From Octopus sinensis (Eukaryota): a stretch of 64,000 nucleotides of DNA. Made by a program: the position numbers and the translations under genes. The stretch spans positions 27,280,001 to 27,344,000 of the forward strand of contig NC_043007.1 of the NCBI RefSeq assembly GCF_006345805.1, read 5' to 3'. Positions 1 through 64,000 of this stretch are shown here, piece after piece (the stretch's first letter is position 1; each line of letters opens with the position of its first letter). Below the pieces are notes generated by a model that saw nothing but the letters and a program-made list of their open reading frames with translations, ran no database searches and was not told the DNA's origin.

Positions 1-101
1 CATACACACACACACACACAGACACAGACGCACACACACAGATATGCATATATGTATATATATATATATATGTGTGTGTGTGTATGTACATGTGCATGCA
101 T

Positions 102-133
<32 letters not shown>

Positions 134-164
134 ATGCATGCACATGTACATACACGCATGTATA

Positions 165-198
<34 letters not shown>

Positions 199-356
199 AA
201 TATATATATATATATGTGTGTGTGTGTGGATGCACATGTACATAACACACACACACACAACACACACGCACATATATATATATATATTATATATATATAT
301 ATATATATGCATGCACATGTACATACACGCATGTATATATCTATATCTATATCCAT

Positions 357-442
<86 letters not shown>

Positions 443-484
443 GTATATATGTATATATATATATTTATATATATGATATATATA

Positions 485-520
<36 letters not shown>

Positions 521-540
521 TATATATTTACATATATATA
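1..540. repeat. Compound (CA)n/(TA)n/(TG)n microsatellite tract, representative of dozens in the window
   Basis: Seen directly: long dinucleotide runs. ORFs here are pure YI/CV/HT repeats. Confidence 0.95.
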
Positions 541-915
541 TATACTATATACACTATCTGATTCGGTTATTGTCTCATTTTAGTTGGAGTGTTCAGGAAG
601 CTTTTGGTAAGGAGATTGCCTGGAAACTCTGCTTGTCAAAAGTTTCGACCTTGTCAAACTTGTCATCTCCATCATATGAGACAAAAATGTGTGCTTTCAG
701 GAAGTTTTCTAGGAAGGTAATGGAGATATGTATGTGACGATGCATTGATACACAACTCTTTATATATGCATGGGCATGTATATATACATTAATATACATA
801 CATACATAAATGTATTCGTATAAACATACAGGCATACATACATATATATTCATAACACACACTAACCACACCCACACACACACACACACACACATATATA
901 TCTATATCTATATAT

Positions 916-968
<53 letters not shown>

Positions 969-1339
969 TGTGTGTGTGTGTGTGTGCATACAATTTGGTT
1001 TTTATGTTCGGTTATAAGAAAATCAATTTTAATTTAATGTGATGGGTTACTGTATACTTTTATAGTCATAACAAGATCATTATTGACAGTAACATCGAAG
1101 TTTCGACAAGCTAACCCATCGTCGGTTATATATATACATATAGGAGAGATACAGACAGACAGACAGAGAGTTAGAGAAAGAGAGAGAGAAGATAATATAT
1201 ATAAATATATATCTATATATATATATATATATATATAAAACTGACCCTGTTATCTCCCTAGTATCCTTCTAGCGTCTAACGTCTGGCCTCTGACCTCTGA
1301 CTTCTGCCTGAAGTCAGAACGCCATGATAGACCGTTAGC

Positions 1340-1530
1340 TCCTACACGCATTTTTTTCTCTCCTTGTTTCTCTCTTTTTTTCGTTTTCTGTGTATCTTTC
1401 TGTCGAAGAGCGTAGGCTCGAAACGTAAAAGACTTGTTCTCTTTCTATTCCTGATCACCATACTAATACATTTGTTTGTTTGTACTCTACCTGCCTTCGT
1501 CTTTTGTGCATTTTCGTAAACCTTTCGTTA
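1340..1530 (+). mobile_element. Family D dispersed repeat, copy 1 (Penelope-like terminal fragment) with variant hammerhead-like motif at 1395-1432
   Basis: Similar copies at 5270, 34838, 60270 and 63107. Motif TCTTT-CTGTCGA-A-GAGC-GTAG-GCTC-GAAA-CG-TA-AAAGA. Ends in (TA)n. Confidence 0.7.
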
Positions 1531-1588
<58 letters not shown>

Positions 1589-1847
1589 AAATTATTCTGT
1601 AGATCTTATGATATAATGCTCTATACTCATATTTTTCAATATGCCCGTGTGCATACATATATCAATGTGCTCGTGCATAAAACTGCGTGTACAAAAGTCA
1701 CATAAGCACAGCCACCAACAATACCTGCATATGCTACCTCTCTCTCTCTCTCTCTCTCTCTCACTTCTATCTATCTATCTATCTGCCTATCTCTCTCTCT
1801 TTGTATCCTTTTCTCTCTTTCTCTCTCGCTCTCTTTGTTGCTGTCTC

Positions 1848-1888
<41 letters not shown>

Positions 1889-1989
1889 GACATGGGAGAC
1901 CAAGCTGTACTTCAGTGAGATCTGTTTGCTACTGGACAGAGAAAAAACAATATGCTTCTAAATGAATATATGTTTGATTTGATACATTT

Positions 1990-2825
1990 TGGTAAAGAGG
2001 AATCTCTGAAATTACCACAAGCTCTTCTCTCGGGTGACTCCCTAGTGTCATCCAACCACACTCGAGTCATTGATGATAACAATCTAAGCTGGAGTTCCCA
2101 CGTAAACAGGCAGGTTTGACTTGACCCCCAAAATGTGCCCCTGGATTCTGAGAACTTTCTGGCCTAGAGATGCCTATAACGTCATCTTTCTCTACTCTAA
2201 TTTTACTCGACCCCACCTTGAATACAGTTGCCCACTGTGTTTCGCCGCCTCATGCGAAGCAACTCCTCATGAAAGTAAAAGCACCCCAGAGGTCAATAAC
2301 AAGATAGATAGACGGCATGAAAGGTATTGATTATTTGGGTCGACTAAAGAAAAAAACTCAATCTCTACTCTCTCCAACACCGCCGGAGGAGCTACATCAT
2401 TTGTGTTATGTGGAAAATATTCTATCAATATTGTACGAATGGTGTTGGCATCACTTTTAAAATCCATCCAAGACTTGGCCACGGTGCTATCCGCCCACTA
2501 CAAAAACCGAACTCGGTACACATAGCAACATTTCCTCACAATTACTTTACCTCAACCGGTCTAGCTCTCTTTAATACCATACCAAAATACCTCAAAACGG
2601 ACACGGAAACGTATCCCATAAAATTCAAATGTTCACAGGACAAATTTCTTCAAAAAATCCCGGACCAACCTGCTACAACCGGATACATCTCCATCTATAG
2701 TAACTCTTTGCTAGAGAGGGCTACACTGACTCATATATGATTAAAAGACTTCACCAGGTGGTGCTATTAAGTTAGACATGGCCGGGCCTATACTAGCAGA
2801 AACCTATCAAAGTTATGAAAGTTAT
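1990..2825 (+). mobile_element. 5'-truncated, frameshifted LINE (CR1/L2/Crack group) RT C-terminus plus 3' UTR
   Basis: Translated pieces NNLSWSSHVN, RPHLEYSCPL, LYSL..RR, MWKIF and KFKCSQDKFLQKIPDQP resemble C-terminal motifs of CR1-group ORF2. Short repeated tail AAAGTTAT. Confidence 0.8.
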
Positions 2826-2875
2826 ATATATATATTATATATATATATATATATATGTACATAAACATATGTGAG

Positions 2876-2929
<54 letters not shown>

Positions 2930-3356
2930 TTGTTGTTATAAGGATATTTATAAGGTTTCGAGAGAAGGCAGTATAACTCAAATTTGAAATTGGTACTTGA
3001 AATACTTTAGGAACTAGAGGAGATCTGAGCTATATCTCCGTGTGCGGCCTTCGTCTTCCATTGTCCGTGGAGGTTTTTTACCACAGTATTTGTATGCGAG
3101 TATTTGAAATATTTGTGGCTCCATCTATACTTCCAGAAACAATCCTGAAAAAACCTTTGATCATAATGATAAGAAAATAAATAAAAAAATTATAAATTCT
3201 GATCAGTTTTTTTCCCGTAAAGGAAAATACCACCTCTCTTTTATTTCTTATAAACTCTCTTCCTCTCTCTCTCTCTTATTCCAAAAGCAACTGTAAGCGG
3301 CAGCTCCAACAGTAGCCATCATAATTTCGCACGTGTGATATATGTGTATGTATGTG

Positions 3357-3440
<84 letters not shown>

Positions 3441-5084
3441 GTTACGTATATGCACATGCATATATACTCACGTGTGTGGCTGTGTCTATATTTACATGTA
3501 CCTCTCCTCAACAATAACCGTTCCAATATATCATTCTGCACCCAGCTTGACATCAGATCTATATCGATTTAGAATGCCATTTTGGATTCGAGATTGCCAT
3601 GTTCAACAGTTGTCGTCTCCATGGTGATTTGTCTTTGGTTCTATGATAATATTTTCTATATCTTTGATGTTGTCCTGTATCAAGTTCCCGGATGCTATTT
3701 TATTTTTCTTTCTTCTTGGAAGCTTTTTTTGTGTGTGTGTGTATGTGTTTCTGTGTGTTTCTTTGATCCCTTGTCGGTTTGCGTCAGTAAATTTATGACT
3801 CCTACATAAATGCACCAAAATGTTTTAAAATTATTATCTTTGAGGCCTTCACTTTAAACATTGTTGAACGGGCTTCAAGAGCCTTGTCGTGTTGTGCCAT
3901 GTATCGTGTTCTTGTAATTAGTTACAGATGTTTTAGTAAATATTAGCCAGGATAGTGCGCGTGTTTATACTGTGTCTGCCAGCTAAAGTTATTTGAACTA
4001 TACACGTTTTCAACTTCGTATACCAGAAGAAAAAAAACAAAGATTGGCTGATCGCTACTCGACACATAAAAATAGTGCTTTCATAGAACCCTTGTCCTTC
4101 GCATTAATAATTCGGCACTATGGCATCAGCTAGATGCCCCGAATGTTTCCAGGAGTCATCGTCCTAGGGCACAACATATTTCTCAGTCCTTACAATGAGT
4201 CAGGCTATATTTCAATGCTCATTGGCATTTATGTGAGATACAAGGTGAAGGGGGACCAGTTCTCATCCAAAGTGACTGGTCGATATCGTCTATAACTTAA
4301 CACACGTCATCTCATGGTGTGTTACATGCCCCGCTCTCGCTTCTTCATCTCTGTTGATCTTGCATCTCCCGCACTTTCTATCGTTCTATCTTTCACGTAC
4401 TTATGGACAGATTCTCCGTACCACTTCAGGCAAAACCCCTCGGTTCTCTCACGTAGTGTCTCTGCTCACTCGACGCCACGAACCAGTTTAGTTTCGCACG
4501 AGACGTTCACCTTTTGGTCTCGCAAGTATATTATAACAACTTCTGCTTACTTCATATTATTTATCTGAAAAATTGCGCCATTTATGGTCCCGAGATCTAC
4601 CATTCATTTTCAAATTGCTATTTCGGAGAGGGCTATGTGACTCGAATCCAATCAGCATCAAACATCATTACACTTCTCAGCTGGATTCCTTAGCGCCACC
4701 CACTGGGACTCTGTATAACATTTAGTTATTTGCTGCTTGTCTCGGCTCCAAGAATTAAACTTGCGAGTTTTTCTGCTAATCGTATGTCTGTTATTTTTTT
4801 TCATGGTGATGATGATGATGATGATATTGATGAAGGTGATGATGATGATATCTTTCTGGTGGACATGTTCGTATGTGTTCATAAATACAAAGCCACCTAT
4901 GTCTATGCAGGTGTATATATATGTATATATACATATATATTTCATTTCATACGTATATATATATTACACACGCACACACACACACACACGGAGCATGATC
5001 CTTCACCCCAGCTAATTTGTCTGCAAGTCTCAAAATTGCTGTTACCTCTGTGCACGAAGAGTTCACATGAATATGCGCGCTCAG

Positions 5085-5127
<43 letters not shown>

Positions 5128-5269
5128 AATTCATAAATATATCTCCTTTCGTAGAAGCTGGGCATCTGGTACAATTTACCTGCCTCAGTTATTAGACGGC
5201 GGCCATCGCGGAGAAACAACATAAAGAAAATTTTAGTTGAACAGAATGACCCCTGTACATTTTACTAAG

Positions 5270-5428
5270 AGAGAGAGTTGGAATTTACAACAAAAAAAAA
5301 GCAAAAGACGAAACGAGTTTGTAAACAACAAACAGATGTATTAGTTTAACGCTCGGGAATTGAGAAAGTCTATTACATTTCGAGCCTACGCTCTTCCACA
5401 GAAACGAATACAGAAATAAGCGGAGATA
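5270..5428 (-). mobile_element. Family D repeat, copy 2 (HHR-like motif 5369-5405)
   Basis: Reverse complement reads TTTCTGTGGAAGAGCGTAGGCTCGAAATGTAATAGAC, matching copy 1. Confidence 0.7.
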
Positions 5429-5449
5429 GTATATATATATATATATTAT

Positions 5450-5486
<37 letters not shown>

Positions 5487-5689
5487 ATAATAATAATAAT
5501 AATAATAATAATGATAATAATAGGGGAAAATTCAATTTATAAATATTAAATCAAATTTCACAAAATATAATATATATATATATATGTATATATACATACA
5601 TAAATACATATATATATACATATATATATCAATGTAATATCTATCTATATATGTGTGTGTGTATGTATATATATATATTGATGTGTGTG

Positions 5690-5721
<32 letters not shown>

Positions 5722-5863
5722 ATAGAGAGAGAGAGAGAGAGAGAGAGATGCGTGTGTGTGTATATATGTATGTATGTGCATTGTATGCACGTGTTGTTTG
5801 TGTGGGTGTGTTTGTTCGCCTGTTTGTCTCCCAACACAGCATGGCACTCGGTGTTGGGGAGTG

Positions 5864-5902
<39 letters not shown>

Positions 5903-5904
5903 TA

Positions 5905-6010
5905 TGTCTTTCAGTTTCCGTTTAACAAATCCACTCAGAGACCCTTGCTCAGAGCGAGACTATATTAGGAGACACTCACTCAAGCTGCCACGCAGTGAGA
6001 CTGAATGCCT
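5905..6010 (-). mobile_element. Degenerate fragment of SINE family B
   Basis: CTTTCAGTTTCCGT..CAAATCCACTCA..GACTATA..GACACT..CAAG.TGCCACGCAGTG resembles 36410-36505. Confidence 0.6.
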
Positions 6011-6559
6011 ACGCCTTTATAGAGAATATCCCTAGTGACTCTCTTTGCGTTCACAGAATATTTTTAAAGTGAATTAAATTCTGTACACATTGCAGCCAAA
6101 TGTTACCCAACGAAGTGTATCATCCTATGATGTTGAAAATTCAAAATTAACCTTTCAGTATTTAACCAGTTCAGTTGTAGAAATACCCAAGATATTTAAC
6201 GTTGTCTCCAAATCTTCAACGCTATGCCATTTAAATCTCGAGCGACGCCGGGTAGGTCTGCTAGTAAGAGATAAATTCATGATATTCCCCTATTAAATGC
6301 GTTTCCCATTTAGTTGTTTTTTCTTAATATATCTCTCCTTCTCTCCTTTTCTCTCACTCTCTCCCCTATCTCTCCCCTCACTCGCTCTGCTTAATAATAT
6401 ATTATACAAACACACACACACACATATGTATACCATATATAGATATATATATATATATATAGTATATATATATATATATATACATATATAGATATATATA
6501 TATGTATATATATTGTATATAGTATATATATATATATATATAATATATATATATATAGA

Positions 6560-6599
<40 letters not shown>

Positions 6600-6612
6600 G
6601 ATATATATATAT

Positions 6613-6643
<31 letters not shown>

Positions 6644-7224
6644 GTACATATTTTATCTATGTTAGTGTGTTTGTGTAGCTGCGTGTAGATGTGTGTATGT
6701 ATATATGCTTGTATGTATATGCATTATGTATGTATATATGTATTGTATGTTCATAGTGTTGTATGTGTATGGTCTGGTTCGATATGAGGAATGCGTTGGT
6801 TGTACTTCAACGACAGATGTCTCGGAGCCTCACAGCAAGAATCTGATATTTTCAGGTCAGATCTGGTGAATCAAATAAACTCTATCTTTGACATTTATGA
6901 CCGACGCCTTTGATTCCGAACGATTCGCTGGAATTGGCAAGCAAAGGTGAATTCATCGCTTAGTGTACGAACCGCATAGAGTGCTACCGGGCGGTTCTTA
7001 GTGCTTTGTGGTTTTTGTGCTTTGAAGTGAAACCACAAGCAAGGTCTTTGTCACCGGTACGAACTGTTAATAGGTTTCTTTATCTAAATTAATGTTTAAT
7101 TGAACAAACATTGAAAAATCTACCGTGTGCAATTTTGTCTTTCACACGAGACTGTATATGGCTATATGTTTTGGAAAGTATATGTTCTTGTATTATGGTA
7201 AACATGAGCGACGATATACGTACG

Positions 7225-7960
7225 TATGTCATTGTTCAGTTTTATTTCAAGCATTCTTGCCAGTAGAGAAGGATCCGGTTTCTAACCCAGATCCAAGGCT
7301 CCTTCATTGGAATTTCAAAATTAACAGGATATTTTCTTGTTTGTATGTATGCATGTGTGTATGTATGTATGCATGTGTATGTATGTATGTATGTATGTAT
7401 GTATGTATGTATGTATGTATGCATGCATGTATGTATGTATGTATGTGTGGAGGCGCAATGGCGCAGTGGTTAGGGCGGCGAACTCGCGGTCGGAGGATCG
7501 CGGTTTCGATTCCCAGACCGGGCGTTGTGAGTGTTTATTGAGCGAAAACACCTACAAGCTTCACGAGTCTCCGGCAGGGGGTGGTGGCGACCCCTGTTGT
7601 ACTCTTTCTCTCAGTCTCTCTTCCTGCTTCTTGAGTAGCACTGCGATGGACTGGCGTCCCGTCCAACTGGGTGGGGGGGGACACATATCTCACAGAAAGG
7701 CTTGAAAAGGGCGACGTTTATCGTTTTCATCGTATGTATGTGTGTATGTATGTATGTACAGATTTGTATGTTTTGCTTTATGTATGTATTCTCATGCACA
7801 TAGTCGCATATCTAGACATGCACATATATATATAAAATTTTTAACCTATTTTAATGTTTTACAGATTTTTACAGTTCTATTCATGAATTGAATTTGTAGT
7901 CTTCGAATCAGCTTTCTCCTCTCTGGTTTTGAGAAGCCTAATTTCACAAGAGCGGTGTTC
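7225..7960. repeat. Dispersed repeat family E with internal (TATG)n, interrupted by a SINE
   Basis: Same two blocks (TAGAGAA..CCGGTTTCTAACC.AGATCC.AGGCTCCTTCATTG and CAGATTTGTAT..TTCTCATGCA..TCTAGACATGC..GGTTTTGAGAAGCCTAATTTC) at 12742-13320. First block also at 39605-39720. Confidence 0.75.
7447..7730 (+). mobile_element. tRNA-derived SINE family A (tail type 1)
   Basis: Head GTGGAGGCGCAATGGCGCAGTGGTTAGGG..GGTTTCGATTCCC has Pol III A/B-box-like motifs. Seven copies in the window. Confidence 0.9.
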
Positions 7961-8233
7961 GGGCAGTGTATTATGAGCTCCACGGTCCCAATAATTAAAG
8001 GTAAAAGCCTGAATATTTAACTTGGATATGTAGGTATGCATGTACGTACCAGTGTATGTAGGCATTTATCAATTAAACTATCTTTCTCTCTCTCTCTCTC
8101 AATCACTCTCTGTCTCTCTCTCTCTATCTATCTATCTACATACCTACCTATCCACCTATGTTTCTTTGTGTCTGTCTATTTATCTGTCTTATATATATTA
8201 CAGAAGGGGAGCTCTAAGCAGTGATACGAAAAA

Positions 8234-8793
8234 TTGTAATGTTATTACATATCCGAATATGCTTGAGACATGTTCGAGCAGGTAAACAAGCTACTCACAG
8301 AAAATATATCCCGTTTGTTGACAAATGTTGTGTATATACTTTGATCAGCTCGCAACGCCGTCTAACCAGACCGTGAGATGCAGGCATTTAGGAGTAGTTA
8401 TCTCCTCCTCGGTCACGGAAATCGGGCTGTTAGTGCTGCGAACTGATTGAATGGACTAATTTCCCTAAGCCTCTCCAGTTGCCAAACGGCGACTGGCAGC
8501 ACTGTAGTTTCCTTACGCTGAGCCGCTGAACAGCGCTGGCAGTCACCGTATGGTAAGTGGAGAGGCTTAGGAGAATTAGTCCGTTCAATCAGTTCGCTGC
8601 TCCGTCTGCCCGATATCCGTTAGCAAAGAGGAGATAACTACTGGGTAATGCTTGCACCTTACGGTCTGTCTAAAAGGGGCTGCGAGTTTATCGAAGTGTA
8701 TAGACGCCATTTGTCAACACAGGATATATTTTCCGTAACAAAACGCAAAAACGCAATGAGCGGCGTGTTCGCCGGTTTGAATAAAATTACAAG
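8234..8793. mobile_element. Long imperfect foldback element (MITE-like palindrome)
   Basis: Left arm ~8297-8505 is the reverse complement of right arm ~8530-8737 (e.g. GTAGTTATCTCCTC/GAGGAGATAACTAC, CTAAGCCTCTCCA/TGGAGAGGCTTAG). Weaker match extends to TTGTAAT/ATTACAA termini. Confidence 0.75.
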
Positions 8794-8803
8794 ATATATA
8801 TAT

Positions 8804-8885
<82 letters not shown>

Positions 8886-9059
8886 TATATATATATACAC
8901 CAACACACATCCCAAACGGATAACGCAGTTGATATCATTAGCCTGTAGCTGGAATAATGGAATAGGAACATTTATCCCAGATTCAAAAGGTTTCCCGTAA
9001 ACGAACTTTTAGGACAACAACAACACAACACACACACACACCAACACACAAACACAATA

Positions 9060-9101
<42 letters not shown>

Positions 9102-9304
9102 ATATTGTTGATAATTATGAGTGTCTTTGTGTATGGTCGTTCTGTGTTTCTTATATTCCTCCGATAGTGTTTTAAATGAAGGCAGTTGCGTGCGGAGACA
9201 CGCACTTGTATTCATTGTAAAGGGTTTTGTCTCGAGCCGAGTGCGTACGCATATATTTAGGATATTCATTGGTGTTTAGCCATTTGTCGATAGATGTGTA
9301 TGTA

Positions 9305-9352
<48 letters not shown>

Positions 9353-9722
9353 CTTTAATTGTACGTTCACGATTAATTATTTAACTGTATTATGTAAACG
9401 CTGGTATATTGTGTTTCTTTTCGGTTGCGTCAGTAAATTTCTAATAAATGTGTATAGACGTGAATGCAGGAGCATTCTCTCTCTGTCTCTCTCTCCCTCT
9501 CTTCGTCTCTCCCTTTCTCCCATCTCCCTCTCCATCTATCTCCCTCTCTCTTTTTCCCTCTCTCTCGCTCTGTCGCTCTCTCCATGTCTCTCTCTCCAAC
9601 TCTATCACTCTTTCACCATGTCCCGCTTCCTCCCTCTTCTTCTCTCCCTCTCCCCCTCTTTGTGGTGTATGTTTGTGTGTGTCTTTTCTCTCATTGAAAG
9701 ATCAACATTATTTATCAATTTA

Positions 9723-9941
9723 TACGAGGGGATCCTGAAAAGTTCCTGGTTTTAAGTGTATCACAAAGGCCTGGCTGGAGGCCGAGCATTCCGAATTCTT
9801 TTACAGGGTGTCGAAAATCTGAAGGACGCTACAACAAATGTGTGAACCTGAGAGGTGAATACGATGTGTGAAATCAAAATTAACTGATCCTCCTGTGTAT
9901 TCTTTTACCGAAAACCAGGGACATTGTAGCACACCCTAGTA
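9723..9941 (+). mobile_element. Mariner-derived MITE
   Basis: TIRs TACGAGGGGATCCTGAAAAGTTCCTGGTTTT and AAAACCAGGGACATTGTAGCACACCCTAGTA with TA flanks. Internal remnant encodes RYNKCVNLRGEY, like a mariner transposase C-terminus. Sister copy at 16683. Confidence 0.8.
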
Positions 9942-11374
9942 TAAGTCACTTTTCACACGAGTAGGATGTTGCCCCAATTAAGGGCAAGCACCAGCAAAGT
10001 TTAATACTAATGTCATCAGAGATTTTCGCATCCAAGAATCAAAAGCCAGATCACGTACTGTAGACCAGCCTGGTCAGTGTTTGAAACAGTTTCGACTCTC
10101 CGCCACTCTAGGTCGGCAAATTGTATTCCTCACGGCAAAGACGCCTTCGGCGAAATTTGGTTCTGGAAGGTGTAGAGCTTCTGGAATCCTTCTAATTATT
10201 CTATCGAATATTCTCAGCCAATTGAGTGTCTTCTGAAAGATTTGATACTGTGTTTTATGTAAATTGATGTTATGTAAATATGTGCATCCAGTTATTTGTG
10301 TGTGTATGTGTATGATTGCATCTTTTTATGGATTGATTGAATGCATGTATATGAGTGAGTGTATATGTGTGCATGTGCGCATTTTAAATGCATCTATATA
10401 TGCATCCATGTATCGTATCTATCTTATATATATATATATAAATATATATATATATGTATGTATGTATATATGCGTTTGTATATATACATATATATATACA
10501 CACATATACATTTATAGTACATTTGTGAATGTGTGTAAGTGATGCGTGTGTGTGTGTATGTGTGTGAGTGTGTGTGTGTGTGTGTGTATGAGGGAGTGAG
10601 GCGTGCATGTCTGTGAGTGTTTGTTGAAACTAATTCTTTGATTCCACTCCTTTACAATTTCTAAGCTTTCTCTTTTACGCAGGGAGAGATACACGTACCC
10701 TCGAGAAAATGTATACGTGTGTGCGTGTTCATGCGTGTGTGTGTCTGTGCATATATGTGTCTGCGGTACAGAAAGAGTGTGTGCGTGGTGTTGTATGTGT
10801 GCATGAAGTATGTGTAATTTTCTGTGAATGTATCAGTCTTTTTCAATTTGTCTCTGCAGTTCCTTCGTTGTTAACTACGCCTCCAAATTTAACGTTTCAT
10901 TCAATAAAATAACTCTCTCCATTACTCTCTTTCCATCTCTCTACCTCTTCCTCATATTTCTCTCCATCTTTTGCCCCTTCTATCTTCCAATGCCTCTTTG
11001 GGTTTTCTTATCTCGTTCATGGCCACTATGCTTTTCCCTACTCATCTCTCAGCAAACTCTCCATCCGTCCTTCTCGATATTATCCATGACCTCCTCTCAT
11101 TGATTCCTTTACGTTTCTCCCTAATCTTCTTATCATCTCTCTTTCCTACACACTATCTCTCACCCACTCTCTCTCTCTCTCCCTCTCTCGCTTTCAGTCT
11201 CTCTCACTCTCTCCCATCTCATTGTTTCTCTCGCTTTCTCTTTCACATGTCCTCTTCTCTTTATCTGCATTTCTAATTACTCAACCAACCTAACTTTCTC
11301 TCTTCGAATTCCACTCTGTGTCTCCGCCTCTATTTTTGTCCCGCGTATTTTCTTCCATTTCTCTTTCACTGTCT

Positions 11375-11375
11375 C

Positions 11376-11444
<69 letters not shown>

Positions 11445-11512
11445 ATATCTATCTATCTATCTATCTTTCTATCTATCTATCTATCCATATATCTATCTCT
11501 ATCTATCTATCA

Positions 11513-11554
<42 letters not shown>

Positions 11555-12173
11555 ATCTATCTATCTATCTATCTGTCTATATATTTTTATATCTATCAAT
11601 TAATATCTGCCTTTCCCCACCTCGATCACCGTTCGCCTCCCTCTTATCACAAGTTTAATTATTAGTTCTTAACAGCTTTTAAACTTATATTTGGTCAATG
11701 TTCTAACAAGCATCTCTCACATACTGTATCCATATTCCAGTCACATTCTATCTATATTTCACCCTCGTTCACTTCTCTGTCTTTTTACTCTCTGTCTGTC
11801 TGTCTCTCTCTCTCTTCCTCTCTCTATATCCATCCATCTCTTTCTGTTTCACACAAACACGGACACACATTATGTCACTATCCTGTCCTTCTGTCTGGCT
11901 ATCTATCTATTTATCTATCTAACCATCTACCCATACATTCACACATCACTCCATCTATCTATCCATCCATCCATCCGTCCACACCCATCCATGTATCTTT
12001 TTATCTATCTACTTATCTATCTACTTATCCATCCATTTATCTACCCATCTGGCCATCCATCTATCTCTCTAGCTAGCTATCTGTTTATCTAGCCATCAAT
12101 ATATCCATCCATCTACCTATCTATATATCTATCTATATATCTTTCTTTCTTTCAATCTATCTATCTATCTATC

Positions 12174-12230
<57 letters not shown>

Positions 12231-12338
12231 ATCTTCTATCTATGTTTCTATCTCTCCATCTCTCCATCTATCTATCTTTCAATCTATCTATCCACCTATG
12301 TATCTATCGATCTATCTATCTATGTTTCTTTATTTCTT

Positions 12339-12384
<46 letters not shown>

Positions 12385-12400
12385 GATCTATCTATCTTTT
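11375..12400. repeat. (TATC)n/(CATC)n tetranucleotide microsatellite cluster
   Basis: Seen directly. Confidence 0.95.
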
Positions 12401-12741
12401 GCCTTCTATATCAAACACAGCCATAGTATTTTATAAGCCAATTACGACAGGGTTGTTCGGTTAAAGCTAAAAGTAAAAGCTGGAAATTAGACAAAAATCT
12501 TATTTATTTTTAATAAGATTTCATGTTTTTCATTCTCGTTAGTTTTCCGTTTCTTGTATCCGGCCTTTAATTTATTCTCCTTCAACTAGGCGCGGGGAAA
12601 ATTTTTACTGAAGATTGGGTGAGGTTGAACGGTGTGAGTGATTTATATACGGTCATATCAAAAGTAGCATGTTCCTTCCAAATTCAACTGGACCTCCGAA
12701 AAGTTATAACTAAGGCATTCTTAAGTATAACTATGTGCGTA

Positions 12742-13320
<579 letters not shown>

Positions 13321-13322
13321 AC

Positions 13323-13645
13323 TGTTATATCGCACGTTCGAATGACCTCTGCTCAACTCCTCAACGTCTAGACCTCTCCCTCTATATCTACGTATTGGGC
13401 TAGCCTACTTCATTGTCTGGGGCTGTCAACACAACACCTCCCCCTTTTGAGTTTTTAAACCGGGATTTCTTAATTTTATTTCCTCGGTGAGAAGCTAGCA
13501 TATCGTTTTCTCTTAGCGTTAATTTCTATCATTTCTGTAGGTTTTCTGTTCCTCTTCACCCTACGTGCCGGTTCTGCTTTTGATTGTGGTTCTGGGACCT
13601 CGAACAAATCATACCATAAATCCATTGGTTCTTCTCGCCTCAACA
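13323..13645 (-). mobile_element. 3' end of an LTR retrotransposon (Gypsy-like): pol tail, polypurine tract and short 3' LTR (13323-13436)
   Basis: Minus strand shows basic tail RRVKRNRKPTEMIEINAKRKRY*, then PPT AAAAGGGGGAGG directly abutting TGTT..., with the segment ending ...AACA (TG..CA termini). Confidence 0.6.
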
Positions 13646-13689
13646 GAAACAGAAAGAAAGAGTAATAGAAAAGTGTAGTGGAAGACACA

Positions 13690-14329
13690 GCAGGTTTTGC
13701 CACCGCCACAGCAGCCGGAACCTCGAAACGCTTTAGGTATTTTTGCAGAAAGTGTATGGAAAGGAGTGTATGAACCGCACACACGTGTACGAGCGGTTCA
13801 GACGTTTCCAAGATGGCTGAAAACATGTCGATATTGACGAACGAGCTCTAAGGGGAAATCGTCGAATCACCATCTGAGCTATGAGAGGATGTGCAGTTTA
13901 GTTACGGTTCAGTTCAGTCCATGATCAATGAATATTTGGATAGGAGACGCGTGTCTGCCAAATTTGTGCCAAAACAGCTTTCAGCTGACCAAATAGACAC
14001 TCGGCTTTCAGTGGAAGAATATCTCCATGACTGTGTCGAGAACGTAGAAAAATTTTTGAAAGCTTTGCGTAGGTATCTCCAAGCTTTTGACAAAGTTATA
14101 GGCAGATTCTCAGCTCAAATTTCTCGGTCAAGGTTAATGCGACGTTCATACGCTACACACCTTGCTTTCAAGCACTGCTGTAAACAGTGAATGTGAACTA
14201 GAACTTTAAACCTTTGTGAGCATGCTCCCAACAGAGTTCAAAGTCAATCTCTGCCGAGCGGCTTTACAATGCGTGCTTTAGCTTCGTTACTATGGCAACA
14301 GTCCGGATAGTTATAGATCAGAATACGTA
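13690..14329 (+). mobile_element. Internally deleted mariner transposon remnant (HTH region)
   Basis: ORF 13891-14190 contains SYGSVQSMINEYLDRRRVSAKFVPKQLS (WVPxxL-type motif). End GTCCGGATAGTTATAGATCAGAATACGTA resembles a mariner TIR. Confidence 0.8.
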
Positions 14330-14535
14330 TGTATATCTACATACACGAAAAACACGACTGAAAAGGATCATTTACAATGTGTTTGCAAATCCATTTCCCA
14401 AGATACACTTTCAGCTTCGTAACTAATATCATTGGTACAACAGGATACATACCTGCTCGTTTGCAGCAAAGTATGGCTGAAGTTGACTTCTTGAGAAGAG
14501 AATACAAATCCTTAATTCTTAAACTACAAACGATC

Positions 14536-14895
14536 AGAATATCGTTAGCACGCCGGGCGAACTGCTTAGCGGTATTTCGTCTGCCGTTACGTTCTGAGTT
14601 CAAATTCCGCCGAAGTCGACTTTGCCTTTCATCTTTCGGGGTCGATAAATTAAGTACCAGTTACGCACTGAGGTCGATGTAATCGACTTAATCCGCTTGT
14701 CTGTCCTTCTTTGTTCCCTCTGTGTTTAGCCCCTTGTAGGTAGTAAAGAAATAGGTATTTCGTCTGTCTTTACGTTCTGATTTCAAATTCCGCCGAGGTA
14801 GACTTTGACTTTTATCTTTCCGGGATCGATTGAATAAGTACCAGTTTAGCACGGATGTCGATGTAATCGACTTAATCCCTTTGTTTGGCCCCTTC
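14536..14895 (+). mobile_element. SINE family C, internally duplicated (dimeric) form
   Basis: Two successive GGTATTTCGTCTG..GTTCTGA.TTCAAATTCCGCCGA.GT.GACTTTG..TAAGTACCAG..GTCGATGTAATCGACTTAATCC units. Same dimer at 18320. Confidence 0.85.
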
Positions 14896-15260
14896 TATGA
14901 CAATCTTCTTTGTCCCCTGTAAAAAATTTGGAGAAAATACTTAAGACTTAAAAGATGCAGAGCAAAACAAAACACTTTCCTTCACAACCTTGCTACTAAG
15001 AAAGGAGCCTATCAAAATCCATTCTACATTCTTCAAAACGAGAAAGCGAACACAGAGATAAAGCATAGAATTATCCATTCCATTCCCTATCTATCTATCC
15101 ATGCCCTTGAATGCAGATTTAATAGTATATCCAATTTTCAATCTAACAAATCGTTGAACAACCTACTAAGCTATTATGCTGTCTATTTCTCAATCCATTC
15201 CTCGTTCTGTATATACAGAGAAACATATATCCTTTTCAATGTATACATATTTCTCTTTCA

Positions 15261-15299
<39 letters not shown>

Positions 15300-15724
15300 A
15301 ATCCCTCTCTCAGTCACTACTGTTGCTCAATGAACATAACCTTACACACGCGTACACACATGCATACATTAACGTATGAATAACTGCATGGATATAAATG
15401 GATATATAAAATTCATAACATGTATTACCGTATGTAAAGTCAGTTTTGCTACAGACGTGACGCCAAGCCTGCTGTAATCCGACGTCTATCTGGCGTGAAA
15501 CAGAAATATATTACAGAACGACATCTCGATAAATTCCATATCGTAATAAATAATATATTACCTACCATACTCCTTTCGTCGTATATATTACAATAATATT
15601 CGCATATCTATGTGACAGTTGCTATGTACACATATGCGAATATACATACATACATACACAGATATATATATATATATATATATATTATCTATATATATAT
15701 ATATATAACATATATATTATATAT

Positions 15725-15784
<60 letters not shown>

Positions 15785-15853
15785 ATATACATATGTATGT
15801 ATATATGCATATGTATCTGTCTGTATGCTTATACACACAAATTTTTATACGTA

Positions 15854-15930
15854 TAGGCGCAGGAGTGGATATGTGGTAAGAAGCCTGCTTCCCAGCCACA
15901 TGGCTCTGGTTTCGTTCCCACTGTGTGGCA
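15854..15930 (+). mobile_element. SINE family B, 5' head only
   Basis: AGGCGCAGGAGTGGATATGTGGTAAG..CCACATGG..CCCACTG matches the head at 62041. Confidence 0.7.
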
Positions 15931-16218
15931 TCTCTCCTTCAACATATGTGGCGGAATTTATCTCCTTTCACAAAAGCGGTAAATTTTGCATTACTGTTTA
16001 TTATTATTATAATTATCATTGTTGTTATTATTTTGTATTATGAATTTAAAATTGATTTCCCAGTTGAAGAATAAATTGAAGTTACAATAACAAATTTCTA
16101 TAAAACATATTTTCCATTTGTCTTCCAATATATCAGGAAAAAAATTCAGCCCCGCCCAACGCTGGGTGCTTCTGCTAGAATATATACATATATATATATC
16201 ATATATATATATATTATA

Positions 16219-16256
<38 letters not shown>

Positions 16257-16337
16257 TGTATATGTATATATATATGTGTATATATATATAATGTATATAT
16301 TATGTATGTTATGTATGTATAAACATATGTGTGATAT

Positions 16338-16389
<52 letters not shown>

Positions 16390-16682
16390 CACACACACAC
16401 GTATATATATATGCGCATGCATAAATGAAGTTTGTAGGATCCGTTTGGTAAAATGGCAGAACGTATAACACATATTCCGTAGATGTTGGTTAATTTATAT
16501 AACGTGGAAATATTTCGTGTTTCAACATCGATTTTTGCATACAGTGCCGCACACTGATGAGACGGAGAGCAAAATTTCATTGTATTTCTACTACGGTTGT
16601 GTAATTATATCGATATTTTGTTGAATCCAAAGGGTTTATGTTCAATAAAGCTGTCAATACAAAACTCGTGTTCTGTTCATAT

Positions 16683-16898
16683 ATGCTGAAAAGTTCCTGG
16701 CTTTAAGGGAATCGTGAAAAGCCTGATCGAGGTCCAATTTTCCGAGATGCTTTATAGGGCTTAGAAAAACAGAAGGGCGGCTGGTATAATTGTGTGAATC
16801 TGAGAGGGTACAATGTTGAATAAAATCATTATTTACTGATCATTCTGTATTTTCTTTTATCCAACCCAGAGCTAGGAACATTTCAGCATCCCTCGAAT
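16683..16898 (+). mobile_element. Mariner-derived MITE, copy 2
   Basis: ATGCTGAAAAGTTCCTGG...GGAACATTTCAGCATCCCTCG, colinear with 9723-9941. Confidence 0.75.
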
Positions 16899-17371
16899 AT
16901 ATATGAACGTAATATTCTTTCATATGTATGCCCGTGGTTAAATATAGGTAATATACCGATAGTGTAATACATACTTCTATCCATTATAGATAATTATGCC
17001 CCTATATATATATATATATATATAGTTGCTATTAGGTTAAACTGTCGTATGTCCGAATTTGGCCAAATGCGTTCTTTTCAATAGTTATTTTTGCTTGCAA
17101 TAACCGATTCTTTTGGTCAAACTCTCGCAACTCCAGCTGCTTCAGATGCCAGGATATCAAAAATTGTCAGTGTTGTACAACAGTTTTGCTATGGAATGGT
17201 GGAAATATATTTTCCTTTTCTGAAAAAAGCAACGTTTTGGAACTTGCGACACTTTTGCATAATAGCAACGATTTAAATGATAGATTCTGTCGTCGTGAAT
17301 GAGAAATTACGGTGGTTTAATGGATATTCATAGATACATATAAATAGCATGCATATATATATATATATATA

Positions 17372-17444
<73 letters not shown>

Positions 17445-17489
17445 GTATGTATATATATATATATAGATATTATGTATATTATATATATC

Positions 17490-17529
<40 letters not shown>

Positions 17530-17539
17530 TGTATGTATG

Positions 17540-17570
<31 letters not shown>

Positions 17571-18319
17571 CATATTTATATACATACATACACATAGGTA
17601 GGCCGATAGGTAGGTTAGGAGGGAGAAACTTACATAAATTTTTCCACACGTTGTGATGCGAATTACATTCATTCCCAAGCAACCAAATAACAGAGTGCAT
17701 GGTTACAAACTCTTATTTTTAATTCTATTTTTATTTATTCGTGTATTACAGCAATTCCTGCGAGCTCATTTCCAATGGGAATAGAAACTGTTCTTATGAG
17801 TTCCATTTTCTCACGCCAATCCACTGTATTAACAAACCGTTAGCCGCCATTTACCAGGAAGTCCTCGCAAGGTTCTACCGACCGAAGATAACAAGACGCT
17901 TGTACCTGGCTGTGATATATCACTGCCTCACCATTATTAGGCATCTAACTACCTGGAGGATGTTACAATTATGACAATCGGCATTAGATATTCGATTTTT
18001 AAATTATAGGATATTATTCACATCATTAATAATTGCCCAGAATTATTTAGAGAAGGGTTTACATTTCCATATTCGAATGTGTTGCTCTTGTAGCGAAGTT
18101 ACTGTATTTAGTGATTCAATGTGACATATCGCAAAATGTGCGACCAAAATATGCTGTTGTACTAATATTGATTATATACACAATTACAAGTTGAATTCTT
18201 CCATTACAAATTTCCTGAATTATAAATGCAACAGAACAATTGCTAACAATTCCGTTCAAAATGTAATGCACATCATGTGTTGTTGTAGAATATATTTCCC
18301 TGTCAAAGTAAGTTACAAA

Positions 18320-18690
18320 AGCGGTGAGGTGGGAGAATCGTTAGAACGCCGGGCGGAATGCTTAGCGTTATTTTGTCTGCCGTCACGTTCTGAGTTCTAA
18401 TTCCGCCGAAGTCGACTTTCATCATTTCGGGGTCGATAAATTAAGTACCACTTACGCACTGAGGTCGATGTAATCGACTTAATCCGTTTGTCTGTCCTTG
18501 TTTGTCCCCTCTATGTTTAGCCCCTTGTGGGTAGTAAAGAAATAGATATTTCGTCTGTCTTTACGTTCTGTGTTCAAATTCCGCCGAGGTCGACATTGCC
18601 TTTCATCCTTCCGGGATCGATTGAATAAGTACCAGTTTTCACTGGTGTCGATGTTATCGACTTAATTCCTTTGTTTGGCCCCCTTCTATG
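18320..18690 (+). mobile_element. SINE family C, dimeric form, copy 2
   Basis: Colinear with 14536-14895, including the internal duplication. Confidence 0.85.
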
Positions 18691-19001
18691 TTTACCTGAG
18701 AGGGCAGGTAGTATTTTAACAACTCACAAATATCAGCCATTCCCTTTCTTACACCGAACCATCCATATTTTGACAAAATATGAACAAAACGAAACGAAGG
18801 CAACGCTTAGTATTGTCTGCACGAGATTTCTCTGACAAATGGAAAAAAAATTACTAAATATGTTGAGATAAATTTATGATTAATTTCAATGTATTGTATA
18901 TACATCTCTGAATAGTCATACTTACCTGCACGAACTCAGAATTACACATAAAATGTACACAAAAATCTACACTAAGTAAATGTACATAAATTGAAATATT
19001 A

Positions 19002-19040
<39 letters not shown>

Positions 19041-19494
19041 CAAACATATATGTATATATTTGTTTATATTTATTTATATTTATATTATTTATATATGTAG
19101 TATATATATGTATATTATGATGTATATTATTACTTATCTATATATTTATATATATATAGATAGAGAGATAGATAGATATACTTCTATATAGATATATATA
19201 TATATACATTTGTATATGTAGATATGTAATATATCACATGTATTATATATATATATATTATATATATACATGTGATATATATATATATATATATATATAA
19301 TTCCTTTATACAATTGTTTGTGTGGTTCTATGTATGTGTATATGTATACATATATGTATACATGTATATATATGTATATATGTATATATAATATATGTGT
19401 GTGTACGTATATACATTTACATATATATATATACTACATATATAAATATATATATGCATATACATATATATCTATATACTATATAGAAATATGG

Positions 19495-19547
<53 letters not shown>

Positions 19548-20192
19548 GATGTTGTGTGTGTGTGTATATGCATGTATGTATTATGTGCAATGTATGTCTT
19601 CATAATGTATGTACTATAAAAATACCTGAAAAATATGTAATAATAGAGTTTCACTTGTTTTTTTAATTCATTTCACAAATGAAAACTTAAATACCGAGAA
19701 TAATAGATATTCTAATATATACATGTATATTCATCCATTATTCCTTATCTACAAAAGTATACTTACATAAATATAGGATTTACTATCTTCATTGTTGAAT
19801 GGTTTAATTAGCAATATTCATATTGATTTCAAACGTGATCAACAATGAAAGAACTACAAAAAGATGTCGTATATATCAGAACAATATTTAGTATTTTTAA
19901 TATTCTCCTTGCGTAATTCGTATTCCATAAAGACATAGAGACACAACTACAGTCATACAGGCAAGCTCACTAAAAGTTTGCTCTATGTTCATATTATATT
20001 CATGAGGATGTTTGTTTGAATATAGTCTCAAATAAAGATATACGTACGCACATACTAACAATAAGAAGGAAATTCTAATATTTCGTTACGTACAAGCATC
20101 TCGGCTCTACAGATATAAATCTATGTCCGCCTGTGTAGTCGTGTTAATATCTATCTATCTATCTATCTCAATATATATCTAATTGACTATAT

Positions 20193-20225
<33 letters not shown>

Positions 20226-20253
20226 CATACACATATAAAAACGTCACAATCCT

Positions 20254-20511
20254 CAAGCCTAGCTAGCTTCATGGGCTCGGTTCCCTGGCAGTTCATCGCA
20301 GTGTTATTCAAGAAACAGGAAGAGGGAGAATGAGAGAAAGTTGTGGCGAAAAAGTACAACAGTGGTCGCCACCACCACCGCTGCCGGAGTGTCGTGGAGC
20401 TTTTAGGTGTTTTCGCTCAATAAACGCACACAACGCCCGGTCTGGGAATCGAAAACGCTATCCTCCGACCGACCGCGAGTCCACTGCCTTAACCAGTGGG
20501 CCATTGCGCCT

Positions 20512-20515
<4 letters not shown>
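20254..20515 (-). mobile_element. SINE family A (tail type 1)
   Basis: Ends CCATTGCGCCTCCAC next to (CA)n. Body matches the 7447 and 27420 copies. Confidence 0.85.
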
Positions 20516-20546
<31 letters not shown>

Positions 20547-20979
20547 TATATATATATATAATATCATTAATTAATAAGGGTGAGAAGAATTAGATACTAA
20601 TTTAATAGTATGTCCATCAAAACCAAGGCCCAGTGCCTCGAGAAACCTGGATTTATAATATTTTATAATATATATAATTTTTATAAAAATAAATATAAGA
20701 GAATGGTCACTATGTGGCTCATTCCGCACTAAGAAATCCAAAAGGTTTCAACCAAAAAATAATGCTTCACATGAAAGTCAGTACGATTGTTAGCTCACAC
20801 GAACAGGGCAAATGAAAATAACAAAAATACAGATTATTTTGGGACAATTGTTTCGCTATTAATGACTTAATATTTTTATATTTATATATAATTATATATA
20901 TCTATATATAATATATATATATAATAATATATATATATATTATATATATATATATATATGATATATTATATATATATAA

Positions 20980-21215
20980 GGAGCACCACGACGACGAGGC
21001 GCCCAGCACCTCATGCGCTCAACGGAACAACCTGCTTGTAAATTTAACGTGTAAGTGGCTGAGCCCCTGTAAATTACAGGTGCAACTCATGTTTGCCAGA
21101 TGAGTGGACTATAGCAACGTGAATTAAATTGTCTTCGTCAAGGACACAAAGCGACGCCGGGAATTGAACTCACGACCCTAGGATCAAGAGCCGATTGCCC
21201 TAACTATTATGTTAC
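20980..21215 (-). mobile_element. Degenerate SINE with a different tRNA-like head and the type 2 tail
   Basis: CAACGGAACA.CCTGCT.GT.AA.TTAACGTGTAAGTGGCTGAGC is shared with 33860-33907. Head GGGTCGTGAGTTCAATTCC is B-box-like. Confidence 0.6.
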
Positions 21216-21647
21216 GCGGCTTCATAATGTATGTATGTATGTATTGTACAATCAATGTATGCATGCAAACATGTATAATTTTAACGCATTGCACATGCAG
21301 CAGAATAGCGATACATGCTTGTTCTGCATTTACCGAATTGCAAGCTAAATTGCATACATACATCTTTATAAATGCACTTCTACATACACAATGAACTTTC
21401 GAGGTTTACGTATCAAATAACATAGTAAATATCTCATATATACACCCATATGTGTATGGATATATGAGATATATCCATGCATGTTTGGATATATCTCTCA
21501 TATACTCTTCCCTCACACAACTATCCATCATCAACCCTTCAATCCCCTCCTTTTCTCCCTTTTTCTTTCTTCTTTTCTGTTTCATCCGATATATAATTAT
21601 ATATATATATATATATATATACATACATACATATATATATGTATATA

Positions 21648-21701
<54 letters not shown>

Positions 21702-21781
21702 CATGTATGTATATATATATATACGTATATATATAATTATATATACATATCTATGTATATAATATATATACATGTATGTAG

Positions 21782-21822
<41 letters not shown>

Positions 21823-21823
21823 G

Positions 21824-21858
<35 letters not shown>

Positions 21859-23044
21859 TCATGGGCATGTAAATGCACATATACACTATACTGCATTGGG
21901 TGTGTATGTGTGTATTACTATATATTTGTATACATATATATATCAATGTATTTATATATATCTATATACACACGCACATGCATGCATATATTTGTGTTTG
22001 TGCGCATCTGTTAGTGTTTACTGATTTGCGCACTTATATGTGCATCGAGAAAAACATTTTCGAAAACAGTGCCGTGCACAGCCACGCACTCTATCACACA
22101 CACACACACTAACAGATACATGCATTGGCACACGCATACGATCGCATATCACATACACACGAACACATACCCATATAACATAATCTGTTCAATTTGCGTC
22201 GTATCCGAAACTCCACCCCCCGCACTCTATACAAATCGAAGAACACCAGAACATCGCAATCCCAGCAAACAAACAACAATGCGAAAAACAAGGAGAGTGC
22301 AAGAATAATAGCAACAACAATGTCAAAAGAGAAGGAAAGGAAAAAAAAATCAACAATAACAACAACAAAATCAAATGATAAACCTAATAAATATAAAAGC
22401 GATATGATTGCGGAATCCTGTAAATAATCAATCACTCTATTTATTCAGGAAATTTAACAGAAAATCGATTAGTTTCTGCGTATGATTAGTGAATAGAGAG
22501 TTTTAGAAATGTTAGAATTTGTAGCTACAAGGGTAAGCGAAAGGTTACTCCATCACAACGGTTCTGGATCTTCCTTTGTCAAGTGATCCATAGAAATCTA
22601 AAGCGTTGGTTCCATTGTCAAAATATTGGTTCAGCAGGGATCGTTGAGATTACTGCTTGCACCAGTTTCTGTGTGTGTGTGTATGTGTTGTGTATATATT
22701 TGTTTATATATGTAGTAGAAGCATGTATGTATGTATTTGCGTTCAATATACGTATATCGTAATTACGCATACATATGCAAATATGTGTATACATATATAT
22801 GTATGCATATATTTAAATCTATATGTATATATGTGTGTATATATATACATACATATTATATATATATATTATATATATATAATTATATATATATATATAC
22901 ATTTATATAATATATACATAGACGTATACATTATATACATGTATATGCATAGATACAAATACAAATTATATATATGTATGTATGTGATATACATATTTAT
23001 ATATATATATATATATTATATATATATATGTACATATATATACG

Positions 23045-23075
<31 letters not shown>

Positions 23076-23077
23076 TA

Positions 23078-23128
<51 letters not shown>

Positions 23129-23332
23129 TTATATATATATTCATATGAATGGATTTGTGTTAGTATCACAGTATAAATTTGATATACATGTATTTAGGCA
23201 TATTAATGCACATCAAGGTTTGAGTGTATATGCTTATGTATATGTCTCTCTATATATATACATACATTATACATATTACACATACATTACATTATATATA
23301 TGTATGTGATATATATATATATATATATATAG

Positions 23333-23381
<49 letters not shown>

Positions 23382-23874
23382 CATATATATGAAATTTTTT
23401 CTGTGCTACTTTGCTATTTACATTTGTATTTGGTTTGTAGCTGTTGAATATTTCATTGTTGCAATTTCAATTTCCAGTCTCAGTGTGGTCGAGAATGCTT
23501 GAATACTAAAAAGCCGCTTTGAAATTCATGAATCTTTCCAATGAGATTCCATAAAGAGTAATTATTTCTTTCGTTCCTTATTCATTCAATATACAAACTC
23601 ATGCGGACTCGCTTATACGTACTTAAGCCAATACGTACATAACTGCCGCATTGCTTCGAATTATTCGTACGGCTTCTTACACACGCACACAAATACACAC
23701 ACACTCTTACACACAGAAGCACACAGGTTCATATACACACACAAATGTTCCTTCTCTATCCTTCCCTCCGATACCTCCTTTCTCTCTCGCGCACACGTAT
23801 GTAGATATATATATTATATATATATATATATAATATATATATATATATAATATATATATATGTATGTATATGTA

Positions 23875-24395
<521 letters not shown>

Positions 24396-24481
24396 ATGCA
24401 CCCGTATTTATATATGTGAGTGCTTGCGCATGTGTCTGTGCGCATATACGCACTTGCACAAATACACTCGTATCAACTCAC

Positions 24482-24522
<41 letters not shown>

Positions 24523-24605
24523 GCATATATATGTGTGCATGCGTGTGCAAGCGCGCGTGTGTATGCATGTATGCAGGTGTAGATGGTCTGGGTTTTGTTT
24601 GTGTT

Positions 24606-24654
<49 letters not shown>

Positions 24655-25169
24655 TGTGTATGTGTGTGTGTGTATGAGTACGCGTGTGAACTTGCGATAC
24701 GGAGAGACGTAGAAGTAGGTTCGTTTTCATCCCATCTTAGTCTTCATATGAAATTTCAGAAGGCGTAAACCTTTTGAATGTTCTTTTTTTTTCAAATGGG
24801 GTTGCAATAATTTATTTAAAATTTATATTACCGTTTTATTTCGTCGTTGACCCCTCTTTAAGAACTGCAAAAAAGAAATCAATACATTTGAAACCAAACA
24901 GAAAACGTGTACTAATTAGAAATTTAATGCTTATAGAAGTGGGTGTGGGCTTTCTAGAAACGACAGTTGCTTGTTGTTGACTCACGCCTGATATTAATGT
25001 CGCAATTAAAAGCCCTCTTTTAATGGTTGAGCATATTACTCAATCTGGTGTGTTTTATTTTTTGTCAATGCAGCACAAATCATGTGAAAAATGAGAAAAT
25101 GATGAGACGAAGACGTAATGAGTTGATGAAATGAGTACAGAATGAAAGTTATGAAATGGTGAATAGTGA

Positions 25170-25560
25170 TAAAATATGATATTTTCCCCCCTTCGATGTT
25201 TCACATAAATATATTGAGATGTCACTGACATCACAAATGTCATACCAAATTCTTTAGATATTGCTTCCAGATCCTTCAGAATTCTGTCGTTAATGGCTTC
25301 TGTCTTTTCACCATTCAAAGAACGCGCTAAACCTTTGCAGCATACTGCATTCCATGACTTTCGCTCACGGAAGCTGCATATTTTCTGAACATAAATATTC
25401 ATCACTAATACCACTTGACGGAATCTGGCTGTAGAATGTCGGGCCGCCCTTTTCTTTTGCTTTATTCACAGGGTTACATAAGATCATGTCGGCTCTGGCG
25501 AAATGCATTTTCCTCATAAATGTCCCCTCTTTATGCATCTGTGGCAATTTTTGTTAAAGA
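25170..25560 (-). mobile_element. Degenerate mariner transposase C-terminal fragment
   Basis: Fragments PTFYSQIP..DEYL and ILKDLEAISKEF..H..GENI loosely resemble PPYSPDL..D and L.AI...F...KC..G.Y. Disrupted. Confidence 0.4.
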
Positions 25561-25769
25561 CGGTATGTTTGATTCGGTGGCACGTTGATGACAGCATATA
25601 GGTAGAAACATTGATTCACTCAGGAAGAATATGTAACCGCAACTATAATTTTTACACATTTATTATATCAACTATTTCATTATGTGAAATTCTTACATAT
25701 TTATTATATTATGGGAAGGAGCCTGGCGTCGTGGTCAGAGTTTCAATCTCACCATCAGTCTGGTTGGAG

Positions 25770-25910
25770 TAGTACTTATTTAATCGACCCCGAAAGAATG
25801 AAAGGCAAAGTCGACCTGGGCGGACTTTGAACTCAGAACGTGGCGGCAGGCGAAATACCGCTATGCATTCCGTCCACGGTGCTAACGATTCTGCCAGCTC
25901 AACGCCTTAG
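25770..25910 (-). mobile_element. SINE family C monomer
   Basis: GTACTTATTTAATCGACCCCGAAAG.ATGAAAGGCAAAGTCGACCT.GGCGGA.TTTGAACTCAGAACG. Confidence 0.8.
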
Positions 25911-26655
25911 ATGATTTAAGAATCGCCCTTACACAATACTAGCCTTCGCGGCTATATACGTGTCTCAACCTTCACCGCTTCTTATCTGCACAGCATATCA
26001 TCCACCAAACGGTGTTCTCACCAGATAATCCCTTCCAAAATATACGTCGAAAAGTAACGAGTCTCCAACATACAGCACATTATATAATTAAGCGACACGT
26101 TATCTCTTAATTTCACACAGAAGCTTTCCAATTCCATTAAACAATCTTTCCATTTGAAACATTATTTCACCAGAATTACATATCTGAAATACAATTTCGT
26201 TTTTATGATACTGAATGGAGTTAGTCTTTTTACCGGATTTTTTTTGTATTGTAAGGATTCTACGAATTTTCTTCCATTTCATATGGTTTCAGAGTCGTTT
26301 TTAATGCTATGTATTTGACTACGCTTCTATAATTTCCTTTTGAGATATTTATTCCATAGATTTAAAAAAACACGTGAGTTTGTTTCTGCGAGTTTGATAT
26401 GTTAATTTGACAGAAATTGGTACGTCGTGTACAAGTTGAAAAGTCTCTTTATCTGCTTTTCTGTATCCCCTGTTTGTTGATGCAGGGCAATTATATAAAG
26501 TTTCGTGCATTTCCACACACACACATGCTATATATTATATATATATATATATATATAATGAAAGAGAGAGAGAGAGAGAAACAGACTTTTTATTTGGTTT
26601 ATATACACATGCAAACACACACACATATAGCATGTGTATGGAAATACATTAGATT

Positions 26656-26703
<48 letters not shown>

Positions 26704-27419
26704 TGTATGTATGTATAAATATGCATGTGTGCATGTATATGTCTGTATATATATATATATATATATAGAAAGAGATTTATATATTCATATGTATAAATAT
26801 ATGTGTGTATACATACGTATATACACATATATGTACACATATTAACTTCCAGCCATCCATACAAGCTTCCATTCACACATACTTATATACATAAATATAC
26901 ATTTTACATACATACATACATTATATATACATACATACATACGAAGCTTCATGTTAATAACTACCATTCACAAACATATCAGCTCCCATTGTGTTTACTA
27001 ATATAATGACTGTGCAAATCCCTGACATTTTTCTTATGGCGATTTATCTTGCATTTCGTTTTGTCTTTGTCTTTGTTTTTCTTTTTTTTTTTTCCTTTTT
27101 GCTACCCCAATTTTCCTAAGTACAAATGTACTGTTAATAAATGTTTGTTTTTAACCCCTTTTCCACCGCAAAATGATGCGTACCATAGTAATGCTCTCCC
27201 CTCATATCGATGTAATTGTCTATTAAACTTCATCTCGTTGTATGTGATGTATGTGCATAAGTGAAATTCATTCTCCCCTGATTAATTACTTCATTCGATT
27301 TTATTCCGACAGATTCATTTTGAAGAGAAAATTGGTTCAAAATTTCGGCAAAAGGCCAAACATTTCGGGATTGCTGGTAAGTCGATTACATGGATCCCAG
27401 CTTTGTTTTATTTATTTAT

Positions 27420-27722
27420 GCGCCCTTTTCAAGCCTAGCCAGGCTCATGGGTCCGATTTCCCGGTTTCTATGGCGTATATGTTCCCCCTATCTTGATGGA
27501 ACGCCAGTCCATCGCAGAGTTACCCAAGAAACAGGAAGAAAGAGTGAGAGAAAGTTGGGGCGAAAGAGTACAACAGGGGTCGCCACCCCCGCCTGCCGGA
27601 GACGCGTGGAGCTTTAGGTGTTTTCGCTTAATAAACACACACAACGCTCGGTCTGGGAACCGAAGCCGCGACACTCCGACCACGAGTCCGCTGCCCTAAT
27701 CACTGGGCCATTGCGCCTCCAC
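27420..27722 (-). mobile_element. SINE family A (tail type 1), inserted within a family C-like SINE (continues ~27730-27865)
   Basis: Full head to tail match with the 7447 copy. Confidence 0.9.
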
Positions 27723-28895
27723 ATTGATCTCAGTGCTAAACTGGAATTTACATTATCGACACCGAATGAATGAAATGCAATGTCGACCTCGAGAGTATTT
27801 GAACGTGAAGACGTACACTAAACAGTTTGGCTGAAGTGGTAACGATTCTGCCAGCTCGATGACTTGAAGCGAAATATTGACAAACACGAGGTCAATTACT
27901 CTTAAAAGATTGTTTTTGCTGGCGGCAAAATTAATTCAGAAAACAAAAATAATTCGTTTTAAACACCTGAAGAGTAAGTATGAAAGAGCAGCAGTAGACA
28001 TGACTTTGAAAGCCAACCTGATACAGACCTGAAGCAACTTTGAACTTACTTCTTTGTTCTTTATTTCCGTTTCCTTTTACCCAAGAAATATCCCCGGAGC
28101 TTTTTGTTGCCGCGTGTTCAAAGAATTCCCCAACCATGCGAATAACAATCAGAAATATTACAACAAGCACTGTGGTTCTTAGTTTTTGCCTCTAAGCTGA
28201 TATTATATATAAAGATAAATGATTGCATATTCACAAAATGTGTATTCTTAAATCCACTGCCGCCGCTGTCGTTTTTGTATTTTTGAGGGTGTTGTTGTTG
28301 TTGACGAACGCATAACAGAGACATGAACGAGGAATCCTTCTTCAAACACATACATGTCTAAATCATTATCCTTTTTATTTCAGCCAAGTCCAACGAATCA
28401 CAGTATTTCATTTCTCTTATATTTTTAATTTCGTACGTAAAATTCAAGAAAATTTTGCCTGCTTTTCTAGCACAGTCCGAAACCACATATTGATTTCTCG
28501 TTGATCCCAACGGGACTGAAGATTCAACGACAGGTCTTCCTTCATATATATGTATAGATGGAGTCGATATTTTTTGGTTATTTATCGTCTATTGTTTTGT
28601 TTCTAAAATATTGCTTTCGTTAAATTTATTCATCTTCTCATTCAACGATATTTATTATTGACATTTTTTTTTATTACCAGCTAATGAAGTGTTAATGTGT
28701 TTTACTGACATTAAATTCAACACTTTGATTTAACAAGTAATTCAACACTGAAAACATTGACAAGTCTCGCGATTTTTTCTTCATTTTATGTGGAACACAA
28801 ATGCACACTTTGACTAAGATAAACTAAGACACATATTTTGTTAACATATAAATCATGGAAAATAAGATCTTCAAATAACCATCAATACATGCACA

Positions 28896-28932
<37 letters not shown>

Positions 28933-30182
28933 TTTTTTAAATAAATTATATTTTGGCATGCAAGAATGAAAGACATACAGACAGAAAGGGACAGTGCAGA
29001 GGAAAAAAACAGTTTTGTCTGCTCGTGCATATAACATGCAATTCAACACAGAGATAGGGACATACATGTGCACACTCGTGCACGCAGTTATGCCCCTGCC
29101 CATACATATATCCCCATGTATGCACAGAAGTAATATCTATATATATATATATATATAAATAGTGGTCAGTCCTCTAAATTTTGTATGTAAAAGAATTGTT
29201 ATCTTCGGATTTATTAAAAATATGCTAGGCCACTGGTTTTAATTGATTACTATCAATTTCTACTCTTATTTTATTTTAAATAAACAAATGTTCTCTAGCC
29301 AGTAAATTAGCTGCTTTAGTTTATTAACTGCAGAATAATTTTCGATCTCAGCGCGCCAAAGTGAAGGCATTTGGAAGATAAACATAAATCTAAATTGTAG
29401 AACTGTATACATGTTGGATTTCGGTCGAGCGTTCTGTATCTAGTTCTGGAAATTGTGTTTTGTAAACGACAGACTATGCTGATGATCTTGCAGATGTTTA
29501 CGTGTCCATATATGTAAATATTAACAAGTGAAACTAATTAGTACATAGGTAATCGTTTTTTATATTTCGTATATTTTCATTTGTCTTTCTTATTCTTACA
29601 CTTTGGTTTTTAGCTGAATTTCTTCTTGAGAGCACATTCTTCGTGGAAAATGGCGATTTTTACGTCTATATCTAGCATACAGGCTGTCCCCTTTTAGTGG
29701 TCAGTTTTCTAAATTCTGTATATATATATTATATATGTGTGTGTGTGTTTGTGTGTATCATTTTACTCTTTTACTTGTAAAAACACAGCCATATAAATCT
29801 ATGTATATTAAAATACATCTTAATAGTCCTTCACTGAAAGGTGGAGATGAACAAATGAATTCTAAATTTAAATGGAAAGCAACACTTATACGCCTAAATT
29901 TTTAGTGTAATATTTTTTTTAACAATGGAGGAGAGAGTGGACGTAGCATTAACATGCGAAAACAGAAAATTCCTTAATATAGATAAGAACGTTCTACCAT
30001 CAAAACATAAGTTACAAGTGTATACTGTTGTTCTGCGTATCTATTTTCAAATTTTTCTTTGTCAACTTCAAGTATTCGATAGAATTTCTAACAAACATTC
30101 AACAGATATAGCATTTCTGAATTTTCAATCTAATTCAAAACGCCTCATTTATAGTATATATATATATATATATTATATATAT

Positions 30183-30219
<37 letters not shown>

Positions 30220-30356
30220 TGAGGGCATTATACATACATGCCAGGAGGCATGTATATACATGCCAAACGCTAAGAGGGACAATCAGTCATTTCTACCAAA
30301 AATATTACTAATCCCACCGAAAGCAATTTTTCAAAGTAAGACATTAAAAATATAGA

Positions 30357-30398
30357 CCTGTATCACAGTGATTTCATACTTACGTAATCATCAGCAGG
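30357..30398 (-). ncRNA. Minimal type I hammerhead ribozyme, unit 1
   Basis: Minus strand: CCUG-CUGAUGA-U-UAC-GUAA-GUA-U-GAAA-UCAC-U-GUGA-UA^CAGG. Complete core, stem I, stem II with GNRA loop, near-palindromic stem III, AUA cleavage triplet. Confidence 0.85.
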
Positions 30399-30827
30399 CT
30401 GAATGTTTATAAATAAACAACGACCCTGCCTCGCTTAAGCCGATCAGCTAAAGATCAACATCAACGAAGCACATGGGTGAGTTATATATATATTACATCC
30501 GGGTAAATGGTTAACTTTTACGAATTGCATTTCGGGAGAGGAAAAGTTTTTCGGATAAAAATTTAGCAATAAGGACAACTACTTAATAAGGAAAAACTTA
30601 ACAGAAATTGTCAGGTAGATAGCGTAAAAACCTCATAAGAGAAAAATTTCGAAAATAATTATTTCTTATTGAACATATTAATTTATATATAGAGGGCATT
30701 AACATACATGCCAGGAGGCATTGTATATACATGCCAAACGCTAAGAGGGACATCAGTCAATTTTTACCAAAAATATTACTAATCCCACCGAATGCAATTT
30801 TTCAAAGTAAGACATTAAAAATATAGA

Positions 30828-30869
30828 CCTGTATCACAGTGATTTCATACTTACGTAATCATCAGCAGG
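30828..30869 (-). ncRNA. Minimal type I hammerhead ribozyme, unit 2
   Basis: Identical 42-nt motif to unit 1. Confidence 0.85.
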
Positions 30870-31300
30870 CCTGATGTATTAAAATAAACAACGACCTGCC
30901 TCGCTTAAGCCGATCAGCTAACTGATCAACATCAACGAAGCACATGGGTGAGTTTATATATATTACATCCGGGTAATGGTAAACTTTTACGAATTGCATT
31001 TCGGGAGAGGAAAAGTTTTTTCGGAATAAAAATTTAGCAATTAAGGACAACTACTTAATAAGGAAAAACTTAACAAGAAATTGTCAGGTAGATAGCGTAA
31101 AAACCTCATAAGAGAAAAAAATTTCGAAAATAATTATTTCTTATTGAACATATTAATTTATATATAGAGGGCATTATACATATGCCAGGAGGCATTGTAT
31201 ATACATGCCAAACGCTAGAGGGACAATCAGTCATTTCTACCAAAAATATTACGAATCCCACCGAATGCAATTTTTCAAAGTAAACATTTAAAAATATAGA

Positions 31301-31342
31301 CCTGTATCACAGTGATTTCATACTTACGTAATCATCAGCAGG
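31301..31342 (-). ncRNA. Minimal type I hammerhead ribozyme, unit 3
   Basis: Identical 42-nt motif. Stem I extends ACCUG/CAGGU. Confidence 0.85.
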
Positions 31343-32399
31343 TGAATGTATATATAAATAAACACGACCTGCCTCGCTTAAGCCAGATCAGCAACTGATC
31401 AACATCAACGAGCACATGGGTGAGTTTATATAATTACATCGGGTAAATGGTAAACTTTTACGAATTGCATTTCGGGAGAGGAAAAGTTTTTTCGAATAAA
31501 AATTTAGCAATTAAGGACAACACTTAATAAGAAAAACTTATCCAAGAAATTGTCAGGTAGATAGCGTAAAAACCTCATATATTATATCTATATAAATATA
31601 TATATATATATATATACATATATACATTTATATATACATTTATATACATATAAATATATAGTGAGTGTATGTGTGTGTTTCTGTGTTATGCACACACACG
31701 AACACACATATATATATACATCTACACACAAGTATATGTGTATATAGATGGGGGTGTATATATATATATATGTATATATATATATTATATATATATACAT
31801 ATTATATATATATAATTATATTATATATAATATGCATATTATATTATATAGATATAATCATCACACACACACATATATTTATATATATATATATATATTT
31901 AGCTGTCAGTATCTATGGAGTTCTGTTGATTCAGTTCGTGATAAGCATGTCACGGTTCAAAATTACCGTACCGTGTAATCCCGGATCAGTGCCGAATTAC
32001 ACACCGATAAGCGAGCATGCATGTATATATATACAGATGTGTGTAATGGCGCATTCTTAATATATATGTCAGTTTATCGATTTATGACTCGTATTATAGG
32101 AAAGTTTTCCACAAAGAAATAAGAGAAACACCTCCAGCCTGAGGCAATATATGAAGGGATGTTGACACAGCATTCTTCAGGTTTCTCTTACAATCAGTAT
32201 GTTAAGGGACTTATTCCAATTAAAATTTTCTCCTGATATCAACCTTATTTTTATGTTTGTGTATAAATAAACACAATCACCAGACACGCATAGATTCTGC
32301 CTAGGTATATATATATATATGTATGTGTGTGTGGTGTATGTGTGTGTGTGTATTTATAGAGATAGATAGATAATTACATAGATAAACACACAGAAAATA

Positions 32400-32516
32400 G
32401 ATATATAGATAGATAGATAGATAGATGGATAGATAGATAGGTAGATAGATAGATAGATAGATAGGTAGATAGATATGTAGATGGATGGCTAGATGGATAT
32501 ATAGATAATTAGATAC

Positions 32517-32612
<96 letters not shown>

Positions 32613-32613
32613 T

Positions 32614-32680
<67 letters not shown>
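32400..32680. repeat. (GATA)n microsatellite
   Basis: Seen directly. Confidence 0.95.
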
Positions 32681-32682
<2 letters not shown>

Positions 32683-32996
32683 ATGTTGAACTTGTGCGTT
32701 TGTGGGCATAGAATTATTCAAGATATGTGTGTGAATTTATGCGAATCTAAAGAATGTATAAAATACATGTATTGCAATGTACCTATCAATAGAATACGTT
32801 CACAAATAATCAACATCTATACTTGTGTGTATGTGAGGTTTTATTATTTCTTAAAGTGCAATATAAATCTCCTTGATTCTTCATACTGCGTACGGAATAA
32901 ATACATTTTGACTTGACTCCCTTTCATTGAATTCGATCCTTGTTTCGGTGGCTGAAAACTAAATTGTTCATGTTACGTTCGATATTTAGAATTGCG

Positions 32997-33379
32997 GCAT
33001 TCCGTCGGTTGCGACGACGCCGAGGGTTCCAGCTGATCCGATCAACGGAACAGCTTGCGCGTGAAATTAACGTGCAAGTGGCTGAGCACTCCACAGACAA
33101 TGTGTAACCTTAATGTAGCTATCGGGGAGATTCAGTGTGACACAGAGTGTGACAAGGCTGGCTCTTTAAAATACAGGTACAACAGAAACAGGAAGAAAGA
33201 GCGAGAGAAATCTGTGGTGAAAGAGTATAGCAGAGTTCGCCACAACCTCATACCGGAGCCTCGTGGGGCTTTAGGTGTTTTCGCTCAATAAACACTCACA
33301 AAACCCGATCTGGGAATCGATATCGCGGTCCCACGACAGCGAGTCCGCTGTCCTAACCACTGAGCCAATGCGCCTCCAC
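32997..33379 (-). mobile_element. SINE family A (tail type 2)
   Basis: Colinear with 33819-34199. Confidence 0.9.
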
Positions 33380-33818
33380 GATGTTTAGAATAAATAATTT
33401 CATACCAGTTTGAATCCAGCGAGTTTGGATAATGTAACAGTTGATCATATATGGCTTTACGTGTATTTTTATATGAGTTTGACCTACATTCGATTTTGCC
33501 ATAGTTTTCGCAAATGAAATTCCAGGATTTTAGTTCTTATTTCACTTCTCATAGAACTTGGCATGTTGCATCACCCTCAGCAACATTTGAATTAAAAGGA
33601 TTCGCCATCCAACCGTACCGCTTTAAGTCGCAGCAAATTATTTTTCTTCACGCATTTCAAGTTTATTGATGCGACAAATGAATTTTTTCAATCTACTGCT
33701 ACAGCTTCAACAGATTTAATTGTGTGCAATGACACAACCAGGTGAAAAACCGTTCTTTAAAATATTACAGAAAAAATGTTTGATTTCTTTTTCTTCAATA
33801 AATTAGAGAGAGAGAGAA

Positions 33819-34199
33819 GCACTCCGTCTGTTACGACGACGAGGGTTCCGGTTGATCCGAATCAACGGAACAGCCTGCTCGTGAAATTAACGTGTAAGTG
33901 GCTGAGCACTCCACAGACACGTGCACCCGTAACGTAGTTCTCGGGGATATTCAGCGTGACACAGAGAGTGACAAGGCCGGCCCTTTGAAATACAGGTACA
34001 ACAGAAACAGGAAGTAAGAGTGAGAGAAAGTTGTGGTGAAAGAGTACAGCAGGGATCACCACCATCTCCTGCCGGAGCCTCGTGGAGCTTTTAGGTGTTT
34101 TCGCTCAATAAACACTCACAACGCCCGGTCTGGGAATCGAAACCGCGATCCTATGACCGCGAGTCCGCTGCCCTAACCACTGGGCCATTGCGCCTCCAC
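33819..34199 (-). mobile_element. SINE family A (tail type 2), well preserved
   Basis: Head GTGGAGGCGCAATGGCCCAGTGGTTAGGGCAGCGG on the minus strand plus tail ..GGAACCCTCGTCGTCGTAACAGACGGAGTGC. Confidence 0.9.
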
Positions 34200-34837
34200 T
34201 CAATAAATTAAGAAACAACATGTTTCCAATTGGTGTTATATGGTCTCCCTGAAGCTACAAGTTAATTTCATTCAATTTCTTCTTGAAAATACTTGTCAAA
34301 TAATATGCTGAATCTAATTTTTTTCTAACTACTGGTAGAGGTTAACCTAAATTTCACTTTTCTGAAAGAGAAAAATCAGCGCATATGTTTCAACAAAACA
34401 TCTTCGTGATGCACTCACTTAGATCCAGGGATCTTTATGTGTCTAAGAGTAACTTGATAAAATCTCCATCATTATCTTGGCACAGCTTTAAAATAATTCT
34501 CTCAGTTTTTCGGTATTTGATTAGATATTATTTATAACCCTTGATTATAATAATAAAAAAAAAAACAGAATTGCATCGAAATGATTTTTGCATTTTTACT
34601 ATGCACCACAAAAGAGAAGCATAAACCAATTTGTAAAAAAAAGGTAAAGACACCCCTTCGGTCGTAAATGTTCATGGGGCTGCATCTAGAGTGATACCCT
34701 CGAAAGCATGATCGAGGAAGGTTGTTTATATTTCGGCCATCAACAATATCAAACGTAATAACTGATTGCATGATACATAAATACATACATATTTACATAT
34801 ATACATACATACATACATACATACATACATACATACA

Positions 34838-34989
34838 TCTCTCCTTGTTTTTTTCTGTGTCCCTTTCTGTAGAAGAGCGTAGGTTCGAAACGTAAAAGAC
34901 TTTTCTATTCCTGAGCGCTATACTAATACATCTGTTTCTTTTGTACACCACCTGTCTTCGTCTTTTGTTTTTTTTTCCTGAACTCTCCC

Positions 34990-34990
<1 letters not shown>
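34838..34990 (+). mobile_element. Family D repeat, copy 3 (HHR-like motif 34863-34898)
   Basis: CTTTCTGTAGAAGAGCGTAGGTTCGAAACGTAAAAG. Ends in (TA)n. Confidence 0.7.
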
Positions 34991-35030
<40 letters not shown>

Positions 35031-35731
35031 TATATATATATATATAACAATTTAATAAATAAAATATATGCATACATACATACATATATGTACGTACCAA
35101 CATCTATATGTATATATACATGCATATATATATATATATATATGAGTACAGGACACCATAAATAAACGTAGAACACATTGTTATTATATGACTGAGCGCC
35201 CTCGCGTCGTTTCGTTTCTTTCCTCCAAGTAAGTTTATATATATATGTATATATATATATACATATATATATATACAGGTGTAAAAAGGTTGAATTTAGA
35301 TTTGTCCTTTAATTTGGAGGATTCCAAAATAAAATTTCTAATCTTGATTCTTTACAATTTGCTGGTAATTTACAGGCGTTAATTTGCGAATATGAAAATA
35401 ATACTTGTATATGATGTGCTGTGAATTTATGGAAAGAAATCCCACCAGATCTCAACAATTTAGTGGAGAAGAGAAGTTGTTAAAATATATAGGAGAATTT
35501 TAATTCATGCAGACGATAGCTTCCTAGAGATATAACAATAATGCAAATTCGTGATTGAATTGAATGAAATTAAATTAATTGAATAAATTAATTATATATC
35601 AATGTACTCTTTAGTGCAAGAAGTAAAAACAGAATTTCTATAAAGAACTTGAGAATAGAAATAGCAGAATAGAATCTAGGTGATTCATATTTGTCATTAT
35701 GAGAAATAAAAATGTGAGTCCATGTAAGTAT

Positions 35732-35780
<49 letters not shown>

Positions 35781-36160
35781 CCAAAACCTTACTTTCTTTC
35801 AACGACAGACAACAATAATATCGTATGCCTTAATTCACTCTTTCTTAGATTGTCAAAACCTATTTTAAAAACACGAAATGTTTAGAAGACACACACTGAA
35901 ATCTGAATTAAAGGATCTGGGATCTCATCAATTTTAATGCAAATAGAGTCGATTATTTGCATATAACCACCGTCAAAATATCGTTACTTTCCATACAGTA
36001 ATTTCATGGAAAACAAAACGATGCGTACATAAAACGTTACCCTGCCTCAGACAGAAATGCAAAGGAAAATATGTGATCCTCGTCACCATATTTACCTATT
36101 GATTAATGTTGATAATACGAAACGCCTTATAGGGAAATCTTCTCTTTATTTATTTATATA

Positions 36161-36563
36161 CTCTTTTACTCTTTTACTTGTTCCAGTCATTTGTCTGCGG
36201 CCATGATGGAGCACCGCCTTTAATCGAGCAACTCGACCCCGGGACTTATTCTTTTTGTAAGCCCAGTACTTATTCTATCGGTCTCTTTTGCCGAACCGCT
36301 AAGTAACGTGGACATAAACACACCAGCATCGGTTGTCAAGCAATACTAGGGGGACAAACACAGACACACACACGCATATATACATAAATACATATATACG
36401 ACGGGCTTCTTTTCAGTTTCCGTCTACCAAATCCACTCACAAGGCTTTGGTCGGCCCGAGGCTATAGTAGAAGACACTTGCCCAAGGTGCCACGCAGTGG
36501 GACTGAACCCGGAACCATGTGGTTGGTAAACAAGCTACTTACCACACAGCCACTCCTGCGCCT
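36161..36563 (-). mobile_element. tRNA-derived SINE family B, full length
   Basis: Reverse complement of 62041-62533. Internal (TA/CA)n and (AGTAAAAG)n tail. Confidence 0.9.
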
Positions 36564-37684
36564 ATTTATTTACTGCAGATTTCTACATAAGTTTGGTTAT
36601 GCAGAGATTGTCTTTGTACTCTGTGGAGGCGTGAGTGCCTTCCAATTTAAACAATCCGGTTTGTTTTTTAGCACATTTTGTACGCCATGTTTTTCAACTC
36701 CTCTCAAATTACAAAACATGCAGTGTGTAGAGGAAATATGGCACAGGTGATAACGACATTTTTGAAATCCGTTACGAAAACCATTCTTTGCCGGCGTTAT
36801 AGGGAGGAACAATAAACGCTATATTTAACAAAAACTCGAATACAGCTTAAAGATCTCTTGGAATACACAAATTGATGCAAATTATTCATGTCATGTCATG
36901 CGGAGAAATGGCAAAATTTATATAATAAACACAAAATCTTATTTGATTATTTAAAAATGTAGTTCCAAATCTTATAATGCAAACACTTATAGAGAACTTT
37001 AATGAAATACTTAATCTTAATTAAATGTGTATTACTCTACCATTCCTCTTTGCGTGAATATACGGCATCGAGTACTCTATGCCTGCTATGTGGCAGTCTC
37101 TTTTATTGGAAACCGGAATTTCGTTTTTCTTTTACCACCATATGTCTATTTTGATATTTGATTCACTGAGAATTGGAGTGATAATTGTCGAGCAATAATG
37201 CTGAATATGTCTAGTGATAACAATCTTTTATACTTTTTGAAAAGCTTGTTTTGCGAGATTGTGATATCCTACAGCAGGAAATCGGGAGAACCCCTTGCTC
37301 AAATACGGTCTATATAACGACAATGTGGCAATTGGAAATTATCCCGTGGAAATATTTCATCTAATGAATACATCTAATGAATATTTGTAATAAAGTGAGC
37401 TTAAAAGTGTTTAACTCTATTGAACTGTGCAATTATTAAAAAATATAGTATCTCTAGTGGGGACCAAAATCTAAAAACAGAAAACAATAAATGAAATAAC
37501 TCGAATGAAATCCACTTAGTGGGCGCTGGGAAATTATTTTAAGTCAAATGTTGAGGTGGGTCGGAAAATTGTAAACCACGCGGAAAAGCAACTAAACTTA
37601 GATATTATAAGCCATCTTCAGGAAGGATACACTACACAAAGAAAGAACAAACTTGTCTATGTATATATATATATATATATATAA

Positions 37685-37724
<40 letters not shown>

Positions 37725-37757
37725 TATATATATACATATATAGCCATTCATATATAA

Positions 37758-37817
37758 GGCTCTGATGAAGCTGTAAGGTGTTACTCAAGCACTTAGATAT
37801 GGAAACAGCTGTAAGCT
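37758..37817 (+). ncRNA. Minimal type I hammerhead-like motif at the start of a Penelope-like relic (~37740-38370)
   Basis: GGCU-CUGAUGA-A..UAAGGUGUU-ACUC-AAGCACUUA..G-GAAA-CAGCUG-UA^AGCU. Palindromic stem III and GUA triplet. Base of stem II is poorly paired. Confidence 0.6.
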
Positions 37818-38389
37818 AATGACGTTATTAAGGCAATCATTTATTTATTTATCCTCTCTTTTTTCGTATATAAAGAAGTTCTGTACCGAGCCGTACTGTC
37901 GAGCAATTAAGCTACCGTGGCATGATGCCGTCTCTGCTGGTCGGGACACCTTATACTTATGCCTCAAACGCGCATACTCCGCCAACTACTGTTGCGGAAT
38001 TGCCCTCAGGTACCAGACTCCGCGAAGCTCCCAAATTTCGTGTGAGAGCCAGCTTAAGGTCACTCACCTCCGCTGCTCCATTCCCCCAAATACCTCGGAT
38101 CGGAGACAATCGCAACGACCACCCAAACAGAATTGACGGGAAATAACAGATGTCAAGGGGCAGATATCAAAGTTAGAGGACGCAATTAGCAACTCGCACT
38201 TCCACCTCCCCGCCAACCCTAATCTGCGATAAATGCCCACTCACTCCTCCATACCATCCTTGGCCTGAAAAGCCACCACAAACACCGGTACACTCCGACT
38301 CCATCGAGATAAAGAGACTCCCTAACTCGCTATAAATTTAATATAGGTACGCGAGATAATGCCAAAGACGACTATATATATATATATAT

Positions 38390-38519
38390 ACGACGGGCTT
38401 CTTTCAGTCTCCATCTACCAAATCCACTCACAAGGCTATAGTAAAAGACACTTACCGAAGGGGCCACGAAACCATGTGGTTGGTAAGCAAGCTACTTACC
38501 ACACAGCCACTCCTGCTCC

Positions 38520-38520
<1 letters not shown>
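38390..38520 (-). mobile_element. SINE family B, 5' half with deletions
   Basis: CGACGGGCTTCTTTCAGT..AAATCCACTCACAAGGCT..ACCACACAGCCACTCCTG. Confidence 0.8.
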
Positions 38521-38584
<64 letters not shown>

Positions 38585-41500
38585 GACGGTTTAGAGAGAG
38601 AGTACAGAGGCGGGAATGAAGTAACAGTGGTTATGAATATTGTGTAGACCATGGCTGTATTATTTATGAGATTTGGTGGTTTCTTTAACTCTATGTTAGA
38701 CATACAGACATTTTCCATTTTCTCTAATTTCATAACATGCTTCTTATATTCCGGCTTATGTAATTTCACAATTTAACTTAATTTTCAGTGAAATAGTGTC
38801 CTTCCTTGTTATTATGGTTTTCTGTATTTTGTTTTTCTCAATTCCACTAAATATATGAACGATTGTACAAATTCTATATACTAAAATCCTAGACTATTTT
38901 TTTCCTCAACGACTGTTATAAGCATTTATCTTCTTGTCTGGCTTTATTTGTATATTCCAAATAAACACAGTATCTTATCTTGATAACTTCAGCCTAATGT
39001 CTTCCGTTTTGGATATTTTCATTTCTTTTGTTTTTGTTTCTCTATTTGTTTTTGCCACATAATGTCAGTTGGAATACTTGCATCTTTGCAGCATTCGCAC
39101 CATTTACGATTACTCGGCATATGTTATTGCCATTTTGCAGCATACTCTTCAGCATAGGGATCAAGTCAGTCCATAAGCTACGAACGGAATAAGGGATCAA
39201 AAGTCAGATCCGTTTCTTTTCGATGAATCTGGATACCGACATTATTTTCCACTTAAGTTTAAACAGCTTCTTAAATAGAATGGGTGCGCTTAGAAAATAA
39301 TGCATCGTTGCTAATGACTACCGTTTAAAATATACCAAGTACAATTTTCAATTTCCGAGATTTCTGTCAATTTTCAATCTCCTTAGTTATTGAATTCAAT
39401 TAATTGGACCATGCATGGTCTATGGTAAGAAATTTTACTCCCAACCCGAGCGTATAAATCAGTGTGTTACTGTCTTGTTATGGCATGGTAGAGCAGGTGT
39501 GTCGCTTAGTGCATTATGCATTCGATTAGGATTGTAAAAGTGTGTGCATGATTCCCCGGCGGCGCATTTTGCTCTTGAGGAAGATACTTTAAATGTGTAT
39601 GTATGCATGTCATTATTTAGCTTATTTCAAGGTTACTTAACAATAGAGAAGAAGGTTTCTAACCTAGGTCCAAGGTTCCTTCATTAGAATTTCAACATCA
39701 ATAACGGAGTATTTTTATTCGTATGTATGAATGTATGTATGTAATTTTTTTTAAAAACGGAGAACAAACACAAGAAAAAACAACACGAGGGCGTGTTACA
39801 TGCAAAGTGTTAGCAGACGCTCACATGTTCGACGTTCAACACTTACACCTATGCAAAGGAAAACACATACATGAAAACGCTGGAAACAATAATATGAACA
39901 GAAATGACGACAGATGGAAGGAACGTATACATCGATTTTTTTTTGTTTTGTTCTGTTTTTTTTTTGTTTTTTTGCAAACGTTGTATATCACGTAGAGTAC
40001 CATCTGAAGTGATGTGGTTGATACGGTGAATATATATGTTTTATATGCATCACTAAATACCTATTAGCCACAACGATAATATGACTCTTTAATTCTCGAG
40101 TTGGAAGAAACCACGAATTATAGTCAGGTGTCATCAAAAGGTGCGGTGAGTTTGAACCCATTTATGGCCAAAATAGCTAACGCAATGAACCTACTTTATA
40201 AGTTTTGCTATTTCACTGATTTATGCTGATTATGTAATCATACAGATTCTATATAGGAAGTCTGCAGCTCTTTATATCAACACTTTCTGACGATTCTATT
40301 GAAGTGTTCGCAACCCAAATGCTGCAAATGCAAAACTCGTATATGTTCTATAATTATAGGTTCTATAATTAGAATCTGCCCCACTATTTTCAATAATAAT
40401 TTCTATGAAAAATATATTTCCACCCATTGCTTCACCAGTAACCAGCATTTCCAATCGTAATATACTAATTCCATACTTTCAGGCGTATTGCTTAGTCTTT
40501 GGTCGATTCCTTGAGAGAATATGTTGTGATCTTCATATATAAGTTGTGAATTACGTAACTGACAACGGAATGCTTTGGTTTATTTTCCATTCGGCCTCTC
40601 AGCAGAATATGTAACAGGAGAGCCCTATCACTCAGACAGTCCTATGACAATGATGCTATTTTCAACGATGTAGTGGTCGAATTATTTGGCCGATATAACT
40701 GGGTGTTGTTCAAGGTTATTGGAATAATCTGAGTATCTCGATTTCTCTATGATGCAATATCAATAACTTCCTTTTCTTTAAGGTTCCTTGTGCAAGTATT
40801 TTGTCTGGTTCGACTGCTTTTTGGTAAAGGGCTTCTTGCAACTAAAAAAATCAATTTGTGCGGATCGAGCATCTTAAATGTGCTTTTCAGACCCCGTCAC
40901 TTCTGGGTAGCTCGGTGCTATTTAAATGGGCATCTTTGTCACCCGAGAAGGTTATCAGTAGGAAAAACTAAAATTACCTCTGTAATATTTTACTCATCAA
41001 CTGATATCAGTATCCAGGTGTCAGGAACCACTGCACCAATGCTTCTAGTAGAAGATAAAAACATATACGTGGGTTATACATAACAACAACTTTCCGGAGA
41101 AAAATTTCTAAACAAAAAAAATGTATTTTGATAGTTTTTTTATAGATTTTATAATGCTGCCAAATTCTATTATATAACAAAACCAATCTTCTTTAGATTT
41201 CTGCTGAGATATTTTGTATATCTGAAACTTTTAGTTCTTTTACAATGAAGTAGTGTTAATTTTTGTTGCTTTTATCTTTATTCCTATTTATTTTTGAATT
41301 CCACAAAACATTGACGATTGCACAAATTCTGAACATCAAAATGTTTATTTTTTTATGAAAATTTCTGTTATAAGCATTCATCTTCCAGTCTCTGTTTGCA
41401 TTTTATTCCAGACAACAATAATATTTTATTTCTATTTCTTATCTTTGTAACTACAACCAGCTTTCTTCTCTCCTACCATATATATATCGTCAGTGGAATA

Positions 41501-42189
41501 TTTGCTTAGTTGCCGCATTCTCACCGTTTAAACTAACTGGCCAAAAGTTATTGTCTTGGGATATGCTGTTGGATCTAGATCAAGATGTTCAATACCACAT
41601 CACATAAACCTTTAATAAACCAACAGATTATGAGTTAGAATTGGTCGGCGTTTTGGTCACATGACACTAAAAACAAACGATGTATCTTTGTCAATAAATG
41701 ACATTAAAGCAGTTTCGATTCCAAGTTGCCCTTTTGATTAGAGAACTTTCTGTTAATATTCAATCTTATTAAATATTCTGTTGTATTAATAGAATATGAG
41801 ATAATTCATTTTTTTGGTTTTTTTATACGTGTATAAAGTCATAAATTAGTTTCGTTGTTTCTAGTAGTAAATCATTCTGTACGCCTATTGTGTGCACAGT
41901 TTCAATCTATATCTTTCTTACATTTCATTCCTTGTATATTTATTAAATTTATAATTATTAAATTCATAATTATAATCATTAAATATTTCTGGACTGTGCG
42001 ATTTTTAATTACGGTTATAAATGCTTAAATTTTTTGTAATTATTTTATATAAATATATTACGTTCTGTGGTTGACTTTGCCGTTCGTGCTTTCGGAGGTG
42101 GATAAATAAAGTACTATCTATGCAATGGGTTCGATGGAATCGACTTTAGTTCTCACCCGACAGTTCTAGCTTGTGCCTAATTTTGAAAC

Positions 42190-42206
42190 TATTATTGTTA
42201 TTATTA

Positions 42207-42260
<54 letters not shown>

Positions 42261-42268
42261 TATTATTA

Positions 42269-42312
<44 letters not shown>

Positions 42313-42344
42313 TATTATTATTATTATCATTATTATTATTATTA

Positions 42345-42419
<75 letters not shown>

Positions 42420-42436
42420 CATTATTATTATTATTA

Positions 42437-42504
<68 letters not shown>

Positions 42505-42512
42505 TATTATTA

Positions 42513-42556
<44 letters not shown>

Positions 42557-42618
42557 TATTATTATTATTATCATTATTATTATTATTATATTATTATTAT
42601 TATCATCATCATTATCAT
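42190..42618. repeat. (ATT)n microsatellite
   Basis: Seen directly. The poly-I/L/Y ORFs are artefacts. Confidence 0.95.
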
Positions 42619-42925
42619 TACCTTTGCCCAGCTTCTAACGCTGGAGATGCACTACGGTGTCAGCTGTTCTCTACTGCTAAATTAAGGTAACACGTCTTAA
42701 TTTTCGAGCACCTTTCGGAGGATTCGAGCGGTTCCAAGCAGTGATGTTTTCTGCAAGTGCTCCACCCTTCTTTCTTGCAGCCCCTATTCGTTCCACGTAC
42801 TTTTCGAGATTTTTGCTCACTCTTCAAAAGGGCTTCAACAATTATTTGTGCTACTTAAACTTTTTTCATCGACCACATCTGCTTAACTTCCCAAGCTAAC
42901 CTGTCATATCTCTCAACTTTTCATT
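42619..42925 (-). mobile_element. R4/Dong-like non-LTR retrotransposon 3' end inserted in (TAA)n
   Basis: Minus strand encodes ..DRLAWEVKQMWSMKKV.. and HLQKTSLLGTARILRKVLEN*, typical of the C-terminus of the restriction-like endonuclease domain. (TAA)n on both sides. Confidence 0.8.
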
Positions 42926-42935
42926 ACTATTATTG

Positions 42936-42984
<49 letters not shown>

Positions 42985-42985
<1 letters not shown>

Positions 42986-43540
42986 GAGTGAGAGAGCAGT
43001 GCATGCCATCAAAGTGACACTGGGGTAAAATATACGAAGCCCAATATACCCATCATGACTACCCGTCTGATAAAGGTACACCAGGCACATGCATCACAAC
43101 CATATGTGCGCGACATGGTGATCTCATATCAAGATAAACAGCACGTGACCTTGCAGGTGGGGCCCAGTTAGAATTTTCTTCAGGTTGAGTAGCCCATCCC
43201 GCTCAAAAGGTCCCTGAATAAGGGTTGTTTAAGGATGTTGAAAGAACCACCCATGTTTCCAGAGGTGAATTATTCAAACCTCCATGAATCCCTCTCAACA
43301 TATGGCTATGATGCTCCCCCACTACTTCTGCTCGTGATCAGAGATGCACATATCGTCAGCCCCTAAGGGACATGCTCAACTGGTTATGGTCAAACAACTG
43401 ACAAGCAAATCTGTGGTATTGAGCAGAATATTTGCTGTAGCCCATCTTTTATACCAAGACAAAACAATGTACATGATAACACTTCCAGTCAGTTAAGATC
43501 AGAAGCCATGAGAGCCACTGCCTGGTACTGCATCAGGGCA

Positions 43541-43541
<1 letters not shown>
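42985..43541. mobile_element. ~560-bp non-coding insertion in a (TAA)n tract, probably a non-autonomous element
   Basis: GC-richer complex block with sharp boundaries and (ATT)n on both sides. Family not identified. Confidence 0.5.
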
Positions 43542-43584
<43 letters not shown>

Positions 43585-43622
43585 ATTATTATTATTATTA
43601 TTATGATCATTATTATTGTTAT

Positions 43623-43707
<85 letters not shown>

Positions 43708-44499
43708 GTTGTTGTTGTTGTTGTTACTGTCATTATTATTATTATCATCATCATCATCATCATTATCATCATCATCATCATTACGATATTTAATATTTTT
43801 GTTACCTTTATTTACATTTTTTTTTCTATTAATGAAAAAAATCGAATTACTAATATATTTTTATTTGTTTCGTTTACCGCATCTTTTTTTTTAATTTGTA
43901 GATGGAATTGTGCTCACGAGTAATTATGGAGATGGCAAGACTGATTTCGCCCCCACACACCTACCTACCTACCTACCCAAACACACAGCACTTACTTTTG
44001 CTGATATAAATTCAAAAAATGTATGTGTCACAATGCATTTGATTATCTTCCCGTGTTTCGTTATGGCGAGGCAGAATCTAAAGCTATCTTTTATAAAATT
44101 AATATTCATAGTTCATTCAATTTAATTTTTTTTCCTCTACAATAAAGACGCTAACGCAAATTTTTCTCTTACAAACTTTTATCGTCTAATGTGTTTAGTC
44201 CTGATTAAATATGGATAACGCCAGGAAAAACAGACATAGGGGAAGAAAATCACTGACAACAGTTGCAGCACGACAATAACAACGACGGTTGTAATATTAA
44301 CAACAACAACAACAGCAACAACAATAACAATAACAACTGAGTCGGTAGTAGCGTGAATTCTCAGTCGTAATGGCAGTAGTTTTGTGAACTAAAAGTACAA
44401 GTACTTTATGAACCAGATTGAGATTAAAGAGAGAAAATCGGTTGGGGGGGGAGGTTATGGTGGATGTGTGTGTGTGGAAATGCAGAAAGAGCAGGAGTT

Positions 44500-45120
44500 G
44501 TAGGGGAGAGAAAGAGGAGGAGGAGCAGGAGGAGGGGGAGAAGAAGATGAGGGAGAAGGAGTCGAAGAAGAAGAGGGAAGAAGGAGGGGGAGAGGAAGAG
44601 AGGAAGAAGAAGGAGGAATAGGAGAAGTACACACGAAGGAGGACAAGAAGAAAAAGAAAAAGGAGAAGAAGAGGAGAAGAAGGAGAAGGGGAAGAAGAAG
44701 ATGAAAAAGAAGAAGGGGAAGAATGAGAGGAAAAGGACGAAGAAAGAGGGGCAGGAGGGGAGAAAGAACGGAGGAAGCAGAAGGAGGGGAGGAGTAGAAG
44801 GAGAAGGAGAAAAAGGAGGAGGAGGAATACGAAGTGGAGGAGTAACAGAGGAGGACGAGAAGGAGAAAAATGAGAAGAAGAAGAAGAAAACGAAGAAAGT
44901 GGTGGAGGTGGATGAGAGGAAGAGGAAGTGGAAGGGCGAGGTAGAGGAAGAAGAAGAGAAGAAGAAGAAGAAGAGGTAGAAGAAGAAGCAGAGGAAAAGG
45001 GAGAGGAAGGAGAAGGAGAAGGAGAAGAAGAAGTAGATGAAGAAGAAGAAGAAGAAGAAGAAGAAGAAGAAGAAGAAGAAGAAGAAGAAGAAGAAGGAGA
45101 ATGAGGAGAGGAGGCGGTGA
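44500..45120. repeat. Purine-rich (GAA/GGA/GAG) low-complexity tract
   Basis: Seen directly. A complementary (CTT)n tract follows at 45300-45395. Confidence 0.9.
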
Positions 45121-45556
45121 TACTACTACTGAGGATGAGGAGCAATGACGATGATGCTGATGATCCTGGTAATGGTGGTGGTGGTCATGGTGGTTGTGAC
45201 GTTGATGACAGTGCTTCATCGTCATCATCATCATCATTCTCATTGCCAACATTACCACCACCAACGCTAAGATTACTTTTTTGTTCTTTCTCCTGATCTG
45301 CTTCTTCTTCCTTTTCTTCTTCTTCTTCTTCTTCTTCTCCTCCTTCTTCTTCTTCTTCTTCTCCTTCTTCTTCTTCTTCTCCTTCTTCTTCTTCTTTCTA
45401 TGCCAGCAGCTTCATCATCGTCACCGCCCTCGTGCTTGTCGTTTACTGTGATCTTTAAACATTAGTTATTTTGTCTTTGCTAAAGACTTTGGCGTAGCAC
45501 AAAATACACAAACATTTTATTACTGCATCCAAGAATTCATTCATGTTCTACACATA

Positions 45557-46017
45557 CTCTTTTACTCTTGTACATGTTTCAGTCATTTGACTGCGGCCAT
45601 GCTGGAGCACTGCCTTTAGTCGAGCTAATCGACCCCAGCACTTATTCTTTGTAAGCCTAGTACTTATTCGGTCGGTCTCTTTTGCCGAACCTCTAAGTTA
45701 TAGGGACGTAAATACAGCAACATCGGTTGTCAAGCGATGCTGGGAAAACAAAAACAGACACACAAACATACACAGAAACACACACACATACACACATATA
45801 TATATATATATATGTGTGTGTGTGTATATATATTATATATATATATATATATATGATAGTCTTCTTTCAGTTACCATCTATCAAACCCACTCACAAGGCT
45901 TTGGTTGACCTGAGGCTATAGTAGAAGACACTTACCCATGGTGCCACACAGTGGGACTGACCCCAGAACCACGTGGTCGGTAAGCAAGCTACTTACGACA
46001 CAGCTACTCCTGCGCCT
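45557..46017 (-). mobile_element. SINE family B, full length
   Basis: Colinear with 36161-36563. Confidence 0.9.
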
Positions 46018-46063
46018 ATGATTCGAACCTGGGTTCTCATTCCTAAGGTATTTTTCGATGTTA

Positions 46064-46098
<35 letters not shown>

Positions 46099-46100
46099 TA

Positions 46101-46193
46101 GGTCACAGCCTGGAATCGAACTCGGAATCTTGGTGTTAGTAGCCCGCGCTCTTAACCACTACACCATATGCCCGTGGGCATATGTCGTAGTGG
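46101..46193 (-). mobile_element. tRNA-like short element with inverted head duplication and (AAT)n tail
   Basis: Minus strand GGGCATATGGTGTAGTGGTTAAGAGCGCGGGCTACTAACACCAAGATTCCGAGTTCGATTCCAGG has A and B boxes. Palindrome at 46156-46193. Confidence 0.65.
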
Positions 46194-46439
46194 CTGTTCT
46201 GAAATTTAGATCACATTGTTTACTATTCTTCTGCTAGGGTAAAATCCATACCAGCTATGTACTACGTTTCATTCTACGACCTATACAGCTCCGCAATAAT
46301 TTTCATGCCACCTACCAGGTTTAGAAATGAATAAAGTGAAACGATGTTGTGGAGGAGGTAATAGTATTTTTTTTCTTTCTTTTATTTAGTTTCAGCTCAG
46401 AGCTGCGGCCATGGTGATGGACGCCGTTTAAAAGCAATG

Positions 46440-46526
46440 TGCCCCAGGTCAGGATCGAACTCACGACCTTCAGATTCCTCTACAGATTTGGTTTGATTAT
46501 GAGACTGCCAACTGCGCTACTGAGGC
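46440..46526 (-). pseudogene. tRNA-Met(CAT) elongator pseudogene or SINE head retaining a 22-nt intron
   Basis: GCCTCAG-TAGCGCAGTTGGCAG-TCT-CAT-A-[ATCAAACCAAATCTGTAGAGGA]-ATCTGA-AGGTC-GTGAG-TTCGATC-CTGAC-CTGGGGC-A. 7-bp acceptor stem. About 8 nt missing from the D-arm/anticodon-stem junction and a T-stem mismatch. Confidence 0.75.
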
Positions 46527-47380
46527 ACTGTTGTTGTTTTTTTAATAACAGAAGATAATTAATACCATCCCTTGTTATTTGGTTATGCATTTCCTATACA
46601 TTCCAGATTCAAATAACACAGGCGTCAATAATTGTAGACCCACGAAATTAAGTGTCTCTTAAATACAGAGGTCGTTTGTAATGGACAAACAATTTTCGCT
46701 TCATAGCTGAATTTGAAATCATTATTAGTCGGATAAATGAAATGAATTGGATCCAACAGGGATAAGAAAGCAGCTTTGTGGTGTCATCTTGCTGATGTGA
46801 TATTATAGTAGAATGGCTTAATGTATAACAATAGCAACATTAGAAAGATTAACAAATTAACAGCAGCACCAATAATGGTGACACTTAATCGCGTAATCTA
46901 ACTGATCATCCGTATTTCTACATCTAAATGTTTGTTGTTTAAAATTTGTTTTCAATAAATCATTTTGTGCAGGTAATTGGAGCTAAGTGCGTGTTTTAAT
47001 TGACACATTAGTAGTAACGAGCTGACATTTTAATGGTTAAATTCTGATTCACTAATGGTTTATATGTTGGTGTATTATTAGTTATATACCTGCACGTTAA
47101 TGTTTGTATACTGGTATGTAAGGATTTGTTTATAGGTTTTCCGAGAGGAACAGGCTTCCTATGTTACCTCTGAGACCGATACATTTTATGGACAGAATCT
47201 TCTATAAATCAACGCCTCTGGATAATAATTTTACATGTTTACACAGTGATCAGAGGAAGGAGGTGATATATTATTGGCGTTTAGCAGAGAGATTAATACA
47301 GAGAGTGTGATTTTGTGACAGAGGTATGTACGAAAACACTTCATAGTTATACAGACCTATGTTGCGGCGGTAGATTAGAC

Positions 47381-47581
47381 CAGTGCTGCTCAAACTTTTT
47401 GCTGGAGCGGAACCCCAAGGAAACATTCCACTGGCTCGAGGAACCCCTGTGCAATAATTTAATAGTCTTATGCACACATATCTACACAGGAAAATTAAAA
47501 ATCACTGTCGATTTTAGCATTTTTGTAACTTCTTGCGGAACCCTTGGACTGTACTGGCGGAACCCTGGTTGAAAACCACTG
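47381..47581 (+). mobile_element. hAT-superfamily MITE (201 bp) with perfect 8-bp TSD
   Basis: TIRs CAGTGCTGCTCAA and TTGAAAACCACTG. TSD GATTAGAC at 47373-47380 and 47582-47589. Internal GGAACCC repeats. Confidence 0.9.
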
Positions 47582-48065
47582 GATTAGACAGATAGTGATA
47601 CGCAACGGTAGGTCTGTTGGCCAAAGATGGTAAAGTGTAGGAAAGACAATACCAGAACGGCTTCTGTGGGTAACACATTCCAGAACTGTATTTCACATGG
47701 CAGTGTTTGTCAGTAATTTATGTGTGTGTGTGAGTTTGAGAGAAGGAATTGGAGAGGGCACTTGCTCCTAGAGTTTCAGGGAAAACTCGGACAGTGGATT
47801 ATCGCTGGAGGCGTCCCTGTATCAGGGGGGAACTACATCACTATCATCCCGCCCCTATTTTTTAACCTCTGTATGCAATGCATCTGTCTCCCTCTTTTCC
47901 AGTGTATATCGTGTATACTTTATTTTAATTTTATTTTTTATTTTTTATTCATCATTTCATTATTATATGTAAACCCCAACATGTTATGCCTGTCTCTGTA
48001 TTGTCCCTCTCATCCTTCGCCCTTGTGGCAAATAAATGAAATCATTATTAATATTATTATTATGA

Positions 48066-48103
<38 letters not shown>

Positions 48104-48139
48104 GTTGTTGTTGTTATTGTTGTTGCTGTTATATGTTTG

Positions 48140-48635
48140 ATTTTGTTTTGTATTTGTACAAATTGGTTCCAAGTCTCACCCAAAACCTCAAGAGGCAAGT
48201 TAGAAGTTCATGTTGGTGTTATGCCTAGGGTGTCATATATTTGGTTTTGCACATAGCGATGTTCTAGAGAATGTTTAAGAAAACATAAGAAAATTATGAG
48301 TTTGTTTTAAAATTTTAAATTAGATAGACAGTATTTTACGTAGGATATGGGCAGTTCCCATGAGCACTATCTTTTGATTTTCTGCAATTTTGGGGTTAAA
48401 CTGTTATCTGATCTAGGTAGCAATTAGCCCCTTTTGCCATCATTCCTAGCATACCTATGACAACAAGTATTGTTTTAGTCTCCACATTTTGCCAATTTCT
48501 ATTTCAAGATATTTATACTTGCTAAGTTTTTGGCAGGTCTTGACAGATACGTTTATATCGATTAGGACAGTCATATCAAAGAGGAGGTAGGATTTTTGTC
48601 TGAAGTCTTTCATTATGATGTCTGGACGAGATTGA
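48140..48635 (-). mobile_element. R4/Dong-like non-LTR retrotransposon 3' fragment (restriction-like endonuclease)
   Basis: RPDIIMKDFRQKSYLLFDMTVLIDINVSVKTCQKLSKYKYLEIEIGKMW (PD..D..K..KY) and QKIVLMGTAHILRKIL*. The 3' UTR ends in (AAC/AAT)n. Confidence 0.85.
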
Positions 48636-49211
48636 ACGTTGACATTAGGTGATGTCAACACCGTCTACGTGTTCTCTGCATGTAAACATTGCTCGTAACG
48701 TAGCTTCATAAGGCTGACAGACTTTGTATTCGTCTGTGTATTTTTTTTTTTTTAGTTTTCTGGTTGATAGATTCATTTCCGGGCATAGTTTTTGTGGTAT
48801 TTTTAAACTTATGAATTGTTTATTCTTTCTGTGTTAGTTATTATTATCATTATTATTATTAATATTATTGTTTTTATTAGTAGTAGTAGTAGTAGTAGTA
48901 GTAGGAGGAGGAGGAGGAGGAGGAGGAGGAGGAGGAGTAGGAGTAGTAGCGACGTCAATTTACGGTTATGGTCTTTCAATATCTCAGCTATATCAGCATT
49001 GTTATAATTATTAACAGAATCATTAAAATTCTCTTCCACATTTACATTCGAGATTCATTAAAAATCATAACTCCACCACACACCTTACACACACCCGAGA
49101 TGTTTTTAGTATATCTAAAGGACAATATTTATCTGTTGTTCAATTAGTGATCTGACAAACTCATAATCCAGCATTTAATTTATAAATACTTTCTTATATT
49201 CAAAGACATTT

Positions 49212-49474
49212 TGTAAAGTATAGAAGCCATCTTAATATGGCTAACCACAAAGCGGGGTGTTACTGTAGCTCTATAGCCCCAGGAGATCATCGTCTCCAGA
49301 TGGCTTTAGACACCATTTCAGTGCCCTTGAAGTATTTGCAAAGGGAGGCCATCCCTTTCTCGCAAGCCCGAGTGATACGCACTCGGAGACGATGATCTCC
49401 TGGGGCTATAGAGCTACATTAACACGCCCTCCCCTTTGTGGTTAGCCATATTAAGATGGCTTCTGTACTTTACA
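49212..49474. mobile_element. MITE with ~85-bp near-perfect terminal inverted repeats
   Basis: TGTAAAGTATAGAAGCCATCTTAATATGGCTAACCACAAAG..GTAGCTCTATAGCCCCAGGAGATCATCGTCTCC is mirrored at 49385-49474. TSD unclear. Confidence 0.85.
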
Positions 49475-49981
49475 TTATCGAGCGATTACTGTTTACATCT
49501 CATTCTGAGATTTAATAAAGACATCATGGTCCATGGGAAATGTAGTTGTGGTTTATCTTCGTCTAAAGTTTCTCATCAACGCGATCACATTTCCTAGCTT
49601 ACAATCGTATGAATGATGTTGTCATTTGGCAATAGATCTCAATTTTGTTTATCGTTTATTTTCGGTAAGATGGTGTTTATTGCCTGATTGATATTTATAA
49701 TTTCATCATGATGTCATCTTCAATTCCACCGGACATTTCTTGGATGTACTTCTTCAACTCTAATGTCACATTTAATTTTTCGCTGTATGGGTTCCATGGA
49801 CATTTCCGATGCTATCTCCTCTGTATAGTAGAAAACTTGATTCCGCCCATATATTTCGCTTGCACTCTCACCACATTTGTGAGAACGAGGAAACTAAGAT
49901 AGCAACAATCTGAACCATGGAATAGGAACCAAAAGACCGCCTCAGACGCATCTATTAAGTTCTGTGACTCTCGAAATCTCT

Positions 49982-50033
<52 letters not shown>

Positions 50034-50210
50034 CATATATACCTAGTTTGTAAAGGTAGAAAATCCGGGTTGATGTGAAATGTTTTGTATAATATATATG
50101 AATAAATAAATGGAGTTAAACGCAGGTGTGTTTCAAATTCTTTTACTTCCGACAATGTTTCGAAGACAACATAGGTAATATCTCTCCATCTAGCTTTGAC
50201 ATCGGTGTAC

Positions 50211-50302
<92 letters not shown>

Positions 50303-50339
50303 ATGTATGTATGTATGTATGTATATGTAATGGATATAT

Positions 50340-50652
50340 AAAAAGCCCGCCATTTACCGGATATATGATATATAAACTTCTCCATGTGCTTCGTTAGAAA
50401 GAGAAGTTGGCTGTTCGACTTCGACAGTGCTGGTAGTTTATTATGATGTGTTCAGAATCAGTTCTACCGATGAGCATGGACGCAAATTTTTATGCGGTGA
50501 GTGCGAAATCACAGGTGATATAGGACTAAATTCATTTTTAAATGTCTTGCTTTGAAAAACTGCATTGGGTATGATTAGTGAAATTTTGGTTTAAAGAAGA
50601 AACGATTATGTCCCTCTTAGTGTGAGGCATTTATGTGTAATAATGCCCTCTA
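50340..50652 (+). mobile_element. Divergent solo relative of the 472-bp HHR tandem unit, in opposite orientation
   Basis: Shares CCATTTACC, TATAAACT..CCATGTGCTTCGTT, AATGTCTT.CTTTGAAAAA.TGCATT, GTCCCTCTTAG and TAATGCCCTCTATATA with the reverse complement of the unit. Flanked by (TA)n. Confidence 0.8.
50462..50525 (+). ncRNA. Type I hammerhead ribozyme motif (U4C variant)
   Basis: UUCUA-CCGAUGA-GCAU..CGCA-AAUUUUUA-UGCG..GUGC-GAAA-UCAC-AG-GUGA-UA^UAGGA. Confidence 0.7.
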
Positions 50653-51491
50653 TATAATATAATATATATATTGTATGAATATACGTGTATATGTATATAA
50701 ATATGTATATAATATATTATATATAATAATATATTATATTATGAGTGTGTGTACACATATACATACATCTATACGTATTCATTTATATAGAATTATATAT
50801 ATACATATGTGCATGTATGTATGTACGTGTGTATATACGTACATGTGTATCTGTGTGAATATATGTTATCCAGCAGAATAACGTATTAGCCGTCACATCG
50901 ATGTAAAATCGATTATGGAAGTTGGATAACAACTATCTACCATGTATCCATTCGAAATAACAGAGGGACGTATTTCACCGGTTTCGATTGCTGCTGAAAT
51001 GCTCTTCAGCATGCTAGATTATGTACATGACTATCTTGAACGACATAAAGAAATTGCAACATTTTCAATAATCTTATCTCTTGAAGACAATTGAAAAGCC
51101 TTGACTCTTCAAGACTATTGAAAAGGTTGCAAGACGCATCGAAAATTTTAGGAAAATAAAAATAAGAAATAAGTGGAAATTTCACCGGTGAGTGTGTTAC
51201 CTTATAAGGCACAAAAGGAAATGACTCTCCCCAGACACAACAGAATATGCTTCAACACACGAACTCATATTAAGAACCGTGCAAACCAAATCCCAAAAAC
51301 GAAATGTATATATATATATATATATATACTGCGTCATGTGATACACTATACGTAGCAAGTCTGTTGTCAACGCTGAATATCATTTGTAATTCTTGCATAT
51401 ATTATGGTTTGCTAAAAATTTCAATTTTTTTTTTTAATAAAACAACTTTGTACATCAATAATTCAATAATTTTTGTTGGCTGCAATGTATT

Positions 51492-51591
51492 NNNNNNNNN
51501 NNNNNNNNNNNNNNNNNNNNNNNNNNNNNNNNNNNNNNNNNNNNNNNNNNNNNNNNNNNNNNNNNNNNNNNNNNNNNNNNNNNNNNNNNNN
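51492..51591. other. Assembly gap (100 N)
   Basis: Seen directly. Confidence 1.
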
Positions 51592-51945
51592 TTTGCAAAG
51601 AGAGGAATTATGAATTACGGTCTTGCTTATAGTGATTTCAGCATCAGTCTTTGAATGCTAAATTGTTTCCGGTCACAAATACATGACAAATTCCGGGTTT
51701 TCTTTCATCTCTTACAGTTTTCAGTAGCAGAATCGCTGATCAGTACACAAAGACGGTTGAGATTAAGAGTCGTAAAATATTACAGGGATTGTGTCTGAAC
51801 TCAAGACGTGCCAGTTAGTTGCGATACTGAATTAAGGCATCCAAAAGTTCATTGTCGCAAGTTATTGTTAGCTTTACTTTCTAAATGAGAATATTGAAAT
51901 GAATGCGTTGATATAAGGGGCGCGTTCGTACACTATCATATATAT

Positions 51946-52042
<97 letters not shown>

Positions 52043-52071
52043 ACATACAGAAATACATATACATACATAGA

Positions 52072-52102
<31 letters not shown>

Positions 52103-52147
52103 TATCTATATACATATATATATATATTGTATATATAAATATACATA

Positions 52148-52193
<46 letters not shown>

Positions 52194-52331
52194 TATAATA
52201 TATATATATACTACATACATATTATAGATACTTACATATATATATATATATGTGTTTTTGTATGTAATGTACGTGTATATGTATTTATAGATGTATTGCG
52301 TATGAGCGTATATATGTATAAAATATGTATA

Positions 52332-52403
<72 letters not shown>

Positions 52404-53227
52404 CATATACATACTTATATACACACACAAACATATATAGATGTATATCTATCTATCTATCTATCCATTTATCGATCTGTCTATCTATCTATTTATCTAT
52501 CCCTATATGTTTATGTTTGTGGGGTGCGGGTATGTATACCTATATATTCAACATATTGCATTCTTGAAGAGTTATATTTTTTCCCTAGCTTTTTTTTTTT
52601 CTTCCCAAACTGTCATTCAGTGAAATATTTTGGTGTTGTCTCTTTAATCATTGGCAGAGTGCAAACAAACCTTCTCAGATCAAGGGAAAATATATATAAG
52701 ACCGCATTCATTCAAGGATTTGCATTCATTCATTACACACACCAAAGGAGATTATAAAAACAAACGTATATATACCTGTATATATTTGTGCATGCGTGTG
52801 TGAGTGTATTTATGCGTGTACGCACATATGTATCTATGTATGCATAAATGCAGTGTGTACATATATGCATATGTTTGTGCATGTATGTGTGCGTATATAT
52901 ATATATATATATGTATATGTACAGAGCAGAGTTAATGGCAGTCACGTAATGCAAATAAATGCATACACACACGCGCATGGTAAATAATATGTTATTCAGT
53001 GAACATTACAAGACAGAGCACAGCTTTAGTAATATACTTTACAACACTAGTTCCGAGGGAATACTTTGAAATAAAGGAAAGAATGCCCACCACCTCTATA
53101 CAACAAAATACGTACAAATTATGTATAATACATATTTCCATATTTATATATAATAAACACACACACATACACCATATACATCCATATATACATGCATCCA
53201 CACACACACACATATATATAATAATAT

Positions 53228-53261
<34 letters not shown>

Positions 53262-53264
53262 ATA

Positions 53265-53286
53265 GATAGATAGAAGATAGATAGAT

Positions 53287-53321
<35 letters not shown>

Positions 53322-53459
53322 TAAATAGATAGATAGATATATAAGATATATAGATATAGATAGATAGATAGATATATAGATATAGATAGATAGATAGATA
53401 GATAGATGATAGATAGATAGATAATAGATAAATAATATGATAGATAGATAATGATATAT

Positions 53460-53498
<39 letters not shown>

Positions 53499-53581
53499 TA
53501 GATAAAGATAGATAGATAGATAGATTAGATAATAGATAGATAGATAATAGATAGATAGATAGATCGATAGATCGATAGATC

Positions 53582-53633
<52 letters not shown>

Positions 53634-53680
53634 TAGATATAGACAGATAGATAGATATATAGATATAGATATAGATATAT
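53265..53680. repeat. (GATA)n microsatellite
   Basis: Seen directly. Confidence 0.95.
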
Positions 53681-54763
53681 ATGCATATTCAGGGAGAGAG
53701 AAAAAGAGAAATAGCGAGTGAGTGTGTGAGAACGAGAAAAAGGGGAGAGTTACGTATTGTTGACTTTTTAGTAATATCCTTATATCCTTTATGGTGCTAG
53801 CTTATAACCAAAGTTATACCAGTTTATTAATGCCCTCCCATTTATCTATTTATGCATTTTGTTTTTGGTTTCCAGTTTGTTGTCTACATTCTTCGACGAT
53901 TTATTTTCTTTTCAGTTTTTAAGACGACAGCGCGTGATTTGAAAACATTGGATGTAATTTCCAGCAACTCGAACAATCGCGTAGAGAATAATTCACTCCA
54001 ATTTTGAGAAACGGGTTGTTCTCTTTGTGACGGCGTACAAGAATAACCGAAGAAAGAACATTGCACGCTTATACTCCTATCTTCATCATTGGTGGTAATA
54101 TTCCTTTTGTTTTTGTTTTATATTGTGCTCGTTTTTATTATTTAAAAAAACTATGTGATTCATAACGAAGCATAACTATTATCAGCGGTATTTCCATCCA
54201 TAGCCATCCATATTTTTTAAAAGTCTGTCAAATATTTTATTTTCCATTATGTACATCGAGACGACGGCTTGATTGTGCGGTTAAGAAAAGTGTTTTAACA
54301 CTTCAAGGTTTCTTGTTCAATCCTTCTCCGCGGAACTTTGGTCAAATGACTTCTACAATTGCCCCAAGAAGACCAAAGTCTAGAAAGTGACTTTGATTGA
54401 ATAAAACTGTACAATATTGTAATAAGTACCTCCTGAATACACTCGTATGTATCTAACGTACATACCTCTTTAAAAACGCACTGGCGGGTGGTTATGGCTG
54501 CCACACAAGATATCAGAACCTAAATACTAAAAATTGTCAAAAAGGAAGCATCTATCTTGCTTTCACACGTTGATATATACTAGCGGCTTCTGTTGCTATC
54601 GTAATTGTTGTTATGATTACTACTACTTCGAACCAACGCCATCCAAGCTTTTCTCCTTTCTCTTACCTGTGTATAGATGTCAATAGGTGCGTGTGCCTCT
54701 AGCCATGTGGGTGAGGCCTACTCCTCTTCCACCTGTACATTCTTGAAGAGTTGGACTTTTGCC

Positions 54764-54794
<31 letters not shown>

Positions 54795-54936
54795 ACCTCC
54801 AACTCACAAGAGTAAACAGGAGAGACAGAGTAAGGTAGAAACAAGGAAAATGACCATTGAATTTGAAAAGTATGCTAACATGCTTAAAAAAACTTTTCAT
54901 ATAATTTTTCGAATTTTTTTTTGTTTTCCATAATTA

Positions 54937-54972
54937 CAGTTGACAAAGTCTCAATGTCCGAAACCGGTACTG
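54937..54972 (+). ncRNA. Degenerate minimal hammerhead-like motif (U3-A8 core)
   Basis: CAG-UUGACAA-AGUCUCAAUGUCC-GAAA-CCGG-UA^CUG. Palindromic stem III, weak stem II. Confidence 0.4.
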
Positions 54973-55059
54973 AAATGTTTTTTTATAAAATTATTTTAGC
55001 ATTTTCTACCATGACTTTTTTCCCTATATATATATCAACTCGTGTGTACCTTTTCAACC

Positions 55060-55094
<35 letters not shown>

Positions 55095-55489
55095 CATACA
55101 CACACCCCCATATATATAATATATATATGTATATATATATACATACATGTATATAGATATACATTGGATCATTTTTGCGTGGGGGTAGATGGTTTTGTGT
55201 CTGTGCATGTTAAAACATGACAACCGATGTAGTTCGCCCTAAATTAACAGTAAAAATATCATCCTACATCATCAGTAAAAATTAGACCAAGAGTATGCGT
55301 GTAGGAGTTGATAAATAAGTACTCTGTCTGATTACATTGGCTAACTATACCAAAACCTGCTCCAGCAAAACAGTGGTTTGAAGACCGACCTTCTTTATGC
55401 ATGTAGAGTGTAATTTGTTGCATATTCAGTAGGTATCACTAGAAACTGCGATCATCTTCTGTAACTCTATGCATAAAATTAATATCACG

Positions 55490-55910
55490 GGCAGGGGTGG
55501 CTGTGTGGCAAGTAGCTTGCTTACCAACCACATGGTTCCAGGTTCAGTCCCACTGCGTAGCACTTTAGACAAGTGTGTTCTGCTATAGCCTCGGGCCGAC
55601 CAAAGCCTTGTGAGTGGATTTAGTAGGTGGAAACTGAAAGAAACCCGTCGTATATATAGATTATATATATATGTTTATATGTGTGTGTGTATGTGTGTGT
55701 TTGTGTGTCTGTTTGTCCCCCCAACATCGCATGACAAACGATGCTAGTGTGTTTACGTCCCCGTAACTTAGCGGTTGGGTAAAAGAGAACCAATAGAATA
55801 AGTACCAGGCTTACAAATAATAAGTCTTGGGGTCGATTTTCTCGACTAAAGGCGGTGCTCCAGCATGGCTGCAGTCAAATAACTGAAACAAGTAAAAGAG
55901 TAAAAGAGTA
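55490..55910 (+). mobile_element. SINE family B, full length
   Basis: Colinear with 62041-62533. Confidence 0.9.
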
Positions 55911-56794
55911 ATCCATGCCGTCGCAGGTCAAAGCTCATATCCTCACAAACACCAATCTCCCCGTATTTTTCAGAACCAACAATGGTTATATGCTCCAGTG
56001 TATAAATACTTAATTTTCATTGCCATATGTCACTTGATGAATATTTGGCTGCTATGTCAAGCAATTTGAAGTACCACGTAAGGATATCCTTATGAGTCAT
56101 GCTTCCTCCCTTAGCAACATCATAATTGTTCTGCTTTAAATTTTCTCGTTGCTGTCGTTATCCTAATCGTTTCCTACTTTTCATTTGCTTGTCGTTGCGC
56201 TTCCGTATACTTGTCAGTTTAAAATGCATGAAGGTGTTGAATTTACGGATAATTAATTTGCCGAAAAATCGCTCGTGAAATTAATTATCTAATTCTTGGC
56301 TTTTATCTATTTACTTGATATTTTATGTTTGCACTTCTTCTTTCTAAACCATTTTCACCGGAAAAAATGATTATGAATCACTTGTGATATTTGTTGCTAC
56401 AGATGTTACGTTACGGGAATTCATTTTATTCCACTTAATTTTGCAAGCTGCATTGATTTCTTAGATATTTTTATATATTTTTTCCGTATATATATATATA
56501 TATATTAAATATCGTTAATATTATTGTTACTGTTGCGTTCGTTATTTGTTTATATTTACGTTTAAAAAATATATAAATTATTTAAAAAACATAAAGGTAA
56601 TGTTAAAAATGAAAGAATCAGACTGCAAATGAAAAGGTTAGAAAATATAAATATAAAATAGAAAAGTAAGGTACTCATATTTAGAAATTGAGTTCTTCAC
56701 GAAAGGTAGCGGACGAAAAATCTTGTTTTTACGAAAGAATAGTAAGCACGAACACACACAGGTACATATACACGTACACACATAAGTAACTGCT

Positions 56795-56836
<42 letters not shown>

Positions 56837-56856
56837 ATATATATATATGTATATGT

Positions 56857-56888
<32 letters not shown>

Positions 56889-57191
56889 CGTATGTGTGGT
56901 TATTTATATATATAAAACTGAGAATGTGTCTGTGTCTGTCTTTCTGCAAAACTCGAGAACTACCCACCTGATTTCATTTAATTTTAGACATGACTAGGGC
57001 CAAAAACATTTTCAACGTCTTGACTAATGTGCGCCCAGACTTCGTTAAATCAATCTTTCCCCGCAAAGCAAATTAAATAAAGTTTGGGAGTTTTTGTACA
57101 TGTATGTTTGTACATGTATGCATACATACGTACATATATATATATATATATATATAATATATATATGTCTGTATATTTAAACATATATATA

Positions 57192-57485
57192 TCACGTGAT
57201 CACGTGATATCATGTGACTGACCAGTCCATCACACGTTGTTACACATCGCTGGTCACAATGCGTTCGCATTGTTTTAGCCTTCGAATGACGCCACTCCGC
57301 TGGCTAAGCGAGCAGGCCAACAGAAGAAAGAGTGGGAGAAAGAGTACGGCAGGGATCACCCCCCCCCCCTGCCGGAGCCTCGTGGAGCTCTTCAGGTGTT
57401 TTCGTTCAATAAACACACACAGCGCCCGTCTGGGAATCGCAACCGCGAGTCCGCAGCCCTAACCACTAGGCCATTGCGCCTCCAC
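57192..57485 (-). mobile_element. SINE family A (tail type 3)
   Basis: Family A head plus tail TTGGCCTGCTCGCTTAGCCA..GAAGGCTAAAACAAT.CGAA.CGCATTGTGACCAGCGATGTGT, shared with 59912. Confidence 0.85.
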
Positions 57486-57493
57486 ACACGCAC

Positions 57494-57542
<49 letters not shown>

Positions 57543-57751
57543 ATATATATATTTATAATATATATATATATATATATATAATAATAAAAATTAGGGAATG
57601 AATCCAAAATTACAGGAAAAATCAGATTTAGGGTTAAATCCAATCTTATAGTAAAATATTATATAATATAATTCGAGACAAAACACTATTTTAAAACCAA
57701 ACAAGGAAACTTAATCAATACATAAAATTTTAATATAAATTAAATAAACCG

Positions 57752-57795
57752 CCACTACAAATGTTTCATGTCTGCTACCGACAATCTTCAGGTGG
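57752..57795 (-). ncRNA. Minimal type I hammerhead ribozyme (left arm)
   Basis: Exact reverse complement of 57850-57893. Confidence 0.8.
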
Positions 57796-57849
57796 ATTTT
57801 CGATCTTCAAATCAGTATCAAAATTTGATACTGATTAGAAGATCGAAAT

Positions 57850-57893
57850 CCACCTGAAGATTGTCGGTAGCAGACATGAAACATTTGTAGTGG
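57850..57893 (+). ncRNA. Minimal type I hammerhead ribozyme (right arm)
   Basis: CCAC-CUGAAGA-U-UGUC-GGUAGCA-GACA-U-GAAA-CAUUUG-UA^GUGG. Intact core and GUA triplet. Confidence 0.8.
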
Positions 57894-57984
57894 CGGTTTA
57901 TTTAATTTATATTAAAATTTTATGTATTGATTAAGTCTTTCCTTGTTTGGTTTTAAAATAGTGGTTTTGTCTCGAATTATATTT

Positions 57985-58036
<52 letters not shown>

Positions 58037-58058
58037 TACATCTATATATGTAATTAGA

Positions 58059-58092
<34 letters not shown>

Positions 58093-59911
58093 ATACACAT
58101 TAAGGTGGTGCATGATCAGTGGTTAGGGTGTTGCACTCACATTTGCGATATTGTGGGGTCGATTCCCAGACTGGCTATTGCGTTGTGTGCTTGAGTGTGT
58201 TTGTAGCATTTATTGAAGGTGAGAGTCGTTACATGCCTGTACAGCGTCAGATGCGAGAGATCCTAAAAAAACGGTAACTTTAGGAAGAAAAGAAAAGCCA
58301 AATATTATGTAGGGAGAATCTCTTGGCAAATATTCCATTGAATATTTAAAGCTAATTGTAGAGCTGGTTGTCGCATGTGAAACATTTTTTTTGGAATTTG
58401 TTGGGTAATACATCGATCGTTAACACAATTTATCTAAATATTCATAGCGTGGGAAATGAATTGTAATTAAAAGAAATTTTATGCTTCGTTGTTGTGAATT
58501 AGTTATCTAAGAGACAAGCTAATATTCCAAGGAAGAATCATTTGAGAAACTAAGAAATATAATCAAATATTTTGACGATAATATAAACATTAGAAAGAAA
58601 TATTGGTGAACAAATGGAAGTTATAAAGTTTCAATGAATCTAATATAGATAAGCGATTCGTTCCCAAATATATAATAGATGGACCCCACTCAAGATCTTA
58701 CATGCACAATGACAATTTATCTGGCAATGGTTTAGTGTTTAGTTCCAGATCATCACAGACCTAAATTCGTATATTTCGGTGGGACATATTAATTTGGCTT
58801 CAAGCCGTGGCTTTACCTATGCAAAAAAACACATGTAAATATCCGTAAACATCTCGCCTTTTTATCACACAAAATAGTCTTGTTTGGCATCCATAAAAAT
58901 TCACTGATCTGTTATAGAAAGAGTAAACCCATACAAGCAAAACTCTTATCGCCATTCCATTAAGAGGTCCGTTATGTTTATGTGAAATGTATTTTATTCT
59001 ATTCCAGGAGAAATCGACTTTGAATCGAAAATCTGAATTATGAAAATGTTGCAGACAATTCTCGAAAATTTTGTGCTCGATGTCACATCAATTAGACTGA
59101 TCATGTGCATAGCTATTCCCATCAATTAGAGTTCTTTCTATTATCATTACGGGAGAGTAAGATGTTACCACAGGGGACAAAAGACTTGGCGGAAATTGTT
59201 CCAAATATTTCCTTCTGAACTCATATACAGCTGAGATCGATAAAAATGTACCTGTTGAGCACATTGATCGATGTTATTGATTTCCTCTCCTCCTAAAACT
59301 GCTGGTGTTTTGCAAAAATTAAAAAGTGTTACTATTTGAAGTATATCACTTAGTTCCTTTCGAATACACAATATCATCGTCATATAATTTAAAATAGGAC
59401 TTGCATGGCTTACACACGACTTTTCTTAACAAATTAATTATTAATCTCTTTTTGCTTTGCCTCTATTGATCGTTTTCGCGCGATTCCCTCGATAATTTCC
59501 ACTTAATGTCTGAGTAAGTATTACCTTTTTTTTATTATTTATGGCACCGGACAAAAATGCACAGCAGTATGTTATTCTTTGCTTCCATCGCAAGAGATCG
59601 ATCTCTTTAAGAAATATTTCCGTATAATATATAACTTCAGCCCGCTCCCAACAACTTACCAGCATAAAAGGAATTTTGTATCTGTTACCTTTTAATAATT
59701 ACCGTTATTAAACTGCAGTCATGCTGTAGCACCGCCTTGAAAAATTTAGTCGAACGAATGACCTCAGAACTTCTTTTTTTTAGCCCGGTATTTATTCCAA
59801 CGGTCACTTTTGCTACACCACTGGGTTACAGTGACGTGAACACAGTAACGCAGTTTGACAAGCAGTGGTGGATGAACAACAAAGCCACAAAAACACATAC
59901 AATATATATAT

Positions 59912-60227
59912 TGGAGACCCAATGGCCCAGTGATTAGGGCAGTAGACTCGCGGTCTTAGGATCGCGGTTTCGATTCCCAGACCGGGCGTTGTGAGTGTTT
60001 ATTGAGTCAAAACACCTAAAGCTCTATGAGGCTCCGGCACGGGGTGGTGGCGATCCCTACTGTACTCTTTCGCCACAACTTTCTCTCACTCTTTCTTCTT
60101 TTGGCCTGCTCGCTTAGCCAATGGGGTGGCGTCATCTGAAGGCTAAAACAATACGAAGCGCATTGTGACCAGCGATGTGTTGCAATATTTGATAGCCTGG
60201 TCGGTCACGGTGATCACGGTCACGGTG

Positions 60228-60230
<3 letters not shown>
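59912..60230 (+). mobile_element. SINE family A (tail type 3)
   Basis: Family A head plus type 3 tail. Preceded by a degenerate SINE B 3' half at ~59710-59900. Confidence 0.85.
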
Positions 60231-60269
<39 letters not shown>

Positions 60270-60272
<3 letters not shown>

Positions 60273-60402
60273 TGTGTTCCTTTCTGTTGAAGGACGTAAG
60301 CTCGAAACGTAAAGGACTTTCTCACTTCCCGAGCGTTAAACAAATGCATGCTTTTTATTTACACACCCGTCTTCGTCTTTTAGTTTTTTGTAAATTTTCA
60401 CT
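60270..60402 (+). mobile_element. Family D repeat, copy 4 (HHR-like motif 60278-60316)
   Basis: TCCTTTCTGTTGAAGGACGTAAGCTCGAAACGTAAAGGA. Confidence 0.7.
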
Positions 60403-61340
60403 ATACATACATGACAGTGTTCTTTCAGATACCATGCTCAACAAACGTCTTACCACAGACCCACACTTGTGCCTAGACAAACCTGCACATAACTAATTTC
60501 TATCAATAATATGTGTAAACTTATGGCCTCTATCCAGTTTATCACCGTCGGGAGTCAAACTAGTCGTTTACATGAAACATGGATTAAACTTTCGTAACGA
60601 TGTTATATTGGGGAAGGTAAATATTTCGGCGGGATCTTTAAGGACTCGACTGAATTTTTGTTAGCGGATGATTGAATGTTGACTGAATGAAGAAGGTAAG
60701 TGGCTCTAGAAGTTATAAAAGTCGTTATAGAGAAAATAGAATTTAGTATTACTTGCAGGTTCTACCAGAGAGGTATCAGCTGTTGTAAGCTGAATACGAA
60801 AGAAAGTAATATTTATTTATTACATAATGCTTAGTGTAAAATTGTGTGGCGTTTGGAGATGAACGATAAAAATTGTAAACATTATCTAAGCTCAGTAGAT
60901 ATTTGTGACACTTAGACATTTGAGATAATTTTCAAAATGTTCATATTTCGAAATAGTTATCGGAATATACATAATTGTCTGAAAATTGCTTCGTGTAACC
61001 CATTTAGAAAAAGACAAAGAAAAGGATAAATATAGTATGAAGCCATAAGAACGACAAGCGCAGAACTGTTTTGCGGTATATAACAAAACAATAACATCTA
61101 TAAGATTATTCAGCAAATAAATACATGAATAAGCACAAAATGTAGTTTGCTTCACAATGTATATAACATTGGTGACTAGATAGACGTGCAATTATATTTT
61201 TCACGCCTACAACCACACATATTAAACAGAAAGATAAGCACCAAAATGTAAACACCCGTATATTCATGGTTATTCATAGCCGTCTACATACATGATTGTA
61301 AAACATAAATATACTCTATTCAGGTTTATTTGCATTATGC

Positions 61341-61390
<50 letters not shown>

Positions 61391-61550
61391 CCTACATACA
61401 TACATACATACATACATACATACATACATACATGTATATATATATATTATGCAAACACACACATATATATAAGAATATATAGACATACAAGCACACATAC
61501 ACACACAGAGACATAAACAGACACACATGTATTATATATATATAGACTAC

Positions 61551-61594
<44 letters not shown>

Positions 61595-61597
61595 TAG

Positions 61598-61632
<35 letters not shown>

Positions 61633-62040
61633 GGAATGTTACGGTTTAAAATTGTTGACAGTTTGAAGCCGTTTGTTTACAGAACTGCCGAAGACGTAAA
61701 CGTGAGTTCCTATATCAAAGAAGAAAATGTTTTCATTGTAAGCAGAACTATTGTTTACGGTTCAGATACACCTAATATTTATTCATATACTTTACATCTT
61801 ATAAATCAAGTAGTTTATATTTTGTTGCAGTAAGTGTTTGTAATATTTTCTATGTTTTTTTTTTGTTTTTTCTTATATCCGTAGCTCCGTTCTTTGTGAT
61901 TTTGTCAAAAAAATGTATTTATGTTGTTTTTTTTATATGCACGGCTCAATCGGCAAATTCCTGTTTAAATTCTCTGCCGCCTATTGTGTTCGATGAAAAT
62001 GCATTTTATGTGTAAAGTTCAATACAAATTTCTCTCATAT

Positions 62041-62203
62041 AGGCGCAGGAGTAGCTGTGTGGTAAATAGCTTGTTTACCGACCACATGGTTCCGGGTTCA
62101 GTCCCACTGCGTGGCACCTTGAGCAAATGTCGTCTACTATAGCCCCGGGCCGACCAAAGCCTTGTGAGTGGATTTGGTAGACGGGAACTGAAAGAAGCCC
62201 GTC

Positions 62204-62249
<46 letters not shown>

Positions 62250-62265
62250 ATATATATATATATAC

Positions 62266-62296
<31 letters not shown>

Positions 62297-62533
62297 TGCG
62301 TGTGTGTGTTTGTTTGGTGTGTCTCTGTTTGTCCCCCTAGCATTGCTTGAACAACCGATGCTGGTGTGTTTATGTCCCCGTTACTTAGCGGTTCGGCAAA
62401 AGAGACCGATAGAATAAGTACTGGGCTTACAAAAGAATAAGTCCCGGGGTCGAGTTGCTCAATTAAAGGCGGTGCTCCAGCATGGTCGCACCCAAATGAC
62501 TGAAACAAGCAAAAGAGTAAACAGTAAACAGTA
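62041..62533 (+). mobile_element. SINE family B, full length
   Basis: Head AGGCGCAGGAGTAGCTGTGTGGTAA..GGGTTCAGTCCC, internal (TA)n, tail GGCGGTGCTCCAGCATGG..GACTGAAAC followed by short repeats. Confidence 0.9.
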
Positions 62534-63060
62534 ATATGCTCTACACGCCCTGAAATGCATACGCCATTTTGTTTTTATCGTTTTCTTCCTAATTTTCCAT
62601 CTATGACCGCAGTTACAAATTTAAAGCTGTCTCCATTTAAACATATGTTGATTTGTTTGTTTTTCTCCATATTTGAGACCTTGATTCCTATAAAGAACTT
62701 TCCGGATAAGAAGCATGACGGGAGGACGCTGTCTTCAAAGAAATACATATCATATATACATGCAAAAGGGTCGACATCAGTGAAGGCAACCAAGAAACTC
62801 TTCTGGAACGCAAATGTTTGCAACGAATATGAAATTATTTATCAGAATGTCGTTCAGACAAGTCGCTACCTAGTGTTTATCACCCAACGAGCAGTGATAT
62901 AGGTTCGAACAGGAAGAAATCTAGCTGTGGAATAAAGATATTAACTTGGCGGAGGTATGATACCACAAATCTGAGGCTGAGTTAATTTGTAGAAAATTGT
63001 TTACATTGAGCAGTCTTCAGCATGAAGATGAAGATAGCTGCGTATGTGTATGGATGTGTG

Positions 63061-63106
<46 letters not shown>

Positions 63107-63107
<1 letters not shown>

Positions 63108-63256
63108 TGGGGGGTGAATTCACGGAAAAAAACAAAAGACGAAGACTGGTGGTGTACAAAACAAACAGCTGTATTAGTATAACGCTCAGGAATAGAAAAA
63201 GTCTTTTACGTTTCGAGCCTACGCTCTTCTACAGAAAGGGACAAAGAAAAAAAACA
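63107..63256 (-). mobile_element. Family D repeat, copy 5 (HHR-like motif 63203-63238)
   Basis: Reverse complement CTTTCTGTAGAAGAGCGTAGGCTCGAAACGTAAAAG. (TA)n on both sides. Confidence 0.7.
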
Positions 63257-63499
63257 ATATATATATATATATATTATATATATTATATAATATATATAAT
63301 ATCCCAGGCGTGTCTCTTTAGAGGCACAGGCGTGGTCGTGTGGTAAGTATCTTGCTTACAAACCACATGTTTTCCAGTTCCGTCTCACTGCGTTACACCT
63401 ACACAAATCCTTCAAACTATTTTTCCTAATTTTCTACTTTCGTTCATGCATTCATCCTTCCATCTATTTTTCCATCCATCCATACATACATACATACAC

Positions 63500-63531
<32 letters not shown>

Positions 63532-64000
63532 GCCTGCATGCATGCAGTGCATACATATACACATACATGCATGCATAAATACATACATATACATAAATGT
63601 TGAGGAAATATGATGAGAGAGGCACACCTTAAGAAGGACGGAATGAAGCCTGAAAGAAACGAGTAAACATTTGGTACCCGATATGTACCCGTAGTGCTTG
63701 GCAGGCAAAGTACTCTTCTGTCGAACCAGTCTTTGTGAATTTATTTCCTTTTTTTTTTTTTTAGAAAAATAACAAAATCGAGTCCAATGAACAACACTTG
63801 ATCCGCGATGAAATTAACAGACCATTTTCTTTGGTAAACTCACCACGCACTTGATTGCTTTCAAGAAAAACAATTGTCTTCTCGAAGGCATTCGAAAGAT
63901 GTCTACTACGAAAAAAGGATTGATTTTTTTTCTTTCTCCTAATATTTTTCAGGAACTTGGTAAAAAAATATTATTGGCGTAACCCTCCCAATCTGACCAT

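What the first reader, a model, noticed from the sequence alone, without database searches (positions are those of the whole stretch)
50340..50652. Divergent solo relative of the tandem unit shows covariation of the hammerhead helices
Seen: an inverted, diverged homolog of the 472-bp unit has an HHR at the same relative position with different helix sequences that still pair. Stem I is UUCUA/UAGGA versus CCUG/CAGG. Stem II is GCAU/GUGC with an inserted CGCA/UGCG hairpin versus UAC/GUA. Stem III is UCAC-AG-GUGA versus UCAC-U-GUGA, with the same AUA triplet. Inference: compensatory change means the fold was under selection across subfamilies, which is the best internal evidence that the motif is or was functional. 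This copy has U4C in the core.
Basis: partly seen in the sequence, partly recalled or inferred. Interest (0 to 1): 0.75.

Follow-up and report, generated by a model that had tools for sequence, protein, structure and literature searches.

The report
Retrozyme lineage crossed a variant core
This is a truncated copy of a protein-free jumping repeat with thousands of relatives, whose predicted self-cutting RNA fold is kept by paired mutations between subfamilies, and whose family tree indicates that the lineage likely passed through this copy's altered (probably weaker) core letter and changed back before a large expansion; the kind of element is known.

Summary
Observation confirmed, with corrections. 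50340-50662 (+) is homologous to the array unit at 30213-31579 (-) and carries a type I hammerhead fold at 50460-50527. It is no lone relic: it is a 5'-truncated member of subfamily B3 of a ~480-bp non-coding family (4,970 exact flank-motif hits) with Penelope-type insertion ends. On a tree built from flanks only (85 copies), 12 double changes fall on internal branches in stems I and II, all keeping the pair (null 1.9, none of 10,000 simulations reached 12). Ten core positions never change there. Stem III does not covary; the extra stem II hairpin is ancestral, not inserted; the array has a U-U mismatch at 10.1-11.1. U4C is not private: 24 of 74 B-type matches carry it, and it recurs in two other lineages. 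C4 copies are not one clade (AU p 0.002-0.005): they sit between U4 lineages on a ladder B2-B3-B4-X-E-A that ends in the window's own array subfamily, implying at least one reversion. Cleavage and circular RNA are untested. The kind is known (non-LTR retrozyme), and this scan reported similar elements and inherited U4C on other DNA; I found the reversion ladder in neither.

The parts
50340..50662 (+). 5'-truncated copy (about 0.7 unit) of subfamily B3 of the ~480-bp repeat; 3' end at the family's first fixed end, 12 nt after the GCCCTC box
50460..50527 (+). type I hammerhead fold; no private change against the majority of the 10 closest B3 copies
50460..50466 (+). stem I, 5' strand (pairs with 50521-50527; U-G wobble at pair 4; predicted 4-bp extension 50455-58 with 50530-33)
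50467..50473 (+). core C3-A9 with U4C at 50468, shared by subfamily B3
50474..50504 (+). stem II (G10.1-C11.1 intact), purine-rich internal loop and inner hairpin 50481-84/50493-96
50505..50520 (+). GAAA, near-palindromic stem III with 2-nt loop, U16.1 and A17; predicted cleavage between 50520 and 50521
50588..50605 (+). private scrambled patch outside the ribozyme (decay after insertion or assembly error)
50211..50326 (.). (TA)n tract upstream; with the TA-rich tract 50663-50742 the likely target site
30213..31579 (-). 2.9-unit array of subfamily A with hammerhead folds at 30337-30418, 30808-30883, 31286-31363 (U4, U-U at 10.1-11.1, GUAA loop)

Best explanation
The stretch is a 5'-truncated copy of subfamily B3 of a ~480-bp non-coding repeat family whose hammerhead helices I and II covary between subfamilies, and it was likely inserted by the enzymes of a Penelope-like retrotransposon. 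Shown: homology, copy numbers, two fixed 3' ends at (TA)n, scattered 5' ends, inverted partial copies, covariation, core constraint, lineage-fixed U4C, non-monophyly of the C4 copies. Inferred: a borrowed reverse transcriptase/GIY-YIG protein nicks (TA)n DNA and starts copying at one of two internal sites 3' of the ribozyme, reading through the cleavage site, so its template is an uncut precursor or a re-ligated circle. Self-cleavage was selected in the source lineages but modest activity would suffice, so U4C sources stayed mobile; a later C-to-U change (at a CpG) restored U4 in the line that led through B4, X and E to the large subfamily A, or, under the other rootings, in the line that led to C. 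This particular copy is a passive insertion.
For: Family size: 2,972 exact hammerhead-pattern hits, 0 in control; 4,970 flank-motif hits, 0 in control. Unfitted MAFFT alignment of 20 lineage representatives: 93.5% of 370 cells paired, 11 of 20 pairs with two-sided change, slid controls 23-42%; RNAalifold predicts the three-helix fold with a covariation term of -3.15. Flank-only tree, 85 copies: 12 internal double changes, all pairing, null 1.9 +/- 1.3, 0 of 10,000 reach 12; non-partner columns 0.22 co-changes per pair against 1.2; the other parsimony resolution gives 13 (12 pairing), null 2.4. On the 75-copy tree 25 of 30 internal stem changes keep pairing against 25 of 50 at tips (Fisher p 0.004). 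Ten core columns have 0 internal changes against about 11 expected; N7 takes all four bases; position 17 is A, C or U. A-U to G-C at pair 2.1-1.1 arose twice; pair 2.4-1.4 runs U-A (B2), U-G (B3, this copy), C-G (B4). U4C: 24 of 74 B-type matches (counted by eye), 10 of the 100 listed K matches, 7 of 39 in a separate family. C4 monophyly rejected: AU p 0.0018, 0.0046. Ends: 143 of 170 3' ends in two windows, 131 of 170 followed by (TA)n-like DNA; 7 of 182 5' ends near the cleavage site against 4.9 expected. Precedents: hammerhead mutants do not block insertion by the anole Penelope protein in vitro (PMC11167929); U4C lowers activity in vitro yet suffices for a viroid in vivo (PMC3088659).
Against: No cleavage or circular RNA shown. 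Rfam gives no hammerhead hit and single-sequence folding does not give stem III. No autonomous partner found: the one GIY-YIG family tested shows the unit at only 2 of 30 loci. Root unresolved: three rootings not rejected (AU p 0.185, 0.117, 0.451); several flank columns link the outgroups to B3/B4/E/A rather than to B1/B2. The downstream flank alone does not reject C4 monophyly (p 0.36; upstream alone 0.021). Support inside B3 is low. The parser required a near-intact core: 43 of 211 segments were dropped, 5 of them with a damaged hammerhead and the rest truncated, inverted or spurious (read by eye), and some loci were found with core patterns, so core constraint is partly built in. 6 of 33 internal stem changes break a pair on the 85-copy tree.
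Confidence: 0.78

Rival explanations
1. The fold is kept as a binding or folding signal for the helper protein and cleavage no longer matters, so U4C and the U-U mismatch are neutral drift.
For: U4C fixed in three lineages; U-U at 10.1-11.1 in the large subfamilies A and C; no excess of 5' ends at the cleavage site; hammerhead mutants still insert in vitro (PMC11167929); 8 of 9 Xenopus dimers did not cleave (10.64898/2026.07.22.740005).
Against: The only core change fixed on internal branches is the one reported as tolerated in vivo; the other ten positions never change while N7 is free and position 17 avoids G; U4 returns after U4C; U1.7 is kept in 68 of 75 copies and the last loop-II base is A in 66 of 75.
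Confidence: 0.12
2. U4C arose once in a dead-end B3 branch and the apparent passage and reversion result from recombination or template switching between subfamilies, or from tree error. This rival concerns only the reversion; covariation would stand.
For: Downstream flank alone does not reject C4 monophyly and the root is unresolved; low support within B3; conflicting outgroup characters.
Against: B3-GG shares flank characters with B4, E and A both upstream (columns 42, 178, 210) and downstream (329) and loop-II letters with B4, while sharing both stem I strands and C4 with B3-AG, so a mosaic needs several crossovers; the U-G pair of B3 is the expected intermediate between B2 and B4; X was found afterwards and fell into the predicted gap.
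Confidence: 0.2
3. The copies are terminal-repeat remnants of an autonomous Penelope-like element rather than a separate non-autonomous unit.
For: Same architecture as described for such elements (PMC8557442); Xenopus retrozymes resemble terminal repeats.
Against: Units join head to tail with no coding sequence, up to 14 units; long frames in the first 60 loci belong to neighbouring elements; the tested GIY-YIG family has a different 3' end.
Confidence: 0.07
4. The pairing is chance in AT-rich decayed repeat DNA.
For: No Rfam hit; folding z-scores 0 to -2.
Confidence: 0.01

Closest known systems
Metazoan non-LTR retrozymes (Cervera and de la Pena 2020, PMC7229834, parts 2-3 of 6 read; Li, Clavereau and Pollet 2026, 10.64898/2026.07.22.740005, parts 1 and 3 of 5 read)
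   Same: Non-coding, low-GC tandem units with one type I hammerhead each, monomers to multimers, thousands of copies; a U-U mismatch at the base of helix II as in axolotl HHR_Amex2.
   Different: Unit 474-487 bp, above the 150-450 bp quoted; branched stem II in most lineages; 5-bp stem III; lineage-fixed U4C; this locus is a partial monomer; RNA circles not shown here.
Penelope-like elements with hammerheads in their terminal repeats (PMC4209133 and PMC8557442, passages; PMC11167929, parts 1-2 of 4)
   Same: 5' truncation, adjacent inverted partial copies, microsatellite targets, two fixed 3' ends downstream of the hammerhead, copying across the uncut site.
   Different: No open frame; the two 3' ends are about 120 nt apart rather than 30-40; full three-helix hammerhead rather than the minimal form; no homologous autonomous partner found.
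Dolichopoda pDo500 satellite hammerhead (Martinsen et al. 2010, PMC2837043, abstract and Results read)
   Same: About 500-bp repeat, conserved core, free position 7, compensatory stem changes taken as evidence of selection.
   Different: Here the family is dispersed, covariation is counted on a tree, and a core variant is fixed and reverted along the lineage.
U4C viroid hammerhead variant (Ambros and Flores 1998; seen only as cited in PMC3088659)
   Same: Same substitution in an otherwise complete core.
   Different: Here it marks genomic retroelement subfamilies of tens of copies; activity unmeasured.

Membership tests
Type I hammerhead ribozyme | Three helices around the core in type I order | tested here: met
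   stems I and II covary, stem III invariant
Type I hammerhead ribozyme | Canonical core C3 U4 G5 A6 N7 G8 A9 | tested here: not met
   this copy has C4; filed as a U4C core variant, not as a canonical hammerhead; most of the family has U4
Type I hammerhead ribozyme | G12 A13 A14 A15.1, U16.1, H17 and R10.1-Y11.1 | tested here: met
   GAAA 50505-08, UA 50519-20, G10.1-C11.1
Type I hammerhead ribozyme | Stem I / loop II tertiary contact | tested here: inconclusive
   U1.7 in 68 of 75, last loop-II A in 66 of 75, matching the contact described in PMC11875169; but U1.7 can pair with A2.7 here
Type I hammerhead ribozyme | Site-specific self-cleavage | not testable with these tools
   only contigs were available
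Non-LTR retrozyme | Short non-coding tandem units, one type I hammerhead each | tested here: met
   family level:
Non-LTR retrozyme | [quoted passage not shown] | tested here: not met
   not met by this locus nor by 0 of 43 long-stem C4 copies; met by subfamilies A and C
Non-LTR retrozyme | Expression as linear and circular RNA | tested here: inconclusive
   no holder on record as RNA; contigs cannot show ends or circles
Penelope-like element (autonomous) | Reverse transcriptase plus GIY-YIG frame | tested here: not met
Penelope-dependent non-autonomous element | 5' truncation, inverted partial copy, microsatellite target, fixed internal 3' ends | tested here: met
   this locus has no inverted arm
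Penelope-dependent non-autonomous element | Homology to the terminal repeat of an autonomous partner | tested here: inconclusive
   one GIY-YIG family tested, no shared end; other families not tested

The most novel reading that the evidence does not exclude
The genome preserves a step-by-step fossil record of a natural ribozyme crossing a catalytic valley and being tuned to weak cleavage: source elements stayed mobile with U4C, reverted to U4, then gave up the 10.1-11.1 pair in the two largest expansions, so intermediate rather than maximal self-cleavage is what retrozyme spread selects; the natural series B2-B3-B4-X-E-A makes this directly measurable.
Probability: 0.3. Interest if true: 0.72.

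Novelty: new member of a known kind. Interest (0 to 1): 0.48.

Why it matters
Why Penelope-type elements and animal retrozymes keep hammerheads is open: mutants still insert in vitro, yet the motif persists. This family gives tree-aware evidence that the fold and ten core bases stay under selection while one reportedly weakening core change is tolerated and reversed. Six natural, ordered variants allow cleavage rate to be set against copy number and array length. It also shows that CUGANGA-based searches miss whole mobile subfamilies. The element type itself is not new.

Tried and rejected
Rfam scans gave only microsatellite-driven miRNA hits and no hammerhead. Sequencing runs: no RNA holder listed; contigs of guessed-RNA runs were laid on the copy and on the array and are used neither for nor against expression. 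A footprint of cleaved templates at 5' ends was sought and not found (7 of 182 against 4.9). The idea that C4 lineages cannot form arrays is only suggestive: 0 of 43 against 6 of 43 long-stem U4 copies have a tandem neighbour (Fisher p 0.026 by copy, about three arrays, confounded with age). The idea that U4C always goes with G10.1-C11.1 fails for about 6 of 89 matches with U-U, and fully canonical lineages exist (B4, X). Two C4 copies in X (2 of 78) look sporadic. The search for an autonomous partner with one GIY-YIG protein failed; Pfam gave one weak GIY-YIG hit among 5 proteins. A first 124-copy midpoint-rooted tree put B3 at the base and was replaced because flanks were untrimmed. Ambros and Flores 1998 is not held. 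Rejected: private U4C, inserted hairpin, stem III covariation, a functional link between the two window loci.

Full report
Observation. The stretch 50330-50660 (+) aligns collinearly with the reverse strand of the 2.9-unit array at 30213-31579 (score 197; 500 shuffles 33.6 +/- 5.3, maximum 55). Rfam does not recognise the motif. RNAfold gives stems I and II but pairs the core in place of stem III. A model built from the family finds four motifs in the window, this one and three in the array (two of them are in the model by construction). Between the two window loci alone there are three double changes that keep a pair, two wobble shifts and one broken pair (U-U at 10.1-11.1 in the array). Stem III is identical.

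What it is. The window lies in a 2.72-Gb animal genome, probably an octopus (my guess; earlier scan notes on the same genome say so). The copy has relatives at 88-95% identity on many contigs, and the array unit has many at 95-97%. A hammerhead pattern has 2,972 exact matches and a flank-only pattern 4,970, both with 0 in the reversed control. Natural units are 474-487 bp, non-coding and 65-97% identical between subfamilies. Of 170 distinct 3' ends, 76 lie 8-21 nt and 67 lie 130-143 nt after a GCCCTC box, and 131 run into (TA)n-like DNA; 182 5' ends are scattered (segments under 85% identity to five reference units were left out). Inverted partial copies often adjoin the 5' end. This is the architecture described for Penelope-like elements (PMC8557442), and fixed internal start sites were shown biochemically for one of them (PMC11167929). 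The window copy is a 5'-truncated monomer ending at the first fixed end, with no private change in the hammerhead against its 10 closest relatives and a scrambled patch at 50588-50605.

Covariation. A profile of the downstream flank gave 211 distinct segments; 168 parsed as hammerheads and 43 did not (5 damaged, the rest truncated, inverted or spurious by eye). In an unfitted alignment of 20 hand-picked lineage representatives, 93.5% of 370 cells pair and 11 of 20 pairs show two-sided change, all in stems I, II and the inner hairpin; slid controls give 23-42%. RNAalifold predicts the three-way fold mainly from covariation. Because relatedness inflates such counts, I built trees from flanks only (75 of 138 eligible copies; 85 after adding 10 X copies) and mapped the hammerhead on them. 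Internal branches carry 12 double changes, all pairing, against 1.9 +/- 1.3 expected; none of 10,000 simulations reached 12, and non-partner columns co-change 0.22 times per pair against 1.2. Three of them fall on two branches of only 0.013-0.015 flank substitutions per site. On the 75-copy tree, internal stem changes keep pairing in 25 of 30 cases and tip changes in 25 of 50; on the 85-copy tree the internal figure is 27 of 33. Ten core columns and stem III have no internal change (about 11 and 9 expected), while position 7 takes all four bases. Part of the core constraint is built in by the parser and by pattern-based sampling, but lineages found through flanks alone also carry the core.

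U4C. It is inherited: 24 of 74 B-type matches, 22 of them with the same stem I 3' strand as this copy; one copy with that strand has U4 (by eye). Genome-wide there are 89 C4 matches with 4 in control, about 27 of them B3. C4 also marks a K sublineage (10 of 100 listed) and 7 of 39 matches of a separate family with different flanks. On the flank tree the lineages form a ladder: I, B1/B2 (with C), B3, B4, X, E, A, with bootstrap 92-100 for the nesting of B4, X, E and A inside B3. Forcing the C4 copies into one clade is rejected (AU p 0.0018 and 0.0046), by the upstream flank alone (0.021) but not by the downstream flank alone (0.36). The root is unresolved, but each of the three rootings tested needs at least one C4-to-U4 reversion in a source lineage that later founded a large subfamily (A, C or both). 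The U-G pair of this copy at stem I position 4 is the intermediate between U-A in B2 and C-G in B4. X, found last (78 matches), carries stem I and stem II states between B4 and E. The inner hairpin is ancestral and was lost in E and A.

Mechanism. Inferred, not shown: a borrowed Penelope-type protein nicks (TA)n, starts at one of two internal sites and copies across the cleavage site, so templates are uncut precursors or circles; 5' ends show no excess at the site. Selection keeps cleavage possible in source lineages but tolerates weak forms. This fits two published results: hammerhead mutants still insert in vitro (PMC11167929), and U4C is poor in vitro yet sufficient for a viroid (PMC3088659; the original paper was not held). 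The two largest expansions have U4 but a weak 10.1-11.1 pair, as in axolotl HHR_Amex2, which cleaves mainly as a dimer (PMC7229834); the near-palindromic stem III would allow dimers (PMC4209133). No partner was identified: an abundant GIY-YIG family also ends at (TA)n but has its own 3' end.

Comparison and novelty. It works like a non-LTR retrozyme mobilised by Penelope enzymes. At family level it meets the structural criteria; this locus does not meet the two-unit criterion and its core is a variant. Compensatory change in such motifs is already reported (PMC4209133, PMC2837043). Searches for octopus plus hammerhead and for retrozyme plus reversion or compensatory subfamilies found no paper on this family or on a reversion ladder. 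I read no supplements; the species tables of the 2026 preprint are closed and name four invertebrates I could not see. Earlier notes of this scan report octopus retrozymes with Penelope footprints, two fixed start points in this genome, and subfamily-wide U4C in another genome; none of the 16 listed mentions a reversion. Papers were seen as follows: parts of the text for PMC7229834, PMC11167929, the 2026 preprint and PMC2837043; passages only for PMC8557442, PMC3088659, PMC4209133, PMC11875169 and PMC3907566. Hammerhead numbering and the CpG-decay explanation of C-to-U are recalled knowledge.

Verdict. Real feature, interpretation supported for stems I and II, new member of a known kind. Interest 0.48, carried by the ordered natural series and the probable passage through U4C.

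Noticed in passing
L263-L292, 3' of the GIY-YIG frame (e.g. L055:2760-2815): A very abundant Penelope-like family (18,183 first-look candidates) has a hammerhead-like motif in its 3' untranslated part that reads as the U3-A8 compensated core with a 2-bp stem II and a palindromic stem III, and ends at (TA)n. Read by eye, not tested.
   Followed up: no
L103, L108, L110, L117: A 553-bp tandem family with a hammerhead whose stem III is a short palindrome and whose stem II closes on U-U; about 46% identity to the family studied, so unrelated or very distant.
   Followed up: partly
L191, L196, L200, L201, L211-L215, L220, L251-L262: An old separate hammerhead family with different flanks and a similar stem III; 7 of 39 matches have U4C.
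   Followed up: partly
L298, L306, L307: An X sublineage with a further double change in stem I (pair 6, G-C to A-U) and C at position 7; not included in the tree counts.
   Followed up: partly
window 50441-50553, runs X1, X4, X9: Contigs of guessed-RNA runs from three studies bridge the predicted cleavage site; in X1 and X4 they differ by one letter and one gap and carry the loop letter of loci L002-L004 rather than of this copy. RNA status is a guess.
   Followed up: partly
window 57768-57877: A near-perfect 110-nt hairpin, matching MIR5185 below its gathering score; probably a small inverted-repeat element.
   Followed up: no
window 51492-51591: A 100-base assembly gap 830 bases downstream of the copy.
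   Followed up: no
window 2348-2740 and 13885-14190: Frames that by eye resemble the end of a CR1-type reverse transcriptase and a mariner fragment; Pfam gave no hit.
   Followed up: partly
L009:1-944 (-) and L047:1-618 (-): Fragments that by eye resemble other Penelope-like frames beside family copies, probably separate insertions in the same (TA)n tracts; no Pfam hit.
   Followed up: partly
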